Below, piece after piece: positions 1-64,000 of a stretch of DNA of 64,000 nucleotides. Numbering within the stretch: position 1 is the first letter of the stretch; every line of letters begins with the position of its first letter. The notes below the pieces were generated by a model, which saw only the letters and a program-made list of their open reading frames with translations, had not been told where the DNA came from and made no database searches. The DNA comes from Sedimenticola sp. (GTDB lineage: Bacteria; Pseudomonadota; Gammaproteobacteria; Chromatiales; Chromatiaceae), in the NCBI GenBank assembly GCA_026985055.1, contig JALSQZ010000008.1:21412-85411 (forward strand), in the 5' to 3' direction. Position numbers and translations under genes: made by a program.

Positions 1-1
1 T

Positions 2-1129
2 ACGCCCTTGCTGGGCGCTATTCTCGCGGATGTGTGGTGGGGCAAGTACAAAACCATTCTGTTGCTTTCCCTGGTATATTGTGGAGGACATCTGGCTCTG
101 GCTCTGGATGATACCCGCCTGGGCCTGGCCATTGGTTTGGGGCTCATTGCCCTGGGCGCCGGAGGGATCAAGCCCTGTGTGTCGGCGCATGTCGGCGACC
201 AGTTTGGTCATGGCAACCGGGGATTGATCAGCCGGACCTTCGGTTGGTTCTACATGGCGATCAATGTCGGCGCCTTTGTCTCCACCTTGCTTACCCCCTG
301 GCTGCTGAAGCACCATGGGTCGCATTGGGCTTTTGGCGTGCCCGGTGTGCTCATGGCGCTGGCGACTTTCATGTTCTGGGCCGGGCGCAACAAATTTGTA
401 CATGTGCCGCCGGCGGGCAAGGCATTTCTGGGGGAGGCTTTTTCTCCCGGCAGCTTGCGCATATTCGGGCGTCTGGCGCTGATCTATGTGTTCATCGCCG
501 TATTCTGGGCGCTGTACGACCAGACCGGATCATCCTGGGTGCTGCAGGCCCAGCAGATGGATCGCCATCTGCTGGGATTCGAGCTGCTGCCTTCCCAGAT
601 CCAGGCGGTCAATCCCCTGCTCATCATTGTCCTTATTCCCCTGTTCAGCTATGTCATCTATCCGTTGCTGGGAAAGATCATCAAGCTCACTCCCATGCGC
701 AAGGTGGCCATGGGTTTCGGCCTGGCAGCGGCAGCTTTTGCTATTTCTTCCCTTGCCCAGGAACGCATCGATGCCGGCGCCATGCCCAGTGTTTCCTGGC
801 AGTTGCTGGCCTATCTGGTTCTTACCTGTGGTGAAGTCATGGTATCCATCACCGCCCTGGAATATTCCTATACCCAGGCGCCCCGCGCCATGAAATCCTT
901 TATCATGGCTCTGTTCATGCTTTCTGTTTCCCTAGGGAATATTTTCACCAGCGTGGTGAACTTTTTCATTCAGAAGGACGATGGCACGCTGATGTTGGAA
1001 GGAGCAGAATATTACTGGTTCTTTACTGTCCTGATGGCGGTTACAGCGGTAATCTTCGCCTTGCTCACGCCCTTGATCAAGGACAGGACGATTCTTCAGG
1101 TGAGCGAAGGGTCTTCCAGCGCGGCCTGA
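2..1129 (+). CDS. POT/PTR family proton-dependent oligopeptide transporter (5' truncated by window edge)
   Basis: Frame is open to the window start: (T)PLLGAILADxxWGKYKTI, GAGGIKPCVSAHVGDQF, FYMAINVGA and LYDQTGSSW motifs; many TM helices. Confidence 0.9.
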   Translation, partial: TPLLGAILADVWWGKYKTILLLSLVYCGGHLALALDDTRLGLAIGLGLIALGAGGIKPCVSAHVGDQFGHGNRGLISRTFGWFYMAINVGAFVSTLLTPWLLKHHGSHWAFGVPGVLMALATFMFWAGRNKFVHVPPAGKAFLGEAFSPGSLRIFGRLALIYVFIAVFWALYDQTGSSWVLQAQQMDRHLLGFELLPSQIQAVNPLLIIVLIPLFSYVIYPLLGKIIKLTPMRKVAMGFGLAAAAFAISSLAQERIDAGAMPSVSWQLLAYLVLTCGEVMVSITALEYSYTQAPRAMKSFIMALFMLSVSLGNIFTSVVNFFIQKDDGTLMLEGAEYYWFFTVLMAVTAVIFALLTPLIKDRTILQVSEGSSSAA

Positions 1130-1845
1130 ATGATGTTGCGCGAGGCTTCCGCCAGCCCTTTCCTGTCGTATTCGGTCGAGGTCAGGATGCTGGAAAAGCA
1201 CACATGTACCTCGCTTTTCCTGCGCGCCAGGATGCCGACAAGAATATAGAAAAAACTGCGCCCCGGCGTATAGGGAACCAGAGTATCCGGCTGGCCACTC
1301 ACACGGTAACAAAGGGCGACCGGGATGACGGGTTTGCCGGTGTCGATGGCCGCGCTGAACAGGCGCGGAAAGAAACGCCGTACTTTCCTGCCATCCGATG
1401 TGGTGCCTTCGGGAAATATGGCCATGCGCCGGTCCTCATTAAGGCGGGTAGCGATGGCTGCGGAGATGCGTTTGGCCTCATGATTGCCGCGGCGGATGAA
1501 AAGCGTACCGGAAGCGATGGCAAACCAGCCGATGACCGGCCAGTAGCGGATGCTGTTCTTGGAAAGGAATGCGGCGCCGGTAAGAGAATTGATCACCGGA
1601 ATATCCAGCCAGGAAACATGATTGGCCACCACCAGGCCGGTTTCCCCGGGTATTTTTCCATGTACGACAACTTCTACTCCGAGGATTTTCAGCAGCCGTG
1701 CTGACCAGTTCGCCACCGGCTGTGGATCGGGGTAGGATACGCCATCGGGAGCCTTGCGCTTGTGAATGCGCAGGCTCAGCCAGATACCTCCCAGGGTATG
1801 CAGGAGCAACAGTATAAATCGCCAGATCACCCTGAAGAGCATCAT
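1096..1845 (-). CDS. Lysophospholipid (1-acyl-sn-glycerol-3-phosphate) acyltransferase family protein
   Basis: NHVSWLD (HX4D) and FPEGT motifs. 3' end overlaps the POT gene convergently. Confidence 0.88.
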   Translation of the reverse strand: MMLFRVIWRFILLLLHTLGGIWLSLRIHKRKAPDGVSYPDPQPVANWSARLLKILGVEVVVHGKIPGETGLVVANHVSWLDIPVINSLTGAAFLSKNSIRYWPVIGWFAIASGTLFIRRGNHEAKRISAAIATRLNEDRRMAIFPEGTTSDGRKVRRFFPRLFSAAIDTGKPVIPVALCYRVSGQPDTLVPYTPGRSFFYILVGILARRKSEVHVCFSSILTSTEYDRKGLAEASRNIIQAALEDPSLT

Positions 1846-2393
1846 GGCTGTCGCTGCCTGGTATATTCGTACATGACGATGGAAGCGGCGATGCTAACGT
1901 TGAGGCTTTCCACCCGGCCAAACTGCGGGATGCGCAACAGACGGATATCCGGATACTCTTCGGGAGTGAAGCTCAAGCCAGTCTCTTCATGGCCGAAAAC
2001 AAAGGCGCTCTTGTCCGGCAGGGCTTCCTGATCCAGGGTTCTGTCGCTGTCCGGAGACAGGGCGTAGAGGTGGTAGCCCCGTTCCTGCAGATTTTTGTGG
2101 CTCTGGCTGAAATCCGCGAAAAAGCGTGCCGGTACCTGCCGGAAAGCACCCTTGGCCGGAGAGGGATCGAAGGGGCCGATGTCGATGAGCTGTACCTCGT
2201 GGGCGCCAAAAGCCTCGGCGCTGCGGAATATCTTGGGCACATTGTAGCCCGCCTTGAGCCGATCCAGTACGATAACAAATTCATGTATGCCGGGCTTTGC
2301 CAGCAGATTGCGGCGGCGGTTCTTTTCATAGGCGCGCAATATCTGCTCACGCCGGCGCTCGCGCAGCTTGCGCGCGGAGAGTTTTTCGGTCAT
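1842..2393 (-). CDS. TrmH/SpoU family RNA methyltransferase
   Basis: SPOUT motifs NVPKIFRSAEAFG, VFGHEETGL and IPQFGRVESLNVSIAA. Confidence 0.88.
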   Translation of the reverse strand: MTEKLSARKLRERRREQILRAYEKNRRRNLLAKPGIHEFVIVLDRLKAGYNVPKIFRSAEAFGAHEVQLIDIGPFDPSPAKGAFRQVPARFFADFSQSHKNLQERGYHLYALSPDSDRTLDQEALPDKSAFVFGHEETGLSFTPEEYPDIRLLRIPQFGRVESLNVSIAASIVMYEYTRQRQP

Positions 2394-2460
2394 GGAGTTG
2401 CTCTAAACTGTTAGAATAAGGGATTACCCCTATAATTTATCCAGAAACGCATTCTACCCC

Positions 2461-4335
2461 ATGTCCAGTACCCGCGAGCAATCATCCTCATCCTTGCTAG
2501 AACAGGTCGACCTGCCGGAAGACCTGCGTCTGCTGGAAGCGGATCAGCTACAGCCGCTGGCGGACGAACTGCGTGAATTTCTGGTAAAGAGTGTTTCCCG
2601 TACTGGCGGGCATCTGGCCGCCGGCCTGGGCGTGGTGGAACTCACTGTGGCGCTGCATTATGTGTTCGACACTCCCAGGGACAAGCTGATCTGGGACGTG
2701 GGTCATCAGGCCTATCCGCACAAGATTCTTACCGGTCGCAGGGAGCGTATGGATAGTCTGCGCCAGAAAGGCGGCTTGTCGGGTTTTCTGAAATGCAGTG
2801 AATCCGAATATGATGCCTTTGGCGCCGGTCATTCCAGTACGTCCATCAGCGCCGCCCTGGGCATGGCCATCGCCGCCAAGACGGAAAACATACAGCGTGA
2901 ACATATTGCGGTTATCGGCGACGGCGCGCTTTCCGCAGGGATGGCTTTCGAGGCCTTGAATCATGCTGGCGCCCTGGACATGGATCTTTTGGTCGTGCTC
3001 AATGACAATGACATGTCCATTTCCAATCCCGTGGGTGCGGTGAGCAACTACCTGGCGCGGGTTCTGTCCAGCCGCTTCTACAACCGGATGCGGGAAGGTG
3101 GCAAAAATGTCCTCGGCGTGATGCCAGGCATGCGGGATCTCATGGATCGCTGGGAAGAGCACATGAAAGGCATGCTGATTCCCGGCACCCTGTTCGAGGA
3201 ACTGGGCTTCAATTACATCGGCCCCATCGATGGTCATGATCTGCCTTTGCTGCTGCAAACCCTGCGCAACATGAAGCAGATGCGTGGTCCGCGCTTCCTC
3301 CACGTGGTTACCCAGAAAGGCAAGGGCTTCGCCCCCGCGGAGGGTGATCCATGTGTCTATCATGGGGTGGGGCCTTTCGATCCGGATACCGGTGAGCAAA
3401 ATGGTTCCGGCGGAGAAGGTCAGACGTATACCCAGGTGTTTTCCGACTGGATCTGTGATCAGGCGGCAAAAGACGAGCGTCTGCTGGCGATCACTCCCGC
3501 CATGTGTGAAGGCTCCGGTCTGGTGCGTTTTGCCATGGAATTTCCTGATCGTTATTTCGATGTGGGCATCGCCGAACAGCATGCGGTGACGCTGGCGGCA
3601 GGCATGGCCTGTGATGGCATGAAACCCGTGGTGGCCATCTATTCCACCTTTCTGCAACGCGCCTATGACCAGCTCATTCACGATGTGGCGCTGCAGAATC
3701 TGGATGTCACCCTCGCCGTGGACCGGGCGGGACTGGTGGGCGCTGATGGCGCCACTCACGCGGGCGCCTTTGATCTGAGTTATGCCCGTTGTATCCCGAA
3801 CATGGCCATACTCGCGCCTGCCGATGAAGATGAGTGCTATCGCATGTTGCAGGCCGCCTGGGAACATCCTGGTCCGGCCATGGTGCGTTATCCCCGGGGC
3901 AAGGGCCCTGGTGTGGCGGTGTTACCAACTCATTCCGGTCTTCCCTGGGGAAAAGGGGAAGTGCGGCGCGAAGGCAAGGCTGTTGCGCTGCTGTGCTTCG
4001 GCAGCATGTTGGCTGCCGGTCTGGAAGTGGCGGAAGAGCTGGATGCGACGCTGGTGAATATGCGTTTTATCAAGCCTTTGGATATGGATTTGCTAAAGGA
4101 AATGGCCGCCCGTCATGAATTGCTGGTTACCCTGGAGGAGAATGCCCTCATGGGTGGTGCGGGTTCCGCAGTGACCGAGGCGCTCAGTGGCGAAGGAATC
4201 AGTCTTCCCGTTCTTCAGTTTGGCCTGCCGGATGAATACCTGGAACAGGGCAGCCAGCAGGAGCAGCTGGAAATGGCCGGGCTCACCGCGCCCCAGATCC
4301 TTGAGGCGTTGCGGCAGTATCTGAGCAACTCCTGA
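2461..4335 (+). CDS. dxs: 1-deoxy-D-xylulose-5-phosphate synthase
   Basis: [38 protein letters not shown] (ThDP-binding) and [10 protein letters not shown] motifs; 624 aa. Confidence 0.97.
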
Positions 4336-4381
4336 ATACTGCACATCCCGAAAACCCAGGATTTCCTTCTTTTGTGCCCGG

Positions 4382-5734
4382 TCAGCGGGGTATTGGCTGG
4401 GAGAAGAAGTCGAAAAACAGCCACATGATGAGGCTGGATGTGGCCAGGCTTAGGAGCATGGCCGGTGTGCCCTTGCGGAACCACAGCCCCGGGGTTACGC
4501 GCAAGTCGGGGTTTCCGGTTTCCTTTGCTACTCGCTCCGACAGGGTAACGATGAATACGTTGGCGGTAGAGCCCAGATGGGTACCGTTGCCACCCATGCC
4601 CACACCCACCGCCAGTGACCACCAAAGCGGCGCCACGTTGATGCCTTGTTGTTCCATGCCCATGATGATTGGGATCATGGCTGCGGTAAACGGGATGTTG
4701 TCGATCATTGCGGACAGTATCGCGGCTACCCACATGAGCAGTATGGAAGCGAGGAGCAGATCGGATTCCACAAAGGGCCGTATGAACTGCCCCAGATATT
4801 CAAGAAAATGGCTGTGTTCCACGCCGCCAACCAATACGAACAGGGACATGAAAAACATCAGCAGGCTCAGTTCTATCTGTTCCAGCGAAGCATCCATGTC
4901 CACATTTTTCGATATCAGCAGCAGGATGGACAAGCCCAATACCGCCACTACCCAGGGTTCCCAGTGCAGGTGATGGTGAAAGATAAAGAATACCACCATG
5001 ATTCCCAGCACCAACAGGGACATGCGCCAGGTATGGGGATCGGCAAGTTTTTCCTGTGCGCTGAAGTCCCGGGGGTTGGTCTTGATGCTCAATTCCTTGT
5101 GGAAAAGGAAACGCAGGGCGATAAGAATGACGACCCAGGCTACTGTCACCATGCCGCCCATCTTGATAATGAAAGTGTTGAAATCGATGTGGGCGGCGGA
5201 ACCAATCATCAGGTTGGGCGGGTCACCCACCAGGGTGGCGACACCCCCGGTATCTGAAAGCAGGGCGGCGGCCAGCAGATAAGGCACCGGCGAGGTTCTC
5301 AATGCCTGGGCAATGAGCACGATCAGTGGCCCGAAAATAACCACCGTGGTGACATTGTCGAGAAGCAGGGATATGACGGTTACTGCCGTGCCCAGCAGCG
5401 CCATGAGCAGAAACTGGCGGCCCTTGCTGAAATCCGCGATACGATAGGCCAGCGCCTGGAAGCCTCCGGTGGGGATCATTATGGCTACGATGGTCATCAT
5501 GGCACCAAGCAGGAACACCACGTTCCAATCGATGGCCTCCAGCGCCATTTGTGGGTCGTAGAATCCCATGAGCTGACCGGCCAGAACCATCATCGCGGCA
5601 CCGCCCATGGCGAATTTGGTACGGTGGAATCCATGCACCCCTTCGGTGAAGATGCCGATAAAAGTACCTGCCAGAATCAGGCCGGATACGGCCATATTGC
5701 TGTTCCAGGTCAGGGTTTCGGTAATCGCTTCCAT
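4382..5734 (-). CDS. ArsB/NhaD/SLC13-like (IT superfamily) permease
   Basis: LLDNVTTVVI, GGVATLVGDPPNLMIG, IDNIPFTAAM and GGNGTHLGSTAN motifs; about 12 TM helices. Confidence 0.85.
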   Translation of the reverse strand: MEAITETLTWNSNMAVSGLILAGTFIGIFTEGVHGFHRTKFAMGGAAMMVLAGQLMGFYDPQMALEAIDWNVVFLLGAMMTIVAIMIPTGGFQALAYRIADFSKGRQFLLMALLGTAVTVISLLLDNVTTVVIFGPLIVLIAQALRTSPVPYLLAAALLSDTGGVATLVGDPPNLMIGSAAHIDFNTFIIKMGGMVTVAWVVILIALRFLFHKELSIKTNPRDFSAQEKLADPHTWRMSLLVLGIMVVFFIFHHHLHWEPWVVAVLGLSILLLISKNVDMDASLEQIELSLLMFFMSLFVLVGGVEHSHFLEYLGQFIRPFVESDLLLASILLMWVAAILSAMIDNIPFTAAMIPIIMGMEQQGINVAPLWWSLAVGVGMGGNGTHLGSTANVFIVTLSERVAKETGNPDLRVTPGLWFRKGTPAMLLSLATSSLIMWLFFDFFSQPIPR

Positions 5735-5891
5735 AGTTTCACCTGGTTTTTACTGAACGATGCCTTTGAGGATTCAGGATAACTGCATGAATCGGGAAGT
5801 GGTCTGTGGGGCGGCTGTAGAGCGAGGTGTTTTTATTGTGGCCATCCTGCATGAGGTGGCAGGATGGCCGTGGTTGTTCCGATCGTGAAGA

Positions 5892-6764
5892 TCAGCCGCG
5901 CTCGTGCATCATTTTGTCGATGATGGGGCCGAGGATGATTTCCATGGCGAAACCCATCTTGCCGCCGGGTACTACGATGGTGTTGCGGCGGGACATGAAG
6001 CTGTCGGGAATCATGTTGAGCAGATAGGGGAAATCCGTGTCGAATTTCTCCGGATCGGCAAAACGGATAACTACAAAACTCTCATCCGGGGTCGGAATGT
6101 CACGGGCGATGAAAGGGTTGGATGTATCCACCGTGGCCACACGCTGGAAGTTGATGTCCGTACGGGAGAACTGCGGGGTGATGTGATTGATGTAGTCCGG
6201 CATGCGGCGCATGATGGTCTCTACGGTAGCTTCCGCAGAGTAGCCGCGTTCCTTGGCATCGCGGTGAATCTTCTGAATCCATTCCAGGTTGACCACGGGA
6301 ACCACGCCAATGCCCAGATCCACCTGGCTGGCTACGTCGTGTTCTTTGGTGACCACCATGCCGTGCAAGCCTTCATAGAACAGCAGATCCGTACCTGCGG
6401 GGATATCTTCCCAGGGTGTGAATTCACCAGGATTCTTGTCCGTTCCCAGGCGTTCATTGTGTTCGTCGGCTTCTTCCTGGCTGTGCAGGTAATAGCGTTT
6501 CTGGCCGCTGCCGGTTTCGCCGTAGGTCTTGAACAGTTCTTCCAGTTTGTCGAAACGGTTGGCTTCGGGACCAAAATGGCTCATGTGTTCTTCAGCCATT
6601 TTCACTTTCATCTCGGCCCGGTCGTAGCGGTGGAAACTGTCGCCTTCGACGATGGCGGCCTTTATGCCTTCCCGGGTAAAAATGTGCTCGAAGGCGCGTT
6701 TTACCGTGGTGGTGCCAGCGCCGGATGAACCGGTTACAACAACAACGGGGTGCTTCTTGGACAT
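5892..6764 (-). CDS. prkB: Phosphoribulokinase (Calvin cycle)
   Basis: Starts MSKKHPVVVVTGSSGAGTT (ATG 6764, GGAG upstream); EGDSFHRYDR, LLFYEGLHG, INFQRV and SRRNTIVVPGGKM motifs; 290 aa. Confidence 0.95.
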   Translation of the reverse strand: MSKKHPVVVVTGSSGAGTTTVKRAFEHIFTREGIKAAIVEGDSFHRYDRAEMKVKMAEEHMSHFGPEANRFDKLEELFKTYGETGSGQKRYYLHSQEEADEHNERLGTDKNPGEFTPWEDIPAGTDLLFYEGLHGMVVTKEHDVASQVDLGIGVVPVVNLEWIQKIHRDAKERGYSAEATVETIMRRMPDYINHITPQFSRTDINFQRVATVDTSNPFIARDIPTPDESFVVIRFADPEKFDTDFPYLLNMIPDSFMSRRNTIVVPGGKMGFAMEIILGPIIDKMMHERG

Positions 6765-6914
6765 GAGATTCTCCCAAAAATCATATTTACAGAATAGTCG
6801 AACGGTTAAGTGCGCTTCCGGCGAAGCCAGGCGCTTAACGATTGAACCACTCAATCGTGAGACTATACCACAACCGGGAATATTCTGAATTGAGCCGAAA
6901 AGTTGTCGAATATG

Positions 6915-7065
6915 GGGTATCTCGAAAAATCGGGATGCCCGCGCGGGACAAGGGTGTCCCGCCATTTTCGATCACAGCAAGTGATTGAAAATGTGAGCAA
7001 ACCGGAAATCGCATTTTCGGTTTGCGACGAGAAAAATTCCAAGGAGGGAATTTTTCGAGATCCTC
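6915..7065 (+). mobile_element. MITE-like repeat family A, copy 1 (151 bp)
   Basis: Ends GGGTATCTCGAAAAAT ... ATTTTTCGAGATCCTC are imperfect TIRs; 4-bp flanks TATG/GATG. Homologous to 43633-43783 (reverse) and 55971-56090. Confidence 0.8.
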
Positions 7066-7116
7066 GATGGGGGTGACTCGACTGCGGTGGAGAAAAATGG
7101 ACTGCTCAGCATCCGC

Positions 7117-8538
7117 TCAGAAGAGCCCCTTGTTTATCCACATATGGGTGGCAATGCTGGCGGCATAGCCTGCGGCGATCACCGGCATCCATTTCAAATG
7201 GCCGAAAAAGGTGTATTGTCCCCGGGCCTGCCCCATGAGGGCTACTCCGGCAGCGGAGCCAATGGAAAGCAGTGACCCACCTACACCAGCAGTCAGGGTA
7301 ACCAGCAGCCACTGACCGGCGGACATGTCGGGCAACATGGTGAGAACGGCGAACATTACCGGAATATTGTCCACAATGGCCGACATGATTCCCACGGCGA
7401 TATTGGCGCTGGTGGCCCCCCATTGGCTGTACATGACTTCGGAGGCCATGGACAGATAGCCGATAAAGCCCAGTCCGCCCACGCACAGCACCACGCCATA
7501 GAAAAAGAACAGGGTGTCCCACTCCGCCCGGGCTACGCTGCTGAAGATATCGAAAGCCACCGGGTCACCGATGCGGCCGGCTCGCTCGGCAGCCTTGGGG
7601 GTTTCCCGGCGGGTGCGGCTCATGCGCAGGTAATAGCCGAAGAATTGCAGATAGGCCAGACCCGTGAGCATGCCTACTACAGGAGGCAGACGCAAATGGT
7701 TGTGAAAGAAGACCGCGGTGGCGATGGTGAGCAGGAACAGGGCGATAATGCGCCGCGCGCCGCGTTTCATGCCGGCGGATTCCGCTATCGGATCAGGATG
7801 TGCCGCCGGTACGGAAAAACTCATGATGCTGGCGGGAAGCAGCCAGTTCACCACGGCTGGCAGGAACAAGGCAAAAAAGGACCAGAAACTGATCATGCCC
7901 TGATCGGTGGTGATTTCCTTCTGCCACACCATCAGGGTAGTGATGTCGCCAAAGGGACTGAAGGCACCACCCGCATTGGCGGCGATGACGATGTTTATAC
8001 AGGAAAGGGAGATGAATTTCCGGTTGGTGCCGCCCACGGCCAGCACCACGGCGCACATCAGCAGGGCGGTGGTCAGGTTGTCGGCAATGGGGGAAATGAA
8101 GAAGGCCAGCAGACCGGTAACCCAGAACAGGCTGCGGAATCCCAGTCCCTTGCGCACCAGCCAGATGCGCAGATTCTCGAATACCAGCCGTTCATCCATG
8201 GCGTTGATATAGGTCATGGCTACCAGCAGGAACAGCATCAGTTCAGCGTACTCCAGCAGGTTGTGGCGCACAGCGTGTTCCGCCTCGGTGGTAAAACCGT
8301 GGCTTTGGTATACCAGGGCAATCAGCGCCCAGATGATACCTGCTGCGAGCATGACCGGCTTGGACTTGCGCAGATGCGTGAATTCCTCTGCCATGACCAG
8401 CAGATAGGCGATGAAAAAGATCGCCAGCGAGGCAAAGCCCACCCAGTGGTCAGTGAGATCGATATGGGGCTCACCTGCTGCGAGCAGGGAGCCAGGTACT
8501 GAAAGGAGCAAAAAGCCCGTGAGTCCGCCTTTCATCAA
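7117..8538 (-). CDS. nhaD: NhaD-type Na+/H+ antiporter (paralogue 1)
   Basis: AEEFTHLRKSKPV, ISPIADNLTTALLM, GGAFSPFGDITTLMVWQ and VGGSLLSIGSAAGVALMG motifs; 473 aa. Confidence 0.9.
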   Translation of the reverse strand: MMKGGLTGFLLLSVPGSLLAAGEPHIDLTDHWVGFASLAIFFIAYLLVMAEEFTHLRKSKPVMLAAGIIWALIALVYQSHGFTTEAEHAVRHNLLEYAELMLFLLVAMTYINAMDERLVFENLRIWLVRKGLGFRSLFWVTGLLAFFISPIADNLTTALLMCAVVLAVGGTNRKFISLSCINIVIAANAGGAFSPFGDITTLMVWQKEITTDQGMISFWSFFALFLPAVVNWLLPASIMSFSVPAAHPDPIAESAGMKRGARRIIALFLLTIATAVFFHNHLRLPPVVGMLTGLAYLQFFGYYLRMSRTRRETPKAAERAGRIGDPVAFDIFSSVARAEWDTLFFFYGVVLCVGGLGFIGYLSMASEVMYSQWGATSANIAVGIMSAIVDNIPVMFAVLTMLPDMSAGQWLLVTLTAGVGGSLLSIGSAAGVALMGQARGQYTFFGHLKWMPVIAAGYAASIATHMWINKGLF

Positions 8539-8614
8539 AATATTCTGTTTCCCGTGGTGGTTTTTGGAAAAGAATACAGGAACTTGCGGATTTGTGCCTG
8601 GTGGCCGGTTTCCT

Positions 8615-10036
8615 TCAGGAAAACAGGGCGCTGTTCAGCCAGAAATGGAGGGCGATGGCGGCGGCATAACCCAGAGCAATGACCGGTGCCCATTTCAAAT
8701 GGCCAAAGAAGGTATATTTTCCGCGGGCCTGGCCCATGAGCGCTACGCCGGCGGCGGAGCCGATGGACAGCAGGGAGCCGCCCACGCCCGCTGTCATGGT
8801 GACCAGCAACCAGTCGCCCAGTGACATGTCCGGCATCATGGTAAGCACCGCAAACATGACGGGAATGTTATCCACGATTGCGGACATCAGACCCACGGCG
8901 ATATTGGCGGTGTCCGCGCCCCATTGCAGATACATGACTTCAGAGGCAATCGTCAGATAACCAATGAATCCCAGGCCGCCCACGCACATCACCACGCCAT
9001 AGAAGAACAGCAGGGTGTCCCATTCGGCTCCGGCCACTTTGGTGAAGACATCGAAAGCCACGGGATCACCGATATGCCCGGATTCCTCGGCAAGCGCCTG
9101 GGATTCCTCCGCGGTACGGGTCTTCTTCAGGTAGTAGCCAAAGAACTGCAGATAACCAAGGCCGGTCATCATGCCGATTACCGGCGGAATGTCGAGAAAG
9201 TTGTGAAAACTCACTGCGGTGACGATGGTAAGCAGGAACAGGCTGATGATGCGCTTTGCCCCCCTGAGCATGCCGCTGCTGGCCTGTACCGGTGCGGGTT
9301 TTTCCCGGGGTACCGCCAGCGCCATGATGGCTGCCGGAACCAGCCAGTTGACCAGAGAAGGAAGGAACAGATGGAAGAATGTCCAGAAATCCACGGGGCC
9401 TTGTGCTGTCTGAATGTTTTTCTGCCAGACCATAAGTGTGGTGATGTCGCCAAAGGGGCTGAAGGCGCCGCCGGCATTGGCAGCCACTACGATGTTGATG
9501 CATGCCAGTAGTACAAAGCGGTGGTTGTCTCCGGCCACTGCCAGTACCACAGCGCACATGAGCAGTGCGGTGGTCAGGTTGTCGGCGACGGGAGAGATAA
9601 AAAAGGCCAGCAGGCCCGTGATCCAGAACAGAGCGCGGAAACCCAGTCCCTTGCGCACCAGCCAGATGCGCAGGTTTTCGAACACCAGTCGCTCTTCCAT
9701 GGCGTTTATGTATGTCATGGCCACGAGCAGAAACAGCATCAGCTCTGCGTATTCGAGCAGGTTGTGGCGGATTGCATGTTCCACCTCATGAGGCAGTCCC
9801 TGACTGTGGTACACCCAGGCGATAACCGTCCAGATGATGCCTGCGGCTATGATGACGGGCTTGGATTTGCGCAAATGCGTGAATTCCTCGGCCATGACCA
9901 GCAGATAAGCGCCGAGAAACACCATCAGGGCAAGATAACCGGCCCAGTGATCGGTGAGATCCAGGGAGTGCTCGGATGCCCGGCCCAAAGATGGCAGCAA
10001 CAGAATTGCCAGGCTGAAAAAGATTTTCTTTGACAT
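8615..10036 (-). CDS. nhaD: NhaD-type Na+/H+ antiporter (paralogue 2)
   Basis: Same motifs and same length (473 aa) as 7117-8538. Confidence 0.9.
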   Translation of the reverse strand: MSKKIFFSLAILLLPSLGRASEHSLDLTDHWAGYLALMVFLGAYLLVMAEEFTHLRKSKPVIIAAGIIWTVIAWVYHSQGLPHEVEHAIRHNLLEYAELMLFLLVAMTYINAMEERLVFENLRIWLVRKGLGFRALFWITGLLAFFISPVADNLTTALLMCAVVLAVAGDNHRFVLLACINIVVAANAGGAFSPFGDITTLMVWQKNIQTAQGPVDFWTFFHLFLPSLVNWLVPAAIMALAVPREKPAPVQASSGMLRGAKRIISLFLLTIVTAVSFHNFLDIPPVIGMMTGLGYLQFFGYYLKKTRTAEESQALAEESGHIGDPVAFDVFTKVAGAEWDTLLFFYGVVMCVGGLGFIGYLTIASEVMYLQWGADTANIAVGLMSAIVDNIPVMFAVLTMMPDMSLGDWLLVTMTAGVGGSLLSIGSAAGVALMGQARGKYTFFGHLKWAPVIALGYAAAIALHFWLNSALFS

Positions 10037-10046
10037 GGGTCAAGTC

Positions 10047-10144
10047 TCTCCCGTCAGGCCCACGTTGGCGGGCCGGACATCTTGTACAGGGGTTGTATTC
10101 CGGCGAGCTGCCTTGTCAGGGCAGCCGGCGCGGCTGACGGGAGA
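10047..10144 (-). promoter_or_regulatory. Candidate structured 5' leader (RBS-sequestering stem) of nhaD
   Basis: Perfect 11-bp inverted repeat TCTCCCGTCAG (10047-57) / CTGACGGGAGA (10134-44) enclosing smaller hairpins. On the mRNA the 3' arm contains the GGGAGA SD-like sequence. Confidence 0.45.
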
Positions 10145-10150
10145 CAGGAA

Positions 10151-11584
10151 TTAGTAGCGTACCCGCACCTGATATTCCAGAATGACATTGCCTTCAGCGG
10201 GTATCTCCACCTGCCATTCGACAAGATTGGAGGACAGCTTCCTGTGCTTCCGTGATTCATGCAGCATTTCCCAGTCACCAGGAATGGGTTCCTGCACACT
10301 CACAGTTGTCGGTGAACTTTTGGCATTCTTAAGTTCGATGCGAAACGAAGCTTCTGCGGCGTAGCGGTAGGGATGGCCGAAATTCACCTTGCGGTAGGCG
10401 GTTTGCTTGCGATTTGCGGTAACATCGAAGGATTCCCCCAGCTTGAGACGCAGCTGTTCATTTTTTGGCGTGTGGTCGATGCGGTCTTCTCCCACGAACT
10501 GGGCGTTACCCTTGCTGTCTTCCTTGTACACACGCACGATGCCCTTGGGCAGGGGCATGCCCAGGCCGCTTTTTTCACGGTTCTCGAAAATGAGCCAGGC
10601 GCTGGCCTTGAGTTTGCTTCCCAGGCTGTCGTAGCGGTTACGGTAGTAGTAATCCTGGCCCTGGATCACCAGTTCCTTGTGCGCGGGCACTCCGCTGGCG
10701 TTGAGCAGAGCGACCTGTTTGGTCTGATTGTCGGCTATGCTGGTGGGGCGGTTGAGCGTGTACAGATGGTATTCGAACAGGGATTCTTCGGCCATTGGGG
10801 CCGGCGTTGCTTCGGCCACCGCCATGCCGGCGGATTTTCTCATATGGCGCATGTTGTCCCGTACCTGATTTACGTCGCCGGCCACCAGTTGCAGATGTGC
10901 GTTTGGGTAGGATGTGCCGCTCTTGTTGGTGAGGGTTACCCAGCCGGCCAGATCCAAAGAGCGATCATCTTCACTGAGATTCACCACATAATCTGCCTTC
11001 CAGGAAAGCCCGCCGGACAAATAGGTAAGTTCCAGTTCGCGCTTTCCTGATTTTTGTGTGTTCAGATGCGTGACCAGGGTAGGTCGGTCGCGCAGATTTT
11101 CAGGAATACGCGGAAAGATCCAGCGGCCTTCCGGATTGGTTTCCACGCGCCCACCGATTTCAGCGACCACGCCCTCATTGGTGCTGAGTATGGTCGCGGC
11201 TTCCCGGGTTTCCTTGCCCGTGGCCGGATTCATGCGGATGATCTCTACCGTTTGTCCGGTGTATTTTTCCAGCATCTTGTCCGGGGTGAGCAGGTCGAAA
11301 TTGAAATTCTGCTCCAGCACCTGCAGGTCATCGGGATGATCGATGCTGCGCAACAAGGCGGTTTCCGGCCGCATCCGGGCGCTGACGCCACGCAGCGCCA
11401 GGTCCACAGTGTTGCCAGGCAGGCTGACGGCGCGCTGATCCCGGATCAGGGCCAGGTTTTCGTTATAGATGGTTACAGCCAGGCCGGTCTGGTCGCTGAT
11501 GTCTGAAATCATTTCTTTCGCCTGCAGGTTGTCGCCAAGGGTGAATATGGCGAGAAGGGGAAGGAGGGCTGCAATTTTCAACAT
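10151..11584 (-). CDS. DUF4139 domain-containing exported protein
   Basis: Signal peptide; LAVTIYNENLALIRDQR, LTYLSGGLSWKADY, AQFVGEDRIDHTPK and EYQVRVRY motifs typical of the family. Confidence 0.8.
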   Translation of the reverse strand: MLKIAALLPLLAIFTLGDNLQAKEMISDISDQTGLAVTIYNENLALIRDQRAVSLPGNTVDLALRGVSARMRPETALLRSIDHPDDLQVLEQNFNFDLLTPDKMLEKYTGQTVEIIRMNPATGKETREAATILSTNEGVVAEIGGRVETNPEGRWIFPRIPENLRDRPTLVTHLNTQKSGKRELELTYLSGGLSWKADYVVNLSEDDRSLDLAGWVTLTNKSGTSYPNAHLQLVAGDVNQVRDNMRHMRKSAGMAVAEATPAPMAEESLFEYHLYTLNRPTSIADNQTKQVALLNASGVPAHKELVIQGQDYYYRNRYDSLGSKLKASAWLIFENREKSGLGMPLPKGIVRVYKEDSKGNAQFVGEDRIDHTPKNEQLRLKLGESFDVTANRKQTAYRKVNFGHPYRYAAEASFRIELKNAKSSPTTVSVQEPIPGDWEMLHESRKHRKLSSNLVEWQVEIPAEGNVILEYQVRVRY

Positions 11585-11642
11585 GATTGTGGTTCCACTG
11601 AGACAGGGATATTTCGATGTTACTCCAAAAACAGGCAGGTTG

Positions 11643-13965
<2,323 letters not shown>

Positions 13966-13994
<29 letters not shown>

Positions 13995-15933
13995 TGTGCT
14001 GTTCCAGCGTCTGCTGTTCGGGTTCCATGGGCACCACCTGTACGCTGTTGGCCGCGGGGGTGACGCCCAGCACCCGGGGTGGGGTTTGCAGGGAAATCCA
14101 GGTCATGCGCCGCATCAGCTGGCGCTGCGGGTTGAGATACAAAAGCCCCGTGAGTCCGGGCGTGGTTTCCCTGTCACTGCTTTCCAGACGGCGCAACAGG
14201 GGGGCAACCGTATAGGCGTCGATACCCATGGGCAGCAGGCGCAGATATTTGCGCCCCCGGGGTGGCAGGCTGGCTTGCAGGACACTGCGGGACAGGGGAT
14301 CCTCTGACTGCCTGTCCAGCATCCAGGGCATTTCCGGCAGCATCAGGCCGGCAAGGTCGAAGCTTTCATCGTGGCTCATCTGGCCGTCCCAGGCGCGGGA
14401 AGTACTGAACACTGGCAGGTCTTCTGCATAATGAAATTGCACCATGGGGCGGATCTGGCGCATTTGCTTTTTATTGCCGATGGCAAATACAAAATCGATT
14501 CCGCGCGGGGGCAGTTCGTAGCCGATTTCCGCAAGACCCTCCTCCCTGGCCTTTTCCCGGGCTTCCTTGAGTTTTTCCAGTTGCGCCTTGCGTTCCCTGG
14601 CCATGACCAGTTCCGCCACCGGCGTGGAATAGTCTCCGCTCGCAGGGTCATAGTCCCGGGTGCGTATGCTCTCGCCTCCCAGTTCCCGCCAGGTTTCCAT
14701 GAATGCGCCTGCCATGCGTTTGCCCAGTGGAGTGGCGGGATAGAGCATGGCGGGCTGACGGTAACCCTGCCAGGCTGCCCAGATCGCCACCTGGCGTGCT
14801 TCATCTTCCGGAGAAAGGGCAAACTGATACAGCCCCTGGGGTGGAGTGCTGTCGGTGTTTACCTGATTCAGAGCCAGCACCGGCAGGGGCAGGCTGCCAG
14901 CCCGGGCCAGTTGTTCCACGGCGGATTTGCTCAGAGGGCCGATGACGATACTGGCTCCCTCGTCGGCGGCCTGGTTCAGGAGAGGCCAGACCTGTTCCGG
15001 GTTGCTGGAATCATAGAATTTGATTGGCGGGCGGTTCTCGCTGCTGTCCGCATACCAGGCGGCCATCAAGCCATCCCGAAGTGTGGCGGCGGCTCGGGCA
15101 TAGGGCCCACTCATGGGCAGGAGCACGGCGATCCGGCTGATTTCCAGGGGGGCTCGTTGCTGTTGTTGTGCGTAATAGCTGGTGATCAGTTCCGGCAGGG
15201 CAGGGTGGTCGGGAAAAAGGTCGCGCCATTCACGATAGGGTGCGATGATTTCCTCGGGGGTGTTGGGAAAGTCCCGCAGCAGGGCGGCCAGCTCCATCCA
15301 GCCACGGGTGTCGTGGTCGCTGCCAGGCATCTGTTCCCGAAGTTCCTGCGGCTTGAAGCGGGTCAGTGTGTCCAGAATCCCGAGTTGAGTCTGCAGCTGC
15401 TGTTCAGTATCTAGCGGCAGCTTGCTCAGGGCAAGCAATTCTCTGACATATGGCAGTCTTTGTTGCAGTTCCTCGAGCGCGGCGGCGCGCAGACTGTGAT
15501 AGCGAATGGCCGCATCTTCACTGGCGTTCTGTGGCAGTCGGGGAAGCACGCTCAATACGTTTTCCGGCTGGTGGCGTTCCAGGGAGAGACTGGCTTGCAC
15601 CAGATTCAGCCTGAACTGCTCTGCCGGAGCCAGTGTCGTGGGTTGAATCTGATCCAGAAGCGTTTCCGCCTTGTCAAGCTGCCCTTCATGAATCAGACTG
15701 TCCGCTGCCAGCAGCCGATACAGGTCGCGCTGTCCGTTCACAGCGCGATGAGCCAGATCCAGATACAGATCGGCGGCTTCCTGGTAACGCTGCTGTTCGT
15801 ACAGGGCGCTGGCATGGGCAGCCTGGGGATCCACCGGAGGCGAGCGTTTGAGCTGCGTGGTCTCACATCCTGTGATCAGCGCCAACAAAATGAATGATAC
15901 GAGGAAGAGCCGTGAAAATTGTCTGCTGTGCAT
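13966..15933 (-). CDS. lpoA: Penicillin-binding protein activator lipoprotein LpoA
   Basis: Lipobox LITGC; IAVLLPMSG, IGPLSK and PVLALN motifs; divergent from rsmI as is typical. Confidence 0.88.
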
Positions 15934-15987
15934 TGTCCATTTGCCACGAATTACAAGGCAGCAGAGTATCCGATGCCGGAGGGCAGG

Positions 15988-16830
15988 GTGTCAAATAACC
16001 GGGGCACACTCTATATAGTCGCTACGCCCATAGGGAATCTGGAAGATATCAGTCTGCGAGCCATCCGGGTATTGAAACAGGTTCATCACATTGCTGCGGA
16101 AGACACCCGGCACAGTCGCCGCCTGTTGCTCCAGCATGGCATCGATACCCCCATGTTTGCCCTGCACGAGCACAATGAGCGACAGGCTGTGAAAGGCGTG
16201 TTGAAGCTGTTGCAGGAGGAAAAGGATGTGGCGCTGATCTCCGACGCAGGCACGCCGTTGATCAGCGATCCCGGTTTTCCCCTGGTGCGCGCCTGTCGCG
16301 AAGCAGGAATACGGGTCTCTCCTGTGCCTGGTCCCAGCGCCCTGATGGCAGCCTTGAGTGTTTCCGGTCTGCCTCTGGACAGCTTCTGTTTTCGGGGTTT
16401 CCTGCCGCGTACTCAGGCAGCCCGCCGTGACTGTCTGGCCAAGCTGCTCACCGCCAATCATACTCAGGCGTATTATGAATCCTCCCATCGCATATTGCAT
16501 GCCTTGCGCGACCTGCATGAAGTTCTTGGAGCAGAGCGTGAAATCTGCGTGGCCAGGGAGTTGACCAAGCAATATGAAGACATCATGCAGGGCACAACAA
16601 GTGAAGTGCTGGCCATGCTGGAGAAAGACGAGATGCGCCGCCGTGGTGAGTTCGTCATCGTCATCGCCGGTGCTGCTCCAAGGGAAACAGATCTTCCCCC
16701 GGCAGAGGCGATGCGGGTACTGGATGTGTTGCTCGGGGAGTTGCCCCTGAAGCAGGCCGCATCCCTGGCGGCGCGCATCACCGGCGAGAAGAAGAACCGC
16801 TTGTACCAGCTGGCGCTGAAGAGGCGCTGA
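15988..16830 (+). CDS. rsmI: 16S rRNA C1402 2'-O-methyltransferase
   Basis: LYIVATPIGNLEDIS, AEDTRH, SDAGTPLISDPG, YESSHR and RELTK motifs. Start is GTG 15988 (or ATG 15973). Confidence 0.95.
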   Translation: MSNNRGTLYIVATPIGNLEDISLRAIRVLKQVHHIAAEDTRHSRRLLLQHGIDTPMFALHEHNERQAVKGVLKLLQEEKDVALISDAGTPLISDPGFPLVRACREAGIRVSPVPGPSALMAALSVSGLPLDSFCFRGFLPRTQAARRDCLAKLLTANHTQAYYESSHRILHALRDLHEVLGAEREICVARELTKQYEDIMQGTTSEVLAMLEKDEMRRRGEFVIVIAGAAPRETDLPPAEAMRVLDVLLGELPLKQAASLAARITGEKKNRLYQLALKRR

Positions 16831-16843
16831 TCGACGGGGCTGC

Positions 16844-16872
16844 TTGCTTTTTATTTTTGTTGCCTATATGTT
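16844..16872 (+). promoter_or_regulatory. Probable sigma70 promoter of rnpB
   Basis: TTGCTT-N17-TATGTT ending 7 nt before the predicted rnpB 5' end. Confidence 0.6.
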
Positions 16873-16878
16873 CTCTAC

Positions 16879-17233
16879 GGGAAGACGGTCGGATAGTCGC
16901 TGTTGTATTGCAACAGAGGAAAGTCCGGGCTCCACAGGGCAAGTCGCCAGGTAACGCCTGGGAGGCGCGAGCCTACGGAAAGTGCCACAGAAAATATACC
17001 GCCTGTTTCCGCAGGTAAGGGTGAAAAGGTGCGGTAAGAGCGCACCGCGCTGCCGGCAACGGCAGTGGCAGGGTAAACCCCGGCTGGAGCAAGACCAAAT
17101 AGGGAAGCGCATGCTGCGGCCCGCAGTGGCTTCCGGGTAGGTTGCTTGAGGCGTCCGGTGACGGGCGTCCCAGATGAATGACTATCTCGCAACTTCGGTT
17201 GCTGACAGAACCCGGCTTACAGACCGTCTTCCC
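16879..17233 (+). ncRNA. rnpB: RNase P RNA, class A
   Basis: GAGGAAAGTCCGGGCTCC, GGAAAGTGCCACAGAAA, AAGGGTGAAAAGGTGCGGTAAGAGCGCACC, GGTAAACCCC, GAGCAAGACCAAATAG and ACAGAACCCGGCTTA conserved blocks; P1 is GGGAAGACGGTC/GACCGTCTTCCC. Confidence 0.97.
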
Positions 17234-17401
17234 ACCCTCTCCGGCATGTTATGCCGCGCACATTTTTTGCGGCTGTTTATCGGCCAATCCTCATAAACCA
17301 CTTTAAGTTGCTTCCGCAGCTTCCTGTTTGCAAATCTTTTTTTCTGTTTTTTCTCTGTTTCGTAAGACCTTGAGATTTAAGCATTTTTTCCTTGTATTTT
17401 C

Positions 17402-17430
17402 TTGACCCCGTGGGGTGCAGCGCCTATTAT
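17402..17430 (+). promoter_or_regulatory. Probable sigma70 promoter of the dcw operon
   Basis: TTGACC-N17-TATTAT upstream of mraZ. Confidence 0.7.
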
Positions 17431-17440
17431 TCACATCAAT

Positions 17441-17465
17441 GTGGGGAATTGTGGGGAAATAGGGG
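17441..17465 (+). promoter_or_regulatory. MraZ-binding direct repeats
   Basis: GTGGGG at 17441 and 17451 plus AGGGG at 17461, a 10-nt period, directly before the mraZ GTG start. Matches known (G)TGGG MraZ boxes. Confidence 0.75.
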
Positions 17466-17470
17466 TAATT

Positions 17471-17932
17471 GTGTTTCTAGGATCCAACAACTTGAATCTG
17501 GACGCCAAGGGGCGTCTGGCCATTCCGGTGCGCTACCGGAAGGATCTGGTTGGCTCCGAGAATGCCAGCGTGGTGGTGACCGCAAACCCCTATGAGCGCT
17601 GCCTGTGGCTGTATCCCCGTGATGAATGGCAGGAAGTTGCGCGCAAGGTGATCGCCCTGCCGGATCTGAAAAAGCAAAGCAAGAGTCTCAAGCGTCTGTT
17701 GCTGGGGTATGCCTCGGAACTGGAGCTGGACGGGCAGGGGCGCATCCTGCTCGGGGCCGCGTTGCGTGAGTATGCGGGCATGGACAAGCCCGTGGCTTTG
17801 ATTGGCCAGGGAAACAAGTTCGAGATCTGGGCGGAAGAGGCCTGGCTGGCCACTCGTGACGACTGTCTGGAAAGCGTGATGCCTGGAGATGAAGCGGATT
17901 TGTCAGAAGAGCTGGCAAATCTCTCCCTGTAG
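17471..17932 (+). CDS. mraZ: Division/cell wall cluster transcriptional repressor MraZ
   Basis: (V)FLGSNNLNLDAKGRLAIP, CLWLYP and LDGQGRILL motifs; GTG start at 17471. Confidence 0.95.
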   Translation: MFLGSNNLNLDAKGRLAIPVRYRKDLVGSENASVVVTANPYERCLWLYPRDEWQEVARKVIALPDLKKQSKSLKRLLLGYASELELDGQGRILLGAALREYAGMDKPVALIGQGNKFEIWAEEAWLATRDDCLESVMPGDEADLSEELANLSL

Positions 17933-18871
17933 ATGAATGACTCGCCGCTGCACAGACCCGTACTGTTCGAGGAAGCGATAGATGCGATGAATATCCGGCC
18001 TGACAGTTGTTGCATGGATGGTACTTTCGGTCGCGGTGGTCACAGTGGCGCAATTTTGCAACGTCTCGGAAAGACGGGTTGTCTGATTGCCATGGACAAG
18101 GATGAAGCAGCGGTGGAGCATGGACGAAAGATCTTTGCCGGGGATACCCGGTTGCATCTGGAGCACAGCAGTTTTGCCCATTTGAAGGACATAGCGGAAA
18201 AACATGGCGTGAGCGGAAAGGTGCAGGCCCTGCTTCTGGATCTGGGGGTTTCCTCACCGCAGCTGGATGAAGCAGAGCGAGGTTTCAGTTTTCGTCAGGA
18301 TGGCCCTCTGGATATGCGCATGGACAGAAGTTCCGGCATGAGCGCGGCGCAATGGCTGGCTGTTGCGGAAGAAAAGGAGATTGCCCGGGTATTGTGGGAA
18401 TTTGGTGAGGAGCGTTATTCCCGTCGCATCGCAAAAGCCATTGTCGGTCAGCGTGAAACCCGGCCTTTGCATACGACCTTGCAGCTAGCGGATCTGATAC
18501 AGAAAGTCAGTCCGGTGAAAGAGCGGCACAAGCATCCGGCCACCCGCAGTTTTCAGGCAATTCGCATCCACATCAACAGGGAGCTGGATGATTTGCGTGA
18601 AGGTTTGCGTCAGGCGGTGGAAGTGCTGGCAAGCGGCGGGCGTCTGGTGGTGATCAGTTTCCACTCCCTGGAAGATCGCATCGTGAAGCGTTTTTTTCGC
18701 GAGCAGTCGCGTGGCGATATGTTGCCCCGGGGTGTGCCGGTGCTGGAGAAGGATCTCAGGCGGGGAGTGCTGAAACTGGTGGGAAAGCCTTTGCGTGCGG
18801 GAAAGCGCGAACTGGCAGAAAACCCCAGAGCGCGCAGCGCCATCATGCGGGTGGCTGAAAAGCGCGCATGA
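17933..18871 (+). CDS. rsmH: 16S rRNA m4C1402 methyltransferase
   Basis: HRPVL, DGTFGRGGHS, DLGVSSPQLD, GPLDMRMD, ISFHSLEDRIVK and NPRARSA motifs. Confidence 0.97.
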   Translation: MNDSPLHRPVLFEEAIDAMNIRPDSCCMDGTFGRGGHSGAILQRLGKTGCLIAMDKDEAAVEHGRKIFAGDTRLHLEHSSFAHLKDIAEKHGVSGKVQALLLDLGVSSPQLDEAERGFSFRQDGPLDMRMDRSSGMSAAQWLAVAEEKEIARVLWEFGEERYSRRIAKAIVGQRETRPLHTTLQLADLIQKVSPVKERHKHPATRSFQAIRIHINRELDDLREGLRQAVEVLASGGRLVVISFHSLEDRIVKRFFREQSRGDMLPRGVPVLEKDLRRGVLKLVGKPLRAGKRELAENPRARSAIMRVAEKRA

Positions 18872-19152
18872 AAACCTCGCGCAAGGTCATGCTGGCGTTG
18901 TTGACGCTGGCGGTGCTGGTATCGGCGGTTGGCGTGGTGCACAGCAAATACCGGACCCGGGTGTTGTTCCGGGAGTTGAAGGCCCTGGATCGGCAGATTG
19001 ACGAAGTGGATATCGAATGGGAGCAACTGCTCCTCGAGCATGGAGCCTGGGGAACGCCGGCCACCATTGAGGCCGGCGCCAGAAAGCAACTGAAAATGCG
19101 TATGCCCAGGGCAGACGAAATTGTGATTATCAAGGAGCAACATCGTGGCTAG
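18868..19152 (+). CDS. ftsL: Cell division protein FtsL
   Basis: Single TM followed by a coiled coil (EWEQLLLE..W...IE..AR..L.M..P); lies between rsmH and ftsI. Confidence 0.9.
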   Translation: MKTSRKVMLALLTLAVLVSAVGVVHSKYRTRVLFRELKALDRQIDEVDIEWEQLLLEHGAWGTPATIEAGARKQLKMRMPRADEIVIIKEQHRG

Positions 19153-20905
19153 ACGGGAAAAACGCGCCAAAAGGCAGAAGCAGGCGGAAGCCCTGCCCAA
19201 AGCCTATGTGGGCCGCCGTCGTGTCGTGCTCAGCATATTCATGCTGGCCTTGTCCGGTCTGGTCTGGCGCGCAGTGGATCAGCAGATATTCGAGCGGGAC
19301 TTTCTCCAGTCGGAAGGAAACCATCGTTATCTGGATCGGGTCAAGGTGCCGGCGCACCGGGGAGCGATTACGGATCGCAACGGCATGGTTTTGGCCATGA
19401 GCACTCCGGTTGACTCCATTGCCGCCAATCCCCGCCTGTTGCGCCCGGATGCCAATACCCTGGCGCCCCTGGCAAAAGCACTGGACGTGGGTCTGGACGA
19501 TCTGCGGCGCAAGTTGGCGCGTTACAGTCACAAGCATTTTGTCTATCTCAAGCGGCGCATGCCGCCGGATGCGGCCCGGCAGGTCATGGAGTTGGCCCGG
19601 GAGCACCACATAGGCGGTCTGCAGGCGATTCGCGAATACCGGCGCTTCTACCCGGATGGTGAAACCTTTGCCCATGTGATCGGTTTTACCGACATGGATG
19701 ATGTGGGGCGCGAAGGACTGGAGCTGGCCTTCAATGATCAGTTGTCCGGCAAGCCCGGGCTGAAGCGCGTGTTGCGGGATGGGCGGCGTCAGGTGGTGGC
19801 GGATGTGGAAAGCCTGCACATGCCCCAGCCGGGAAAGAATCTGGCGCTCAGTCTGGATCAGCGTTTGCAATACATTGCCTATCGTGAACTCAAGGCGGCA
19901 ATCAGCCGCAACAATGCACGATCCGGTTCCGTGGTCATGCTGGATGTGAAAACCGGTGAGGTGCTGGCCATGGTGAATCAGCCCGGCTACAACCCCAATG
20001 CGCCGCGCCAGCGTATCGACGGACGCTTGCGCAATCGTGCCATCACGGATGTTTTCGAGCCTGGCTCGACCATGAAACCCCTGACCATCGCCGTGGCTCT
20101 CGATCTGGGCATCATTCGGGAAGATTCCGTTATCGACACCAGTCCCGGTTATTTCAAGGTGGGGCGGCACCAGGTGAAGGATCACAACAATCTGGGGATA
20201 GTGGATATCCGAACCATCATCAAGAAATCGAGCAACGTGGGAGCAGGCAGGATCGCCCTGTCGCTGCCCAGCAAGAAGTTTCATGACTATCTGGCCGCCC
20301 TGGGTTTTGGCAAGCGCACCAGCAGCGGTTTTCCCGGCGAGGCAGCCGGACAGTTGCGCCCCGCGGCAAACTGGGCGCGTATCGACCAGGCCACCCTGTC
20401 TTTTGGTTACGGCATATCCGTCTCGGTGCTGCAGTTGGCGCAGGCCTATGCCACCCTGGCCAATGATGGTGTTCGCCTGCCGGTTACCCTGTTGCGCCGG
20501 GATCAGGCGCCCGAAGGCCGGCGGGTGTTCAGCAGCAAGACCGCAGCTGCGGTACGCAGCATGATGGAATCCGTGGTTACTCCAGGCGGCACGGCCGTCC
20601 GCGCCGCGGTACCCGGATACCGGGTGGCGGGCAAGACCGGCACCGTGAAGAAAGCCGGTAAAGGCGGTTATTCCCAGCGAAAATATCTGTCCCTTTTTGC
20701 CGGCATGGCGCCAGCCAGTGATCCGCGGCTGGTGGTGGTGGTCATGATCGATGAGCCTCGGGGCAGGCAATACTATGGCGGACTGGTGGCGGCACCGGTA
20801 TTTTCCGCAATCATGGACGACGCCTTGCGCTTGTTGAATGTTCGTCCGGACAATCTTGCGCCCCAACAGGCGGTGCGTCTGGCTGGTGGGGGGGTGCAAC
20901 CTTGA
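19145..20905 (+). CDS. ftsI: Peptidoglycan D,D-transpeptidase FtsI (PBP3)
   Basis: RGAITDRNG, SxxK (STMK), SxN (SSN) and KTG motifs. Confidence 0.96.
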   Translation: MARREKRAKRQKQAEALPKAYVGRRRVVLSIFMLALSGLVWRAVDQQIFERDFLQSEGNHRYLDRVKVPAHRGAITDRNGMVLAMSTPVDSIAANPRLLRPDANTLAPLAKALDVGLDDLRRKLARYSHKHFVYLKRRMPPDAARQVMELAREHHIGGLQAIREYRRFYPDGETFAHVIGFTDMDDVGREGLELAFNDQLSGKPGLKRVLRDGRRQVVADVESLHMPQPGKNLALSLDQRLQYIAYRELKAAISRNNARSGSVVMLDVKTGEVLAMVNQPGYNPNAPRQRIDGRLRNRAITDVFEPGSTMKPLTIAVALDLGIIREDSVIDTSPGYFKVGRHQVKDHNNLGIVDIRTIIKKSSNVGAGRIALSLPSKKFHDYLAALGFGKRTSSGFPGEAAGQLRPAANWARIDQATLSFGYGISVSVLQLAQAYATLANDGVRLPVTLLRRDQAPEGRRVFSSKTAAAVRSMMESVVTPGGTAVRAAVPGYRVAGKTGTVKKAGKGGYSQRKYLSLFAGMAPASDPRLVVVVMIDEPRGRQYYGGLVAAPVFSAIMDDALRLLNVRPDNLAPQQAVRLAGGGVQP

Positions 20906-22425
20906 TGGTCAGCGCCAGACATTCCGATTCGCACTGGCTGGCGGCAGACCTGCTGTCCGGCTTGTCCCTGGAAAAAGGCGTCTGGGGCGGCATCCCGTTG
21001 TCCGGCCTGTCGCTGGACAGCCGTTACGTGGAGACGGGACATTTGTTCATCGCCCTCAACGGAACCTCTGAACATGGATTGATGCATTTGTCCCAGGCGC
21101 TGCAACGGGGCGCCGCCCTGGTGCTTGCCGAACCCGGTGATGACTGGCCGGTGGAGAGAATTTTCCGTCTGTCTGGTGATGTCCCTGTTCTGCCGGTAGA
21201 AGGACTGCGCGCCCAGATGAGCGCCCTGGCTTCGCGATTTTACGGTCATCCCGCCAGACAGATGCGCATGGTGGGCATAACCGGCACCAACGGCAAGACC
21301 AGCGTCAGTCTTTTTCTTGCCCGTGCGCTTCCCGAACCATGGCATTGTGCAGTGACTGGTACTACCGGAAACGGCTTTCCCGAGGCGCTGCAGGCAGCTA
21401 CCCATACCACACCGGATGCCGTTGAAGCACAGCGTCTGTTGGCTCGATTGCATGAGCAGGGTGCCGGGGCGGTGGCGATGGAAGTGTCCTCGCATGCCTT
21501 GGATCAGCATCGTTTGGCAGCAGTGCCCTTCCATACCGCGGTCTTTACCAATCTCAGTCGTGATCACCTGGATTACCATGGCTCCATGCGCGCCTATGCC
21601 GCCGCCAAGCAAAAACTGTTCGAGACAGATGGTTTGAAGCTGGCGGTCATCAATACGGATGATGAAGCAGGAGCGGAACTGCTGGAGACGGTCAAGGGCA
21701 AAGTGCGGACGGTTGCCTGTCACTGCGGCGGGAAGACGCTGGGTGCAGACGAGTTCGTGCGTCAGGAGTCTTTGGAACAGGGACCACAGGGGCTGGTGCT
21801 GGGGTTGTCCACTTCCTGGGGGCAGGCGCAGATCCACAGCCGGCTGCTGGGTGATTTCAATGCTTCCAATCTGATGCTGGTGCTGGCGGTGCTGCTGGCC
21901 TGGAATGTGCCCATGGAACAGGCGCTCGCCCGTCTGGAACAGCTGCAAACCGTGCCCGGCCGGATGCAGGCGCTTGGTGGCGGGATGCATCCCCTGGTGG
22001 TTGTGGACTATGCGCATACGCCGGATGCCCTGGGCAAGGTACTGGCTTCCCTGCGCGCCCATTGCCGTGGGGAGCTGATCTGTGTTTTTGGTTGTGGAGG
22101 CGACCGTGATCGTGGCAAGCGCCCGCAGATGGGAGCGCTGGCCGAAGCCATGGCAGACAGGGTCATTGTTACCGATGACAATCCGCGCCATGAGGCATCT
22201 CCCGCGATCATCGCAGATATTCTCGAAGGCATGCAGCAGCCGGACAATGCTTTGGTAGAACCGGACCGGGCCAGGGCGATTGCTCTGGCCATGGCAAAAG
22301 CCAGGCCTGAAGATGTGGTGCTGGTGGCCGGCAAGGGGCATGAGACCTGGCAACAGGTTGGGGATCTGCGTCTGCCTTTCAGCGACGTGGAGCAGGTATG
22401 TCGGAATCTGGGAGGTGAAAAATGA
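20902..22425 (+). CDS. murE: UDP-MurNAc-tripeptide synthetase (mDAP-adding)
   Basis: GITGTNGKT, MEVSSHAL, FTNLSRDHLDYH, VDYAHTPD and DNPR (mDAP specificity) motifs. Confidence 0.96.
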   Translation: MMVSARHSDSHWLAADLLSGLSLEKGVWGGIPLSGLSLDSRYVETGHLFIALNGTSEHGLMHLSQALQRGAALVLAEPGDDWPVERIFRLSGDVPVLPVEGLRAQMSALASRFYGHPARQMRMVGITGTNGKTSVSLFLARALPEPWHCAVTGTTGNGFPEALQAATHTTPDAVEAQRLLARLHEQGAGAVAMEVSSHALDQHRLAAVPFHTAVFTNLSRDHLDYHGSMRAYAAAKQKLFETDGLKLAVINTDDEAGAELLETVKGKVRTVACHCGGKTLGADEFVRQESLEQGPQGLVLGLSTSWGQAQIHSRLLGDFNASNLMLVLAVLLAWNVPMEQALARLEQLQTVPGRMQALGGGMHPLVVVDYAHTPDALGKVLASLRAHCRGELICVFGCGGDRDRGKRPQMGALAEAMADRVIVTDDNPRHEASPAIIADILEGMQQPDNALVEPDRARAIALAMAKARPEDVVLVAGKGHETWQQVGDLRLPFSDVEQVCRNLGGEK

Positions 22426-23792
22426 TTGCCTTTCCGTTATCCGAGCTGGCGCAGACCCTGAACGGCCAGGTACTGGGCAAGGATGTGAGTATCGCTTCCG
22501 TGAGTAGCGACAGCCGCCATCTGCGGGCCGGAGATCTGTATGTCGCGTTGCAAGGGCCGCGCCATGACGGGCATGATTTTCTGGATCAGGCGGCTGAGCG
22601 GGGGGCTGCCGCCGCCATGATCAGTCACGGCAGGCATGCGTCTCTTCCCTGTCTGCTGGTGGAAGACACGCGCCTGGGTCTGGGGCGCATGGCGGCTGCC
22701 TGGCGCTCCCGTTCCGACGCCCGTGTTGCCGCAGTGACCGGCAGCAATGGCAAGACTACGGTCAAGGAAATGCTTGCGGCCATTTTGCGGCGCATGGGAA
22801 AGACCCTGGCGACCGAGGGTAATCTGAACAATGATATCGGCCTGCCCCTGACTTTGTGCCGTTTGCAGGAAGAAGCATATGCAGTGGTCGAAATGGGGGC
22901 CAATCATCCTGGAGAAATCGATTACCTGAGTCGTATTGCGCATCCGGACGTGGCCATCCTGAACAACGCCGGGCGCGCTCATCTGGAAGGCTTTGGCACT
23001 CTGGAAGGGGTGGCCAGGGCCAAGGCGGAAATCCTCAACGGTCTCTCCGATGACGGAGTGTTCGTGTACAACGCCGATGATGGTTTCGCCTCTTTGTGGC
23101 AATCCCTGGCGGCAGGGCGCAAGAGCCTGAGTTTTGGCGTCCATCAGCCGGCTGACGTGAGCAGTCCGCAGGATGCTGCTCGCCTGGTCTGGGATCGGGA
23201 TGGCTTCCACAGCGAATTTTCGGTGCGCGCTGCTGAGGGCGAGATGCGCATCAAACTGCGTCTGCCCGGCGAGCACAATCGCATGAATGCCCTGGCGGCG
23301 ATCGCTGCTGCCCAGGTGCTGGGCGCTTCTCCCGAGGATATTCAAACCGGCCTGGCTTCGTTGCGTCCGGTTCCTGGTCGTCTGTGCAGTTTGCGCGGCA
23401 GGGCGGGCATACAGCTGGTGGACGACAGTTACAACGCCAATCCGGATTCGGTGCGCATGGCGGTGACAGTGCTTGCCCAGGCGCCAGGACGAAAGTTGCT
23501 GGTATTGGGGGATTTGGGAGAGCTGGGTGAAGGTGCGCAGGCACTCCATGAAGAGCTTGGCGTGCATGCCCGTCAAGCTGGAGTGGACCGGCTCTACAGT
23601 TGTGGCGAACTGAGCGCCTGGAGCAGCCGGGGCTTTGGTTCGGGGGCAAGACATTTTTCCCGGCAGGCCGAACTGCTGGCCTGTTTGTCCGATGAGCTGG
23701 GTGCGGGAGACACGGTGCTGGTCAAGGGTTCACGGGCGGCGGCCATGGACAAGGTGGTTCAGGCCTTGCGCGAGGAGGATGACGCATGCTGA
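22422..23792 (+). CDS. murF: UDP-MurNAc-tripeptide--D-Ala-D-Ala ligase
   Basis: [36 protein letters not shown] and [10 protein letters not shown] motifs. Confidence 0.96.
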
Positions 23793-24868
23793 TCTGGCTG
23801 ACAGACTATCTGGCGCATTTCGACCCGGCATTCAAGGTGTTCCACTATATCACCCTGCGCGCGATTCTCGGGGTGCTGACTGCTCTGGTGATTTCCTTCC
23901 TGGTGGGGCCGGTAATGATCCGCCGGCTCAGCCAGTACAAGATTGGCCAGACAGTAAGGGATGACGGACCCGAGAGTCATTTTTCCAAGGCGGGTACGCC
24001 GACCATGGGTGGAGCGTTGATTCTGGTGGCGGTTTCCATTGCGGTACTGCTTTGGGCGGATCTGGGCAACCGCTATGTCTGGATCGTGCTTCTGACCACC
24101 CTGGCATTCGGCATGGTGGGCCTGGTCGATGACTACCGCAAGCTGGTTTTGCGTGATTCCCGGGGATTGCCGGCGCGCTGGAAGTATCTGGGACAGTCCG
24201 TATTTGGTTTTGGTGCGGCCATTGCGCTGTATGTGACTGCGTCCGTACCTGCGGAAACCCAACTCATCATGCCGTTCTTCAAGGATGTGGTGCTGGACCT
24301 GGGGCCGGCCTTCATTCTGCTCAGTTACTTTGTCATCGTCGGAGCTTCCAACGCGGTCAATCTTACCGATGGTCTGGACGGCCTGGCGATCCTGCCGACG
24401 GTGATGGTCGCCGGTGCGCTTGGCGTATTCGCCTATGTTTCGGGACATTTGTACCTGTCCGAGTATCTGTTGATTCCCTATCTTCCGGGTGTGGGGGAGC
24501 TGGCCATATTCTGCGGCGCCCTGGTGGGCGCCGGTCTCGGTTTTCTCTGGTTCAATGCCTATCCCGCCCAGGTGTTCATGGGGGATGTGGGCGCCCTGGC
24601 CCTGGGCGCTGCTCTTGGCGTGGTGGCCGTGGCGGTGCGTCAGGAACTGGTGCTGTTCATCATGGGCGGGGTGTTCGTCGTTGAAACCATATCCGTGATC
24701 CTGCAGGTGGGATCCTACAAGCTTACCGGGCGGCGCATATTCCGCATGGCTCCGCTGCATCATCATTTCGAGTTGAAAGGCTGGCCGGAGCCACGAGTCA
24801 TCGTGCGTTTCTGGATTGTCACGGTCATCCTGGTTCTCATTGGTTTGGCGAGTTTGAAGATAAGATGA
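23786..24868 (+). CDS. mraY: Phospho-MurNAc-pentapeptide transferase
   Basis: [34 protein letters not shown] and MAPLHHHFE motifs. Confidence 0.97.
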
Positions 24869-26229
24869 TGGCGAACGCGTTGCAAACAGAGCAATTGCCG
24901 AGCCGGGCCCTGGTCGTGGGGCTGGGCAAGACCGGTCTGTCCTGTGCCCGTCATCTCAGCGCCCGGGGCATGCAGGTGGCAGTCACCGACAGCCGTGAAC
25001 ATCCGCCAGGGCTGGAGGCCCTGCGCCGGGAACTGCCCGATGTCGCGCTGTTTCTGGGAGGGTTCGATGAAGAACTGTTCGCCGCGACCGACATGCTGGT
25101 GTTGAGTCCGGGTGTGCCTCTGGAAACTCCTGCGGTGCGTCATGCCCTGGAAAAGGGCGTGCCTGTGCTGGGAGACGTGGAACTGTTTGCCCGGGAAGTC
25201 GGCGCACCGGTAGTAGCCATTACCGGTTCCAATGGCAAGAGTACCGTCACCACCTTGCTCGGACAGATGGCTCGTGCCGCTGGCATACAGACTGCCATTG
25301 GAGGCAACCTGGGGGAGCCGGTTCTGGATCTTCTGCATGAGCGCAATGAGATCTATGTACTGGAACTTTCCAGTTTCCAGCTTGAGACCACCCGCTCCCT
25401 GAGCGCGGAGGTGGCCGTGGTGCTGAATATTTCCGCCGATCATATGGACAGGTACCCATCCCTGGATGCCTATGCCGATACCAAGGCTGCTGTGTACGGA
25501 AAAGCGCTCGCCGGTGTCTATAACCTGGATGATGCACGGGTTGCGGCCATGCCGAGAACGCCGCGCGCGCGATTCTTCCGGCTGGGCAGGCCAGGGGATG
25601 CAAGTACTTTCGGACTCTGTGAACGGGATTCCGGTATCTGGTTGTGCCAGGGAGAAGTCGCGCTGATCAGGGCGGATGATCTGCGCATGCCAGGGAGACA
25701 CAATCTGGCGAATGCCCTGGCCTGCCTTGCCATGGGAAGCCTGCTGGATCTGCCCATGGAAATCATGTTGCAGGTTCTCGCGGATTTTCCGGGGTTGGCG
25801 CATCGCACCGAATATGTGTGCAGCCATGAAGGCATCAGCTGGTACAACGATTCCAAGGGCACCAATCCGGGAGCCACCATTGCCGCCCTGCAGGGGCTGG
25901 ACAAGGGGGATGACAGCCGCACCGTGCTCATTGCCGGTGGTGAGTGCAAAGACGCCGATTTTTCCGACCTGGGGAGGGCGGTAAAACAGTATGCCCGGGC
26001 GGTGGTGTTGATGGGGCGGGATCGGGATCAGATTCGCAGGGAGCTGACGGATGATCTTCCTCTGGTGGAAGCGCGGGACATGAATGATGCGGTTCGCCAG
26101 GCAGGCGCGCTGGCCCGGCCTGGCGACCGGGTGCTGTTGTCCCCGGCCTGTGCCAGCTTCGACATGTTCAGCGGCTTTGAAGATCGTGGTAGGCAGTTCA
26201 AGTCCAGTGTGCGGAGGCTCTGCTCATGA
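24865..26229 (+). CDS. murD: UDP-MurNAc-L-Ala--D-Glu ligase
   Basis: [32 protein letters not shown] and [10 protein letters not shown] motifs. Confidence 0.96.
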
Positions 26230-27395
26230 GTGTGGCCGTGCGCCCCCTGCCCCTTGCTTCACGGAATGCCCCGGCCATGGACTGGATGCTGCTGCTGGCG
26301 GTTGCGGCGCTGATTGGCCTGGGCATCGTCATGGTCAGTTCCGCTTCCCTGCATCTGGGGGGGGACAGCGGTTCCTTCCGCTATCTGGGCAAGCATCTGA
26401 TTGCCCTGGGCCTGGGTCTGAGCGCTGCTTTTGGCGCCCTGCAGATTCCGAGTAACTGGTGGGAAAAGGCCAGCACCTGGCTGTATTTTTTCGGTTTGCT
26501 GTTGCTGGCTGTGGTGTTGATTCCCGGATTGGGCAAGACCGTCAATGGCGCAACCCGCTGGGTTGCTCTGGGTCCGTTCAATCTGCAGACTTCGGAGTTC
26601 ATGAAGCTGTTCATGATTTTTTACATGGCCGGTTATCTGGTGCGGCGTCAGGTGGAAGTGGCATACACAGTCTGGGGAGTGATCAAGCCTTTGTTGCTAC
26701 TTACCGTGGCGGTGTTCATGCTCATGGCCCAACCGGATTTCGGCACCACGGTGGTGCTGCTGGCGACCGCCCTGGGGTTATTGTTTCTCGGTGGGGCGCC
26801 CTTGTGGCAGTTTGCCCTGTTGCTGTTGCTGGCCGTGCTGGGCGGAGCCGTGCTGGTGATCACATCGCCGTATCGCATGGAAAGGGTGACCTCTTTCCTC
26901 AATCCATGGGCCGATCCTCTGGATTCGGGGTATCAGCTTTCCCAGGCGCTGATTGCCTTTGGCCGGGGAGAATGGACCGGCGTAGGCCTGGGCAATGGCA
27001 TACAGAAGCAGTTTTATCTGCCCGAAGCCCATACGGACTTCATCATGGCGGTGATCGGTGAGGAGTTTGGTCTCCTCGGCACTCTCACGGTCATCGCCCT
27101 GTTCAGCGCTCTCGTCTGGCGAGCCTTCAGCATTGGCGCGGCGGCAGAAGCCATGCAACGCCGTTTCGCCGCCTATGTCTCCTATGGCATCGGACTGTGG
27201 CTGGGCATGCAGGCTTTCGTCAATATCGGCGTGAACGTGGGCTTGCTGCCAACCAAGGGGCTGACGTTGCCGTTCATCAGTTATGGAAGCAACAGTATGA
27301 TCATCGCCTGCCTGGCCATAGGCGTGTTGTTGCGTATTCACTGGGAAAATGTCACTGGTCGGCATGGCCCGGGAGGTCCGCCATGGCGCGGATGA
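26226..27395 (+). CDS. ftsW: Peptidoglycan glycosyltransferase FtsW
   Basis: NGATRW, QTSEFMK, QPDFG, GYQLSQ, LPEAHTDFI and LPTKGLTLPFISYG motifs. Confidence 0.96.
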   Translation: MSVAVRPLPLASRNAPAMDWMLLLAVAALIGLGIVMVSSASLHLGGDSGSFRYLGKHLIALGLGLSAAFGALQIPSNWWEKASTWLYFFGLLLLAVVLIPGLGKTVNGATRWVALGPFNLQTSEFMKLFMIFYMAGYLVRRQVEVAYTVWGVIKPLLLLTVAVFMLMAQPDFGTTVVLLATALGLLFLGGAPLWQFALLLLLAVLGGAVLVITSPYRMERVTSFLNPWADPLDSGYQLSQALIAFGRGEWTGVGLGNGIQKQFYLPEAHTDFIMAVIGEEFGLLGTLTVIALFSALVWRAFSIGAAAEAMQRRFAAYVSYGIGLWLGMQAFVNIGVNVGLLPTKGLTLPFISYGSNSMIIACLAIGVLLRIHWENVTGRHGPGGPPWRG

Positions 27396-28453
27396 TGATC
27401 ATGGCTGGAGGCACCGGCGGGCATGTGTTCCCGGCGCTGGCGGTCGCCCGTGAAATGCGTGAGCGCGGTTGGGATGTGGACTGGATGGGAACGCCCGACA
27501 GTTTCGAGGCGCGCACGGTGCCCGCCGAGGGATTCTCCCTGCACAGCATTAGCGCCTATCGGCTGCGGGGGCAGGGTGTGACGGGACTGGTGCTGGCTCC
27601 CTTCCGTCTGCTGCGCGCCATGAGGCAGGCGGGAAAGATACTGCGCCGGCAGCGTCCCCAGGTTGTGCTGGGCATGGGTGGTTTCGTTACCGGGCCGGGC
27701 GGGATCATGAGCCGGCTGCTGGGTATTCCCCTGGTGATTCATGAACAGAATGCCATACCGGGGTTGACCAATCGCTGGCTGGCGAAGATTGCGGCACGGG
27801 TGCTGGAAGCCTTCCCCGGCAGCTTTCCTTCTGCTGTCGGGGCCAGGGAAACGGGTAATCCGGTGCGTGCGGAAATTCTGGCGTTGGCACCGCCCGAACA
27901 ACGTCTCGCCGGACGTCAGGGGCCTTTGCGGGTGCTGATCATTGGTGGTTCCCTTGGCGCGCTGGCGCTCAATGAGCAAATTCCTCCGGCCCTGGCCAAA
28001 CTGGAGCTTCCCCTGGTGATTCGTCATCAGGCCGGTCGGGGCAAGGCGGAACCGGCCCGCAGTCTGTATGAGCGCCTGGGGCTCGATGCCCGGGTGAGCG
28101 AATTCATCGATGAAATGGCGGAGGCTCTGGCCTGGGCGGATCTGGTGATCTGTCGCGCTGGAGCGCTGACCATTTCCGAACTGGCGGCGGTTGGGGTGGC
28201 TTCGGTGCTGGTGCCTTTCCCTCATGCGGTGGATGACCATCAGACACGCAATGCCGAATATCTGGTGGGGCGGGGCGCCGCTTTGCTGCAGCCTCAGTCG
28301 GAGATCAAGACCGACACCATGGCGCGGCGGCTGGCGGACTTGCTCGGAAGCCGCAAAAAGCTGCTGGAAATGGCTGTCGCCGCGCGTGCCCTGGCGCGTC
28401 CCGAGGCGACCCGTCAGGTGGCGGATGAATGTGCCGCGCAGGTGAACAGATGA
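27383..28453 (+). CDS. murG: Lipid II N-acetylglucosaminyl transferase
   Basis: [27 protein letters not shown] and [10 protein letters not shown] motifs; ATG 27383. Confidence 0.96.
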
Positions 28454-29889
28454 GTGATATTCGTGACATGAACAATGTGCCCCGAGTGCATGCCGCCGAA
28501 GCCATGGGGCGCATGCGCCGGCTGCATTTTGTCGGCATAGGCGGTTCGGGCATGAATGGCATCGCCCAGGTGATGCTCAATCTGGGCTATGAGGTCAGTG
28601 GTTCGGATCTGGCGGAGAATGCCGCTACGCGCCGTCTTCAGGAACAGGGGGCAAGGATTCATATCGGGCATGCCGAGGCTCATGTGCGGCATGTGGATGC
28701 GGTGATCATTTCCAGCGCTGTCACGGATGAGAATCCCGAGGTGCGTGCGGCCCGGGAGCGGCGCATACCCGTGGTGCCCCGGGCGGAAATGCTCGCGGAG
28801 ATCATGCGTTTCCGCTATGGCATCGCCGTGGCCGGCACGCATGGCAAGACCACGACCACCAGTCTGGCAGCCAGTCTGCTGATAGAAGGCGGCATGGATC
28901 CAACCTTTGTCATCGGTGGCCGGCTCAATGCCGCGGGAAGCTACGCCCGTCTGGGCACGGGTGAAATCCTCGTGGCCGAAGCTGATGAGAGTGATGCTTC
29001 CTTTCTCTATCTGCAGCCCATGATGGCAGTGGTCACGAATGTGGATCGGGATCACATGGGGACTTATGGAGGGGATTTTTCCCGGCTTCAGGATGCCTTT
29101 GTCGAATTTTTGCATCACCTGCCTTTCTATGGATTGGCGGTGCTTTGTGTCGATGATCCCGAGATTCGCAGTCTGTTGCCGCGGGTCACTCGTCAGGTAC
29201 TCAGTTACGGAATCCGGGAGGAAGCGGATCTGCGCGCCTTGAATCTTCGCCATGATGGCCTGAGTTCGCGTTTCGATGTGCAGCGCAAGGGTCAGGAGGC
29301 TTTTTCCGTGTGCCTGAACCTGCCGGGAGAACACAACGTCCTGAATGCCCTGGCAGCCATAGGCGTGGCTCTGGAAATGGGCGTGCCGGTGGCGGACATA
29401 CAAAAAGGGCTGGCCGGCTTTCAGGGAATAGGGCGACGTTTTCAGGTACGTGAAAAATGCGATTTTGGTCAGGGTGAATTCACTCTGGTGGACGATTACG
29501 GCCACCATCCCAGGGAAGTGGCGGCGACCTTGCGCGCAGTGCGCAAAGGCTGGCCGCAGCGACGTCTGGTGCTGGTATTTCAGCCGCATCGTTACTCCCG
29601 CACCCGTGATGCATTCGATGATTTTGTGGAAGTGTTGTCCGGTGCTGACGTGCTGGTGCTGAACGAAGTCTATGCGGCGGGAGAAGCACCCATGGCGGAA
29701 GCGGATGGCCGCGCCTTGAGTCGTGCGGTACGCGCCAGGGGGCAGATCGACCCGGTATTCGTGAGCCAGCTTGCGGATCTGCCGGAGGTACTCAGGGGGG
29801 TTGTCCATGAGGGCGATATGCTGCTCATGATGGGAGCCGGTGACATTGGACAAATGGCAGCGCAGCTGTCGGAGGAATGGGGCAAATGA
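28450..29889 (+). CDS. murC: UDP-MurNAc--L-alanine ligase
   Basis: [33 protein letters not shown] and FQPHRYSRT motifs. Confidence 0.96.
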
Positions 29890-30056
29890 AACAGCGAGAC
29901 GTGATCAGGTATCTGCATATGGGTTGTGGTGAATCGCTGGCAGCGCGTCAGTTCCCGCAATCCGGACGGGTGACAGAACTTGCTTGCGGGCAAATCGGGA
30001 AGCGAAAAACGGCATCCCAGCCGAAGAGGAGGAAGGCTTATGAGGAGCAATGTTGA
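29886..30056 (+). CDS. Putative 56-aa small protein between murC and murB
   Basis: ATG overlaps the murC stop (ATGA). Translation: [56 protein letters not shown]. No recognised family. Confidence 0.3.
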
Positions 30057-30939
30057 AACAACCGCTCATCACACCATGTTGTTGATCGATGAACCCATGT
30101 CACGGCATACCACCTGGCGGGTAGGTGGGCCGGCGCGTTTTTATTTTCAGCCGGCGGATGAAGCAGACCTGTCGGATTTTCTGAAATCACTGCCCGCGAG
30201 CGAGCCCATTCTCTGGCTGGGCCTGGGTAGCAATCTGCTGGTGCGTGACGGTGGTTTTTCGGGCACGGTGATTGCCATGCGCGGGCGTCTGGACAGCATC
30301 GAGGTTCTGACCCCGAACCGCCTGCGGGTGGGCGCAGGTGCATCCACTGCTGTGGTGGCTCGTCACGCGGCGCGAGCCGGTCTTTGCGGCGCAGCTTTTC
30401 TGGCAGGCATTCCCGGAACCATGGGAGGCGCCCTGGCCATGAACGCGGGTGCTTTTGGCAGCGAGACCTGGGAGCGGGTTCTGAATGTACAGACCATCGA
30501 TCGTCGGGGCGTAATTCACCGGCGCACGCCTCTGGAATACAAGGTGGCCTACCGGGAAGTCGTCACTCCCCGGGAAGAGTGGTTCATCGGTTGTGAACTG
30601 CAACTGGAGCCGGGGGATACGGAGGCAGAACGGCAGGAGGTTCAGCGTCTGCTGAACAAGCGCAACGCCAGCCAGCCCATAGGGCAACCCAGTGCCGGTT
30701 CCACTTTCCGTAATCCTCCGGGAGACTATGCGGCGCGCCTTATCGAGGAATGTGGCCTGAAGGGTTTTCAGCTTGGCGGTGCGCGAATTTCCGAAAAACA
30801 TGCCAACTTCATTATCAATACGGGTGATGCCCGGGCAGCGGATGTAGAAGGGCTGATTCAGCACATTCAGCGAACCGTGGAGAAGCAGACGGGCGTGCGT
30901 CTGCAGCCGGAAGTGCATGTTGTAGGTGATCCGGCATGA
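30040..30939 (+). CDS. murB: UDP-N-acetylenolpyruvoylglucosamine reductase
   Basis: HTTWRVGGPA, GLGSNLLV, GIPGTMGGALAMNAGA, SAGSTFRNP and HANFIIN motifs; AGGAGG upstream of ATG 30040. Confidence 0.95.
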   Translation: MRSNVETTAHHTMLLIDEPMSRHTTWRVGGPARFYFQPADEADLSDFLKSLPASEPILWLGLGSNLLVRDGGFSGTVIAMRGRLDSIEVLTPNRLRVGAGASTAVVARHAARAGLCGAAFLAGIPGTMGGALAMNAGAFGSETWERVLNVQTIDRRGVIHRRTPLEYKVAYREVVTPREEWFIGCELQLEPGDTEAERQEVQRLLNKRNASQPIGQPSAGSTFRNPPGDYAARLIEECGLKGFQLGGARISEKHANFIINTGDARAADVEGLIQHIQRTVEKQTGVRLQPEVHVVGDPA

Positions 30940-31862
30940 CATGCAAGGCTTCTGATTTCGGCAAGGTGGTGGTGCTCATGGGAGGCTGGTCCGCAGAGCG
31001 AGAGGTTTCCCTGGACAGTGGCGCAGCCGTGCTTGCCGGGTTGAAGCAAAAGGGCGTGGAGGCCCATGGCGTCGATGTGGGCAGGAATATCTGCCAGCAG
31101 TTGATGGAAGCAGATTACGATCGGGCTTTCATCATCATGCATGGTCGTGGTGGCGAGGATGGCGTCATTCAGGGGGTTCTGGAAACCTTGCAGATTCCCT
31201 ATACGGGCAGCGGCGTGCTCGGTTCCGCCCTGGGCATGGACAAGGTGCGCTGCAAGCGGCTTTGGTCGGGCATGGGATTACCCACTCCCGAATATCTGAT
31301 GATAAAGGATGAAGACAGCCTGGATATGGCTGGCGCTCTGGGATTTCCCCTGGTGGTAAAGCCCGTACACGAAGGCTCCAGCATCGGCATCAGCAAGGCG
31401 ACGGATGCGGAGAGTCTGCGTCGCGGCTGGGTCATGGCGCGTCAGTTTGACCATGAGGTGCTGGCGGAACGCTGGATAAACGGCGAGGAATACACGGTCG
31501 GTATTCTGGGCAAACAGGCGCTGCCGGTAATTCGCCTGGAAACACCCCATGAGTTCTATGACTACGAGGCCAAATACCGGGATGACAGCACCAGTTACCA
31601 CATTCCCTGCGGTCTCTCCGCCGAGGCCGAGGCCGGCATGCAGGAGATCGCGCTGCGTGCTTTTCGCGCCGTGGGCGCACGTGGCTGGGGCCGGGTCGAT
31701 TTCATGGTGGACGCTGATGGACAACCCTGGCTCATGGAAATCAATACCGTGCCGGGCATGACCAGCCACAGTCTGGTGCCCATGGCGGCGGGAGCCGCTG
31801 GCCTGGATTTCCCGGCGCTGGTATGGCGGATCCTCGAAGATTCCCTGGAGGCGGGTGCATGA
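30936..31862 (+). CDS. ddl: D-alanine--D-alanine ligase
   Basis: GGWSAEREVSL, HGRGGEDG, EGSSIG and EINTVPGMT motifs. Confidence 0.96.
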   Translation: MTCKASDFGKVVVLMGGWSAEREVSLDSGAAVLAGLKQKGVEAHGVDVGRNICQQLMEADYDRAFIIMHGRGGEDGVIQGVLETLQIPYTGSGVLGSALGMDKVRCKRLWSGMGLPTPEYLMIKDEDSLDMAGALGFPLVVKPVHEGSSIGISKATDAESLRRGWVMARQFDHEVLAERWINGEEYTVGILGKQALPVIRLETPHEFYDYEAKYRDDSTSYHIPCGLSAEAEAGMQEIALRAFRAVGARGWGRVDFMVDADGQPWLMEINTVPGMTSHSLVPMAAGAAGLDFPALVWRILEDSLEAGA

Positions 31863-32590
31863 AAAAGCGCAAACAGGGCTTTGTCTCCCGACATGGCCGC
31901 CTGTTGGGTCTGCTGGGTTTGGTGCTCATGCTCGGACTGGGGGGCATGGGGTTGGGACAATATCTGCTGAACCCGCAAAACCTGCCCATACGCAGTATCC
32001 AGGTGAAGGGGAAATTTCGCCATCTCGATCAGGAGAATATCGAGCAGGTGTTGGCCAAGGCGCTGGATGGCGGTTTTTTCAGTCTGGATCTGCATCGCCT
32101 GCGCAAGGCGATATTGGCTTCTCCCTGGGTGGCGGATGCGCATATCACCCGGATCTGGCCGGATCGCCTGCTCGTGGATGTTACCGAGGAACAGCCCATT
32201 GCCCATTGGGGGCGTGACGGATTGCTGAATGCCCAGGGAGAAGTGTTTCATCCACGCAAGGGATTGAAAAAACGCCTGCCACTGCGTTTCAGCGGCGATG
32301 AGAGCAAGGCGGCACTGATGCTGGATTTCTTTGTCAGGGAACAGCCACGTTTCATTCGGCAAGGGAAATCCATACAGGCCGTGATTCTGGATCGGCGTGG
32401 CGAATGGCGTCTGGAGCTGACCGATGGAACCCGGATCATCGTGGGCAAGGAGAACATGGATCAGCGCATCGTGCGCTTGCTGGGTGTTTATCCGGTGCTG
32501 GAGCAGGAGGCGCGCAGGCCGGAAAAAGTGGATCTTCGTTATGAGCAGGGCTTTGCCGTGAGTTGGCGGCCAGAGGAAAAAAGCGGATGA
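31859..32590 (+). CDS. ftsQ: Cell division protein FtsQ
   Basis: TM plus POTRA domain (PWV...I.RIWPD.L.V.V.EEQPIAHW) and VDLRYEQGFAV; lies between ddl and ftsA. Confidence 0.9.
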   Translation: MKKRKQGFVSRHGRLLGLLGLVLMLGLGGMGLGQYLLNPQNLPIRSIQVKGKFRHLDQENIEQVLAKALDGGFFSLDLHRLRKAILASPWVADAHITRIWPDRLLVDVTEEQPIAHWGRDGLLNAQGEVFHPRKGLKKRLPLRFSGDESKAALMLDFFVREQPRFIRQGKSIQAVILDRRGEWRLELTDGTRIIVGKENMDQRIVRLLGVYPVLEQEARRPEKVDLRYEQGFAVSWRPEEKSG

Positions 32591-33816
32591 GAAAAGCGGG
32601 CAGGAAAACTGTCGTGGGGCTCGACATAGGCACGTCCAAGGTAGTGGCCATTGTCGGGGAAGTGACCACTGACAACGAGATCGAGATCATTGGTATCGGA
32701 ACCCACCCTTCCCATGGCCTGAAGAAAGGCGTGGTGGTGAATATCGAATCCACCGTGCAATCGATACAGCGCGCGGTGGAAGAGGCGGAACTCATGTCCG
32801 GGGTGGAAATCGAATCCGTATACGCGGGTATAGCCGGCAGTCATGTGTCCAGTCTCAATTCCCACGGTATCGTGGGGATCAATGACGGAGAGGTGACGCG
32901 GGAAGACGTGGACCGGGTCATAGATGCAGCACGGGCGGTACCCATACCGGCGGATCAGCGCATTCTGCATATTCTTCCCCAGGAATTCATCATCGACAAT
33001 CAGGAAGGCATCCACGAACCCGTGGGCATGTGTGGCGTTCGCCTGGAGGCCCAGGTACATATGGTCACCGGAGCAGTGAGCGCCGCCCAGAACATCATCA
33101 AGTGTGTGCGCCGCTGTGGTCTGGAAGTGCAGGATCTGATCCTGGAACAGATTGCATCCAGTTATTCGGTGCTGGATGAAGAGGAAAAGGATCTGGGGGT
33201 ATGTCTGGTGGATATTGGCGGCGGCACCACGGATATAGCGGTGTTTACCGGCGGATCCATCCGGCATACGGCGGTGATCCCCATCGCCGGTGATCAGGTG
33301 ACGAATGATATTGCGGTGGCGCTGCGCACGCCCACTCATCATGCGGAAGAGATCAAGCTGCGCTATGCCTGCGCCCTGAGCAAGCTGCCTTCGGCGGACG
33401 AGACCATAGAGGTGCCGAGCATCGGCGACCGTCCGGCGCGGCGCATGTCCCGCCAGACCCTGGCGGAAGTGGTTGAGCCTCGATACGAGGAGTTGCTGAC
33501 CCTGGTGCAAGACGAGCTGCGCCGTTCCGGTTTCGAGCATCTGATTGCTGGCGGCATCGTGCTCACCGGGGGCAGTTCCAAGATGGAAGGCTTGGTGGAT
33601 CTTGCGGAAGAGGTTTTTCACATGCCGGTGCGTCTGGGGATTCCCCAGTATGTGATCGGTCTGGTGGATGTGGTGCGCAACCCGATTCATGCCACCGGAG
33701 TAGGGCTGCTGCTGTTCGGGCAGCAAAACAGTTTTATCAATGTACCCCATGAAAACAAGGGTGCGTTGCGGGCCACCTGGGAACGGATGAAAAGCTGGTT
33801 CCAGGGGAATTTCTAG
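32587..33816 (+). CDS. ftsA: Cell division protein FtsA
   Basis: GLDIGTSKV, GLKKGVVVNIE, VDIGGGTTD, VLTGG and C-terminal WFQGNF motifs. Confidence 0.97.
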   Translation: MRKAGRKTVVGLDIGTSKVVAIVGEVTTDNEIEIIGIGTHPSHGLKKGVVVNIESTVQSIQRAVEEAELMSGVEIESVYAGIAGSHVSSLNSHGIVGINDGEVTREDVDRVIDAARAVPIPADQRILHILPQEFIIDNQEGIHEPVGMCGVRLEAQVHMVTGAVSAAQNIIKCVRRCGLEVQDLILEQIASSYSVLDEEEKDLGVCLVDIGGGTTDIAVFTGGSIRHTAVIPIAGDQVTNDIAVALRTPTHHAEEIKLRYACALSKLPSADETIEVPSIGDRPARRMSRQTLAEVVEPRYEELLTLVQDELRRSGFEHLIAGGIVLTGGSSKMEGLVDLAEEVFHMPVRLGIPQYVIGLVDVVRNPIHATGVGLLLFGQQNSFINVPHENKGALRATWERMKSWFQGNF

Positions 33817-33882
33817 AATTGACAAGCATGTTTAAGCAGCTCCCCGGCAGGAGCATACAGGCAGATGACAGGAGTAAGACAA

Positions 33883-35094
33883 ATGTTTGAGTTAGTGGAT
33901 GTAGACAGTCAGAACGCGGTAATCAAGGTTATCGGTATCGGTGGGGGTGGCGGCAATGCCGTGACCCATATGCTCAACGCCAACATCGAAGGCGTGGATT
34001 TCATCTGCGCCAATACCGATGCGCAGGCGTTGAACAGCTCGGATGTAAATACCACTTTGCAGATTGGCTCCAGCCTGACCAAGGGGCTGGGCGCGGGCGC
34101 CAATCCCCAGATTGGTCATCAGGCCGCCATGGAGGACAAGGAGCGCATTGCCGAAGCCATCAAGGGATCAGACATGATCTTCATCACCGCGGGCATGGGT
34201 GGTGGCACCGGCACTGGCGCGGCGCCAGTGGTGGCGGAAGTGGCCAAGGAGCAGGGCATACTCACGGTGGCGGTGGTTACCAAACCTTTCCCTTTCGAGG
34301 GCGACAAGCGCATGAAAGTGGCGGAAATGGGAATCGAGGAACTGGGCAAACATGTGGATTCCCTGATTACCATACCCAATGAGAAGTTGCTTGCGGTGCT
34401 GGGCAAAAGCACTTCCTTGCTGGATGCCTTCAAGGCAGCCAACGATGTGCTGCTGAATGCGGTGCAGGGCATCGCCGAGCTGATCACCCGCCCCGGTTTG
34501 ATCAACGTGGATTTTGCCGATGTACGCACGGTAATGGCGGAAATGGGCATGGCCATGATGGGATCCGGCTGCGCCAGTGGCGAGGAACGGGCGCGCAAGG
34601 CGGCGGAAGCGGCCGTCAATTGCCCATTGCTGGATGATTTCCATCTGGCTGGCGCCAAGGGCGTGTTGGTCAACATCACTGCCGGTCTGGATCTGGCCAT
34701 CGGTGAATTCGACGAAGTGGGCACAACGGTGAAGGAATTTGCGCGTGAAGATGCCACTGTGGTTGTGGGCACGGTGATTGATCCGGAAATGCATGACGAG
34801 CTGCGGGTTACCGTGGTTGCCACCGGCCTGGGAGAAGAAGAGGAAGTCCGGATCAACCGTCCGGAGATGGAAGTGGTTGCCCCTCCCAGGGTGGTCATTG
34901 CCCAGACGGAGGAATCCGAGCTTGCCGAGGAGGCCGCGGTACAGCCCAGGAACACCCAGGATCTCTATGAAGATCTGGAAGTACCCACTGCCATACGACG
35001 CCATCAGGAAAAGCAGGCGAGTTCCAGAACCAGCGAAAAGCTGGACATGGACTATCTGGATGTACCCGCTTTTTTGCGTCGTCAGGCGGATTGA
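33883..35094 (+). CDS. ftsZ: Cell division protein FtsZ
   Basis: [34 protein letters not shown] and C-terminal [14 protein letters not shown] motifs. Confidence 0.98.
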
Positions 35095-35109
35095 TGAACA
35101 GGCGCAAAT

Positions 35110-35138
35110 TTGCATTTGGGGTAGAAACAGGGTAGATT
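35110..35138 (+). promoter_or_regulatory. Probable internal sigma70 promoter for lpxC
   Basis: TTGCAT-N17-TAGATT in the ftsZ-lpxC spacer. Confidence 0.5.
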
Positions 35139-35225
35139 AGGGAAATCCCTGAGTTCTGTCGTTGGGTTCCCTAGGGTATTTTGTTTCTTGACGGTAATTT
35201 TGACCGGGGCGGAGAAAAAACGCTG

Positions 35226-36140
35226 ATGATAAGGCAAAGAACACTGAAAAACGTTATCCGGGCCACCGGTGTGGGGCTGCATACGGGCGAAAAGGTATTT
35301 CTTACCCTGCGTCCCGCAGCCGTGGACACGGGCATCGTGTTCCGACGGGTTGATCTGCCTGAACCCGTGGATATCCCTGCTACTGCCGAAAACGTGGGGA
35401 ATACGCAGTTGTCCACCACTTTGGAAAAGGATGGAGTGGAAATTTCCACCGTGGAGCATCTGTTGTCCGCTTTTGCCGGGCTTGGCATCGACAATGCCTA
35501 TGTGGATGTCAGCGCCCCCGAAGTGCCCATCATGGACGGCAGCGCAGGGCCATTCGTGTTTTTGATCCAGTCTGCCGGCGTGGAAGAACAGAATGCCCTG
35601 AAAAAATTCATCCGCATCAAGGAATCCGTGGAAGTGCGTGATGGAGACAAGTTTGCCCGGTTCGAACCTTTCGAAGGCTTCAAGGTCAGTTTTGGCATTG
35701 ATTTCGATCACCCGGTGTTTACCGAGGACACCCAGTTTTCCAGTATCGACTTTTCCTCCACTTCCTTTGTCAAGGAGGTAAGCCGGGCGCGTACTTTCGG
35801 TTTTCTTCGCGAAATCGAGATGTTGCGCGAAAAGAACCTGGCCCTGGGTGGCAGCATGGACAATGCCATCGTAGTGGACGATTACCGGGTGCTGAATGAC
35901 GATGGCCTTCGTTATGAAGATGAATTCGTCAAACACAAGATTCTGGATGCCATTGGTGATCTATACCTTCTGGGGCACAGTCTGATTGGCGCTTTCTATG
36001 GTTACAAGTCAGGCCATGCGCTCAACAACAAATTGCTGAACAAGTTGGTGGCTACGCCAGATGCCTGGGAAGAAGTGACTTTCGAGGAAGAAGACGGGCT
36101 GGTTCCCATTTCCTATATCGCTCCGGTGCACGCTTCCTGA
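35226..36140 (+). CDS. lpxC: UDP-3-O-acyl-GlcNAc deacetylase
   Basis: [30 protein letters not shown] and [10 protein letters not shown] motifs. Confidence 0.97.
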
Positions 36141-36150
36141 TTTGGAGCGG

Positions 36151-36585
36151 TTACTCTTCTGAAGATCTGCCCAGGCGTTTGAAAGCTGCGCGCAGATCCG
36201 GATCTTCCATGTCGTCGGCCAGATCCCGGATCAGCCTTGCGGTTTGCCGGGACAAGGAACTTCCCGATGTTTTGGCAGGTCTGAGCTGCTGTTGGACGAT
36301 GATACGGATATCGACCTTTTTCAGATTTGGCGCCAGTGACTTTATCTCACTGAGCATGCGCGGGGCATGAAAACGCAGGCTGGTACTCCAGGCGGGTGAG
36401 TCCGTATGCAGAATCAACCGGTCTGCCTTGATCCGGGCATGCAGACAATGTTCATCCAGAGGCGCAGGCAGGATTTTTCTGACCTGTTCCAGTAACGCCT
36501 GCTGTTTTTTCAGCATGCGCAGGAGATGGCTCAGTTGCGTGCTGTCTTCCAGTACGCTGCCCACCTTGTGTGGTTTGTCGATCAT
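36151..36585 (-). CDS. dciA: DciA/DUF721 family protein
   Basis: L.HC......L.L.TDSPAWSTSLRF motif; typical position on the opposite strand between lpxC and M23/secA. Confidence 0.75.
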   Translation of the reverse strand: MIDKPHKVGSVLEDSTQLSHLLRMLKKQQALLEQVRKILPAPLDEHCLHARIKADRLILHTDSPAWSTSLRFHAPRMLSEIKSLAPNLKKVDIRIIVQQQLRPAKTSGSSLSRQTARLIRDLADDMEDPDLRAAFKRLGRSSEE

Positions 36586-36599
36586 GGGTTGATTATACG

Positions 36600-37502
36600 A
36601 TGTCCGAGAGTGATGGAAACAACAATACCCCGCCTGTTTCTTTCTGGTCAGTCAGAAACGGGTTGGTATTGGTTGTGCTGGTGGGACTGGCCCTGTTTTC
36701 CGCTTACCAGTATGGACGCACGGAAGGGAAGCAGATCGCGGCAGACAAGAATCTTCAGCTTGCCATGGACGTCATGGCGAAAGAGAAACAAGAGCTGTCT
36801 TCCTTGCGCGAAAACATGGAGGCGGAACTGGATGCCCTGGCCCTGCGTATCGGCAGTCTGCGGGCCAATCTGTTGCGTCTCAATGCCCTGGGCGAACGCC
36901 TGGTGAAAGTCGGTGAGCTGGACGAGCAGGAATTCGATTTTTCCTCGGAACCCCCTCAGGGTGGCGTGGATCAGGATACACAGGAGCCTGTGGTCATGTC
37001 CGAGCTGCAAACTGAACTGGCTCGCCTTGCTGCGGCGTTCCGCGACCGGGAGCACAAACTCCTGTTGCTCGAAGACATGCTTTCCCGGCGTGAGGTGAGG
37101 AAGCAGGTCATTCCCTCCGGCCGGCCTTTGAAAAAAGGCTATGTGAGTTCCGGTTATGGGCGCCGTACCGATCCTTTCACCGGCAAGAAAAAATACCACA
37201 AAGGTATGGATTTTGCTGGCAAGCGTGGCAGCGAAGTATTGGCAGTAGCGGCTGGTGTGGTAACCGAAGCCGGCCCTGTGAGCGGTTACGGAAATCTGGT
37301 GGAGATCCGCCATGCGGATGGCTATGTGACCCGTTACGCCCACAATCAGGAAAACCTGGTAAAAGTGGGTGACCGGGTAGAAAAGGGTGAACCCATCGCC
37401 ATGCTGGGTTCCACTGGCCGTTCCAGCGGGCCTCATGTGCACTTTGAAGTGAGAAAGGACGGCAAGATCGTCAATCCCTTGCGTTTCATCAAGGGTGGCT
37501 GA
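36600..37502 (+). CDS. M23 family metallopeptidase
   Basis: N-terminal TM and coiled coil; SSGYGRRTDPF, HKGMD (HxxxD), YAH and STGRSSGPHVHFEV (HxH) motifs. Start uncertain. Confidence 0.9.
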   Translation: MSESDGNNNTPPVSFWSVRNGLVLVVLVGLALFSAYQYGRTEGKQIAADKNLQLAMDVMAKEKQELSSLRENMEAELDALALRIGSLRANLLRLNALGERLVKVGELDEQEFDFSSEPPQGGVDQDTQEPVVMSELQTELARLAAAFRDREHKLLLLEDMLSRREVRKQVIPSGRPLKKGYVSSGYGRRTDPFTGKKKYHKGMDFAGKRGSEVLAVAAGVVTEAGPVSGYGNLVEIRHADGYVTRYAHNQENLVKVGDRVEKGEPIAMLGSTGRSSGPHVHFEVRKDGKIVNPLRFIKGG

Positions 37503-37558
37503 GACTTCTTTGACAGTGTGTTTTCGTGCGCCGGTCCTGATCCCTTGAGGGATATACA

Positions 37559-37576
37559 TATTAACCCGGCATCAAT
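37559..37576 (+). repeat. Solo end of repeat family C
   Basis: TA + TTAACCCGGCATCAAT, identical to the start of the family C TIR at 44119-44136; no partner end found nearby. Confidence 0.6.
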
Positions 37577-37704
37577 TCCTTGTTGTTACGGTAAAAACCT
37601 CGTATTTGCGGTATCATTCCCGTTTTGTTTTCAACTGAAAAAGGCTGCGGTATTGTGCTGTTCGCCGCTGTCCGTATATCTGGTTCTGGAAGGTTCCAAA
37701 CTTC

Positions 37705-40503
<2,799 letters not shown>

Positions 40504-40511
40504 GAGGGGGC

Positions 40512-41708
40512 ATGGCTGATATTGCCCCGGTTTCCGGCGTTCGCCTGGCGGCAGCCGCAGCGGGCATTCGCTATCAGGATCGTGATGATCTGGTACTCAT
40601 GGAGCTGGCGGAAGGCAGTTCGGTGGCCGCGGTATTCACCCGGAATGCATTTTGTGCGGCGCCGGTGCTGGTGGCTCGTAAGCATCTGCAAAAGATTGCG
40701 CCACGCTATCTCCTGATCAACGCCGGCAATGCCAATGCCGGTACCGGCGAAGCTGGTCTCGGTGCCAGCTTCGAAACCTGTCGTTTGCTGGCCGCTGCCA
40801 CGGGCGTGGCCATGAACCAGATACTGCCATTTTCTACCGGTGTGATCGGTGAAGATCTGCCTACCGAACCTTTTGCCCGGGCCATTCCGGGTCTGTTGAC
40901 GAACCTGGACGAGGATAACTGGCCAGCGGCGGCCAGAGCCATTATGACCACGGATACGGTACCCAAGCTGGCTTGTCGCCAGTTTGAGGTGGATGGCATG
41001 ATGGTGACCGTCACCGGCATGTGCAAGGGATCGGGAATGATTCGCCCGGACATGGCAACCATGCTCGCCTATGTAGCCAGTGATGCCCGTTGCGAGGGTG
41101 AAACGCTGCAGCAGATTCTTCAGCAAGCGGTGGAACCTTCCTTCAATTCCATTACCGTGGATGGCGATACTTCCACCAATGATGCCTGTGTTCTGCTTGC
41201 CAGTGGCGCTACCGGCGTGGACGTGAGCGATGCCCGAACCGAGGCCGGGCGTTTGTTCCGGCAGGCAGTGGATGATGTCTGCATGGACCTGGCCCGCGCC
41301 ATTATTGCCGATGCGGAAGGCGCCACCAAGCTGGTGGAGATTCTGGTGGAAGAAGCCGAGACCCGGTCACAGGCGAGAAAGGTGGCGTACACCGTGGCCC
41401 ATTCTCCCCTGGTAAAAACCGCATTGTTTGCCTCCGATCCCAACTGGGGACGAATTCTGGCGGCCGTGGGGCGCGCCGGAGTGGAAGAACTGGATATCAG
41501 CAAGGTGCGTATCTGGCTGGACGATCTGTGCATTGTCAGCCAGGGTGGACGCGATGCGGCCTATACCGAAGCCAGGGGACAAGAGGTGATGGAGCAAGAT
41601 GCCTTTGTTATCCGTATTGCCCTTGGCAAGGGAGCAGAGTCTGCATCGGTTCTGACCTGTGATCTGTCCTTCGACTATGTGAAGATCAACGCGGAATACC
41701 GTACCTGA
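40512..41708 (+). CDS. argJ: Glutamate N-acetyltransferase / ornithine acetyltransferase
   Basis: AIMTTDT, KGSGMIRPDMATML (autocleavage Thr), DGDTSTND, DPNWGRI and INAEYRT motifs. Confidence 0.96.
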   Translation: MADIAPVSGVRLAAAAAGIRYQDRDDLVLMELAEGSSVAAVFTRNAFCAAPVLVARKHLQKIAPRYLLINAGNANAGTGEAGLGASFETCRLLAAATGVAMNQILPFSTGVIGEDLPTEPFARAIPGLLTNLDEDNWPAAARAIMTTDTVPKLACRQFEVDGMMVTVTGMCKGSGMIRPDMATMLAYVASDARCEGETLQQILQQAVEPSFNSITVDGDTSTNDACVLLASGATGVDVSDARTEAGRLFRQAVDDVCMDLARAIIADAEGATKLVEILVEEAETRSQARKVAYTVAHSPLVKTALFASDPNWGRILAAVGRAGVEELDISKVRIWLDDLCIVSQGGRDAAYTEARGQEVMEQDAFVIRIALGKGAESASVLTCDLSFDYVKINAEYRT

Positions 41709-41709
41709 G

Positions 41710-42663
41710 ATGCAGTTTGTTCACGTGGCGGCTGGTGTGTTGCGGCGCGCAGATGGAAAAGTACTGGTAGCCCGGCGTGATCACAATGCACATCAGGGAG
41801 GACTTTGGGAGTTTCCTGGGGGCAAGCTGGAAACCGATGAATCCGTTCCTGATGCTCTGTCCAGGGAGCTGAAAGAGGAGCTGGGCATTCAGGTTCTGGA
41901 AGCGCGTCCCCTGATTTCCGTAGCTCATGTCTATACGGATCGCAAGGTGTTGCTGGATACCTGGCTGGTCAGCCGTTGGCAGGGGCAGGCGCAAGGGAGG
42001 GAAGGTCAGCCATTGTCCTGGCTCGATCCGCGGGAACTCGATGATCTGCCCATGCCGCCAGCGGACATCCCCATCGTCAAGGCAATCCGCTTGCCTGATG
42101 TCTATCTCATTACGCCACCTGCGGTGACTCATGCCGACCGCTTCCTTGAAGAACTGGAGACGGCTTTGATGGATGGGGTCTCATTGTTGCAATTTCGTGT
42201 TTTCGGCTTGCCGGAAGACCTGTTGGAGAACCTGGCCCGGGCCGCGCGCGATTTGTGTGAAAAACATGGAGCGCGAATGCTTCTCAATGGCCCCCTGGAA
42301 CGGGTGCGGAAAGTAGCTGCCCATGGCTGGCATCTGGACCGCCGCCAACTGGGGAATCTTGTCACGGCCAGGGATTATCCGGAATTGCTCATGGGGGCGT
42401 CCTGCCATGATGCGCAAGAGCTGGCCATGGCGGGTGAAAAAGGCCTGGATTTTGCGCTGCTGTCACCGGTGCTGCCCACCGCCAGTCATCCGGATGCGGA
42501 GCTGTTGGGCTGGGAGCGTTTTTCGGATCTGGTGTCCGGTCTGCCTTTGCCCGTGTATGCCCTGGGTGGCATGAACAGAGCCATGCTGGAGCAAAGCTGG
42601 CAGGCTGGTGCTCAAGGTATTGCCGGTATCCGGGGGCTTTGGCCGGGTGTTATTCCTGAGTGA
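41710..42663 (+). CDS. Nudix (MutT) hydrolase fused to a thiamine-phosphate-synthase-like domain
   Basis: Nudix box [24 protein letters not shown]-terminal TMP-TenI domain ([20 protein letters not shown]). Confidence 0.9.
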
Positions 42664-42832
42664 TTTCACACTCATCTTCGACATCCGTAAGCCATTCATC
42701 CAGATCAATAAGCTGGCATCGCTTGCTGCAAAAGGGGCGCCAGGGCGATTGCTCGTCCCAGGTTACCGGGGCCGCACAGGTAGGACAGATAACGGTCACC
42801 AGGGAATTGCTTGAGGCTTGTTTCATGTTCAT
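42650..42832 (-). CDS. yacG: DNA gyrase inhibitor YacG
   Basis: CPTC...[14 protein letters not shown] zinc motif; downstream of zapD. Confidence 0.88.
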
Positions 42833-43605
42833 ATGGCGCAGGTCTTGAGTTTGAAAGCCACTTCCTGGCTGGTCTGTTCCGGCTGTTCCCAGTCCCTGCT
42901 TTCCATGAAGCGAATGCAGAACCGGTGTTTGTTGCCGCTGATTTCGGCGTAGAGAACGGATTCAGCCGGCAGCATTACCTGAATCAGATCCACACGGCGG
43001 TTCTTGTCCAGGCTTTGTTGGAAAAAACCGTCGCGGGTTGAACGGGAGCGGAATACATTGCTGTTGCGCAGAATGCCCAGTAACAGATCCGTGCTTTCCT
43101 GAACCACGCTGATTTCATGTCGCCAGGCGTCGAGTTGCATGACCCGTTCCGTGTGGGGGAGATTGAGCCAGTGATGCAGCTGTGGCAGGTCAAACTCGAA
43201 GCTGCCTCCAGGAATGACGGAACGCTGCAGGATACTTTTGAGAAATTCGTTGCCGCGCAGACTGCTCCCCAGCTGACTGCTGGTGTTGAACAGGCGTTCG
43301 CTCATGTGCGTGATGTCTTCCAGCACCTGCTGCAGACGCAGTTGATCCACGCCTGGATTGTCACCAATGCGTTCCAGGGAGGTTTTCTGCTGTTCCAGTT
43401 GTTTGATCAGTTCCTGCTTGATATCCGCCCGGCCGAGTATGCTGGTGATATCCAGCAGCGCCTGTATGGCGACCCGGCTCTGCCAGGGGCTGGAAGCGGG
43501 AAGGTGGTACTCGAATTGTTCGAACAGATGAGAAATTCGCAGCAAGGTGCGAGTCCGTTCGTTCAAGGGGTGTTCAAACAAAAGGGAGTTATGCAAGTCA
43601 GGCAT
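42829..43605 (-). CDS. zapD: Cell division protein ZapD
   Basis: [35 protein letters not shown] and [12 protein letters not shown] motifs. Confidence 0.93.
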
Positions 43606-43632
43606 CCGGCCAGGGGCAATGTTGTGGCGATT

Positions 43633-43783
43633 GGGTATCCCGAAAAATTCCTTCCATGGAATTTTTCTCGTCGTAAAGAGAAAGTGCGATTTCCTCTTTA
43701 CTCACATTTTCAATTACTTGTGGTGATCGAAAATGGTGGGACTTCCTTGTCCCACTCGGGCATCCCGATTTTTCGAGCTGCCC
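43633..43783 (-). mobile_element. MITE-like repeat family A, copy 2 (151 bp)
   Basis: Reverse-complement homologue of 6915-7065; ends GGGTATCCCGAAAAAT / ATTTTTCGAGCTGCCC; flanks GATT/TATT. Confidence 0.8.
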
Positions 43784-43838
43784 TATTGTCTATCAGATGC
43801 CACCAGGGTTCAAACGGGAATAGTCATTGAGACAGTTA

Positions 43839-44118
43839 TTAACTCGGCAGCAATCTATATCGCGTTCAGCCCGCTTGCCCTTGTTCGCGGCAAGGCATCA
43901 GCCTGCCGTTGTAGTGATTCTACAACAAAGGCTGATAACGCTGTCCGCGGGCAAGGGCAAGCGGGCCTGTCCTTATAGATCAATCGGTTAGGGGTTTCAA
44001 GAAAAGGCCAGCTCCGCGTTCCGGCTCTTGCCAAGGGAACAACCCTTGCCTGCGAGCCGCGCCTTGATCTGACCTTTTCTTGAAGCCCTGAACACGACAT
44101 AGATTGATGCCGGGTTAA
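43839..44118 (-). mobile_element. TA-flanked MITE-like element family C, copy 1 (280 bp)
   Basis: 20-bp TIRs TTAACTCGGCAGCAATCTAT / ATAGATTGATGCCGGGTTAA with TA on both sides; internal hairpins at 43869-43966 and 43992-44088. Confidence 0.78.
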
Positions 44119-44120
44119 TA

Positions 44121-44402
44121 TTAACCCGGCATCAATCTATGCCATCCTCAGGACGTCAGACAAAAGTCAGAACGCGGCGCGCTTCGCAGGCAATGGTGAT
44201 TCCATTGGCAAGAAGCGCAACAAAGTGCTGGCTTTTGTCTGACGTCCCGATCTTTTTTCAATTCAATGGGTTCGGCCACCACGAGCACCCCCGTGGACGT
44301 CGTTGCCGCACCTCGACAGGGGATCACCCTGCCTTCGGCGCGGCGCCTCGCCACGGGTGCGCTCGTGGTGGCTGAGGGTGACATAGATTGGTGCCGGGTT
44401 AA
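44121..44402 (+). mobile_element. TA-flanked MITE-like element family C, copy 2 (282 bp)
   Basis: TIRs TTAACCCGGCATCAATCTAT / ATAGATTGGTGCCGGGTTAA with TA on both sides; internal hairpins at 44151-44247 and 44275-44372; abuts the coaE stop codon. Confidence 0.78.
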
Positions 44403-44404
44403 TA

Positions 44405-45019
44405 TCAATGGCTGCCGGTTCCATCCGAAACAAGGGAAAGATAGTATTTGTGCAGCATTTCCACCTGGGCAAGCAGGGCGTTCATGTCCTTGCTGTTGTC
44501 GATGAGGTCATCTGCCGAAGCCAGTCTTGTTTTCCGGGATGCCTGTGCGGCAAGAATCTGCCTGGCCTGCTTTTCCGATATCTGGTCCCTCAGGCATACC
44601 CGCTGAATCTGAAGCGCTTGTGGAACATCCACCAGCAGCACCCGATCAACCATGCCCTGCATGTCATTTTCCACCAGCAAGGGGATGACTACGAGGACAT
44701 AGGGGGCGTTGTGCAGCTGATCCAGGCGACGCCCGACTTCCTCGCGGATCGCCGGGTGAAGGATGTTTTCCAGGGTGTTTCTGGCTTCAGGAGAAGAAAA
44801 GATGTGCTGCCGCAATTTCTGCCGGTTCAGCCTGCCGTCATGGCGGATGAATTCGGCGCCAAGCCGGTTTTTGATTTGCTTGAGAGCGGGCTGGCCTGGT
44901 TCCACCAGTTCTCTGCTGATAAGGTCGGTGTCGATAACTGGTATTCCAAGACGGGAAAAGTGATCACTGACAGCGGTCTTGCCGCTGGCTATGCCGCCGG
45001 TAAGGCCAATCTTGAGCAT
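44405..45019 (-). CDS. coaE: Dephospho-CoA kinase
   Basis: IGLTGGIASGKT, IDTD, LNRQKLR, ILHPAI and IPLLVE motifs. Confidence 0.96.
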   Translation of the reverse strand: MLKIGLTGGIASGKTAVSDHFSRLGIPVIDTDLISRELVEPGQPALKQIKNRLGAEFIRHDGRLNRQKLRQHIFSSPEARNTLENILHPAIREEVGRRLDQLHNAPYVLVVIPLLVENDMQGMVDRVLLVDVPQALQIQRVCLRDQISEKQARQILAAQASRKTRLASADDLIDNSKDMNALLAQVEMLHKYYLSLVSDGTGSH

Positions 45020-45030
45020 GGGTGGCCTGT

Positions 45031-45909
45031 CTATTGCAGCCCGGCGAACTGCAGGTAGCTGCGGTTGATGTCTTCACCCCAGATCATGGCGATCCAGCCG
45101 GCGGCCGCGAGATAAGGGCCGAAAGGTATGGGGATGCTCTTGTCTCTTCCCAGCGCCAGGATCATGCCCAGTCCGCTGATGGCGCCAACCACGGCAGAGA
45201 TGAGCAGAATCTGTGGCAGGAACTGCCATCCCAGCCAGGCACCAAAGAGTGCAAAAAGCTTGAAGTCGCCATAGCCCATGCCTTCCTTTCCCGTGGCCAG
45301 CAGAAACAGATGGAACAGCAGCCACAGGGACAGGTAGCCGGCGACGGCGCCATAAATGGCTGATTGGATGTCAGCAAACATGCCCTGCAGATTCAGCAGC
45401 AGCCCCAGCCAGATGAGAGGAAGTATGAGTATGTCAGGAAGAATCTGCAGGCGAATATCGATGACGCTCATGGCGAGCAGCGCCCAGGTCAGAAGCAGTG
45501 CCGCCAGCGCCTGCCAGGTAAAGCCGAAATGCCAGACCACTACCAGAGAAAGAATGGCGCTCAGAAGCTCCACCAGCGGATATTGAACCGACAGAGATGT
45601 GCCGCAGGATGAGCACCTGCCCTTTTGCCGCAGCCAGCTGATGAGCGGAATATTCTCCCAGGCGCGGATCCGGTGTCCACAGGACATACAACTGGAGGGC
45701 GGATACATGAGATAGGCGAGGCCAAACCAGCGATTGGGGCGGTATTCCACTTCCTTTCCTGCCAGTTCCGCGCAGGCATCCTTCAGTTCCTGCTCCATCC
45801 GTTGGGGAAGCCGAAATATGATTACATTCAGGAAGCTGCCCACCAGCAGTCCAAGAACAAAGCCCAATGGATAGAGAATTGCCGGCTGGGCAAAAACTTC
45901 TTCCATCAA
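45031..45909 (-). CDS. pilD: Prepilin peptidase / N-methyltransferase PilD
   Basis: GSFLNVII.RLP, S.CMSC, CSSC, catalytic Asp in VID..LQILPD and EGMGYGDFKL. Confidence 0.96.
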   Translation of the reverse strand: MMEEVFAQPAILYPLGFVLGLLVGSFLNVIIFRLPQRMEQELKDACAELAGKEVEYRPNRWFGLAYLMYPPSSCMSCGHRIRAWENIPLISWLRQKGRCSSCGTSLSVQYPLVELLSAILSLVVVWHFGFTWQALAALLLTWALLAMSVIDIRLQILPDILILPLIWLGLLLNLQGMFADIQSAIYGAVAGYLSLWLLFHLFLLATGKEGMGYGDFKLFALFGAWLGWQFLPQILLISAVVGAISGLGMILALGRDKSIPIPFGPYLAAAGWIAMIWGEDINRSYLQFAGLQ

Positions 45910-47153
45910 ACGGCGGCGCCCAGTTTGAAGATTGGCAGATACATGGCGACCACCAGTCCACCGACCAGGGTGCCAAGAACAACCATTATCAGCGGTTCCA
46001 TGAGGCTGCTTAGCGAGTCAACCGCATTGTCCACTTCTTCTTCATAGAAATCCGCTACCTTGGCCAGCATTTCGTCCAGTGAGCCGGATTCCTCACCGAT
46101 GGCAACCATTTGCTTGACCATATGCGGGAACAGGCGTTGCTGTTCCATGGCCAGGCGAAGGGACTGACCGGTGGCGATGTCCTCGCGCATTTCCTTGACA
46201 GCGTTGCCATATACCACGCTGCCGGTTGCGCCGGCTACAGACTCCAGAGCTTCGACCATGGGGACGCCGGCGGCAAACATGGTGGATGTGGTGCGGGCAA
46301 ATCTCGCCAGGGCCGACTTGTGCATGATGGAACCGAATACCGGAGATTTCAGCATGGCTCTGTCGATAAATTCACGAAACTTCGGTGAACGCTTCCAGAT
46401 ATTGGAGACGATGATGATAACCGCAGCCAAAGCCAGAATGATGAATACCCAGTTGTCCCGTATGAAGCGGGACATGCCTACCACCATTTGCGTGAAAGCA
46501 GGCAGTTCTGCGCCAAAACTCTGGAACAGCTCCTCGAACACAGGGACCACGAAAATCAGGATAATGGCGGTGACCAGTATACCCACACTAAGAACGGCGG
46601 CAGGATAGATCAGTGCTTTCTTGATTTTCTTCTTGATGGATTCGGTCTTTTCCTTGTAGGTGGCGATCCTGTCCAGGAGGGTTTCCAGTACACCGGCCTG
46701 TTCACCGGCTTCCACCAGGTTGCAGAACAGATCATCAAAATACAAGGGGTGCTTGCGCAGGGCATTGGTCAGGGACGTGCCGCCTTCGATATCGGCCTTG
46801 ATGGCCAGTATCATTTCCTGCATGGAAGGATTGTTATGCCCCTTTCCCACGATATCCAGCGCTTGCACCAGGGGTACGCCGGCTTTCATCATTGTGGCCA
46901 GCTGGCGGGAGAAAACAGCGATGTCTCCGGTAGTGATTTTTGGTTTGCCGAGCGTTATGTTGATCTGTTTCTGAACCTTGAGAGGAGTAACTCCCTGACG
47001 GCGCAGATCGGCGCGAACAATGGCATCGTTGGCGGCCCGGGCCTTTCCCTTGATCTTCTTGCCTCTTCTGTCCGTACCGGTCCAGGCGTAATCGTAGGTT
47101 TTTTCCGCCTTTGGTTTTTTCGTGGCTTTTTTTGCCGCAGTTCTTGTCGCCAT
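45906..47153 (-). CDS. pilC: Type IV pilus inner-membrane platform protein PilC
   Basis: FSRQLATMMKAGVPL, AGEQAGVLE, KKALIYP, AIGEESGSLDEML and AMYLPIF motifs. Confidence 0.96.
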   Translation of the reverse strand: MATRTAAKKATKKPKAEKTYDYAWTGTDRRGKKIKGKARAANDAIVRADLRRQGVTPLKVQKQINITLGKPKITTGDIAVFSRQLATMMKAGVPLVQALDIVGKGHNNPSMQEMILAIKADIEGGTSLTNALRKHPLYFDDLFCNLVEAGEQAGVLETLLDRIATYKEKTESIKKKIKKALIYPAAVLSVGILVTAIILIFVVPVFEELFQSFGAELPAFTQMVVGMSRFIRDNWVFIILALAAVIIIVSNIWKRSPKFREFIDRAMLKSPVFGSIMHKSALARFARTTSTMFAAGVPMVEALESVAGATGSVVYGNAVKEMREDIATGQSLRLAMEQQRLFPHMVKQMVAIGEESGSLDEMLAKVADFYEEEVDNAVDSLSSLMEPLIMVVLGTLVGGLVVAMYLPIFKLGAAV

Positions 47154-47158
47154 GGATT

Positions 47159-48874
47159 CTAGTCCTTGGTAATTCGGTTGATTTCTTCCAGACTGGTAAT
47201 GCCGTTCTTCACCTTCAGCAGGCCAGCGGTCCGCAAATCATAATAATAGCCTTCTTTCAAGGCCTGTTCCTTGAGCTGCATAGCATTTCCTTCTTCGAGG
47301 ATGATTTGTGCGATTCCTTCGGAAACCGGAAGAATTTCAAATATTCCCACTCGGCCCTTGTAGCCGTTGTTGCATTTGTCGCAGCCGACGGCCTTGTAGA
47401 TGGTAAGCCCTTCGGCGATCTCTTCTTCGGTGAAGCCTTCTTCCAGCAGGGCGGTGCGCGGCAGATCCTCGATATCCTTGCAGTTCTCGCAGAGCCGCCT
47501 TCCCAGGCGCTGCGCCATGATCAGGTTGACCGAGGAAGCAATGTTATAGGGCGGTATGCCCATATTGGCCAGACGAGTCAGGGTTTGTGGTGCGTCGTTG
47601 GTGTGCAGAGTGGACAACACCATGTGGCCGGTCTGGGCTGCCTTTACCGCAATTTCGCCGGTTTCCAGATCCCTTATCTCGCCCACCATGATAATATCTG
47701 GATCCTGGCGCAGAAAGGCACGTAGTGCATCCGCGAAATGCAGTCCACTGGACGGGTTGATGTTGACCTGGTTGATGCCTTCTACCTGGATTTCCACCGG
47801 ATCTTCCGCTGTGGAAATGTTTACTTCAGGGCTATTCAGAATATTCAATGCCGTGTACAGGGAAACAGTTTTACCGCTACCGGTGGGGCCGGTAACCAGA
47901 ATCATGCCATACGGCTTTTTGATTGCCTGCATGAACAATTCCTTCTGGTCTTCTTCAAAACCCAAGGCATCTACTCCCAGGGTGGCGGCCGAGGCGTCGA
48001 GGATACGCAGAACGACTTTTTCTCCATAGACCGTAGGGCAGGTATTGACCCGGAAATCGATGGCGTGATGCTTGGAAACCTTGAGCTTGATGCGGCCGTC
48101 CTGGGGAACCCGGCGCTCCGCGATATTCAGCCGCGCCATGACTTTCAGACGGGAAGCAAGCCGCTGTGCGATATTGACTGGTGGACTGGCTTTTTCAAAC
48201 AGCAGTCCGTCCTGACGATAGCGTATACGATAACGTTTTTCATAGGGTTCAAAATGAATGTCTGACACGCCGCCATTGATTGCATCCAGCAGTATCTTGT
48301 TGACGAAGCGGACTACGGGGGCTTCATCGATTTCCGTCTGGGATTCTTCGTCGATTTCGCCATCGCCATCCAGGCCGAAATCGATGTTTTCAAGATTTTC
48401 CTCCAGCATGGCGCCCATGGCGGCGTCCTGGGTCTGGGAGGCTTGTTCCAGAGCGGCTTCGAGTTTTTCCTCTTCCACCAGGATAATCTCGATGGCCAGT
48501 CCGGTGCTGAACTGGATTTCCTTGATGGCTTCCTGGTTTGTCGGATCGGATGCCGCCAGAAACAGGCGGTTGCCGCGGCGCACCAGGGGCAGAACATGGT
48601 GTTTGGTAAAGAGGTCTGCCTCCACTTCTTGCAATGCAAGAATGTCCTTGTTGATCGCATCGAGGTCGAATAGTGGCAATCCAAATTCCTGGTGAGCCAA
48701 TACCGCAATCTGTCTTGACGGCACCAGTCCGTTGCGCACCACATAAGTGATGAGCGGAATGCCCTCCTCCTTTGCTTTCTTCTCGGCTTCCAGGGCTGCA
48801 TCCAGCTCCAGAAGGCCGGCATTCACCAGATAACGGGAAAATCCTTTCAGATTCTTGTTTGAGTCTTCATTCAT
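47159..48874 (-). CDS. pilB: Type IV-A pilus assembly ATPase PilB
   Basis: SDIHFEP, Walker A GPTGSGKT, TAEDPVE, LRQDPDIIMVGEIRD, His box GHMVLSTLHTN and CxxC Zn motifs. Confidence 0.97.
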   Translation of the reverse strand: MNEDSNKNLKGFSRYLVNAGLLELDAALEAEKKAKEEGIPLITYVVRNGLVPSRQIAVLAHQEFGLPLFDLDAINKDILALQEVEADLFTKHHVLPLVRRGNRLFLAASDPTNQEAIKEIQFSTGLAIEIILVEEEKLEAALEQASQTQDAAMGAMLEENLENIDFGLDGDGEIDEESQTEIDEAPVVRFVNKILLDAINGGVSDIHFEPYEKRYRIRYRQDGLLFEKASPPVNIAQRLASRLKVMARLNIAERRVPQDGRIKLKVSKHHAIDFRVNTCPTVYGEKVVLRILDASAATLGVDALGFEEDQKELFMQAIKKPYGMILVTGPTGSGKTVSLYTALNILNSPEVNISTAEDPVEIQVEGINQVNINPSSGLHFADALRAFLRQDPDIIMVGEIRDLETGEIAVKAAQTGHMVLSTLHTNDAPQTLTRLANMGIPPYNIASSVNLIMAQRLGRRLCENCKDIEDLPRTALLEEGFTEEEIAEGLTIYKAVGCDKCNNGYKGRVGIFEILPVSEGIAQIILEEGNAMQLKEQALKEGYYYDLRTAGLLKVKNGITSLEEINRITKD

Positions 48875-49124
48875 AACATTTCACTGTCGAACGGATCTAA
48901 AGCTTGGTGTACCATGCCCTTTGGCTACAGTAATTGCATTTTGTTCTGAAATCATGTGAATGTCCAATAGCTTATTGAATTTATTTGAGAGCTTGCTTCA
49001 GGCGATTGGAAGATGACGGAAACCCGCAGGGGTGCGAGGAGCCGATTGAGGCTTGTGAGATGCTTCTTCCAGGGGCGTGAGACAGAAGTTTTTTCGCCGG
49101 GCACAACAATAGAGGGAGTGTAAA

Positions 49125-50030
49125 TTGTCAGCAGAAAGCAACTTGTCCATCATCCTGCCCGCCTACAATGAAGCCGGCGTGGTGGGGACTGTCGTGCAGG
49201 GTTTGAGGGAGTCTTTTCCTCATGCCGAAATACTGGTTGTCGATGACCGTTCCCGGGATGAGACCGCGGAAGAAGCTAGTGCAGCTGGCGCTCGGGTGAT
49301 CTCGCACAAGTACAACATGGGCAATGGCGCTGCGATCAAGACCGGCGCCCTGCATGCCACTGGAGATGTGCTGGTATTCATGGATGCTGATGGCCAGCAT
49401 AGCGCGGAAAACGTGCGCGCCTTGTTGACAAAAATAGATGAAGGTTATGACATGGCCATTGGCGCGAGAGATTCTGACGGTCAGGCGAACCGGCGCCGCC
49501 ATTTTGGGAATGGTTTGTTAAATCGTCTGGCTTCTGTATTGACCGGACACAGAATTGATGATCTGACTTCCGGTTTCAGGGCCGCGCGGGCAAACACATT
49601 CCGCCAGTTCCTGTATCTGTTGCCAAATGGCTTTTCCTATCCAACGACATCCACCATGGCTTTTTTGCGCTCGGGGCATTCGGTGGCATTTGTGCCTATC
49701 AAAGTACATAAACGCAAAGGTGCTAGCAAGATAAGCCTTGCCAAGGATGGCGTACGTTTTTTGGTCATTGTCATGAAAATGACCACGCTATTTTCACCAA
49801 TGCGGGTATTTTTCCCATTAAGTATACTGTTCTTTGTGTTGGGAGCAGTTCGCTATGGTTATTTCTATTGGGAGACAGGAGGGTTTTCTGCTTTTGCTGG
49901 TGTCATGTTCATTACCGCAATACTAATCTTCTTGATTGGATTGATATCCGAACAGGTTACTGCGTTACATTATGGGATTTCTCGTGCAGAAACGGATTAT
50001 AAGAATTTGGATGATAATTCTTCCTCTTGA
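49125..50030 (+). CDS. GT2 glycosyltransferase, DPM1-like (polyprenyl-phosphate glycosyltransferase)
   Basis: IILPAYNE, VVDDRSRD, MDADGQH and DLTSGFRA motifs, plus two C-terminal TM helices. Confidence 0.85.
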   Translation: MSAESNLSIILPAYNEAGVVGTVVQGLRESFPHAEILVVDDRSRDETAEEASAAGARVISHKYNMGNGAAIKTGALHATGDVLVFMDADGQHSAENVRALLTKIDEGYDMAIGARDSDGQANRRRHFGNGLLNRLASVLTGHRIDDLTSGFRAARANTFRQFLYLLPNGFSYPTTSTMAFLRSGHSVAFVPIKVHKRKGASKISLAKDGVRFLVIVMKMTTLFSPMRVFFPLSILFFVLGAVRYGYFYWETGGFSAFAGVMFITAILIFLIGLISEQVTALHYGISRAETDYKNLDDNSSS

Positions 50031-50077
50031 TCATAGTTTATAGTTCAGTATTTTTTAAAGGGTTATTTAAGTGCTAG

Positions 50078-50283
50078 GGAACCTCTGATCAAGTTTGGAT
50101 CAAGCGGATGGTGATGCAATATGTTTCTATACAAGGCGAAAATTGAGTTTAATAGCGAAAGCTATTGCGAAGATTGGCAAATTTTCGATCCTGAACATGC
50201 TGCTGACCGGTATTCCTGCGGGTCGGGAAGTAGCCGCGTGTTTTGGGTGCAAGATGCGAGTTCATGATTTAGTCTGAGGTCTC
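50078..50283 (+). mobile_element. MITE-like repeat family B, copy 1 (206 bp)
   Basis: Imperfect TIRs GGAACCTCTGATCAAG / TTTAGTCTGAGGTCTC. Shares ATACAAGGC, GCTATTGCGAAG and GCAAGATGCGAG.TCATGATTTA with 62607-62889. Confidence 0.7.
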
Positions 50284-50324
50284 TTGGCTATACTGAAAAG
50301 TTTCCTCTATGAGGGAGGTGTTCA

Positions 50325-51050
50325 TTGTCGACAATTAAATTAGCACGCTTTCTTGACTTTCTTAAGGGGAGTCTTCTTCATCCGCAATGGTTGTCTGACC
50401 GATACCACTTGCTTTCCAGACGCAAGTTGCGTGCGATAAAGAAAGGTTTGGTTTTTGATGTTGGTAGTGGAAATAGTGATTTGCGTCAATTATTGGATCC
50501 TTCAATAAGCTTGGTTCGTATTGACTATCCTAGTACTAATGCGCTTTACAACAAAAAGCCAGATATATATGCGGACGCGAAATGCTTGCCTGTTTCTGAC
50601 CAATGTGCAGATGGTGTTCTTCTTCTGGAAGTTATTGAACATATATTTGACTATAAGGTGGTTTTTAGAGAATGTCACCGGATTCTATCGTCTGAAGGGA
50701 TTTTGTGTATTTCTGTTCCATTCATATATCCAATACATGATTCTCCTTATGACTTCCATAGATTTACTCGATATGGTCTGGAGAATGAGCTTCATATTGC
50801 TGGATTTGATGTTATGGAAGTTCTGCCGCATGGTAACTCTATTATTGTAGCAATGCAGATGTTTAATCTGTCTTTGTTGGAAATAGCTAAAAAATGTATT
50901 GAAAAAAATTTGTTTGTCGGTGTTTGTGTTTCATCTATGGTGTATATTGTTTGTGTGTTGAATAATGTTCTTTCTTTTCCTTTTTTGTCGTTAAAATTTA
51001 ATAATTCTGCTGTTTTTGGCTATTTCATTATTGCCACTCCTGCTGGCTAA
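50325..51050 (+). CDS. Class I SAM-dependent methyltransferase
   Basis: VFDVGSG motif I, ADAKCLPV, LEVIEHI and HDSPYDFHRFT motifs; TTG start after GGGAGG; very AT-rich. Confidence 0.85.
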   Translation: MSTIKLARFLDFLKGSLLHPQWLSDRYHLLSRRKLRAIKKGLVFDVGSGNSDLRQLLDPSISLVRIDYPSTNALYNKKPDIYADAKCLPVSDQCADGVLLLEVIEHIFDYKVVFRECHRILSSEGILCISVPFIYPIHDSPYDFHRFTRYGLENELHIAGFDVMEVLPHGNSIIVAMQMFNLSLLEIAKKCIEKNLFVGVCVSSMVYIVCVLNNVLSFPFLSLKFNNSAVFGYFIIATPAG

Positions 51051-51061
51051 GAGAATTTCTC

Positions 51062-52234
51062 ATGAATGTCCTTTTCGTCACGACTTCATATCCGATTAGA
51101 TGTGGGTCGTCCAGTGGAATATTTGTCAAACGATTGGTTTCCCGGCTGAGTCGATCCCATTCTGTCAAGGTGGTAGTGCCCGCGGATGCATCTTCAGAAC
51201 CTATATGTGTTAGCCAGGAGGGGCTGCAGATTCTGGATTTTCGCTATGCCCCCCGAAGATGGCAGGTGTTGGCTCATTCGCCTGGAGGTATTCCGGTGGC
51301 ACTGAGGAATCGGCCATGGATGTATTTAATGATACCTTTTCTTCTTGGAGGCATGTTCTTGCATTGCTTGTGGTATGGCAGAAACAGCACAGTCATTCAT
51401 GCAAACTGGGCAATAACCGGCTTGATTGCTGGATTGGCGGGCAGGTTGGTGGGTGTACCGGTCGTCGTGACTTTGCGTGGAGAAGATGTAGGTAGAAGTT
51501 CCAGGAAAGCTGTGAATCGATGGATTCTAAAAAAGGGTATTGCCTTATGCAACCAGGTGGTTGGTGTCAGCGAAGCCATTGTGGCAGATATAAAACAGCA
51601 ATTTCCTCAATATAGTGATAAATGCAGGTTGATTGAAAACGGAGTAGGCGATGGCTTTCTTTCCATTCGGCGTTCTGTCTGCCCGAAACCTCAGCTGCGA
51701 CTGTTGAGCGTTGGAAGCCTGATCCCGCGAAAGGGAATGAATACAATTATCGACGCGGTGGCAGGCATGACTGAAATCAGTCTTACGGTCATTGGTGATG
51801 GCCAGGAACGAAAGAATCTTGTTCGCCTGATAGAAAAATACGATTTGTCACATAGAGTAAGACTCGTCGGCTGGGTTTCACCGGATGAGATGCCAGAATT
51901 TTTTGCTGAACATGATGTTCTGGTTTTGGCAAGTTATAGTGAAGGACGGCCCAATGTGGTGCTTGAAGCGATGGCGGCGGCCATGCCGGTGGTGGCAAGT
52001 GCCATAAATGGAGTTGATGAGCTGGTGCAGCCAGAGGTGACGGGGATGTTGTTTCCCCCAGGTGATAGTGATGCTCTAGCAAGCTGTATAGAACGATTGT
52101 TGCAAAATGATCGTCTGATGCGGGATATGGGCAACAACGGGCGCAAGTATATTGTTGATCAAGAACTGAGTTGGGAGAAGACAGCAGAAAAATACAGTCG
52201 TGTCTATGGACAGATCGTAACAGGAGTCTGCTGA
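51062..52234 (+). CDS. GT4 family glycosyltransferase
   Basis: IHANW, VVTLRGED, VGSLIPRKG and EGRPNVVLEAMA (EX7E) motifs. Confidence 0.9.
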   Translation: MNVLFVTTSYPIRCGSSSGIFVKRLVSRLSRSHSVKVVVPADASSEPICVSQEGLQILDFRYAPRRWQVLAHSPGGIPVALRNRPWMYLMIPFLLGGMFLHCLWYGRNSTVIHANWAITGLIAGLAGRLVGVPVVVTLRGEDVGRSSRKAVNRWILKKGIALCNQVVGVSEAIVADIKQQFPQYSDKCRLIENGVGDGFLSIRRSVCPKPQLRLLSVGSLIPRKGMNTIIDAVAGMTEISLTVIGDGQERKNLVRLIEKYDLSHRVRLVGWVSPDEMPEFFAEHDVLVLASYSEGRPNVVLEAMAAAMPVVASAINGVDELVQPEVTGMLFPPGDSDALASCIERLLQNDRLMRDMGNNGRKYIVDQELSWEKTAEKYSRVYGQIVTGVC

Positions 52235-54090
52235 TGTGTGGATTTCTCGGGCATGTGGTCGATTCGCCCATGAAAGCAGATCCGATTGCGGTGAGAAAAG
52301 GTGCCGAGGCATTGGCTCATCGTGGGCCGGACGGCAACGGGCAGGTAGATGTTGAACAATGCAGTCTGGCCCATCGCCGGCTGAGTGTCATTGATATTCA
52401 AGGCAGTTCCCAGCCTTGGCAATCAGCATGTGGCCGTTTTCTTATGGTTTTCAACGGAGAAATTTACAACTATGTTGAGCTGAAAAACGAACTGCAGGCA
52501 AAAGGCGTTCGTTTCCGCAGTGATGGTGATACAGAGGTTCTTATGAATCTTTTCATCGAACAGGGCATAGACTGCCTGAGTAGGCTCAATGGAATGTTTG
52601 CCTTTGCTGTTTGGGACAAGCGGGATAGGCGATTGTATCTGGCTCGAGACAGAATGGGTGAGAAGCCGTTGTACTATTCCGCTGCCTGTGGACAACTTGC
52701 ATTTGCTTCGGAACTGGCTGGTCTTGAATATTTCAAATTCATCGACAGATGTATGGATGCATTTGCCATTGGAGATTTCTTCGCTCATCAGTTCATTGGT
52801 GGAGAACGCACTATCTATTCCGGTGTTCGCAAACTGATGCCTGCACACTATCTGGTATGGCAAAAAGGACAGACTGAAGTTCGCCGGTACTGGAGTATCC
52901 CCTGTCCGAATAATACATCCTGTACGGAGGAAGAGCTTTGTGAAGAGTTGGCCGCTCTCATCGAAAGCTCGGTGCGGCTTCGTTTGCGAAGTGACGTGCC
53001 GTTGGGAACCTTCCTTAGTGGCGGACTCGACTCTTCCCTGATTGCCCATGTCATGCGCCAGCAAGGCGGACTGGTGGAGGCATTTACTATCGGTTTTATT
53101 GACAAGAGTTATGATGAAAGTGACATGGCCGAAGCGGTTGCCAATGAATTGGAGATTGTACATCATCTGCAAAAAGAGGAATTGGATGATGTTGGCGAAA
53201 TAAATTCCATTATTGACAGTTTTGGGGAGCCTTATGCAGATCCTTCGGCGGTGCCAACATCAATGCTATGCCGTTTTGCCCACAAGAGAGTTACTGTAGC
53301 CTTGTCAGGTGATGGTGTCGATGAGTTGTTTGGCGGATACAGGCGTTATTACGCCCGTGCCTTGCTGGAACGATTGCCTGGGTCCATGAGTTTATACAGC
53401 AACAAGATCATGAATCGACTAGTTCAAAAAATTCCCGAATCCTCAGTTTATTATGGTAATAGCTTGAGAAAGAAACTACGACTCATTCATGGCTTATTGA
53501 CGCGCATTGTCCAGTCACCTAGGGATCCACTGGCTCAGACATTCACACTAGAAGAAAGAACGCGTCTCCTGAAAGAAGAAAGAGTACGGCATCCTATGGA
53601 TCTCCTGGGCGAGCTGGATATTCCGCCTTTGGATCCTGTAAGCACCATGTTGATTGCTGATCAGTTGATATACCTGCCGGAGGACATTTTGACCAAAGTA
53701 GATCGCATGAGTATGAGGCACGGGCTGGAAGTAAGGAGTCCATTTCTCGATCATCGGTTGGTGGAGTTTGCCGCGCGACTGCCTTTGCGTTTCAAGATGC
53801 GAAAAGGGATTCAGAAATACCTGATAAAAAGTTGCTATGCAGGACAATTGCCAGAAGCTGTCTTGAAGCGTGCCAAGCATGGTTTCGCCGTACCGCTTGG
53901 AAGATGGTTTCGTGAAGGCTTGCGGAAACCTTTTGAACAACTGGTTCTGGATGGAGGATACGATGTGTTGAACCGAGGTGAAACAGAAAGTCTCTGGAGG
54001 GATCATCAACAAGGCAGGGTGGATAATGGCTTCAAACTGTGGAGCATCTATGTTTTCTGTCGTTGGTATTACAGGCATGTGGGACAATGA
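52234..54090 (+). CDS. asnB: Asparagine synthase-like glutamine amidotransferase (AsnB family)
   Basis: N-terminal MCG (Ntn Cys), HRGPD, FNGEIYNY, LSGGLDSS (PP-loop), LSGDGVDELFGGY and KVDRMSM motifs. Probably glycan-amidating given its context. Confidence 0.88.
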   Translation: MCGFLGHVVDSPMKADPIAVRKGAEALAHRGPDGNGQVDVEQCSLAHRRLSVIDIQGSSQPWQSACGRFLMVFNGEIYNYVELKNELQAKGVRFRSDGDTEVLMNLFIEQGIDCLSRLNGMFAFAVWDKRDRRLYLARDRMGEKPLYYSAACGQLAFASELAGLEYFKFIDRCMDAFAIGDFFAHQFIGGERTIYSGVRKLMPAHYLVWQKGQTEVRRYWSIPCPNNTSCTEEELCEELAALIESSVRLRLRSDVPLGTFLSGGLDSSLIAHVMRQQGGLVEAFTIGFIDKSYDESDMAEAVANELEIVHHLQKEELDDVGEINSIIDSFGEPYADPSAVPTSMLCRFAHKRVTVALSGDGVDELFGGYRRYYARALLERLPGSMSLYSNKIMNRLVQKIPESSVYYGNSLRKKLRLIHGLLTRIVQSPRDPLAQTFTLEERTRLLKEERVRHPMDLLGELDIPPLDPVSTMLIADQLIYLPEDILTKVDRMSMRHGLEVRSPFLDHRLVEFAARLPLRFKMRKGIQKYLIKSCYAGQLPEAVLKRAKHGFAVPLGRWFREGLRKPFEQLVLDGGYDVLNRGETESLWRDHQQGRVDNGFKLWSIYVFCRWYYRHVGQ

Positions 54091-54842
54091 AAGAAAGGGA
54101 TTACCAGCATGATCTGTCCTTGCATTCTCCTATTTTGCTGGATTTGGAATACAAAAGTCCCAAAGTAAGGAAGATGTTGTCCATTTTGCAGGATGCTGAC
54201 GCCATAGGCGGCGCGGACAGGAAAATGTTGGCTGTGGACATTGGTTGTTCTGGTGGATTCTTTACTAATGGAATCGCACCATTTTTCCAAAATGTACTGG
54301 GAATGGATATTGATTTCAACGCACTGCTTGTGGCCCACCAACAGCGAGAGTACGAAAACCTGCATTATATTGGAGGCGATTCCATGAGCCTCCCTTTGCC
54401 TGACAATTCCGTGGATCTTGTTATCTGTAACCATGTATATGAGCATGTACCTGATCCTGAAAGGCTCTTCAGTGAGATTCACAGAATACTAAAGTCGGAT
54501 GGTATCTGTTATCTCGGTGCGGCTTCCCGTTGGATTCCCATGGAGCCGCATTATCATTTACTATTTCTTTCCTGGTTGCCAAAGTATCTGGCTCATCGCT
54601 ATATGAGATTTTTTGGAAAAGGAAATTATTACTACGAAAACCTGAAAAGTTATGGCGGCATAAAACGGCTCATCCGAAATTTCCGTATAACTGACTATAC
54701 TTTGAAAATTATCAAGAATCCGGAACAGTTCCATGCAACGGACATGATTCCAAAAAATGGACTGGTGTCCCGGTTACCGCTTTGGGTTTGGAAACTATCC
54801 TATAGAGTTCTGCCAACATACATATTGATCTTGAGGAAATGA
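54087..54842 (+). CDS. Class I SAM-dependent methyltransferase
   Basis: VDIGCSGG motif I, GDSMSLPL.DNSVD and NHVYEHV motifs. Confidence 0.85.
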   Translation: MKERDYQHDLSLHSPILLDLEYKSPKVRKMLSILQDADAIGGADRKMLAVDIGCSGGFFTNGIAPFFQNVLGMDIDFNALLVAHQQREYENLHYIGGDSMSLPLPDNSVDLVICNHVYEHVPDPERLFSEIHRILKSDGICYLGAASRWIPMEPHYHLLFLSWLPKYLAHRYMRFFGKGNYYYENLKSYGGIKRLIRNFRITDYTLKIIKNPEQFHATDMIPKNGLVSRLPLWVWKLSYRVLPTYILILRK

Positions 54843-54845
54843 GCT

Positions 54846-55985
54846 GTGAGTAATGGACTCAGAAAACAGTGGTTCAGGGGAATCAATTGGCTATCACGCA
54901 CGTTTTTTGCCAGTCGGCTCAGTTTTTCACACATCCAGGCTTTCCTGTTTTACAATTCACCGCGAAAATTCTGGAATTTCCTCAAAGTGCACTGGGTCAT
55001 GAAAAGTGGAAAGGAGGTCATCGACTGTTATCCCTATCTTTTTGTCATGGAAGTGACCAACGTATGCAACCTCAAATGCCCTTTCTGCCTGACTGGAAAA
55101 GGCATTTCTGGTGGTCGCGATGTCCGGCACATGAAATATGAGGAAGCAAAAAGAATGTTGGATGCCGTGGGTGATTATCTGTATTTCCTGCAGGTATATA
55201 CTTGGGGTGAGCCTTTACTGAACAAGGATGTCATTAAAATAATTGAATATGCAAAAAAGAAAAATATCTATGTAATGTTGTCCACCAATGCAACAGCCAT
55301 GACTACGGCCTATAACAAGCGCCTATTAGAATCCGGGATTGATTACCTTATGGTGGCTATCGATGGCGGAAGTAAGCAAACTTATGAAGCATATCGCCGG
55401 GGTGGCGACTATGACAAGGTCATAGCCAACGTACAGGACCTTCTTCGGCAAAAGGAAAATAGCCGAACCGCAAAACCATTTGTCGAATGGCAGTTTATTG
55501 TTTTTCGTCACAACGAACATGAAGTTGATGCCACCGAAAAAATGGCTTACGAAATGGGTATCAATAAATTTACACCTTTGCCGGCGTATGTTGAAAATGA
55601 AGAATGGGCTGCCACGGATTCCCGTTATCGAACAGATCTGGGTAATCCGGAACGCTTATATAATTGTGATCGTCCATGGTCTCATCTAAATGTGCGTGCG
55701 GATGGTGGCGTGGCGTCTTGTTGTTATACATTTTTCAAGAAGGATGATTTTGCCCATATCGATGACGGAGAATTCATGAGTGTATGGAATAACGACAAGT
55801 TTCGTACAGCTAGACGAATTATCACTCAACGGAGAAAGGGACTACTCTTGGAAGAAGGCGATATTGCCTGTTATGACTGTATGCGAACCGGAATCCGTCC
55901 ATCCTTTATTGAGATTGAGAATGATGAAGAAGCAGTTTCATCCGAAGTTCAATTTGAAAGCAAGATTATTGGGCATCTCGAATAA
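54846..55985 (+). CDS. Radical SAM protein with C-terminal SPASM/twitch domain
   Basis: CNLKCPFC (CX3CX2C), WGEPLL and STNA motifs; C-terminal CDRPW...ASCC...CYDC. GTG start. Confidence 0.88.
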   Translation: MSNGLRKQWFRGINWLSRTFFASRLSFSHIQAFLFYNSPRKFWNFLKVHWVMKSGKEVIDCYPYLFVMEVTNVCNLKCPFCLTGKGISGGRDVRHMKYEEAKRMLDAVGDYLYFLQVYTWGEPLLNKDVIKIIEYAKKKNIYVMLSTNATAMTTAYNKRLLESGIDYLMVAIDGGSKQTYEAYRRGGDYDKVIANVQDLLRQKENSRTAKPFVEWQFIVFRHNEHEVDATEKMAYEMGINKFTPLPAYVENEEWAATDSRYRTDLGNPERLYNCDRPWSHLNVRADGGVASCCYTFFKKDDFAHIDDGEFMSVWNNDKFRTARRIITQRRKGLLLEEGDIACYDCMRTGIRPSFIEIENDEEAVSSEVQFESKIIGHLE

Positions 55986-56090
55986 TCGAAATGCCTGAGT
56001 GGGACAGGGATGTCCCACCATTTTCGATCATCACAAGTGATTGAAAATGTGAGCAAAGAGGAAATCGCATTTTCTTTTTTCGAGGTTCTC
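55971..56090 (+). mobile_element. MITE-like repeat family A, copy 3 (120 bp, internally deleted)
   Basis: Homologous to 6915-7065 but lacks the last hairpin; ends GGGCATCTCG / CGAGGTTCTC; perfect TATT/TATT flanks. Confidence 0.78.
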
Positions 56091-56093
56091 TAT

Positions 56094-57002
56094 TCAGGGT
56101 TGAACAGAACCGGTATTCCTTTTTTTTACATGGAAGAGGATTTCTATCAGGAATAGAGACAGGCCCTCTCCTGCCATGATCCATATCCTGGATCCTATGG
56201 CTATGAGAAGAGCGTCCGGTGCTGGGATCACAGGCGTGAGTAGAAGATAAAGAACAGATTCCCGAACACCGATGCCACCCGGCACGAAAACCATTACGAA
56301 ACCGGAAAAAAAACTCAAGCCTATGCTGGAAGCAACCGGAAGCCACTGAGTTTCTGTAAGCGGGTGCAGCATATTTACGAAGACGACAAATGCGACGCCG
56401 AACAGGCACCAAAATATCAAATAATAAAGATACAGCCCGGCCATCTGGCGAAATGATGGAAGATTTATACGGGAAAAACTTTTTCCCAGCTTGCCGGGCA
56501 ATTTTTGCAATAGCTGAAGGCTGGCAGGGTGAAACACGATCATTGTGGCAACGACGAGCAGTAGTGGCTGCCACCATCCGAGCGAATAGCCGTTTGCGAT
56601 TATCAAGGCTGGGAGGCCAGCGACAAACGAGCTGGCGGCAAGTAACAGGGTTTCAAGAAAGAGCGCCACACTGATGCTGGGCAGGTCTACTCCCTGTTTG
56701 CTGGTCATTTCGGCACGGGATACGTAGGACCAGATGCCACCCGGAATATAACGTGCTATGGAAGACAGCAGCCAAATACGAATGGACTCGAGATGAGGAG
56801 GTGAGTGCGCAAGGCTGGATAGGATGATTAACCAACCGAAGGCATCCAGTACAAACAGTAACACCAGCATTGTCAGTGACAGCAGCAATGCACCTCCTTG
56901 CAGGTGGTAGTCAGTGTCCCGGAGCTGAGGCCACAGGTCGACCACAATACCAGTCATGAACCCAAGAGATAACAGAACAACCAGATAGCGTGCGAAACGC
57001 AC
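56094..57002 (-). CDS. Lysylphosphatidylglycerol-synthase-TM / UPF0104 flippase-like membrane protein
   Basis: RYIPGGIWSYVSR and PGGIGVRE motifs; about 8 TM helices. Confidence 0.78.
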   Translation of the reverse strand: MRFARYLVVLLSLGFMTGIVVDLWPQLRDTDYHLQGGALLLSLTMLVLLFVLDAFGWLIILSSLAHSPPHLESIRIWLLSSIARYIPGGIWSYVSRAEMTSKQGVDLPSISVALFLETLLLAASSFVAGLPALIIANGYSLGWWQPLLLVVATMIVFHPASLQLLQKLPGKLGKSFSRINLPSFRQMAGLYLYYLIFWCLFGVAFVVFVNMLHPLTETQWLPVASSIGLSFFSGFVMVFVPGGIGVRESVLYLLLTPVIPAPDALLIAIGSRIWIMAGEGLSLFLIEILFHVKKRNTGSVQP

Positions 57003-57003
57003 C

Positions 57004-64000: not shown

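What the first reader, a model, noticed from the sequence alone, without database searches (positions are those of the whole stretch)
43839..44402. TA-flanked twin-hairpin elements whose structure is conserved while stem sequence is replaced
Seen: the arrangement is TA-[280 bp]-TA-[282 bp]-TA, each element bounded by the 20-bp TIR TTAACCCGGCATCAATCTAT and in opposite orientations. Each has two long hairpins of matching length: 97 nt (43992-44088 vs 44151-44247) and 98 nt (43869-43966 vs 44275-44372). The stems covary strongly. GGGCTTCAAGAAAAGG/CCTTTTCTTGAAACCC becomes GGACGTCAGACAAAAG/CTTTTGTCTGACGTCC. GCAAGGG-TTGTT-CCCTTGGC becomes GCAATGG-TGATT-CCATTGGC. GCCCGCTTGCCCTTG/CAAGGGCAAGCGGGC (15 bp) becomes GCCACCACGAGC/GCTCGTGGTGGC (12 bp). 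Unpaired motifs are kept (GGCGC..AAC bulges, TGATT/ATCAC loops), and hairpin 2 looks like an inverted hairpin 1. Established: TA duplication is typical of IS630/Tc1-mariner-mobilised MITEs (Correia, ERIC). Inference: this much compensatory change implies selection on folded ssDNA or RNA, for example recognition by a structure-specific recombinase or HUH nuclease, or a functional ncRNA. It may be an undescribed mobile-element system.
Basis: partly seen in the sequence, partly recalled or inferred. Interest (0 to 1): 0.8.

Follow-up and report, generated by a model that had tools for sequence, protein, structure and literature searches.

The report
Twin-hairpin mini-transposons with conserved fold
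Two gene-less "hitch-hiker" transposons sit side by side between coaE and zapD; they are ordinary in how they move (a borrowed IS630-type transposase, insertion at TA), but each carries two inward-facing copies of a folded ~105-base module that is kept by compensatory mutation and appears, apparently undescribed, in mini-transposons with different ends across many Proteobacteria.

Summary
Window 43839-44118 (280 bp) and 44121-44402 (282 bp) are two abutting MITEs arranged TA-A-TA-B-TA. The genome holds about 30 A-type and 10 B-type copies or fragments.

How they move:
- Empty sites in relatives carry a single TA, so TA is the target duplication.
- The ends (TTAACCCGGC...) match those of 1089-1101-bp IS630-family insertion sequences (HTH_23+HTH_33+DDE_3 transposase) in Sedimenticola, Thiodiazotropha and other Gammaproteobacteria.
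- That transposase is absent from this genome, and so is any HUH (Y1) transposase.

The fold:
- The hairpins are one ~105-nt module type, present twice and facing inward.
- In 24 divergent representatives, 24 of 28 pairs show compensatory change. Pairing is 91.5%, against 61% when shuffled and 39-46% when slid.
- Unpaired motifs (TCAG, CAAGGC, AAC) stay fixed.
- Folding is strand-specific: G·U 351 against A·C 49, and the inward-reading strand is more stable in 21 of 24.

Distribution:
- The module also rides in MITEs with other ends, including a family that makes 4-bp duplications.
- It occurs in 173 of 301 genomes of the order and 73 of 401 sampled Pseudomonadota.
- Neither Rfam nor my paper searches describe it.

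Its function is unknown. The ordinary part is an IS630-type MITE; the interesting part is the conserved structured cargo.

The parts
43837..43838 (.). TA, left copy of the target duplication of element A
   Evidence: Sequence. All 12 full-length 275-282-bp copies in this genome are flanked TA..TA. Empty sites in relatives have one TA.
43839..44118 (+). MITE A, 280 bp (subfamily with end TTAACTCGGCAACAATCTAT). About 30 copies or fragments in the genome, 94-97% alike.
43839..43869 (+). Left extended terminal inverted repeat of A (about 31 nt, ends in TCAG)
43865..43970 (+). Hairpin module 1 of A, F (inward-reading) strand = + strand
   Evidence: Covariance model R1, 93.1 bits. Inverted repeat I6.
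43987..44092 (-). Hairpin module 2 of A, F strand = - strand (inward-facing)
   Evidence: R1, 96.7 bits. Inverted repeat I3.
44088..44118 (-). Right extended terminal inverted repeat of A
44119..44120 (.). TA shared by A and B. One element inserted into the TA flanking the other.
   Evidence: Sequence. The same head-to-head arrangement occurs at C63:4246-4287 and C145:9252-9293.
44121..44402 (-). MITE B, 282 bp (subfamily with end TTAACCCGGCATCAATCTAT), inverted relative to A. About 10 copies or fragments, 96-97% alike.
44147..44251 (+). Hairpin module of B, F strand = + strand
   Evidence: R1, 78.4 bits. Inverted repeat I4.
44271..44376 (-). Hairpin module of B, F strand = - strand
   Evidence: R1, 86.6 bits. 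Inverted repeat I5.
44403..44404 (.). TA, right copy of the target duplication of B. It lies directly after the coaE stop codon (TCA at 44405-44407 on +, i.e. TGA on -).
44405..45019 (-). coaE (dephospho-CoA kinase), the upstream neighbour on the - strand
   Evidence: Pfam CoaE, E = 9.7e-63
42829..43605 (-). zapD, the downstream neighbour on the - strand
   Evidence: Pfam ZapD, E = 6.8e-68

Best explanation
SHOWN. The two elements are non-autonomous DNA transposons (MITEs) of the IS630/Tc1-mariner type.
- Each consists of a ~31-nt terminal inverted repeat, a ~105-nt hairpin module, a short linker, the same kind of module inverted, and the second inverted repeat.
- They insert at TA and duplicate it. 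One landed in the TA next to the other.
- Their ends are those of a clade of 1089-1101-bp IS630-family insertion sequences (HTH_23 + HTH_33 + DDE_3 transposase).
- That transposase is missing from this genome and from most genomes of the genus. The copies, 94-97% alike within a subfamily, are therefore leftovers of earlier bursts driven in trans.
- The hairpin module is not derived from the insertion sequence, which has only about 40 bp between its end and the ATG. It is a cargo shared by MITE families with different ends.
- Its stems change freely but stay paired. Its unpaired motifs (TCAG, CAAGGC, an internal GCNG/CAA loop, AAC) are fixed.
- The strand that reads inward from each end tolerates G·U(T) wobbles about seven times more often than A·C. 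So it is this strand that has to fold.

INFERRED. My odds for what the fold does, given the shown part:
- About 35%: it acts as RNA. A transcript entering the element from either flank first meets an F-form hairpin, which may insulate, process or stabilise neighbouring messages and make insertions tolerable.
- About 25%: it acts as single-stranded DNA during transposition, replication or gap repair, for example by bringing the two ends of a short stiff element together.
- About 10%: there is no function, and palindrome homogenisation alone maintains the pairing.
- The rest: something else.

The 33-bp copies consisting of TIRs alone suggest, but do not show, that the hairpins are not required for end recognition.
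For: Copies and insertion site:
- About 40 dispersed copies. All 12 full-length 275-282-bp copies are flanked TA..TA.
- Empty sites in G010, G005, G003, G006 and G008 carry a single TA and no TTAA.

Link to an IS630-family transposase:
- IS630-family insertion sequences flanked by TA begin and end TTAACCCGGC.
- One such end, TTAACCTGGCATCAATATAG, matches a MITE end, TTAACCTGGCACCAATATAG, at 19 of 20 positions.
- The transposase has the HTH_23/HTH_33/DDE_3 architecture.
- Relics of this insertion sequence lie in two genomes of the genus.
- This genome has no cognate transposase, and 17 of 20 genomes of the genus have no DDE_3 domain.

Selected fold:
- On 24 representatives, 24 of 28 pairs show compensatory change. 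Pairing is 91.5% against 61.0% shuffled and 39-46% slid. Covariation score is 0.84 against 0.25.
- On 147 distinct modules from many taxa, pairing is 93.9% against 61.7% and the score is 0.79 against 0.20.
- G·U 351 against A·C 49.
- The F strand is more stable than its complement in 21 of 24 representatives, by a mean of 4.8 kcal/mol, and in 107 of 141 modules from many taxa (Wilcoxon p = 5e-12).

Shared cargo:
- The same module sits in MITEs ending GTGTACTGCG (CTAG context), GGGTCTGTTG (TA) and GGAACCTCTGATTAAATC (4-bp duplications).
- The twin inward-facing layout recurs in distant taxa.
- The module is found in 173 of 301 genomes of the order and 73 of 401 of the phylum.
- TIR-only 33-bp copies lie at three loci.
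Against: - No transposition has been observed, and the partner transposase is absent here, so mobilisation is inferred from the ends and the target duplication.
- Crude gene calls show no bias in where the copies sit or in how the single-module copies are oriented relative to neighbouring genes. The numbers are small. This does not favour a role in host transcripts.
- The F module is not consistently followed by a U-tract, and in many taxa the twin modules abut, so it is not a general intrinsic terminator.
- The broad alignment A2 was fitted to the model, which leans towards pairing. The MAFFT-based A1 gives the same picture.
- The three 33-bp TIR-only copies could have arisen by repeated deletion between GTCGCC repeats rather than by transposition.
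Confidence: 0.8

Rival explanations
1. The elements are moved, or were shaped, by a structure-specific enzyme that recognises folded single-stranded DNA: an HUH/Y1 transposase of the IS200/IS605 or RAYT type, or a tyrosine recombinase as for integron attC sites. The hairpins would be its recognition sites.
For: Stems covary while unpaired bases stay fixed, and folding is strand-specific. That is the logic seen in attC sites and IS608 ends (established knowledge, not tested here).
Against: - The elements have classical 31-nt terminal inverted repeats and a TA duplication, which HUH elements lack.
- Their ends are identical to those of IS630-family insertion sequences.
- The genome has no Y1_Tnp domain.
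- The same module rides on elements with several different ends and target duplications.
- The copies are dispersed singly, not in cassette arrays.
Confidence: 0.03
2. The pairing is a by-product with no function. Long palindromes homogenise their own arms by intrastrand template switching or by mismatch repair in extruded hairpins, so both arms change together without any selection on a fold.
For: - The elements are near-palindromic DNA.
- Deletion derivatives that join half of module 1 to half of module 2 show that the arms do recombine.
- No bias in genomic context or orientation was seen.
Against: - Arm homogenisation acts only on the paired arms. Yet asymmetric unpaired motifs (CAAGGC against AACGC) stay fixed in the same modules whose stems are fully replaced. 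Over all columns of the broad alignment, unpaired columns are only slightly more informative than paired ones (0.84 against 0.74 bits).
- It predicts equal G·T and A·C counts on the two strands. The observed ratio is 7:1, with the F strand more stable.
- Module length and internal-loop geometry are held across MITE families and across classes of bacteria.
Confidence: 0.1
3. The copies have been domesticated by the host as functional non-coding RNAs or cis-regulatory elements (terminators, small RNAs, riboswitch-like leaders) at the loci where they sit. Here that would mean regulating the coaE-zapD operon.
For: - The structure is very stable.
- The pair lies inside a co-directional pilD-coaE-zapD cluster, directly after the coaE stop codon.
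- Known MITEs such as Correia and ERIC affect mRNA processing (review PMC10969869).
Against: - Relatives have empty sites at the two orthologous loci examined, so individual insertions are recent and not conserved.
- Copies occur in convergent, divergent and co-directional spacers without preference.
- No Rfam family matches.
- There is no consistent U-tract or promoter.
Confidence: 0.07

Closest known systems
MITEs derived from IS630-family insertion sequences (for example RUP of Streptococcus pneumoniae, attributed to IS630-Spn1, and Nezha of cyanobacteria; examples recalled from knowledge)
   Same: - Non-coding, 100-300 bp, with terminal inverted repeats matching an IS630-family insertion sequence.
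- TA target duplication, tens of dispersed copies, strong predicted fold.
   Different: - The interior is not a deleted remnant of the insertion sequence. It is two inward-facing copies of a separately conserved hairpin module.
- That module is shared with MITEs having other ends and is kept by compensatory change over class-level distances.
Correia repeat-enclosed elements (CREE/NEMIS) of Neisseria
   Same: TA-flanked, TIR-bounded, 100-155 bp, abundant, transcribed into hairpins that RNase III processes (review PMC10969869, and knowledge). This is a possible model for an RNA-level effect.
   Different: - There is no sequence similarity.
- Correia elements are restricted to Neisseria, are half the size, and fold through pairing of their two TIRs rather than through internal modules.
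- No conserved cargo shared with other families is described for them.
REP/REPIN elements mobilised by RAYT (HUH) transposases
   Same: Inverted pairs of short palindromes, structure conserved with variable stems, acting as single strands.
   Different: REPs have no terminal inverted repeats or target duplication and need a RAYT gene. Here TIRs and a TA duplication are present and no Y1 transposase is encoded.
Integron attC sites
   Same: Recognised by structure rather than sequence, strand-specific folding, fixed extrahelical or unpaired bases (knowledge).
   Different: attC sites lie in cassette arrays beside an integrase gene and carry R''/R' core sites. These elements are dispersed, bounded by TIRs and associated with an IS630-type transposase.

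Membership tests
IS630/Tc1-mariner-type MITE | Duplication of a TA target dinucleotide | tested here: met
   Occupied sites C130:7046-7325 and C226:90014-90295 were compared with empty orthologous sites in 4-5 relatives. The empty sites have one TA and no TTAA. The arrangement TA-A-TA-B-TA has three TAs for two elements.
IS630/Tc1-mariner-type MITE | Terminal inverted repeats matching those of an autonomous IS630-family element | tested here: met
   More than 50 TA-flanked insertion sequences of about 1044-1125 bp (most 1089-1101 bp) start and end TTAACCCGGC. The best end-to-end match is 19 of 20. The transposase has HTH_23 + HTH_33 + DDE_3.
IS630/Tc1-mariner-type MITE | Non-coding, short, multicopy and dispersed | tested here: met
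   Length 280/282 bp. About 40 copies or fragments on many contigs. Variation follows base pairing, not codons. Only short ORFs of 69-86 aa overlap the elements, and their homology was not searched.
IS630/Tc1-mariner-type MITE | Mobilised in trans by the cognate transposase | not testable with these tools
   The cognate transposase is absent from this genome and from 17 of 20 genomes of the genus. A bench assay is needed.
REP/REPIN (RAYT) or IS200/IS605-derived palindromic elements | HUH (Y1) transposase in the genome; no TIRs and no target duplication | tested here: not met
   PF01797 has no match in this genome. TIRs and a TA duplication are present.
Any Rfam 15 RNA family | Covariance-model match at or near the gathering score | tested here: not met
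   Only weak matches to miRNA hairpin models, far below their thresholds. Nothing at gathering score on six 6.6-8-kb loci from Pseudomonas, Stutzerimonas, Acinetobacter and Azorhizophilus that carry the module.
Correia (CREE/NEMIS) / ERIC | Family-specific TIR and consensus sequence | not tested
   No reference sequences were compared. By recall the ends are unrelated. The resemblance is in kind, not membership.
Intrinsic (Rho-independent) terminator | GC-rich stem followed directly by a U-tract | tested here: not met
   The scan finds no terminator at the ends of the long module stems, only short internal hairpins. Twin modules abut without a linker in many taxa.

The most novel reading that the evidence does not exclude
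The ~105-nt hairpin module (TCAG / variable outer stem / CAAGGC / variable 7-8-bp stem / GCNG / short apical hairpin / CAA(G) / AACGC) is an undescribed functional structured nucleic-acid motif, acting as RNA or as single-stranded DNA. It is the real unit of selection. It persists across Pseudomonadota by hopping between transposon vehicles: at least three IS630-type end types and one family with 4-bp duplications. It is usually carried as an inward-facing pair, so that the functional strand is presented whichever way the element is entered. It would then be a conserved partner of some widespread host factor, or a general enhancer of MITE survival or transposition.
Probability: 0.35. Interest if true: 0.85.

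Novelty: new variant of a known kind. Interest (0 to 1): 0.62.

Why it matters
MITEs are usually treated as decayed insertion sequences whose interiors are junk. Here the interior is the conserved part.
- The fold is kept by compensatory mutation.
- It is specific to one strand.
- It is shared by mini-transposons with unrelated ends, and it is present in over half of the sampled genomes of one order and about a fifth of a phylum-wide sample.

If the module has a function, it defines a new widespread structured RNA or ssDNA class. It would also explain why some MITE lineages are so successful. It would be directly testable in cultivable carriers such as Sedimenticola selenatireducens, Stutzerimonas stutzeri, Acinetobacter parvus and Azotobacter chroococcum.

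For annotating this genome, it explains many contig breaks and the expanded 800-bp coaE-zapD spacer.

Tried and rejected
- Rfam, with permissive E-value on the locus and gathering score on six distant carrier loci: nothing relevant.
- The only IS630-type contig in this genome (C15, 1153 bp, frameshifted). Its ends do not match the MITE ends, and its protein is only 28% identical to the cognate transposase. It is rejected as the partner.
- A full-length element with these ends in relatives G010, G013 and G009, sought by the spacing of end motifs: none found, only MITEs and deletion derivatives.
- A piggyBac-like TTAA target reading of the ends: rejected by the empty sites.
- HUH/RAYT transposase: absent.
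- An earlier AI note said a similar module sits in rRNA spacers. I searched the 16S genes with 1.5-kb flanks on each side (spacer included) of 12 genomes, 16 loci, with filters off, and found nothing. This genome has no rRNA genes assembled.
- Intrinsic terminator or promoter function: no support.
- Bias in context or orientation relative to genes, using a self-trained codon model checked on pilD, coaE and zapD: none, with small numbers.
- Literature: three full-text searches and two papers read. No description of this module was found.
- LexA-box, IHF-site, sigma-54 and CsrA-site readings of the conserved motifs were considered by eye and did not fit their consensus sequences.

Full report
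**1. What is there**

Window 43837-44404 reads TA, a 280-bp element (A, 43839-44118), TA, a 282-bp element (B, 44121-44402), TA.
- The 20-nt end TTAACCCGGCATCAATCTAT is present at all four ends with 0-2 mismatches. Shuffles expect none.
- Four long imperfect inverted repeats of 22-28-nt arms make up the interiors.
- Each element folds into nearly the same shape: -162.8 and -175.9 kcal/mol, z = -13.4 and -14.1 against dinucleotide shuffles.
- A and B are only 65-70% identical.
- The pair lies on the minus-strand cluster pilD (45031-45909), coaE (44405-45019), zapD (42829-43605). The right-hand TA follows the coaE stop codon directly.

**2. It is a repeat family**

The 3.19-Mb draft genome (233 contigs, 56% GC) holds about 30 A-type and about 10 B-type copies or fragments.
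- Within a subfamily the copies are 94-97% alike.
- All 12 full-length 275-282-bp copies are flanked TA..TA.
- Many contigs end inside a copy.
- Two more head-to-head pairs share one TA (C63, C145).
- One copy is an A/B chimera (C61:78023-78201).

BLAST with A finds copies in 12 of 19 other genomes of the genus and in one genome of another genus. They are 65-75% identical to A yet mostly keep a length of 278-283 bp. Public record titles place these genomes in the Sedimenticolaceae/Chromatiales.

**3. How it moves**

- I joined the flanks of ten occupied sites and searched the genus.
- For two sites, 4-5 relatives have an uninterrupted sequence with a single TA and no TTAA. TA is therefore the target duplication, and TTAA belongs to the element.
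- A relic transposase gene in a genome of the same genus ends ...GCCGGGTTAA|TA.
- Its relatives in public genomes are TA-flanked insertion sequences of 1089-1101 bp that start and end TTAACCCGGC. Hosts include Sedimenticola selenatireducens, the Olavius Gamma-3 symbiont, Candidatus Thiodiazotropha, Microbulbifer and Halioxenophilus.
- One such end matches a MITE end at 19 of 20 positions.
- The intact 341-aa protein has HTH_23, HTH_33 and DDE_3 domains, the IS630-family architecture.
- This genome has no such gene. Its single IS630-like contig (C15) has other ends and 28% identity.
- 17 of 20 genomes of the genus, including a complete one, have no DDE_3 domain at all.
- No Y1/HUH transposase is encoded.

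The elements are therefore IS630-type MITEs, now without their driver.

**4. The hairpins are one module, used twice**

Aligned across subfamilies, hairpin 1 and the reverse complement of hairpin 2 share one plan:
- TCAG;
- an outer stem of about 16-22 bp that differs completely between subfamilies;
- CAAGGC;
- a variable 7-8-bp stem;
- GCNG;
- a 6-7-bp apical hairpin;
- CAA(G);
- the return strand of the 7-8-bp stem;
- (U/C)AACGC;
- the return strand of the outer stem.

Each half of the element is therefore a terminal repeat plus a module reading inward. The insertion sequence has only about 40 bp between its end and the start codon, so the module is not a remnant of it.

**5. Covariation**

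On 24 representatives less than 90% identical to each other (MAFFT alignment A1):
- RNAalifold predicts 28 pairs, of which 24 show changes on both sides.
- 91.5% of cells pair, against 61.0% in shuffles and 39-46% when partners are slid.
- The covariation score is 0.84 against 0.25.

On 147 distinct modules from many taxa, aligned to the covariance model (which leans towards pairing):
- 93.9% of cells pair, against 61.7% in shuffles.
- The score is 0.79 against 0.20.

Invariant positions are almost all unpaired: TCAG, the G and C of CAAGGC, and AAC.

**6. Strand specificity**

Orientation is set by the asymmetric motifs, not by wobble pairs. In that orientation:
- G·U pairs outnumber A·C by 351 to 49.
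- The F strand folds better than its complement in 21 of 24 representatives, by a mean of 4.8 kcal/mol.
- It also folds better in 107 of 141 modules from many taxa (Wilcoxon p = 5e-12).

A palindrome under no strand-specific constraint would show equal numbers. The strand that must fold is the one running 5' to 3' inward from each end.

**7. The module is shared cargo**

The model R1 finds four modules in the window and 77 in the genome.
- About 18 of the genome hits belong to a different MITE family, with ends GGAACCTCTGATTAAATC and a single module.
- That family makes 4-bp duplications (TTAA, CTAA, CTAG, CAAG, TGTA, TAAA, TTTA), so a different kind of transposase moves it.
- A relative genome carries twin modules between GTGTACTGCG ends in a CTAG context.
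- Pseudomonas, Stutzerimonas and Acinetobacter carry them between TA-flanked GGGTCTGTTG ends.
- Copies on plasmids of Pseudomonas, Azotobacter and Halomonas are unannotated.
- The inward-facing plus/minus pair recurs in these taxa, often without a linker.
- R1 hits 173 of 301 genomes (50 of 73 genera) in the order, and 73 of 401 genomes (40 of 212 genera) in a sample of the phylum.

**8. What it is not**

- No Rfam family matches.
- It is not a general intrinsic terminator or a promoter.
- The module is not in rRNA operons in 12 genomes tested.
- Using gene calls from a self-trained codon model, checked on pilD, coaE and zapD, the copies lie in convergent, divergent and co-directional spacers. 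The single-module family shows no orientation bias, with small numbers.
- Deletion derivatives exist: 129-bp elements joining half of module 1 to half of module 2, and 33-bp elements made of the two terminal repeats alone at three loci. The latter suggest the hairpins are not needed for recognition of the ends. Repeated deletion between GTCGCC repeats is an alternative origin.

**9. Reading**

The vehicle is ordinary. The cargo is not explained.
- That both halves present the constrained strand inward fits an RNA acting on transcripts that enter from either flank.
- It equally fits single-stranded DNA exposed from the ends inward, for example strands newly synthesised during gap repair of a donor site.
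- Neutral homogenisation of palindrome arms does not account for the fixed asymmetric loops or the 7:1 wobble asymmetry.

**10. Prior knowledge**

- Three full-text searches and two papers (a 2024 MITE review and a 2024 census preprint) gave no description of a conserved module shared by MITEs with different ends.
- Earlier AI notes from this scan report what appears to be the same phenomenon in other genomes. I used them only as leads.
- I confirmed independently that the cargo is shared across different ends. I did not reproduce the rRNA-spacer claim.

Noticed in passing
window 43633-43783: A third, unrelated ~151-bp repeat lies between zapD and element A. The same sequence family turned up in the flanks of other MITE copies (C45, C165) and at C61, C177, C193, C4 and C130, and in many genomes of the genus. 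The coaE-zapD spacer thus holds three mobile elements in about 800 bp.
   Followed up: partly
window 50078-50283 and 62607-62889: Two degenerate copies of the GGAACCTCTGAT-ended MITE family. Their hairpin module is interrupted or decayed, so the covariance model does not hit them. Eighteen better copies elsewhere in the genome carry one intact module and make 4-bp target duplications.
   Followed up: partly
genome contig C15 (1153 bp), locus L001: A stand-alone contig is an IS630-type element whose transposase is split into 163-aa and 206-aa frames, probably by a programmed frameshift. It is unrelated to the MITE ends.
   Followed up: partly
L108, L109, L110 (G009): Three loci carry a 33-bp TA-flanked element consisting only of the two terminal repeats (TTAACCCGGCGACCAAATATGTCGCCGGGTTAA). 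These are either minimal mobile units or recurrent deletions between GTCGCC repeats.
   Followed up: no
L105, L107 (G010): 129-bp one-hairpin derivatives in which the 5' half of module 1 is joined to the 3' half of module 2, present at two or more loci.
   Followed up: no
genome C61:78023-78201: A 179-bp chimeric copy: the first ~100 bp are B-type and the rest A-type, which suggests recombination between subfamilies.
   Followed up: no
L128 14-283 (G003): A YoeB-like toxin ORF lies directly upstream of the 5'-truncated IS630-family transposase relic. A 21-bp perfect hairpin is inserted in the transposase N-terminal region. The YoeB assignment is by eye from the sequence and was not tested.
   Followed up: no
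genome-wide (G000): No 16S or 23S rRNA signature sequences are found in the assembly, although completeness is given as 99.99%. Together with the many contig ends inside MITEs, this points to a short-read metagenome-assembled genome.
   Followed up: no
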